A stretch of DNA of 33,170 bases from NCBI RefSeq assembly GCF_041956535.1, contig NW_027192207.1, forward strand, positions 30,310-63,479, given 5' to 3'. The position numbers were made by a program, and so were the translations under genes. Below are positions 1 through 33,170 of the stretch, one piece after another. The notes beneath the pieces were generated by a model. The model was not told the origin of the DNA and made no database searches. It was given only the letters and a program-made list of their open reading frames with translations. This stretch comes from Calcarisporiella thermophila CBS 279.70 (taxonomy: Eukaryota; Fungi; Calcarisporiellomycota). Every line of letters begins with the position of its first letter. Position 1 is the stretch's first letter.

Positions 1-60
1 CCAATGGGTTATGTTGGAGGAATGGGGTAGGAGAGAGGGTTTGGGGATTAGGACACTTAC

Positions 61-321
61 CATGGCAAGGACTAATACAATGGAGAGGGCATTTGCCACC
101 TGTCTAAGAAGCACCTTATACCACTTCACCCCACCTTGACCCTTGAGCTCATTATACCCATACTTCTCAAGGCGACATTGGGCTTCTTCAGTTGATAGAC
201 CGTCTTCCAAGTTGACATTGAGATTCTCGACGATTCTGTTTATATCCCAAGTATGATAAGGAGTAGTAGGTTTCTTGTTGTTGTTAGAAACCGCGCTCGT
301 GTTGTGATGTTTCTTTTTCAT
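61..321 (-). CDS. ENA1: ENA-type (P2D) Na+/K+-exporting P-type ATPase, first exon only; the gene continues beyond the left edge
   Basis: ATG at 321 reads MKKKHHNTSAVSNNNKKPTTPYHTWDINRIVENLNVNLEDGLSTEEAQCRLEKYGYNELKGQGGVKWYKVLLRQVANALSIVLVLAM, followed by a GTAAGT donor at 60. This is a Cation_ATPase_N signature (YHT..., GLS.EEA..RL..YG.NEL), and the GGVKW.KVLLRQVANA segment is typical of fungal ENA pumps. It is not in the ORF track. Confidence 0.88.
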
Positions 322-1896
322 TATGCAGAATAAAATGAAAGGAGTAAAGAGAAAAAGGGAATAAAAAAGTGGAGATGGTTTTTTGAGAGTTTTGGAGCAG
401 GGAAACTGGTATTAATATAAGAAACCAAGACCTCGATTTACACCCATTTTTTGGTGTTTTCGGCATTTGCTGTCGGAGTCTATTTTTAACTCTTTCCTTC
501 CATTGAACTCCGCATCGAACCCGATTCGGTATATGGTAACGCGGATACCAGTGACCCAGGAAAAGTGTGCTCCGATTGAGAAAGATTATATCATCGCAAC
601 AAAACCTCATTCGTGCAAATTGACATTACAATAAAACACAGTATAAAGAACTGAAGTATCCCTTTCCCATGAAGCACTTTAAATTTTAAAATTCAGCGAG
701 TAATACTCCCTAGTCGGGCAGCCATATTCTCCCGAGCATGAGTAAGTCAACAGATTTTATCCTGGCTCTCTTTTGACTGCTCTGGATGACTTTGCACTTT
801 GCAAGCGCAAACAAATCGTTCAGCAATTTAAGCTGGTCCACCCACTCTTAATTCTAAGTAGTGTTCATGGTCCACTTTCACTTCTCTAAATCTATACAGT
901 CCATTGAATGCACCATTAAAATGGCAAAAAATTTTCCCACATTGAGTTGTAGAAGTCAGAAACTTTTCTATATAGAACAATTTGCTCGATCGTTCTCTTT
1001 TGACTCGAATCGAGTCTCTGTGTCGCCACATGCAAGGGCCGCGCTTCTTTGTGTTCTATATAGAAAATTTCCTGATTTGATACTCGTTACCTTGATGCCA
1101 CATAAACAGTCAAACATATTTAGGGTGAAAGGCACTGAGTTTTTGCCACTTTATACCAAAAAGCGATAAGTCTTATGACCTTCTATTGCATATAGAAACA
1201 AAGAAAATTGAGATTTTACAAGACGGTTAAACTATGACTTTAAATTCTAAATATCGGAAAAAAAAATCACGTTTTTTTCATCCATTATGTTCATGGCAAA
1301 ATCGACTTTCAAATCCGACATTTTATTTTCCCATGCGCTACCGTCGCGCCAAAAATTTGGGCCTAGACCTCAGCTCGTGCATTGAATCTTGCGTCAAATT
1401 ATGCACTGAATCCTCAAACGTGTCCTTAATTTTGGTTCACGACTAAGTGGTTGGTTGTCAGCCACCTTAGTAACCAGCCTTACACTTACACAAATTTTGC
1501 CAATTCATTAAAATCTTTGAAATAGTCATACAATTGAGCACAGCTTGAGCTCTTCTGCCCACGCGATTTATATGCATCGCTTTGCACGCTACTCACCTAT
1601 ATGACCCTGGAAGAGACGAGCTTATTGCACCCACGACCCTTCTGCTACCAACCTGAGTAGAAAGATTCGTTTTTGAAAATTTTTGAAAATCCAATATCTT
1701 TTGCACCTTTGCATGAGATTCTAATTTGGTAAAGTCTTTGCAAAAAAGAAACTTGCAAAATTTGAGTTTGGCGTACTTAGGCAAAGGTAAATTTTAAGCT
1801 CGTATTAAATAAAATGAAATATGGTACTGAAAATTTGAGTATATACATACAAATCTTGTGAATCGATCAGAGTCAACAACACCCCATCCAATCCTA

Positions 1897-3330
1897 TCAA
1901 GTATCTTCTTGGTCAACTAGTTTTCTAAGCTCCTTGATTCGGTTTACCAAGTCGGGGCGCTCTCGTGGAGGCGGCTCGAATGGCCACTCGTCAGAAATTG
2001 AAATAGCCGTAGCGTCGCTGCCCTCCTTCTCTCCAACCAACGAATCAACGGATTTCCCATCTTCCTCCTCGTACTTCTCCTCTTCTTGTTGCGGGTGATG
2101 CTCTCGTAGAAATGGTGATGACTGCTTTGGCTGCCACTGGCCAAAAGGATGGTGGGGAGGCTTTTTTGCATAGGTTGCAACAATATCTATATACACACGA
2201 TGCGTCTCCAACTCATGCGCTATGCGTGTTTCAAGCTGATCATAGTCTTCGGGATCAAGAACCATCACTTGAGTTAAAAATGGGCGCAAAGAGCGAACAA
2301 GCTGAATCCAATTGTCTTGGCCGAGTTTGCCTATCCGACCCGCATATTTGCCCATGGGAAACGGCACCGAGGTCACCTGCACGTCCTCAAGACCGATCTC
2401 ATTAAAATGATTCCCAATCTTATGTACCCAGCTAGGATCATTGCACCGAGCACGCATCGAGTTATACACTAAAAAAAAAAGCTCGGGGATGTGAGAATGA
2501 AAGTCGCAGAGAAAATAGAAGATGAATGGTCACTCACATCCGTCTGCAATTTTCCGAAAAGCAGGACCACCGCCTTGTATAGCATAGTCTGGGGATAGTT
2601 GCCAACATCAGCACTCAATTGCTCGTACTGGGTAGGAATATCCTCTTGCTTACCTGCTTCCACTATCTCTAAGTAACCTTCCGGCTTCAACACCCTAAGA
2701 ATTTCTTGGATAAGTCCCGGCCACTCAGTACTCACGAGGCCAAATTGAACGCAGCGAAGATAAATGAAATCAAACGTGTCATTTTCGAAGGGAAGACCCT
2801 TCAAAAAGTTTGCAAGTTGAAATTGGCAGTTCTTTGGGGTGATTTGGTGTGGGAATATTGAACTCATATCAATTCCAACAAAATGGCTATTTGGAAATGT
2901 AGTGGCCATTTCCAACGTCCAAGTGCCGGGGCCGCACCTAACCGTGACGAAAGAATGTAAAATAAGTCAGAGTTGAAAAACCAAGGCGTGAAAGTCTGAC
3001 ACTCACCCAACATCCAAGACTATGCACCCCCTCTCCAATCTCTGGCGAATGGGTGAGAGGAAGTCAGCGCCAGCGAATAAGGAGCTTTCATAGAGGAGCG
3101 TAGTAAGAGGCAGCGCGGTTAGTCAAGAAACATTTAGCATTCAAAGCAAGGAGAAGGATTCACCGGAAGGCATAGTGTCGCATAATCAAACGATCCGATT
3201 CGGCATCGTCGTTTGGTAACAGGTAACGAGCACCTAGAGGGAAGAGAGGATTGAGTCGAGAAGCAACTATGGGGATGGTTCGCGAACAGTACCTTGTTCA
3301 TCGCAAAATCGCCTTCCCAACACCCACTTA
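1897..3330 (-). other. LaeA-like SAM-dependent methyltransferase domain of the fusion gene
   Basis: It shows the F.W..GRRF N-terminal motif, YLLPNDD.E.DRL...HY, SAM-binding motif I VLDVGCGPGTW, FVGID, LPFENDTFDFI and RVLKPEGYLEIVE, followed by an acidic low-complexity tail. Confidence 0.92.
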
Positions 3331-4532
3331 AACTTGACGTTGTCCAGCTGCCAATCTGACGGGGTATTCGGTGAATGCTCACGGAGGTTTGCCTCTACCC
3401 CCAGTGAATAGGCTTGCAGTAATTGAGGCTGTTGCCTCGAACCCCTGCCCAATTCGCACCCACCAAGCGACTCCGGCCTACTTCCGCTAGCCATAGAGTG
3501 ATTTTCCTGGCACAACGACAGTGGAACCTCCTCCAAGGTCTTGGAAAACTCCTCGCCAGGCCGTTTCCAAAACCGAAAATCCGATGCTGTCTGGGTATCG
3601 CCACTCTCCAGCCGAGTCGTGTGAAGTCGGCGATGATGGCGTGATTTTGAAAACAGCGGCCACCACGGTACGTGCGCTAGAGCACGGTGAAGCGCGGGGT
3701 TCAACAAGAACACGATCAGGTTGAGCACTCCAATCAGCCCCACCAAGACGGCGTCCACCTTGACGAGCTCTCTTAGAATGGGTGAGCGTGACTCGCTGGT
3801 GACGGTGTAGAGCCAGTCCGCCACAAGGCCTGTGGGTTGAGTCACGATGAGAACAAGCGGGTACAATACGATACGCAACACGGAGTTAATCAAGGCGCGC
3901 TCCTTGATGCGCAATGCCTCGGTTACGTCCCGCGCGGTTTGCAAGCGTCGCGTTTCGCTTAGCACCCGCACTAGCACCAACACAACTACGAACATTGAGT
4001 AGAGGATAGCCGCCGCCACCCACACAGACACGCCAAGGGCCATGTTGAGAATCCCATCACGGCGACTCCATCCTGGGACAATCGTCTCCCATTCCTTCCG
4101 GTAGGAGACGTCGGGATACACCAGCCACTCGATATTGGCAAGAAAGGCGATCATGAAAGCCACCGGCACATAGCACCTCTGGATCTTTTCCAGCTTGGTG
4201 CGCCTGTGGATAAACGACAGCTGGAGATCCAACGCGATGCAAAACGAAAGCAATGCGGACCAGACCTTCAGGAACTGGCCGGAAAAGCCCAGCATTCGAA
4301 CAAACCAGTGCTGCTTTCCAGAGAACGGATCCATCACCTCGTCGGAATGAACAAGGATGTATTCAATACGCCACAGCATGTCGACTAGGCCGATCCAAAA
4401 GGAGATTCGGAAAGAGATGCTGTTGATGACCTCCGGCAGCAACCTCTGGAAATACCCCACCATACCCATCATTAGCAGGCCGCTGAATGCAGAGAGGCCG
4501 TTGATAGCGACGTCGATAGCTGGGATTAACAT
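1897..4532 (-). CDS. Predicted 764-aa fusion: N-terminal 7TM GPCR-like (cAMP-receptor/Git3-like) domain plus C-terminal LaeA-like class I SAM-dependent methyltransferase
   Basis: Exons are 4532-3293, 3233-3164, 3084-3007, 2937-2654, 2588-2538 and 2468-1897 (2295 nt, 765 codons with stop). All five introns are GT-AG (59, 79, 69, 65, 69 nt) and phase-consistent. The spliced product runs ...GVLNLIVFLLNPA...KFKWVLGRRFCDEQG|ARYLLPNDDAESDRLIMRHYAFR|SLFAGADFLSP...IVLDVG|CGPGTWTLEMA...LPFENDTFDFIY...RVLKPEGYLEIVEA|DYAIQGGGP... Confidence 0.8.
3690..4532 (-). other. Seven-transmembrane GPCR-like domain (cAMP receptor-like/Git3-like) of the fusion gene
   Basis: Seven hydrophobic segments, with motifs ISFRISFWIGLVD (TM2), FCIALDLQLSF (TM3), LRIVLYPLVLIVTQ (TM6) and GVLNLIVFLLNP (TM7). 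These resemble fungal/Dictyostelium CAR-like receptors. Confidence 0.78.
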
Positions 4533-6559
4533 GCCGCCTACGTAGGGCAACTAGCCAGTGCGAGAAGGCGCTGCAATAGTAATGAATGTGGAATGGAAAA
4601 CAGAAAAAAAAACAAAGGACAGTAGATTTGGGAGAATTAGAGGAGATGAAGGAACATTAAGGGAGAGTGTGCATCAATCGAGAAAAGCGAAGGTCTGCGG
4701 GAGACAGGAAGCTCAATCAACGGGGAGAAGGCGAGACAAAGAGAGGCGGAAGCGAAAAGAATGGCTAATGGAGGCTCATGCCTTGACGAATATTCCCTTC
4801 GCTCCTTGCCCCACCCCGACCGTCTTTTCTCTTCAGTACGCGAAAAATAAAACTCTAATCCCGGCGAAATGAACCATTGCATATCTCCCTTGGCGGAGGC
4901 CCAAACCCGCCAATCACCGGGCGGCTGTGCCACCTCCTAGAACCTTTTTTGCGCTAGGCTTTTGAAGTTGATGTGTTAGAGCTTAGTGAGGGCCGCAAAT
5001 GGGCACTTATCAGATGTCTGAAGTGCTAAGATAATGAATTCTAAATAGGCTTAATTGCAGAATGGTTGACTCAACGGCGGTTTAGCGCCTCGCCTTGCCG
5101 GCCCCCCTCGAGCCCCACCCAATTTCATAACTCCCCTGTTGCCACCCTGCGCGCTTCCGAATGACAGCACCGAGCACTCCGCCGGCTCGCCGCGCCATCG
5201 CCCCACCCTTCCACTGCATTGGAGTGGTCGTTCGACCGTGTGGCTTTGGCCTCGTTCCGAACACGCCCCGACGCTGATTCCGCATTTGATCTTTTCCAAG
5301 GATTGCACAAGTTTGATCAGCCATCTCTACCAAGCGCTGCTGTTGTCAGATGTATATGGCCATGTTGAGGGCAACGCCCCGCGTCCATTGGATACACGAT
5401 CCGGGCCAAAGGAACGCAAGAGATGAAGCAGCTGCTTTCTCCCATTCCGAAGCTGGAGCCCATCCTCTTTTAGAACAAGATCACGTAAGGTGACGTTGCA
5501 CGGCACTCTAACATAATCGAACTGAGAAGCATCAAGGCCATCCGTGGAGATTTGGTTACAGTTTAACCTTCATGCGCTTACGGGAAAGCACAGCGTAATA
5601 ACGAAACGCGATTAGACAGCGGCCTCTCTGTCCCTTCTTTACTGGTAGCAAAGGAGCTGATTAATCAGCTTGCGACGAAACCTAATATCGGCCATTCGAA
5701 TCGGAGAGGGAATGACTGTAATATATTGCCGGCATGCAGCTTAGCGTTCCACCTGTGATGAAGCCTGCGTAACCAGCTTGTGCACAGGAACACTGACAGA
5801 GCTACAGTAGGAGGGATAGGATCTCTTCATCAAACCAATACCAAAGAACGCTCCGGCAAAAAAGCGGGAAGCTTGCTTACCTTGATCTATCTGGACCGGG
5901 GCATTGGGTCGAACTGGGGTTATTCTTTTAGCAAGCACTCCCAAGAATCTTCTTTTCAACCATGCTTATACTTCAATTCCCCTCTCCTCCACCCATGTAA
6001 TGTATCGAAACACACAGTGAACCAAATCAAAGGAGTACGACCAATATTCTCGAACCCCATTTTACAGGGAAAGCATCGAGCTCGCGTTGCAACCTCAAAG
6101 AGCAAATAAACTTCCAAATCGAAAGTGCTCAGCTGGAGCACATGTTTTCTTTATTGAATTTTTCTACCAGGATACCGTAATTTAACTCTTAGTATCTCAT
6201 AGGACCGCTTCCTGATTTATTTTTATCTCTCAGGCATTGAACATGGTTGTTTTTGTACCTTGGAATGTATGTTGTTCTATTTCGACATTGGCGAGAGCCC
6301 AGGGCCAAGCAATAACGTTCCTGGGATAAGGCACTAAGCCTACTACGCTCTACCTGAGCACAATTTTAGGTTGAGGAGGGGAGAAGCTTGATCCTCGTGC
6401 ATAGCGATTTAGTTAGAGGATAGGAAGGTATATTGGTTATGGATGGAATTAAAGGTGAGGTTTCAAAAGGTTTTAAAAAAAAGAAAGTATTAACAAAAAA
6501 TAAAAACATGGAGTAGGAAATATAAATTACACTCAAAAGAAAAAACAAAAGAAACAAAT

Positions 6560-9500
6560 CTAATATCCAAATGCTTTTCGAATCTCCTCGGACTGCTTCT
6601 TTTGTCGCTGTTCACGCTCCTTGTCCTCTCTATCCTTCTTTGCTATTAGAGCGGGGGAAAAAAAAAAAGGAGAAATGAATTAGTCACCACCACTTGCAGA
6701 TCCAAATGTCAGAAATAAACGAAAGAGAAGCATTCACTTACTCTGCCAAGAGAGAAGGGCTTTCAGGGGGTCATAACTTTTCTTCTTTCGGTCCTTGCTG
6801 GACAAGGCCATTCGTATTGTGGGCGATTTTCTCGCTGTCTCCTCGTCCTCACTGCTATCCTCCTCGTCAGAGCTTGACGAAGGTTCGCTCAGGGTCTCGT
6901 CTTCATCCTCCATTTCTTCCTCTATGGTATCCGTCTTGCTCGTCTCCAATATCTCGCTGCTTAACCCCTTCTGTGGTTGCTGTTGTTGAATGCGAGAACA
7001 AGAAATGCTAGAGGCCGCCGGGACGGCGGGAATGACCCTAAAGCCTCCGCGGGCCATCATATCGGAGAGCGACACTCGTTTACTCTTGTAGTTGCTCAAA
7101 GGATTCATCACAAGAGGGAGATCCCGTGGAGTGGCCAACGTCGATTTAGGGGTGTCCAGCCTATTGAAGGAAAATCCATTGGGCATCTTTGGGGCCTTAT
7201 TAGCGGGCTGCTGAGACGCTCTAATATCCATTTCAATCTTAAGCAACTCCTCCACGTCGCTGCCCCCTTCATCGTCGGAATCCGATTCTGAGGAGGAGGA
7301 AACAGCCGAAGCATGCGCGTTGGGGAGTGTTGGGGATTTGGTGGCTGTGTCAGTTCGAGAAGACAAGTTGGAAACGGAGGAGCTATTACTCTCCTCATTT
7401 TTCGATTCCAGAAGCGAACGAGCTGGGGAGGAGGCGGAGATCGTTGATGTTGCAGCGGAAGCAGGGGATGACTTGGGCACGAGTTTGGAAGGAATCACCT
7501 CAGGAGGCATTAATGGATCCGGCTTGCGATCGTCAAGATCTTCATCTCCTTCAAATTCGGAGTCGGTCGCATCACTGGAAGAGTCGTCATCAAGCCTCAA
7601 GACCACTGGGCTATCTTCAGCCCGAGGTGCAGCAGCTGGAGGCCGGGCGTTAGCTTCCGATTCTGGATTAGAAGTCTGTGCAGCTGGTGGCGGTATATCG
7701 GTCGAGCTGGTGGGCGCAGAAACGGCCGCCACCGGAGTTGATTTTAATGCATCCACCTTCCCATCGCCCTCCTCCTCTGCATCCGAATCTGAATCAGTAA
7801 CGGTGCCCGATGAGGACGACTCATCTGTGTCGCTGCTCTCCGAGGAAGTAGAGGATGTGCTCCCCGTATCCGTGGCTTGCTTGGTCACCGGAGAAGCATC
7901 TACCAGAGGCAAGGATTTAGGCGGCCGAGCGGGCTGATCCACCTCGGATTCCGTATCTGAGGAAGTTTCTGATTCCGATAATGCAGAGTGCCCTGTGGCA
8001 AGGTAGGGAACGGCTGTGGGCAGTAGAGAAGCGATGGATGAGGCGGTATTATGGGAATTCGTTGTGGGCGCATTAGACTTGATATTTACAGCGGTATTTT
8101 CCCCCCATGCTCCCTCCATTTTCTCCTCTTCGTCACTTTCGGACTCTGTCTCTGTTTCCGTCCCTGATTCGTCAGAGCTCGAAGACGCGGTTTCTGTTGC
8201 CTCGCTCGAGCTCGACTTACTGGTATCGGGTATCGAACTCTTCTGGGTCATCACAGGAGATAAGGATGGGCTTTTGGTGTTGAAAGATAGAAGAGTTGGA
8301 CCGTTTTCTGTTTTCGTGGGGCTGGCTTGCTTAGGAGAAGAGAAGGCCACTCTTCTTCTCTTGGCCGAGTTTGCGTCCGAGTCGGTGGAGCTGCTTTCCT
8401 CTTCGGAGCTTTCTCGAAATACCTTTCGCTTCTTATTCTGTTGCTGCTGATTAGGGTTTGGAGAGGTAGGCGAAGTTAGGGACTGGGTGGATGTTTGGAG
8501 AGTGGGCTGCGTAGTAGAAACAGGTTGAGAAAGGGGTTGCAAAGAGGGTGTCTTCGCAGGAGCGGATGCGGATTCCGACGCTTGCTTGTGTTCTGCTCTG
8601 GACATGGTGGTTCCCTTTGGCGGAGGCTTGTTCAAACTGTGATTTTCGGCAGAAATACTTGAGGTAGAGGAGGCCATGAAGCTTAGAGTTGGAGCGGTAG
8701 TATCCTTCGGCCTAGGGGATTCGTTCGTCGAAATATCACCCGCAAGCATAGGTTTAGCCGGAGTGCCTGCAGGCGAACTGTTAGCCGGTGAAGCTTCCCC
8801 GGCGGATAGCCCCAATTCAGCTGTCTTTTTATTCAATTTCCTCCGTCTTCGGTTCTATCATAACACAAAACGGAGAAAAACGCTTGTCACCAAATTATTT
8901 ACGTGAAGAACAATTCAAAAAACAATTACTCGAGTCTTCAAATTAGCTTGATCACTCTGCCCCGACTGAGGTACACTGTCTTTTGATTCCTGTTGGTGGG
9001 ATGATTAGTACCGAAAAACTTGAGCATTTCCGAGGATTGCATAGGCATAAAGTCAAGCAGAGACTTGCCTTATTTCTGACTGGGGTTATAACCTCTGGAG
9101 CAGCCACCTTTGCTCGCTTATACTCGATAGGCTGGGTGGGAGTCTATTAGATCCATTAAGAGGCGATTAATAGCTACAACGCGTCAAATTAGAATCTAAC
9201 TATTACCTCTGCATCGGATTGAGTAAATGACAACTTTCGTTTTCGCGTTGAAGGTTTCTCTGGATGCCGTTGGAAAATGGCCAATTCAACCAAGGGTGAA
9301 TAATTGGGATGAAAACAAGACTAAAATCAACGTTTGAACTTAACGCACCTATATCTGGTGACCATTCCAAGAATGTGGCGCTTGCAAACACCATGCCCCG
9401 ATCGTCGATCAATCGCGAAACCACCCCATCTTCCAAAAAATCAAACCCGAGCTCGTCTGTGATTTTATCGACTGAGATAATTCTGCGCACAAGACAGCCA

Positions 9501-9744
9501 TCCATGGTCAATGGAGGGAAAACAATGATCAGGAGGCATCCACTTACGGTGATCCTGAGTTATTCTTTGCAAATGCAAGTCGAATGGTCGCCTTTAACTG
9601 CGAAATGCTTGTATTCCCATTGACGTCAAGGATAAATTTGGTCGAGTACCGCTCTAATGGTAAAGCGCTCGACTCAGGCAACTGTAGCTGAACGCGTATC
9701 CGTATTAGATCATCTGGTTTTTTGGGGCTCTTAGTTGTGCGCAT
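6560..9744 (-). CDS. Net1/Dnt1-like nucleolar protein (Cdc14-phosphatase-binding N-terminal domain plus a long Ser/Asp/Glu-rich disordered region); multi-exon
   Basis: ATG at 9744. The spliced N-terminus IRIRVQLQLP...KFILDVNGNTSISQLKATIRLAFAK...P|IISVDKITDELGFDFLEDGVVSRLIDD...V resembles the Cytokin_check_N domain. Short middle exons encode basic NLS-like patches (RKRK, NRRRRK). The large exon 8854-6742 matches the 700-aa ORF, and the last exon ends EEIRKAFGY* at 6560. A coilin-like identity is the alternative. Confidence 0.65.
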
Positions 9745-10798
9745 GTCGAACGAGTATGGCGGCTGAAGGGAGGGACGGAACACACTCGAGCTCGATAGAG
9801 CGAAGTAATATTAAGAGAAGCAAGAAAAAGCAGTCTTAAGTGTGTAAACAGCCTACAGGTTTCAGAATGTTCTGATTGGTAAGAAATTTCAAATAGGGTA
9901 TTGTAGAGAGGTCATCCATGACGCAGATCCTGTGAAAACTGGACACAGATGAGCGTCTGCACATACAATCCTATATTTCACCAGGGTCCTCCCTATGTCA
10001 TCCTGCAATGCAAGTGACGAAACATTCAACACAGCCGGCTCAGCTGCGTGGCTGATTTAGCCAGTCCAAATGCACTCCAATCTAAAGAGGATTTCAACCG
10101 CAGTTAGCACTTAGGATGAAGATAGAGGACAATGGCTCGCGAGCGCGGTGCGAGAATTCGGTTAAAAGGTTTCGCAGCAGATCGCCAGTGGCGCTCCCCT
10201 GTTACTTGGATCGTTACTCAATGCACATAGCTTCTACGCGCCGATGAGGCGTAATATTCTGTCACAGCAAGCACGTGGCCCACGATGACCGCAGCGATGG
10301 CCGTTGTGCCCTGCAATCCCTTTGAGACCAGGCCGGCTTACCAGAGCCGAATTTTTTAGGGTAATAACTCCGGCCTCTCCTTTAGCTCATGCAACTCCAC
10401 AGGGCCGCTTTAGAATTGCATGATGCCGCCCCCCTTCCAATCACGGCCGTGGGCCTCACTCGCGGCCACACGGCTCAGTGGAAGCGGGGGCAGCCCCGGG
10501 GCACTAGCTCTGAAGCTTGTGCACCGCGCAAACCTAACCCAAACAGGCCCCCATGCATCCGCGTGAAAAAGCCAGCATTTGCGATCCACCCTAACCTGCC
10601 CAGCACTGTGCGCAGCTGTGTGACGTATGATGGAAACTTCTCTGTAGATTCTCACCATAATATAGATTGCCTAATAGCCAAATTGGACACCTCCTTCTCT
10701 TGACACGCAGGAGCTTCTGCTGCGACCATGCTTTCCTAGCCCTCTCATGCTCTGCCTGAAATGCCCCTCCTTCTAGCCAGTCGATGAAATAGAACCCT

Positions 10799-12728
10799 AT
10801 GCTAAGCACTCAACCTTCCCGGCTCAACCAGCCTGACTCCCCGCCTTTGACCGAGTGCGATCCGGAGGAATTACTCGATGAGCCCGAGCCTCCCAATTCC
10901 ACTCCAGCCGCGAAGGAATCATCGTCTGCCGACCCTGATGAAGCTTGCAGCGATGACTCGACTCCTCCTGAACCACGTCCCACCATTATAGCAAAACTTT
11001 CCCCAGATGACGCAAGTGATTGGAATTTTATACTTACGAGCGCTGGCCTTCGCTTCCAGCTCCGATTGCGGTCTCTCGGGGATCTGCACCGTCTTTTGAG
11101 CGCTTCTTACATATTTGATAATGCCTCTCTACCCGAATTTCCTCCCACCTTCCCTAGAGACAATGCAGAGTGCAAACCGCTACCGCGGTGTACCATTTTC
11201 AGCTGGCATTTTCCTAAACCCGTTCGACAGGACATGCTCATTCCGGCAGTCAAGAACTATGGCGGATTTACTCGGAGCCTAGTGGATTATTTGTTCCACT
11301 TTTATGTGAGTGGCTGCTTGAATTACTTCCAGCATCCGGATCGCCCAGCTTTCCTTGAGAGCTATTATCGGGGCGAGATCGAGCCAGTTTTGCTCTACAC
11401 CGCCATCACTAGGGCTGCCCTGCACCTCTTGCTGAAGCACATGGATTGCTCGATGTTAAGGCAGATCCAGAATGTGATCGAGCACCTGCTGGTTCGGGCA
11501 ATAACCTTGCTTGAGGAAGCATTCGACTCGCCGTCTCCGCAATCTGTGCTCGCCTTCTTAAACATGAGCTGCTGTATGCGGCGAATGTATCAGCTTGAAA
11601 AAGCATACACGTATCATAAACAGGCGGTGTTGATGGCTCTCGCGTTGAGGATGAACCAGGATGACCCGAGTGAACGGGATTCGATGAGGATTGAATTGCA
11701 GAGACGAATATGGTCAGTCCTTTTTTATTTGCATCTCTTAAAGCTCCGTTTGAGCTTACACCATGTTTCCCATTGGAATTTCAGGTGTTTCCTCTGTAAA
11801 AATGAATTGCTGAATTCGGGCGTCTACGGAAGACCCTGGATCCTGACTTTGGAGACCATTCGCAACTCGCCCAAAGTAACTTTGGGCCCCTGTGATACCA
11901 ATGAGTACCGGCTGTTTTTGGCAAGCATGATTCTCTTGAGATCACTTGGGTGTGAAATAGACTAACCTCTTTTTCCACGCTATGCCAGATCTCATTCGAG
12001 CTTGATATTGCATATCATACTAAACTCGCAAGATTCTCCAACATTGACTGGTCCCAACCCGACCAAGCGATTGTCCGGAATCTTGTGAGTATTGCTGCGC
12101 TTTTACAACACGATGTCCATGTCAACCTCGGGTATATTCTTGGAGTCGTGACAAGCATCCACCAAAAACACATGATCAACATCAAGCATGACTTCTGGAT
12201 CAACTGGTGCTATCTGTGGCAGCAATTTATCGAATCGGATGCCCCCCCAAGACGCATGGGGTCGGAGTTGATGCAGCAACTAAGAGCCAAGGCATTGGAC
12301 GAGTATCTCAAGGTTGGCTTAAGCCCTCTTTCATCCCCGGTATTCTATCGTGGGCTTCTAATCGAAACTCTCGCTCTTTACTTTCCACATACCAGGGAGT
12401 AACCAATGTGACCTCATGCTGGCGAACCGCTCTCCGAGACAGGGCGGGATGCAGTAAATATTTACCGAGCCACAACTTCTGCCATATGTACAAATTTATC
12501 GCAAGTCACCATCCAAATCGGACGATCCGACGACACATTTTTGGCCAGCTTGGCCAGATCTTTCGACTATTGAAGTCAGACCAAAGCCCTGCGACCCTGG
12601 GGGTAAAGCTGCAGATACACGAGGTAGTCAAGGCTCTGGAGGAGATGAAGCCATTCGTGTTCACGGAGCAAGAGCTGGAGATGATGAAGGGACCCAAATT
12701 GAAGCCAATTGCCATCCGACATAGGTAA
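10799..12728 (+). CDS. Fungal-specific transcription factor domain protein (Fungal_trans / Zn-cluster middle homology region); spliced
   Basis: LVDYLFHFY...FQHPDRPAFLESY...LLYTAI...SVLAFLNM...AYTYHKQAVLMALALRM....E.QRRIW|CFL is a typical middle homology region. There is an in-frame intron at 11713-11784 and further introns near 11950-11990 and 12312-12395. The start is uncertain and no intact Zn2Cys6 motif was found. Confidence 0.8.
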
Positions 12729-13532
12729 TTTACCCGTCGCTAAGGATGTAGGATTAGGTTGGGATAGGCTCTACTTTTATGACTCGTTGTAAAATATCCT
12801 CCTCTCTCCTCACAAATCATTCCCTGTTTAAAGCCGATGTTCAAAAATGGGTGTTTCCACCTGTGCACATTAGGATACTTTTTTTTCTTTCCTCTTTTAC
12901 CCCTCTGTTGTCGAGTGTGTTGGTGTTTTCATAATGGTTGCCAATTCCGACAATAAATTGGAGATAGTTAGCAAACTATTCCGAATGAAACCTCGTCTCT
13001 ACCCACCCCAACGCCGGATTATTTTCTCAAGGGGCTCTACATTATAGTCCCAAACGATTCTATTACCTCACTAATAATTGGCGTAGGATAGAGCCATGGT
13101 GAGTAAACTCCCGCCAAGAAATTTTTAGCTGCGCATAATGGCCCTTGGGAATAGAAGTGACTCGACTTTATCTTTCCTTCGTGGAGTTAAGAGGAAGGAA
13201 TGGCCAGACTAGAGCAGAGTACCTTGAAACAGAAAAAAGAAACAGACGAAACAAAAGGTAGACCATGGTTCTTATGAAACCACAGGTGGCTGAGTCTTTT
13301 GAGCTTATACTATGTTACTGTGCGCGGTTGCACGCGGATGAAAAAAAGTTAAATCCAAGGCTCTTGCGAATCACCAGTGCGTGTTTGCGAAAATTCGGTC
13401 GATATTTGAGAACGCTATGCTGAGATCCCAATATAGATAACAATGGGTGTCTCAGGGCTCGTCTTGATCCTTCCATTAAACTTCCTCGTATATCCTCAAT
13501 TAGTATATAATTCCAATCCGCAACCGAAAGAT

Positions 13533-13582
13533 GAGCACTAGTACTGACGATTGCCTAATGGCAATCGTCAGTACTAGTGCTC
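13533..13582. repeat. Perfect 23-bp inverted repeat with a 4-nt loop
   Basis: GAGCACTAGTACTGACGATTGCC-taat-GGCAATCGTCAGTACTAGTGCTC; the arms are exact reverse complements. Confidence 0.95.
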
Positions 13583-14501
13583 TTAGCTACAACGTGCTTA
13601 TTAACGTAAGCACATGCATACTTAAATTAGGAAATATCTATCCGTCAATATCAAATATTGAAGAGTGATACGGCCTTGGTTTTCTTTACACCTTTGACAC
13701 TACTTGACCATGCTCTTCCACCTTAGTGCTTTATGCATTTTCTTCTATCAACCTTTAACGAAACTTGGATAGGGATCGTGTTGACCTCCAGCGGATCCCA
13801 AGAATTTCGGCTATATTTTAGATTTATGATGGGAACCAGGAAATAATGTCTTCCTTGGCATAGACAAAACTGCGGATGCTATTAAAGGTGGCCTTAACTC
13901 TTATCTAAATTTCCTCCCATCTCTTCAACCTATGGGGTTCTCAAATAGCCTCGCCTTATAGGTTATAGATAGAATAAACGCACCATAGAGCTGAAATAAA
14001 AGTCCATATTTCTTGTCCTTAGAGTTTCGAAATGTATTAGGGCAAACTTGCCAGACTATTTGCGCTGGACACAAGTACTTGTGTTACCAACCAATCTAGG
14101 GGAGAAAACGAATCTTCGGCAGCATCATCAGTCCTCAATGGTTCACCTAGGCCCACTAGAAAAGATATAAGCTTAGTTTGGGGAGTACGTGAAAGCTTTG
14201 TGCAATAATGGCAGGAAGGACTTTGTGTTTTCCAGATGCTGGCAACACACTGGGATATTTAAGAAACGGTCGTGGTAGACGCTCAAGCAATTTTTTCTGC
14301 CTCAATTTGATTTTTGCTTGTACCTTCAGATTTCGCTCGCTTTTTTCCGCTCCTTTTCCCCTCTCTGACCCTTGCTAGCATCGTGTCTCTGGGGCCGTCT
14401 ACCCTCCCCTTCCAATATCTCCCAATTTTTTATCTCCTGGTAGTCCATTCCTTTCCATACTAACACTCTCCGTCGTCTCTAATATATTTCTGCTGGTTAA
14501 A

Positions 14502-15653
14502 ATGTTGGAGAGCTTCCGCACCGTCTGCTTGATACCCCATGGAGCCGACCTTTACAAATTCTCGCCTGGTCAGCCGATTAAAGGGCTGCTCTCCAACTCT
14601 ACATTAGACAGTATCATACTTCCTCCCTCCTCACTCGGTTTTCAATGTGCTACAGCGGATATAGATGGTCGGCCTACTGTTCTTTTCGTCACTTTTGTGA
14701 ATAATCGGTATAGTCGTGAAGTACCCAATATTGCGCAACTTAATCTCTATGATCTATCGCGGGGTACGCTTGGCAGTATGACTATCGAGCTTCCAATTGT
14801 GCGCCGTTATGGCGAATTTAAGCAATCGGCCATTATTGCAGACAAAAAATACGTCTATATCTCTACCGATGATTCCGGCATTTATCGTATTGATTTGGCG
14901 ACTATCAAAGAAGGGGCTCACATTACTGGTTCTCTCATTATAAGCGGTTTCCCCGGATCACAGCTATTGCTCTTAGACGGCTCCTTATGGAGCATTTCAA
15001 CTACTCGTTACAGTCGCACTCTCTTTCCGGTAAAAAGTGGTGATTTTTATGATAATGGCATCAACATCAGGTCGAACCAGCGTTGTACTGAGGGAACGAA
15101 TCTTGTTGCGGCTAACATTGACGATCGATCCCTGTATGTGTTCACAAATGCTGGATCCGATTTTATTATTACGGCAGAAATGAATTCAGTTAATTCCGTT
15201 TCTGCCACCAACAATGACTTCCTGATGACCTGTTCAGACATGCTAGGGGTGGCTGTGTTTAATGGTTCCGCGTATGTTCTTGCTAAGAGCCACACAGACG
15301 GTGCGGATCGCTTGTTCAAGCGGAGTTTGATCGCAAGCGCAACAGAGGGATGGGCCCATCTGTATGGTGCACCTGTGCCTGTCAAAGATATGCAATTTGG
15401 CTTGCGTCTGTCCCCTTCAGACACTCTTGATGATGTAATTTACCGTGGTCTTTCGGAGGGCGTCTTAATTGGAGGTTGTGTGGCTGCTTTTATGGCTGGG
15501 GCTCTCTTTACGTTCTTCATCACCTTCTTCATAATGCGTCGAAAGATCCGCAATCATACCGTCGTGGCTGTTCCAACTCCGGTAGAGACGGTGGAATATC
15601 ATCCACCTAACGTGTTCCCAGTTTCGAAACCACAGTCGGATGAGAAAGTCTAG
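14502..15653 (+). CDS. Hypothetical single-pass membrane protein (beta-rich ectodomain, C-terminal TM helix, short cytoplasmic tail)
   Basis: A 383-aa uninterrupted ORF behind a pyrimidine-rich leader. It has short beta-strand-like segments (KKYVYIST, GIYRIDL, RSLYVF, SAYVLA) and a TM helix GVLIGGCVAAFMAGALFTFFITFFIM followed by RRK. Confidence 0.75.
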   Translation: MLESFRTVCLIPHGADLYKFSPGQPIKGLLSNSTLDSIILPPSSLGFQCATADIDGRPTVLFVTFVNNRYSREVPNIAQLNLYDLSRGTLGSMTIELPIVRRYGEFKQSAIIADKKYVYISTDDSGIYRIDLATIKEGAHITGSLIISGFPGSQLLLLDGSLWSISTTRYSRTLFPVKSGDFYDNGINIRSNQRCTEGTNLVAANIDDRSLYVFTNAGSDFIITAEMNSVNSVSATNNDFLMTCSDMLGVAVFNGSAYVLAKSHTDGADRLFKRSLIASATEGWAHLYGAPVPVKDMQFGLRLSPSDTLDDVIYRGLSEGVLIGGCVAAFMAGALFTFFITFFIMRRKIRNHTVVAVPTPVETVEYHPPNVFPVSKPQSDEKV

Positions 15654-18173
15654 TGTGGCATGTAGTTGTACTCTCTTTCGCTATTGACTAGATGCTTGGA
15701 CCTTGTTTTTATATCTCCCCTTTAAACACTCTATACTACTGTCTGTAATATTGGCATGTCGATTCTGGGCTATTTTATCTTTCTATAATAATCCCTTTGC
15801 AAATATATGTACTTTGATTCTTTTCTAATTTGTATAAATCACTGGAAAAAGAGGCCAAGTCGATGAAATACATAGGAAGATGATTCGAGTAATACACTAA
15901 GAGAATGAGCCTCCTGAAAGCTCAGTTATGATATTTTGCGTGCACTACAACTCGATCGGGAGTCGCTAAGAAACTCAATAATCTTCGCTGGTTTGGGCTT
16001 GATTTCTTACGAAGCTTGAAATACGCATCGAAATTAGATTTGTTCTTGAGAATTTGTCTTGCAACTGTTAACAAAATTTGTAAAACGTTCAAACCAAGTT
16101 TAAAAATAAATAGCGAGAGCAAAAGTTAAATCTCTGTGTATTTTTCATATTCCCCATGTCGTATCACCCACAAGAGATATGAATAAATATGATGAATTAT
16201 ATAATTGCATTTTATTTTGAATAGTCATTTGTAATTTGCCTCTTATTGCTAATCTATGCCAACCTACAGCAATCTACTAGAGTATTTTCTCGACAATTGC
16301 TGTTTACCCATATGTAAGAATACTTTTAGGATGAAGATAAGGGTATACCAAAACGGCATTAAATCAATTGAGAACAATAGGAACTAGGGAATAAAAAACA
16401 ATCATGCAGTTGAGGGTGGTATACATTTCCACCAGCCATCTTGCATAAGGCACCTGTTGGTTGAGTATAGCCATTCCATCTGTTCTATGCCAAATTTTAG
16501 GAGAGCTTGCACCTAGTTTTGGACTCTAGAAACCACTCTAAAAGTACACTAACGCCCCATTATATCTGAGAACTTGAATTTTCTCTTTCTCTACTCTCAC
16601 CAGCAAAATCGATGATTGTATCGATTTTCTTTGGCAAATTCTCAGAGATGGTTCACATCAACCTGAAGCATTAAGCTATGTGAGTTAATTCGCCGTTGAC
16701 ACATGGTCCAATGACAAATCCTTGGCCAGTTCACTTAAACATCTTGACCTCTGAATCCAGATCTAAAACTAACTAGTTCCCGTGAACAAAGGTACAGAGA
16801 TGCTATATGTAGGAGCTGGAGAGGATAGGTAGAGGCTTACATTGTATTATATACTCCCTCTGTTGGGTTACGGATTTTTTTTCATTGATACAATCATTTT
16901 ATGAAATAACACCATCTTCGATTACTAAGCGCTTCCTTCCCCAATATTTTCATCAACGTAGGATTCATGGTGTACTCCATTCCGAAAGCAGTTGTGAGTG
17001 TCCATGCTCTTATTGAACCTCAAGAAAGCCGAGATACAGTCGGATTTATTCCCTTGGGCTGGTTTTACGCGCACTGGAAACTGCCATATAATATGTTAGG
17101 TAGTTCCTTTTTTTTCGCTGAGGAGGTAGAAGCGCATGATTTGATGGACATAAATCTCGGTAATTCGGATAAAGTTCGGAACGGAATCGCTGTAGAATTG
17201 GGATACTACGCAAAAATATTCGTCAATTATTTCCGATGTTGCTCTCAATAATAGTCATCATCTGTTATCGCTTTTGTCCGTCGATGATTAATAATGTACT
17301 GCGTACAGATTTCTTTCTGCCACATACCCATTTTTCGGATTGTAGGCAAACCTACATCACAAAAATGTCAGCTAGGATACCGGCAGGTGTTCATGATCCA
17401 TCTCAGCTACCACGGCATATATACTGGATATATTTTTATAGTTATATACGCAGTTAAGAGGAGAAAAACAATCGAATAAAAGAAATTCCCCTTTGAAGCG
17501 AGACTTTCTGACGGTCCGGTTGCTTCATGGCCGGCATTGGAGGTTTGTCAAGCAAATGACGTGGATTGATCTACGCTGAAACCTTGCGGACACATTAATC
17601 CAATTTGGCAGTTTTTGTACTCGAGATTTTAGGTTCAGGCTTATCCTTTTGTTCAGAAGTCGCTGACGTCGGATGAGAAAGCGAGCGTTCAAGAAAATAA
17701 TTAGCCGCGTGGGCAATTGAGAAAAGGCGGGTTTCAGACGTTAGTGCAATTAATAATCTCGGCCTTCCCTGTTTGCGGAAATTCTCTCGGTGGCAAAATC
17801 CTTCCAAGTAATGGTGAGAAGGCCTGACAGGAGGATTGGGCCGGGAAATATTTTGATTATTAAAGCACGGCCTTGCTATATAAAATCGATTTGCGCTCTT
17901 CCCCCAACATCCTGGAACCAAGAGGGTACCGGCTTCTCTCGATCCTATCTCCTTGTGCACTGCGGGGAAATTCCCTTTGTAAATCAGAACCCTCGATTAA
18001 AGCCTGAACTTTATACCGTCCAGACGCCTTTTTCTAGCTTTGCGTGGTTGATTTGCTCGTCATTCTGCATTTTCCTTTCCATCGCATTCATCCATTGTAT
18101 GTCCATACACCACTGAGCCCGACATCCCGGATTGATTTTTCAGGCGCTCCCCAAAGCTTCGGCAAATACTAGG

Positions 18174-19507
18174 ATGAATTCGATTTTTCCATACGCCCAT
18201 CCCCCCTTGTATTTCAGTACTCTTAGAATCAATCTCCTCGACATCTCGAACGATATCCTATCACCTGCTCTCATTCTTTTCTATGGCCTCATTATAGCCT
18301 CGCTCTATGCCATTCTCATGGTGCCTGTCTGGCTCCTGCATGCTCGCGTCAAACAGGCGCTTGGAGGAATGCTCATGTGCGTGCAATTATCCATTCCATT
18401 TCTTCTCACCTCTAATCACACATGTAAGTCTCAGTTAGCTCCATTAATTATATTGCCCCAGCACCTTTTTAATTGAATTTCATTATGCTAGTGCTCTTAC
18501 TAGGAATCGGTGCATTCGGGATTGGGCAATTCTATCGCTTTATCGACCTTTACTACTTCACGCCCGCTTTTCAGTCACGCCCTATCTACTACACGCGTCA
18601 TGAGCTGCGGGAAGAGGTCCTTAAATTCTTTCGCAGAAGAAATAGGTACCGCACCCTTCCCAAACAACCCAGTCAGTCTCCTCACCAGCTTGAGAAAGAG
18701 GGGCAGCGGGAAACCACATGGCTAGACTTGCTTCCTCGGTTTTTCTTCCACTACGTGACCGCCGACCTGTTGCGCTTCTACTTCCGCGGATATACATATG
18801 AGCACTACCACGCGCTCGGCTACGATTCCCCTTGGTTATGGTATCGCCTCTTTGGCGTCGCCTGTATGTTGTGTGTCGCGTTAAATCTTATGTGGTTCAT
18901 CGAGCTTCTTCAAATATTCACGAGCGTCATCTTTAACAAGGGCAAGATCAATCTAACCCACTATCCGGCGCTATTTAAGTCGCCTTGGTGCGCCAGTAGC
19001 TTGGGGGAGTTTTGGGGAGATAGATGGCACCAGTGCTTCCACCATTGCTTCACCGGAGTGGGTTGGCATCCTCTGCGACGCTTGATCAAGGAACACCTGC
19101 TTCCGCAATTCCCAAAAAACAAGCTCGTAGCCACGCTGGAGCTGTTCCTCCCCATGATCGGAGTGTTTTTGGCAAGCGGCTTGATGCACGAATATATCAC
19201 TTTAATCCTCCCTCATGCGCGAAGCCCCTTTTCCATGGTTGCGTTCTTTTTACTGCAAGGAATGCTTGCGGCCGTTGAGCGGCTTTTCAGTTGGATCTTT
19301 CCGGTGCACTGGAGGGCTTCTCGGATAGGCAGGGTCCTCGGCTGGGCATGGACAATGGGATCCATCTACGTGACTGCTCCCCTCTTTTTTGAGTTTTTCG
19401 CCAGGCTGGAAATGTGGAATGTGCTTGGGACGCAGCCCGGTATCTACACATGGTTGGATGCTAGACTGGCCAACCGAACAATATCTCTCGGTGCCAAGGC
19501 ACTCTGA
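18174..19507 (+). CDS. Membrane-bound O-acyltransferase, MBOAT_2 / wax synthase-like (421 aa)
   Basis: Exons 18174-18423 and 18492-19507 (GTAAGT...TAG intron). Motifs are PALFKSPWCASSLGEFWGDRWHQ and VFLASGLMHEY (catalytic His), with multiple TM segments. Confidence 0.92.
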
Positions 19508-19983
19508 TGTCAAAATAATTTAAATATGTATTGTTTCTTCTATATTCTATGGCTACTTTTATTATTATTATTATTGTGAGAACTGTTTTAAAACCTGTAC
19601 ATATTGCCTTTTGGACCAATTTGAACTCTTGAAGATAAAAATCCAATTCTATAAGCTTGTGTGCGATGAAAACATGAACTTTATAATGTGAAAAAAGCAT
19701 CGAAGATTCTCATTCAATAAATAGCATCGTCAAACAAAAAACAGTTACAAGCTAAATATTACAAATGGCTCATCTCGAAAGAAAAAAATAAGGGTTCAAA
19801 AAAATAAAAATAAAATATATAACATAGAAAAAGAATAAATAAATAAGAACACCGCTACATTCAGAGGATACATAAATTCCATAATATCTACACAAGAAAT
19901 ACAAATGGATCAAACCGAAGTATGTACAGAGAATTGGAACGAGGGGAATCTTACGCGGAATTTCTACAGAAAGGGGGTTAGTG

Positions 19984-20595
19984 CTAATCCATTTTCCCAA
20001 GCAACTTCATTGGAGCGAAGCAAGATGCAATGACCACTTGTTCTACGGCCTGAGGAGCAGGGACGAGGTTGAGGGTGCTCTCGAAGAAGCGCAACCGCCA
20101 TCTTTTCGAGTCGCTATAGTCGAGCTCTGCAATTTTTAGCTTACGCACAAGATGCGTGGTATAATCAGGGGGGAATACTATTTCGCACTCCATGCGACGG
20201 CGGAAGATGCTTGTCGACCAGGTAAATATGTAGTCAAGGAAATTAAACTCAAAATCCAGCCTACACATTTCACGAACACAAACGTGAGTCATAGTCATAA
20301 TATTTCCCTCTTCGGGAGAGGTCATATAGAAAATGAACTGGGAAAGAGAAAGAGTTGGATAGTTCGAAATAAGGGACGAATCACTTACGCGGCTCAAAAG
20401 ATATCCAGCACCCCCCGGCTGTGAACTAAGGAGGAGGCTAGGCTGCTGTGAATTTGTTGGAGATATGTCGATCCGTGGTAAAAGCATCGGAGTCGTGGTC
20501 CGATAGAGAATCCAGTCGTGAATAGGTTGCATCTTAAGGGACATAGGCGAGGGGAAGGGATTAGTGTAGCGAGACACGTCTAGTTTGAATCCCAT
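19984..20595 (-). CDS. Hypothetical protein (203 aa)
   Basis: ATG-initiated single ORF with globular composition, divergent from SRP19 and followed by an AT-rich 3' region. No family recognised. Confidence 0.6.
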   Translation of the reverse strand: MGFKLDVSRYTNPFPSPMSLKMQPIHDWILYRTTTPMLLPRIDISPTNSQQPSLLLSSQPGGAGYLLSRVSDSSLISNYPTLSLSQFIFYMTSPEEGNIMTMTHVCVREMCRLDFEFNFLDYIFTWSTSIFRRRMECEIVFPPDYTTHLVRKLKIAELDYSDSKRWRLRFFESTLNLVPAPQAVEQVVIASCFAPMKLLGKMD

Positions 20596-20973
20596 CGTGA
20601 TGAGGAAGGATTACCTTGTGGGGGGGGATAAGTCGGGAATGTAAGGGGATTATGGGAGTTGCTTGGTAAAATGGTATGTAAAACCTTTTTTTCTACCGCG
20701 CTGCACTGCAGCATTTTATAATCAACCTCTTTGCTCATAATTTAAGTTCATGTAATAATAACTCATTCAACATGCAATAACAACTCACCAGCGATTAATA
20801 ATGTCAGTTTGAGTCAAAATGATTATACCATTGCCTAATATAGATGCTGGGTATCCGTGGGGTTATCTTCGATGAAATAGGCTTTTGTGATAACGTCATC
20901 CTATGACGTTAATCGCTCTTTAGGATAACCGCAGCGGCAGTCTAGCTTCTCTAACGCAACAATTTTTTGCACA

Positions 20974-21780
20974 ATGAATCCTGATGATGTCGATAACATG
21001 GAGCTTCCGCTCCCCACCGAAGCCGATTCAGGACTCATAAGGGAGCAGCTAGGAATGAATATGATACCAGGATCGCGATTAACCAAGGATGGATCTGAGT
21101 TCAAGACGTAAATATACTTTCCGCTCAGATCCAAGCAAAGTTAGATCTAACATCCGAGTCATAGATGGGTATGTGTATATCCTATTTACATCGATGCAGG
21201 GAGATCTGTAGAAAGTGGCCGTCGTATACCAAAATCAAAGGCAGTGGACAATCCACACGTATTCCATATGGTGCATGCATTAAAAAAATTGAATATGCCT
21301 GTGGCATTCGAGGTAATTAACTCCCTACATTTTATTTTCATTCATGCCATGGAATTCACACCATTTCTTTCGCAAGCCTGGAAAATCACACCCACGAGAC
21401 TGGGCTAACCCTGGCCGAGTACGCACTCTAATCAAAGCGAATGGGATGTGGATTCATCCTACAATACGCAATCGTAAGGTCACGACACCCTCTCAGCTAT
21501 GGTGCATAAAACTGATGGCTCTTTGTCTGCTGCATTAGGAAAACAACTATATCTGAAAATTGCAGAGCTAGTTCCCGAAGTTAGCAAAGAGGTTGCCATC
21601 CCTGTATCCATGGTCACTCCTATGACACCACTCTCCGAAATCCAGCAGATAGCTACGAGCATGAAGGGGGATAGATCCTCCGCAGTGCCTTCTGCAAGCG
21701 CTACTGCGACCGCCGCAGGATCCAATTCCCCTAGCACGGGCGGGTCATCAAAAAAGAAAGGGAAGAAAGGGAAAAAATAA
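20974..21780 (+). CDS. SEC65: Signal recognition particle subunit SRP19/Sec65 (4 exons)
   Basis: The spliced product reads MNPDDVDNMELPLP...EFKT|WVCVYPIYIDAGRSVESGRRIPKSKAVDNP...FE|PGKSHPRDWANPGRVRTLIK...R|KQLYLKIAEL, with a basic KKKGKKGKK tail. These are canonical SRP19 motifs. Confidence 0.95.
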
Positions 21781-21924
21781 ATTCAATGAAATGTAATATA
21801 TTTACTGGACTGTTCAATTTTCGGGGTACCTCTTTCTCCATTTTGGGCTGTTAAAATAAAAGTCACTTTAAATTTTATCCTCTCCAGACCGTCCATTGCC
21901 TATTTACCACTTCTAAGGGTGTTA

Positions 21925-24900
21925 ATGTGGATTATTGAAGGAATTGGTACCAATGAAGGTCTGGTATAAAGTCTGGCTCACAGTATATCGATCATATTTT
22001 CTGAAATGCTTTATTCTATATCTGAGCGTAGGTGTGAAGCGCTGGCTACGGCCCAATAAGCAATACGTGTTGGGACGAACCAAGCGTGAGTATGTTTGGT
22101 ATAGAGCAGTGACATTTTTAGCTAATCTCCACTGCTTTCCTAAGTGTGCGACTTTTCCTTGCTGGGAGACAAGAGTGTCAGTCGCAAACATGCGGTCCTC
22201 GATGTTGGCGAGGCTAAAGTTGGTAATATTCAATTGTGTTGGATTGACCAGTAATTAAATATATTATGCTCCTTTTTCCTGTAATCTAGACTCAACCATC
22301 GGAACACACGCAGCTGATTCTTAGTGATCTGAATTCTAAATTTGGAGTGTTTGTCAATGATAAACGCGTCGAAAACACGATGGAGCTCAAGGACGGAGAT
22401 CAATTTAAACTTGGGGTATGGACAAGTATTTTCAAGTACGTACTATTCCTGCTTTTATACCATAAAGTATGCCAAATTGAACCTTTCATGTGATCATAGA
22501 GTATATTGGAAGCCGGCTGTATTGTGTGTATCTGGGTTGCAAGAAGACAGTTACCGCGAAATATGCGAGCGAGCAGCCAACCAAGGCAAGTTGCGAAAAA
22601 TTTTTATGCCCCTTTATAATGCAGTTTATATCCTTATTCTCTCCCGAACTAATTACGTTGTATATATAGATATTCGTGTCACGAAAGAGTGGATTACAGG
22701 AATGAGCACTCATTTCTACACTCCCCAGCTCGTTGCAACGCAGAAACTCTTTTGCGCCCTGCTTGAATGTCGGTACATAGTAGGCCCAACATGGCTGGAA
22801 GAGATGGAGAAGACAGCTGAGGAAAGAGAAAAATGCTTCAGTATAGTGGCCCCGCAAAATTTTGAGCCCCCTAAGGCAGATCAAAGCTTTTCCAGTGAGA
22901 AAGTTTCCTTACGGCCAGTAGAGAAGCGGAGAACTCTCTTTGCAGGATTAACATTTTTGATCTTCCAGGAGAAGCAGGTATTTATTATTGGGAACTACCT
23001 ATAGTGTGCACTATTTTTCTCGCTTCAGCTGCTCACTTCTACTCTCCATTGCAGTTCCAGTCTGTTGCAGAGACCATTCGTCTCGGCCAGGGCCGTGCCA
23101 TACATGTTGCCCTTGGTGCAGATATACCCAACAGTGCTGAGTCGATAGTAGATTTGGCAAGGAAATACAACCGCCCTATTTTAGTAGAACCGAAGGCGAT
23201 CGCTGTGGGAGAAAAAACGAGCGAAATATACAAGGCGGCCTCTATGTAAATATTGCGCAAGTGCTTTGAATTCTGTTTTTTCAAAAAAAAAAATAACTCT
23301 GAAACGCGTAGGCTTGGGATGGTCTTGATACCAGAGCATGATATTGGATACGCAGTACTTTATGCAAATACTGACGAATATTGTAACCCCAATGCGCCAC
23401 CCGTCTCAACCTATAGGCCTCTCGACAGGCACATTGGGTTAGACAGCCCAGATAACAGGCGAACCAAGCGTGGATCATCGATAGAGAGAAATGAAGATGA
23501 AAATGTAAATAACGAGAAAAGAAAGACAAAGGAATTGCCAAAGGTAATAACATGTTCTTTGAATAAAACTGTTATAGTATAACTGCATATATGCTCCAAT
23601 ATTTAGACTTTCGATACGGCACAGAATTTGTGGGATAATTTACTTGGGGTCGACACAGACACACCGACAGTTACAGAGGCAGATCGAGAAAGGACTGAAG
23701 AGGATGAAAAGCAGCCAGAAAGGACTACTGTTAATTCGCTTAATCCCAACAAGTCTAATCTTGTCAATGTAAGTCCATGCTGTTATTTAATTCACAACGG
23801 ATAATTTTAATATATTTTTTGCTGGGCAGAACTTGGTCGAGAGTCTATGGGACGATTTGCTTGGTGGTGACGTAGACACACCGACAGCCACAGAGGCAAA
23901 TCAAGAGAGAACTGAAGAGGATAAAAAGCAGCCAGAAAGGGCTACTGTTAACTCACGCAATTCCGACAAGTCTAATTTTGCCAATGTAAGTCCATGATGT
24001 TATCTAACCCACAGCGGATAATTTTAATATATCTTTTGCTGGGCAGAACTTGGCGGAGAGTCTTTGGGATGATTTGCTTGGTGAGACGCAGACTCTGCCT
24101 CCACCAGATGTAGGAGATAATGAAGTGAAATTGAATGAGGGTATATCAGAGGTTTGAATCTTCTATTGTGATTTCCCCTTTTTTGCGCACATTCCATTTA
24201 AGGTTGTTTTTGATATTATAGCAAGAATCACAAAACTCGGTTATTCGCCAGCCCGACTTTTTACCTGCGTCTCCACTTACAGACAGCTTTGCCTCAAATT
24301 CAACATCTGCACCCCCTTCCTTCCCATCCTCCACAAATCCGCCCGTAACCGAGTATTCTCGGGACTCAGCAGGACCACGGTCTTCATTACCAAGTCTCTC
24401 TCTCTCTCCTTCTCGCTCGGCCGACGAAGAGGATGACCTCTTTTTTGCAGAAAATTCCAAAATCAAGTCCAAAGGGAAAAATGCAAAACGAAGAAAAATT
24501 GATGCAGAAAACGATCCAATCCGCAAGCAGATTCGCACTGCAGCGCGTGATGAAAAGGAAAGAATCAAGACAGAAGAAGAGCATGAAAGGATGGTTATTG
24601 CGAAGGAGAGAAGAGCACTAGAGAGTTCAGAATATGGAGACGCTGAAAAAAGAAAAATTTCGCAGGAAGAGGTCGTGGAGCTAGTTAAGCGGCAGTATGG
24701 TGAGGGGATCAGTGCCAACAAAGGTAATAGAAGAGAACAAAAGAAGAGCAACGTGAAAAATTTCAAGAGGTTCAAAAAGGTACTCTATCGATTAATTGTT
24801 TGGAATTCTTTTCTCGTATGCCTATTATTGCTATTGCTGCATATGTACTAGGCTAATTACGTGGGTATGAACCGAAATCTTGGTTTTGTGCAGCTTGTAG

Positions 24901-25130
24901 TTCACGACTCCAATAGCGTTGCTGACTCCTCTGGATTCCTAAGTGACGATACCCAAAGTGTCAGAAATCCGCGGGACGAGATGGATGATATTTTCGACGC
25001 GTTGCCCGCCCTTAATAATAAGAGTGGCAATAAACAACGCCAAGTTAGACTGCCAATAAGGCGAGCGGCTGAGGGCAAATCACAAAAGAAGCAATACATA
25101 GAGATTGAGGAGGATGACTTTTTCGACTAA
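21925..25130 (+). CDS. NBS1: Nibrin/Nbs1 (MRN complex subunit; FHA-BRCT-BRCT, Mre11-binding motif); multi-exon
   Basis: MWIIEG|...YVLGRTK...DKSVSRKHA...DLNSKFG forms the FHA domain. The BRCT-like region includes THFYTP...ALLECRYIVGPTWL and RRTLFAGLTF. The C-terminus has KNFKRFKK (Mre11-binding NFKxFxK motif) and an acidic EEDDFFD* end. Confidence 0.93.
23607..24082 (+). repeat. 217-bp tandem duplication (156-nt exon + 61-nt intron) inside NBS1, about 2.2 copies
   Basis: Introns 23769-23829 and 23986-24046 are near-identical (GTAAGTCCATG...TTTTGCTGGGCAG). The flanking exons share GACACACCGACAG...ACTGAAGAGGAT.AAAAGCAGCCAGAAAGG. Confidence 0.93.
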
Positions 25131-25601
25131 AATGCCCACGGCAAACCTTGTAAATATCTTCGTTCGATAATAAATTCCATTTAGTTTTGACTCAATTATA
25201 GGTTTTGGCCGTGTCTTTCGTGTCATTTTAGTGACAAAAAAGTAGCTTAGAAGCTCCAACCAGCTGAATCTTCCCAACCTGAATGGGAGTTTTTTCAAGT
25301 TGAATAAAGTTAAAAAAACTCCAAGTGAAGGTAGGGTTGATGAAGTATGATGCTTTATGCGTGTAACTCGCATAAACAGAGATCTACTATGTGAAAAGAC
25401 ATTTACGGTATATTCGAGTTTTTATTTACAATAGTGTGAAATGGCTTTTGCAGTTCCATTTCTTATTTTATACTGAAATGTTGTGGCGCAATTCTCTAGT
25501 GACTTCTTGCGCGCAGTTTTAGGTTGCGCTAACTCTGTAATTTCATATTAAGGCTACGGTTTCGCGTAATCTCTTCTCTTTTTGAGAAGTATAAAGTAGC
25601 T

Positions 25602-28600
25602 ATGACAACGGCGCCATGTGGAGTTATGACCGTCTCTGATCTCTTCTTATTAAATCATTCACTATCTTCCCATGAGGCTACATCTCACATTCTTGTTGGT
25701 CACCTAGTAATTGCCACTTCCCCCCAGGAGACTTCCTACTCACGAGGCACCTTAGTGTTCCAGGACGATACAGGGGAGGTCGCGTGTAAGATAAAAAAAT
25801 TTAATCGATACTGGACGAAGTACCGGGTTCGTTTGAAAGCGTGGCATTATGTGCACAATGGTGCGCTGGGGAGTGACAAAAAGAGAATTCCGAAAAATTA
25901 TCTAGAAATTTGGGAAGATCCGGAGATTGTGGGCAATCATCACGAGAATAATCCAACTTCACGTAATGCTGACAGTATGGGACTCTATCTTGTTCCGAGA
26001 TTATTGAGCAAAGAGCTCCTAGAGCAATATCACCCATGTACTCTTTCTGAGCTTGAAAAACTAGAGATCGTGCATAGGAATGAAGCGGCAATTACGGTGT
26101 GCACTCGTGTGAAAGCAAAAAGTGTGCTTCATATTCCCTCGAGTCAAACTGCCTCTTTCTTTCTCGAGCTTGAACTCTTTCTCTCTGACCTCACCAGCGA
26201 ACAGAATAATGCCTACATGATCTTTGAAGGCGATGATCTTATTCCTCTTCACGACGAAATATGCGTTGGACAGCCATACATTTTTACAAAAATACACATA
26301 GCATGGAGCAATAAGTCACAAGAAAAGGTTCTGGTTTTCGGAAGTAACGAATCCACTATAATCCCAGTTACATCTTCAGATAAAACTACTAATCCATCGC
26401 GGCTTTCAGGGCTAACGCCACCATGTCAGCTACGACACCAGAATATTGTGATCAACTATACAGGGAGACTGACGCGGATCCTCGATGCACTCTTAGGCCT
26501 CTTTGTGCTTGATAACCGGTTCATCCTTTCCCTTAGCCATCATTTCGACTACAATCCCGAGCAGCCCTTCCGCGAAGGGACTACCCTACGATTATGCAAC
26601 GTACACCTTATTTTGCTGGAAAATGCTGAAAAAATATGGAAAGACATTGTGGAAGATCTAGAAGGGATGGCTGAAAATATTGTTGCACTTGTTGGATGTA
26701 CTTATTCGACCATAGAGATCACAGAGTTTTCAACGGCCCACAATCCTTTTTATAAGAGTATAACTTTTGGTGCTCCAGGACTAGACGAGAACAATTCAAG
26801 TTCAGTAATGAGCAATGCGCTTTTTGCATTACGCAGCAAAGTAACTGCTGTTAAACTCCTACGTATCATTGAACTCTTCTATCTATTCCGCCGAAAATTC
26901 ACCTTTTCTGAGAACGGCATGCTAATTCCAGAGAAGGCCCTGGTGATGGAGCGACAGAATAGCAGAGGTGTACTTTCTGAACTATTGCAAAATCTTGAAG
27001 GAGAATTAGGACTCCAAGATGTCTATGGTGATTTCTTTAATCATACGCAAGGTTGTTCGATCATCGGGATACTGCCGGATTGTGCTAAAACTGAAAGCAA
27101 GGAATGGCGATTTCCAGTGCTGAGTGAGATCGCAGCCCATTTACAAGAACTTGTCTGCCTTCGCACGCCTTCCTCTCCTCCGTCGGTGCAATCGACCACT
27201 ATGTATCGCTGTGAAGTATTGTCCGCACACGAAACTGGGCTTGAACGGACTGCGTTTTTAGGAATTTTGCGAGGTGCAACAGATGCCTCAGGGAGTTTGG
27301 AATTGGTAGATGCGAGTGGGAGTATTCGTCTGGTTCCAAACTCGGCTTCCCCCTTATTTTCTCCCTATTCATCGAAAAGGAAGCGCAACGAAAAGGTGCG
27401 GGAGGTTGACTGCTATATGTTGGGACATGTATGGATGATTCCAGCATACGAGATTGTAGTGGAATGGCTCGGATCTTCTGAAAGAGAAGATGTATCAATG
27501 AAGGATCCAGACGAGGTGTCAAAACCAGAAGAAAACCTTGTGTACAAGGTATATATGAGGTTTGATGTGAGCCAGGCGGTATGCGTATATCGGCTTCCCA
27601 TTCCAAACCCCTGGATGCCGCTTCTTGGTACTGGCGATAGGGATGCGCGGAATGTATTGTTTCTAGCAAGGCACGCGCATACACCTAGACTCGAGCACAC
27701 GATCAAGGATGCTGAGGTTCGCTGTCTCGTCGAAGGCATTGGGTTCGATATGGTCTCGCGTGAATCCAATCGAGGCGGGAAGGAACACGCGATGGTTACT
27801 AAAGAAAAAAATATGATGTTAGAACTGGACGGTGCGAGCATGCAGTTGCTAGCGGGAATACGAGTGGGGGGAGCTTATCGAATTTGTGTTTCAGCGAGTA
27901 ACCCGACGCGGGGCTCGAGAGGGAAAAGAGAAGATTCTTCCAAAATGGCTCAGGAGACCGAGACCATATTCTCTGCTCATATACTTGCCTTCGAGCAAAT
28001 TTCCCTTCCCTTTACTGCAGAATATCATCCCACAATTCGCGATCTTATTCTTCAAAAAATCGCTGCAACTCGATTGCGCCTGGATACTGCCTCCTGGTCT
28101 TTCATCGCAAAATCGCTGCAAACTCTGCAGAAGACGATGCAGTCTGTGTGTTTTTCTGCCGATGCTGTGGTGCCTCCTCCGCCTAACGAGTTGCCTTTGG
28201 CGACGGGGTATCTGAAAAAGCTTATCAATGTGCAGGGGATTGTCTTGGCCAAAGAGATCCGTGAGATCAAATCTCGATGGTGGGAAACGCGCACTCACGC
28301 GGCTTCACGTGCCTTTCTCCAACACGGAGCTGGATGCGGAGGTCCTGGTCGGGTGCTGATCGTCAAAATTGGTGATGTGCCTGGGAGTGAGGGGGTAGAA
28401 GTGCGGATGGACTTGGGGCGCGGTGGGTATCCCCTGGGAGTGACTCCGGGCTGTCTTGTCACCTTTTGGCGGATTGGGCGCAGGATGGAAAGTGCAAGGA
28501 ATCGCATCTGGTGTTCTTGGTTGGCGTGCTCCTCTATTGCTGTAGAGTCCTCGAAACTAGACGAAGAGGTTTCGGGGGTAGGCAGTAGCTTGTGTTCGCG

Positions 28601-29360
28601 TCGGGTTTTCCTGGCTGAACTGCTCCAATACAACCGTCCACCTTCCACCCCCTCCGTTTCATCTGAGATTATCGAAGCCCATATCTCGATAATACAAGTA
28701 CTAGATGCCATTTTTGCTCGCGTTTGCTCCTCTTGCAAAAGTGTCTTGCTCCCCTTTGGGTTATGCAGACGCGGATGCACACGACCCAAATCACATTTCC
28801 TGGCTCGCATGAAAGCCGTGGTCACAGATGGAACGGGTGAGGGCTTGGCCCTTGTCGAGGGCGAAGAGTTGGTGTCACGAATGCTGGCCTTGACGACTAA
28901 AGATGTAGAGAAAGTACAAAGCGAAGCGGTGGCGAAGGGGAGAATAAAATTCTGGAGGGGCAGTATGCTGAAAAGCTCCACGACGGTGGCCGTTGGTAAT
29001 GAGGGGGTAGATTCCGGTGAAGAAGCTGGAGAAACCTCGGAGGAAGAGGGGCAGGCGACCTTGAGCGATAAGGGCCCCAATTCCTTACTAACCAAGATAT
29101 GCACTCGACCGCGTATACAGCGCCGAATGATCGTGGTTGCGCATCCATGGTTCACGCAGACCAAGCCTAATCCCATTCTTGAGACCATAGATGTTACTTT
29201 GTCAAAATATCACTGCATACGGGAGTTAAGCACTAAACCTCCCACACGTTTCAAGACTCTGATGCACAGTCGCCTTCAGCTTCAAATTATACGTGTGGAG
29301 GAAGCAAATGCAGGAGCTGAGGCAGCACGATTAATAGATGAGTTGTCGTCGATGCGCTAA
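25602..29360 (+). CDS. CTC1: CST complex subunit CTC1 (multi-OB-fold telomere/ssDNA-binding protein), 1252 aa, single exon
   Basis: OB-fold signatures appear in CTC1-like order: GTLVFQDDTG, YTGRLTRILDALLGLFVLD, LRLCNVH, GSLELVDASGSIRL, YPLGVTPGCLVTF, a Zn-ribbon CSSC...C...C, and VVTDGTGEG. The length matches animal/plant CTC1. Confidence 0.85.
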   Translation: MTTAPCGVMTVSDLFLLNHSLSSHEATSHILVGHLVIATSPQETSYSRGTLVFQDDTGEVACKIKKFNRYWTKYRVRLKAWHYVHNGALGSDKKRIPKNYLEIWEDPEIVGNHHENNPTSRNADSMGLYLVPRLLSKELLEQYHPCTLSELEKLEIVHRNEAAITVCTRVKAKSVLHIPSSQTASFFLELELFLSDLTSEQNNAYMIFEGDDLIPLHDEICVGQPYIFTKIHIAWSNKSQEKVLVFGSNESTIIPVTSSDKTTNPSRLSGLTPPCQLRHQNIVINYTGRLTRILDALLGLFVLDNRFILSLSHHFDYNPEQPFREGTTLRLCNVHLILLENAEKIWKDIVEDLEGMAENIVALVGCTYSTIEITEFSTAHNPFYKSITFGAPGLDENNSSSVMSNALFALRSKVTAVKLLRIIELFYLFRRKFTFSENGMLIPEKALVMERQNSRGVLSELLQNLEGELGLQDVYGDFFNHTQGCSIIGILPDCAKTESKEWRFPVLSEIAAHLQELVCLRTPSSPPSVQSTTMYRCEVLSAHETGLERTAFLGILRGATDASGSLELVDASGSIRLVPNSASPLFSPYSSKRKRNEKVREVDCYMLGHVWMIPAYEIVVEWLGSSEREDVSMKDPDEVSKPEENLVYKVYMRFDVSQAVCVYRLPIPNPWMPLLGTGDRDARNVLFLARHAHTPRLEHTIKDAEVRCLVEGIGFDMVSRESNRGGKEHAMVTKEKNMMLELDGASMQLLAGIRVGGAYRICVSASNPTRGSRGKREDSSKMAQETETIFSAHILAFEQISLPFTAEYHPTIRDLILQKIAATRLRLDTASWSFIAKSLQTLQKTMQSVCFSADAVVPPPPNELPLATGYLKKLINVQGIVLAKEIREIKSRWWETRTHAASRAFLQHGAGCGGPGRVLIVKIGDVPGSEGVEVRMDLGRGGYPLGVTPGCLVTFWRIGRRMESARNRIWCSWLACSSIAVESSKLDEEVSGVGSSLCSRRVFLAELLQYNRPPSTPSVSSEIIEAHISIIQVLDAIFARVCSSCKSVLLPFGLCRRGCTRPKSHFLARMKAVVTDGTGEGLALVEGEELVSRMLALTTKDVEKVQSEAVAKGRIKFWRGSMLKSSTTVAVGNEGVDSGEEAGETSEEEGQATLSDKGPNSLLTKICTRPRIQRRMIVVAHPWFTQTKPNPILETIDVTLSKYHCIRELSTKPPTRFKTLMHSRLQLQIIRVEEANAGAEAARLIDELSSMR

Positions 29361-29799
29361 TATCACTCAAACTTATTCCTGTTTAATTCAGAGTCCCCAA
29401 TTACCTAAATCTATCCTTTTTTTTATTATACACCTTTGATTTTTTTTTACCTGCAAATACTTTATAACTAATGTATTTTTTTAATGCCCTTTTTTATTTT
29501 GATATGACTTCTTTTGTATTCTTGTAATAATATATCCCCAAAGGAAAATTCAGTCAGTTAAATACCAAAACAACTACAAAAAATATCAGAGATGGTAGAA
29601 AACACTAGAGAAGACGAAATATCCGCACTTTGGAATGACAAGTGTGTGAACTTAGATTACTTACCTCACTAAAGGAGAAGCACCTAGGAGTTACTTCTGG
29701 TAACATCCAATAGGGAAAAGCTGTGGTCCATATGAAATTGATTGTCAGCGATAATGAAAGTAATAGATAAATTTTATGGGAACAGATATTAGACCACTA

Positions 29800-30190
29800 T
29801 ATTAACCAGTAATGTTAACACTGATAAAAATTGTATTGGAAAATCAATATTCCCGATGGAAGTATAGGGCGCATCTTTAATCTAATAAAGTATTTATATA
29901 ATCATTTTGTGTATGAGTAAATAACCGTAAATAACTACTAAGCAGTAATAGTAACAATGTTAGAAATTGTATTGGAAAATCAAAATTCCGAATAAAAAGT
30001 GTAGGATGTATCTTTTATCTATCAAAGTATTTTTATAGCTCATTTTGTGTATGCGTAAATAAACGTACATATCTACTAAGCAGCAATGGTAACAATGGTA
30101 GAAATTGGATTGGAGATTAATGATTCCCAAAAGAAGTATAAGTCGTACCACAAATCCAGCAAAGTTTTTATATAATCATTTGTGTATCCT
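29800..30190. repeat. Degenerate AT-rich tandem repeat, period about 137 bp, about 3 copies
   Basis: TTG(T/G)ATTGGA recurs at 29831, 29967 and 30105. TCATTT(T)GTGTAT recurs at 29902, 30040 and 30176. Confidence 0.75.
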
Positions 30191-30436
30191 GCCCTTGTGT
30201 CTGGATAAAGCAATTACTATTTGGACATATGATGGGGCACATATACAATTTAACAAGATTTTGTAAAAGGGGCTAAAACCATCTTCGCGTTAAAAAAGAA
30301 CCGTATTTTTATTGCCTGATTTATTGTCTAAAAATTAACTTAAATAGCTGAACGATATAAATAACCAGCATTTTTCATGAAGCGTATAACAACTCTAAGA
30401 CTATTTCCTCTATAAACGTAAGAAACACCTATTACG

Positions 30437-30682
30437 ATGCATAAGCTATTTTTCAACTTCTTCTTCATTTGTATAATTTATTCGAGCAGTGTATTTGCTC
30501 GAGACGTGTACTGTGGAGGCTGTTCTCTGTTGAGATGCAGCGATGAAAGTGCTACTTATGATTGTTGTTCAGGGGGTAAAAAGGACACAACTCTAGGACA
30601 CGCTATTTGCGAAATAAGTGGAGATTTGAATAATTTTATTAATTGCTGTGAGTCAAAGGGGTGGAGCGCATATGAGAATTAA
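30437..30682 (+). CDS. Small secreted cysteine-rich protein (81 aa)
   Basis: Signal peptide MHKLFFNFFFICIIYSSSVFA. The mature ~60 aa has 8 Cys (C-C-C-CC-C-CC). TATA-like sequences lie upstream (~30356, ~30411) and AATAAA downstream (30721). Confidence 0.8.
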   Translation: MHKLFFNFFFICIIYSSSVFARDVYCGGCSLLRCSDESATYDCCSGGKKDTTLGHAICEISGDLNNFINCCESKGWSAYEN

Positions 30683-30748
30683 ACGAAATTTAAAGTATCT
30701 CTGGAAACCTCAATATTTTTAATAAATTGCTCGTATTTCCTGAAAGTT

Positions 30749-31212
30749 TACAGTTACAAATAAGTATTATTTATGTTTTAAAATCTGTGCCTATTTTCAT
30801 GACGTTCACAATATGGGCTATTTTATGGCAACTTTATAGGGATATAGCAATTTATTATGAATAATGAAGTGGATCAATTTTGACCAGAATTTACCGATGT
30901 AGATTTTTACTTTTGTAACTCGATATCTAAAGGCGTCTATGGCTCGAAAGTTGCTCCACATTTTCTGCTAGCCATACTCTTATTTATCCTATAAAACAAA
31001 CCCTTATGCCTCGAATCACTCCAGGTAAACCTGCTCGCGTATCCGTCCTCCTCGAAGAGGGATACTCAACACGTGAAATTGCCGCCCGAGAAGGCATTGG
31101 AAAAAATATAGTAGGCGCTAGTTCAACGTTGGCGCAGAAAGACTCCGTATACCAATCCTCCATGTGCATTGATACCTCGCACATTACGCGAAGTGCTAGG
31201 TTAGAATTATAA
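30749..31212 (+). mobile_element. Truncated Tc1/mariner-like DNA transposon relic (putative left end plus N-terminal HTH of the transposase)
   Basis: ORF 31006 MPRITPGKPARVSVLLEEGYSTREIAAREGIGKNIVG resembles a Tc1 paired-like HTH (G.S.REIA...G). There is a candidate TA|CAGT terminus at 30749-30754. No DDE domain or matching right TIR was seen. Confidence 0.6.
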
Positions 31213-31507
31213 TAACGCAGAGACCACTTTTTATAAATAGAGTAGTACTAGTAAAAACGGTTCCTGCCTATAGAGTTATTGAAGGCATATTGCCTTGTAA
31301 GTTACTTTAGTTCTTATTAGTATAGTAAGTGTCTGCAATTAAAGCAGCAACAGAAAATGATAAGTAGGAGTTATATTTGAAAAGCCCGTATATCCGAGTG
31401 ATTTATTAGAATAAATATTTAAATAAATCCAAATAATCGTATAAATATATGAATATATATATATAGGCCATAGCTCATCACGAACAGAGAAAAGGTAAAC
31501 AAATACA

Positions 31508-33170
31508 TTATTTTTCTTTTTCGGTGATAGCCTGTTCTCCCAGTTCTTTTCCACCCGACAGAGCTGCTTTTATATCCTCGGGCTTCTCGGAGAATCCTTT
31601 CTCGAGATTCACCTCTGGCCCTTCTCCGAGTCTCTCACGTTCCTCAATCTCCTTCCGTATGATTCGCATATTGGTCATCTGGGAGTGAGCCGTCAAGACA
31701 CTGTCATACCGCAACCCTGCCTGAATCTTGCCTGTGTCAAGCGGGGTCAACACCTTCCGCTTTCCGAACTTGTAGAGTTCAGAAAGCACCACGAAGAGAA
31801 TAGAAGTTCCAAGAATGATGCCCCATTCGGGTCCAGTGAGGGCGCTATGACGGAAAACCTCGGTATTGACTCCGGGAATATATACAATGGGGAAAATAAG
31901 CAAGAATCCAATGATAATGCTGTATGTGAGGAATTTGTTGGTGCGATACATGTTCATCAACCGAGCAGGTGTCCACTCGGAATCCCGCAAACTGCGGCAG
32001 GTAACTGCATGCAAAAGGAACATGATGACCGACGTGACGAAACCGGCTCCACGAGCCTGATAGAGATTTTCGCAGCCTTCGTGTAAGTGGTGGTTGCAAT
32101 CGGTACCGCTGACTCCATTTCCGAATCCGTAGAGAACAATCATGAAGTTGCCAAGAGCGAAAATTCCCATCAGAAAACCATACAAGAGGATATCGACAAT
32201 GACCTCCTTGGTGAAGATTCCTTGCTTTCGCGGACGAGGTGGGCGGCGCATATTCCCAGCGCTTGGGGGCTCCACACCAAGTCCCATGGCGCAGGGTGAG
32301 GAGGTCACCATGTTAAGGAAAAGAATCTGAAGCGGGGACATAGGGAAAATAGAGGTGGACGTCGAGTCCTTCACGGCGAGCCCACATACCAGCACCACCA
32401 CTTCGGCCACATTTGCGCACATCAAGTGGCTACAAAATTTCTGAATATTGGCAAAGATGCGGCGCCCTTCAGCGACAGCACGCACAATGGTGGCGAAATT
32501 ATCATCTGTCAACACGATATCCGATGCCTGCTTTGCAACGTCTGATCCGCCCTGGCCCATCGCAATTCCGACATCGGACTTCTTCAGAGAGGGTGAGTCA
32601 TTCACACCATCTCCTGTCATAGCAGCAAATTTCTTTCGGCGATGGAGAGCATCAATCATCCTGACTTTCGTTTCAGGGGAACACCGTGCGATAACACGCG
32701 GCAATTCCTCTAGACCATCGATCTGCTCCTCGGTGAGTGCTTCAAATTCAGATGCAGTCATGACTAGAGGGTTGTTCTGAACCGGAATATCGGCGGGTAA
32801 AATCCCTACTTCGCGAGCAATGGCCGCAGCTGTCGATGGGTGATCCCCGGTCAGCATGTGGACCGTGATGCCCGCCTCATAGCACTCGAGCACAGCTGGA
32901 CGCGATTCGGGGCGTGGGGGGTCATAAATTCCAACCAACCCAAGGAATGAGAGTTGGCTTTCAACCTCATCGCGCGAAAGGTTAGAGAATGTGGCCTCGG
33001 CTTCGTCCTTTGCATCGAATCGGCGATAGGCAAGAGTGAGGACGCGGAGACCCTTCGTGGCTAGGAATTTCACCCGAGGCATCACCATCTCCGTAAGTTC
33101 GTCGCTGTTGCCCTCGCATCGATCCAAGATACGTTCGGTGGCACCCTTGGAGAACACAAAGTACTCGCCG
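31508..33170 (-). CDS. ENA1: ENA-type (P2D) Na+/K+-exporting P-type ATPase, 3' portion; the gene starts beyond the right edge
   Basis: KGATE, GLRVL, DPPR, MLTGDH and TGDGVNDSPSLK (the last two in their ENA-typical form), plus SDIVLTDDNF and M5-M10 helices. Stop at 31508. Confidence 0.95.
   Translation of the reverse strand, partial: GEYFVFSKGATERILDRCEGNSDELTEMVMPRVKFLATKGLRVLTLAYRRFDAKDEAEATFSNLSRDEVESQLSFLGLVGIYDPPRPESRPAVLECYEAGITVHMLTGDHPSTAAAIAREVGILPADIPVQNNPLVMTASEFEALTEEQIDGLEELPRVIARCSPETKVRMIDALHRRKKFAAMTGDGVNDSPSLKKSDVGIAMGQGGSDVAKQASDIVLTDDNFATIVRAVAEGRRIFANIQKFCSHLMCANVAEVVVLVCGLAVKDSTSTSIFPMSPLQILFLNMVTSSPCAMGLGVEPPSAGNMRRPPRPRKQGIFTKEVIVDILLYGFLMGIFALGNFMIVLYGFGNGVSGTDCNHHLHEGCENLYQARGAGFVTSVIMFLLHAVTCRSLRDSEWTPARLMNMYRTNKFLTYSIIIGFLLIFPIVYIPGVNTEVFRHSALTGPEWGIILGTSILFVVLSELYKFGKRKVLTPLDTGKIQAGLRYDSVLTAHSQMTNMRIIRKEIEERERLGEGPEVNLEKGFSEKPEDIKAALSGGKELGEQAITEKEK

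Follow-up and report, generated by a model that had tools for sequence, protein, structure and literature searches.

The stretch of DNA analysed here (33,170 nucleotides, the window), from the early-diverging fungus Calcarisporiella thermophila, carries on its minus strand a gene of six exons and five introns, checked exon by exon, in which a GPCR-type receptor runs in frame into a methyltransferase. Its parts are as follows.

4532-3293, minus strand: exon 1, with the ATG at 4532; receptor head, linker and start of the methyltransferase domain
3669-4532, minus strand: GPCR-type 7TM head, amino acids 1-288, intronless; Git3/Gpr1/cAMP-receptor-like group
3327-3701, minus strand: helix 8 and cytoplasmic linker, 125 amino acids from the NP of TM7 to a conserved W; in frame, with one Met (ATG 3494)
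3293-3347, minus strand: KW..GRRF hairpin, the methyltransferase start, inside the receptor's exon; a motif common to free methyltransferases
3234-3292, minus strand: intron 1, 59 nt, GT..AG, phase 1
3164-3233, minus strand: exon 2, with the Y.LPND..E.DRL motif
3007-3084, minus strand: exon 3, with SAM motif I (VLDV) at its end
2654-2937, minus strand: exon 4, class I SAM methyltransferase core; Pfam Methyltransf_25, E 3.6e-14
2538-2588, minus strand: exon 5, from the exon-by-exon check; segment 47-75% identical in sister loci
1897-2468, minus strand: exon 6, remainder of the methyltransferase and an acidic tail; stop at 1897

The introns measure 59, 79, 69, 65 and 69 nt, are all of the GT..AG type and lie in phases 1, 2, 2, 1 and 1, leaving a coding length of 2295 nt (764 amino acids plus the stop) that is free of internal stops. 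The initial annotation had proposed the phase-1 intron at 3292-3234 and four further phase-consistent introns that rebuild a 764-amino-acid protein with a SAM-binding domain; both proposals were borne out by exon-by-exon translation, and every exon's translation is contained, in order, in the public C. thermophila protein P0001 (764 amino acids, VTP21DRAFT_3239). According to the paper that lists this genome, the genomes of its group were annotated with SnowyOwl, with transcriptomes used when available (PMC11393059); we count the public model as another prediction of the fused frame and not as proof from transcripts. At the level of DNA, we consider the predicted single GPCR-methyltransferase gene to be confirmed. 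The linker was expected to be open and rich in Ser, Thr and Arg: the frame is indeed open past TM7 for 125 amino acids, but its composition is S/L/R/E-rich more than T-rich. Elsewhere in the window, Pfam families identify a Fungal_trans transcription factor (10799-11965, plus strand), an MBOAT_2 acyltransferase (18473-19507, plus strand), CTC1 (25602-29360, plus strand) and a cation P-type ATPase (31508-33157, minus strand), and nothing ties these neighbours to the fusion gene. Two further long frames, at 6734-8836 on the minus strand (700 amino acids) and 14502-15653 on the plus strand (383 amino acids), have no Pfam family at cut-off.

The seven-transmembrane topology expected for the head agrees with seven hydrophobic windows in the sequence and with seven helices in an AF2 model (pLDDT 93.9, pTM 0.91), which also contains an ECL2 hairpin and helix 8 and places the predicted helices in the GPCR arrangement. 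The top 50 structural matches of the head (Foldseek, VIA) were all GPCR-fold chains, with Z up to 22.6, and its closest ESM Atlas clusters were fungal GPCRs of the Git3/Dicty_CAR type (score 0.94-0.97). Its odd number of helices, together with GPCR topology, would place the enzyme on the cytoplasmic side, in support of what had been proposed from the sequence. A domain search met expectation for the enzyme, with Methyltransf_23/25 families over cut-off, but not for the receptor: the window protein matched neither Dicty_CAR nor Git3, nor GPR_Gpa2_C, the Pfam families that mark fungal classes III and V, and a search with the first ~290 amino acids returned no GPCR family over cut-off. As Pfam alone does not identify the head as a GPCR, this assignment relies on fold and embedding evidence. 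Among 66 relatives of the head, two match Dicty_CAR and two match GPR_Gpa2_C. Thus the head resembles the Git3/Gpr1 and cAMP-receptor-like fungal GPCRs (classes III and V) in fold, in its long TM5-TM6 and in its nearest embedding clusters, but differs from them in falling below every Pfam cut-off and in carrying an enzyme. The C. thermophila genome contains several dozen receptors of one family that Pfam fails to pick up, and ~15 G-alpha loci.

The second half has the features of a class I SAM methyltransferase, with the seven-strand fold, motif I (D.G.G.G) and an acidic residue after strand 2. Motif I is intact across exons 3 and 4, and exon 4 exceeds the Pfam cut-off not only for Methyltransf_25 but also for Methyltransf_31, _11 and _23. 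In a model of the enzyme of a sister locus (P0005) the domain is complete (pLDDT 90), and the KW..GRRF beta-hairpin, its first element, is confidently placed; this element is coded by the last part of the receptor exon. The solved structure nearest to this model is 3mgg, an uncharacterised archaeal enzyme (Z 23.2), and other near structures are small-molecule N- and S-methyltransferases; these modelled neighbours do not settle the type of substrate, which we would guess to be a membrane-near protein, with a small molecule also conceivable. The nearest relatives by sequence are unnamed Mucoromycota methyltransferases (28-35% identity), and 'LaeA-like' denotes a resemblance in motif and fold. 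The N-terminal motif GRRF..Y.LPND..E.DRL..H is one that we take to be typical of the LaeA/Llm/VipC group, with which the class I SAM motif is also in common. LaeA itself is soluble and nuclear, whereas the fused form is predicted to be membrane-bound. The C. thermophila genome has more than a dozen velvet-domain loci.

The joined gene is not alone. Among the dozens of related receptors and ~30 related enzyme loci of this genome, at least 11 sister loci show the exon set of the window gene immediately preceded by a receptor; of these 11, seven have no visible break and four carry a frameshift, stop or deletion. For some of the sister loci the public model is truncated or divided (P0051, P0131 and P0132). 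An artefact of assembly or prediction, or chance read-through, might be suspected for an architecture known from one assembly of one species; we give this next to no credence, as twelve diverged fused loci on seven contigs have the same junction, and these paralogues exclude misassembly and chance read-through. Frames of a retroelement that looks DIRS-like, one gag-like and one a reverse transcriptase with YLDD, lie between two of the receptor-methyltransferase loci (L062:2650-4409, contig C10 ~861150-862900, plus strand).

The linkers of the sister loci are likewise open, in all nine that were scored, and span 117-129 amino acids (each P<=0.013 by shuffle); the window linker stays open in 0.5% of shuffles, and the other two frames contain stops in the window copy and in the nine sisters. 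In 10 of 10 loci scored, the phase-1 donor of intron 1 lies at one and the same distance from the W codon, +34 nt. Values of dN/dS were ~0.24-0.41 for the sister linkers and ~0.25 for the head, and exon 4 showed dN of 0.19-0.34 with saturated dS, so that purifying selection is shown on both halves of the gene and on the sister linkers. Open, length-conserved and selected linkers that share the same donor indicate that the join is selected and is not read-through. These data also bear on whether the locus makes two products, a plain GPCR (if intron 1 is retained or polyadenylation comes early) and a free enzyme that begins at an internal start, with the fusion minor or absent. Separate products would be possible for the window copy, because its linker holds the in-frame ATG 3494 and a transcript keeping intron 1 would end after 8 codons; intron 1 contains a stop in 10 of 10 loci. 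Short introns contain stops by default, however, and we rejected the intron-1 stop as a designed switch: it is present in all copies, yet expected. Three sister linkers, two of them in unbroken genes, have no Met at all, so that there the enzyme cannot start alone with its N-terminal motif. As the enzyme's first hairpin lies inside the receptor exon and the linker is open, length-conserved and under purifying selection, we regard the two-product explanation as improbable.

The two halves of the gene tell different histories. In the enzyme tree, all fused copies and one free copy (P0130) form one clade (99/99), whereas in the receptor tree monophyly of the fused heads is rejected (AU p 1e-50), as read from trees built quickly from concatenated exon blocks in which the tested groups were named after a first tree. 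A single fusion followed by plain vertical descent is therefore rejected for the heads. The window head nests among intronless unfused receptors, at 58% identity to the nearest, and stands apart from the heads of the other fusions, which carry introns. Its linker, by contrast, is homologous to the sister fused linkers (16 bits, a score reached in 0 of 2000 shuffles; 10.9 bits when only the main clade is compared), and no unfused receptor tail scored against it in this test. A foreign head clade combined with the linker and enzyme of the fused clade points to head swapping near helix 8. The same pattern is seen elsewhere in the family: two unfused receptors match the heads of the fused genes next to them at 82% and 88% identity, whereas in the tail the identity is 14% and 20%, their tails match each other and that of a third unfused gene at 44-49%, and monophyly of the unfused members of such pairs is rejected; in this comparison some unfused receptor loci are represented by database proteins only or not at all. 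The simplest reading of these sequences is that a new head may have acquired the linker-plus-enzyme module behind helix 8. Many separate enzyme losses, or repeated fusion from a free donor, are possible. The free enzyme P0130 is sister to the enzyme of the window copy and retains an MGxxxS start, which makes the history reticulate. A GC seam was also considered as proof of chimerism and set aside as weak, since the head has GC3 of 0.72 and exon 4 of 0.46 but heads range from 0.38 to 0.84 across the family.

The MGxxxS start is of further relevance to the origin of the enzyme. It is the N-myristoylation consensus, and it occurs in the enzyme's frame in six of the seven free paralogues examined compared with 0 of 122 receptor matches; Rhizopus and Spinellus relatives of the enzyme also start with MGxxxS. 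The free methyltransferase loci with paralogues examined for this start include L057, L058, L060, L061 and L064. Our literature search found no link between MGxxxS or myristoylation and LaeA-like enzymes. To judge from this consensus, free members of the enzyme family are probably myristoylated, and their starts suggest that the ancestral enzyme was probably membrane-anchored and that the receptor replaced the lipid anchor.

Two elements recur in the linkers of the main clade. A basic motif of the RVxF type, which would be of the phosphatase-docking type, lies at linker position 65-70 in eight of eight copies, which are related and hence not independent, and a Ser-rich block follows helix 8 in all copies (L046, L048, L049, L050, L052, L053, L054 and L056); both are absent from the linkers of the window copy and of the copy on contig C15. 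A long, exposed linker bearing the basic motif would suit a receptor that holds the enzyme until cleavage or internalisation frees it for action in the nucleus, as VapA does with VipC-VapB in Aspergillus (PMC4299510), and the many velvet-domain loci are in keeping with such a release. VapA-VipC-VapB is a precedent for membrane tethering of LaeA-like enzymes, but the VapA tether is non-covalent (PMC4299510, PMC13006574). Release nevertheless seems rather unlikely here: no conserved cleavage site was seen across the linkers, the window copy lacks the RVxF-type motif, and the free relatives seem to have a permanent lipid anchor.

Outside C. thermophila, Mucoromycota and Zoopagomycota have related receptors and related enzymes as separate genes. 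Searches with the window gene took one exon at a time; those for the whole architecture used P0005, the database protein of another locus. Fused homologues in other species were found neither among 125 receptor matches in the word-limited search of a 50% library, nor in a word-limited search of a 90% library with P0005 and an alignment, nor among Atlas clusters (a cluster-limited search), and none occurred in 17 short metagenome loci. A database protein, P0066 of Entrophospora sp. SA101 (L066:3001-7573), combines a related 7TM head with an AMP-binding enzyme in 796 amino acids; it is probably a merged gene model, because the receptor frame does not end at the predicted donor, the two parts are joined across an intron of more than 1 kb and its 557-amino-acid sisters are unfused. 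The receptor-methyltransferase architecture is apparently limited to one lineage, so far one species.

With a GPCR domain and a catalytic accessory domain in one frame, the window gene is at the DNA level a GPCR-bigram. It shares the N-terminal GPCR and C-terminal cytoplasmic catalytic domain of the oomycete and amoebozoan bigrams (GPCR-PIPK, -INPP, -AC, -PDE and -TKL; PMC6033456, PMC5784254), which are likewise multi-copy, occur beside free enzymes and plain receptors, and have a mode of action that is still open. However, the partner here is a class I methyltransferase and not a PIPK, INPP, AC, PDE, TKL or aspartic protease, none of the six described bigram types has a methyltransferase (PMC6033456, PMC5784254), the host is a fungus, the occurrence is apparently confined to one lineage, and fused and unfused genes seem to have traded heads. 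Fungal 7TM-RGS proteins of class VI such as GprK also carry a signalling domain after TM7 (PMC13308352), but RGS is a GAP, whereas the partner in the window gene is a group-transfer enzyme; the review of that class does not mention a methyltransferase fusion (PMC13308352). Similar in layout is NHMT (AN4663), a fungal protein with a 7TM domain ahead of a soluble class I methyltransferase (PMC10349129). NHMT has a 7TM domain without GPCR-like structural match and a spermidine-synthase-like enzyme, and is single-copy, ER-resident and limited to Pezizomycotina (PMC10349129); in contrast, the window head has a GPCR fold, its enzyme is of the Methyltransf_23/25 fungal type, and the gene has no spermidine synthase Pfam match. 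Fungal and holozoan GPCR surveys do not mention a GPCR-methyltransferase fusion and our search, of incomplete coverage, gave no literature match, in line with the initial annotation, which knew of no such architecture. The receptor-enzyme architecture is real and selected, and apparently undescribed.

How such a protein may work is a separate question, and we infer every step beyond the architecture. By a somewhat better than even judgement, we favour an enzyme tethered beside its receptor and regulated through G-protein engagement, linker phosphorylation or trafficking. The fusion would have exchanged the enzyme's lipid anchor for a receptor, so that the enzyme is held next to one receptor and its G protein, and ligand binding would set the place and time of its action. 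This regulation would most likely be indirect, by the three routes just named, and not by rigid allostery, which is disfavoured because the 110-amino-acid linker is variable. Recombination near helix 8 would have passed the linker-plus-enzyme module between heads, giving different inputs to the same output. The fuller proposition, that ligand binding controls the covalently attached methyltransferase and that such recombination plugs the same module into different heads, is tentative and somewhat doubtful. It is also conceivable that this is a true one-component system in which ligand moves TM5, TM6 and helix 8 and switches the enzyme directly without G proteins, corresponding to Model A of the GPCR-bigram review (PMC6033456). 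A linker that is under purifying selection and kept within 117-129 amino acids across copies with 30-40% identical heads suggests such a geometric constraint. On the other hand, linker sequence shows little conservation among the main clade, the window copy and the C15 copy, fused genes and ordinary unfused receptors have interchangeable heads, full-length P0005 as modelled in the Atlas (pTM 0.52) gives no sign of a fixed interface, and direct transfer has been called unprecedented (PMC6033456); we hold direct switching to be unlikely. The long, fast-evolving linker and the myristoylation-type start of the free relatives fit tethering with receptor-local regulation better than rigid one-component allostery. 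The initial annotation, which had suggested direct gating by an external ligand or freeing of the enzyme by receptor cleavage or internalisation, is supported in part, for the fusion and for the cytoplasmic side of the enzyme.

In summary, GPCR-enzyme fusions are known, but in the literature examined we found none with a methyltransferase, nor one with any catalytic type in fungi. The fusion would tie membrane sensing to methylation. What LaeA-type enzymes act on is a question of long standing (PMC13006574), and an enzyme fixed to its receptor says where to seek their substrates, among membrane-near signalling proteins. In addition, the fused family allows proximity labelling and receptor-swap experiments, and its natural head swaps bear on the question of whether receptors gate bigram enzymes. 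If the module proves to be ligand-controlled and swappable, it would link a GPCR directly to methylation, as a first case of its kind, and would offer a way to find the substrates of LaeA-type enzymes.
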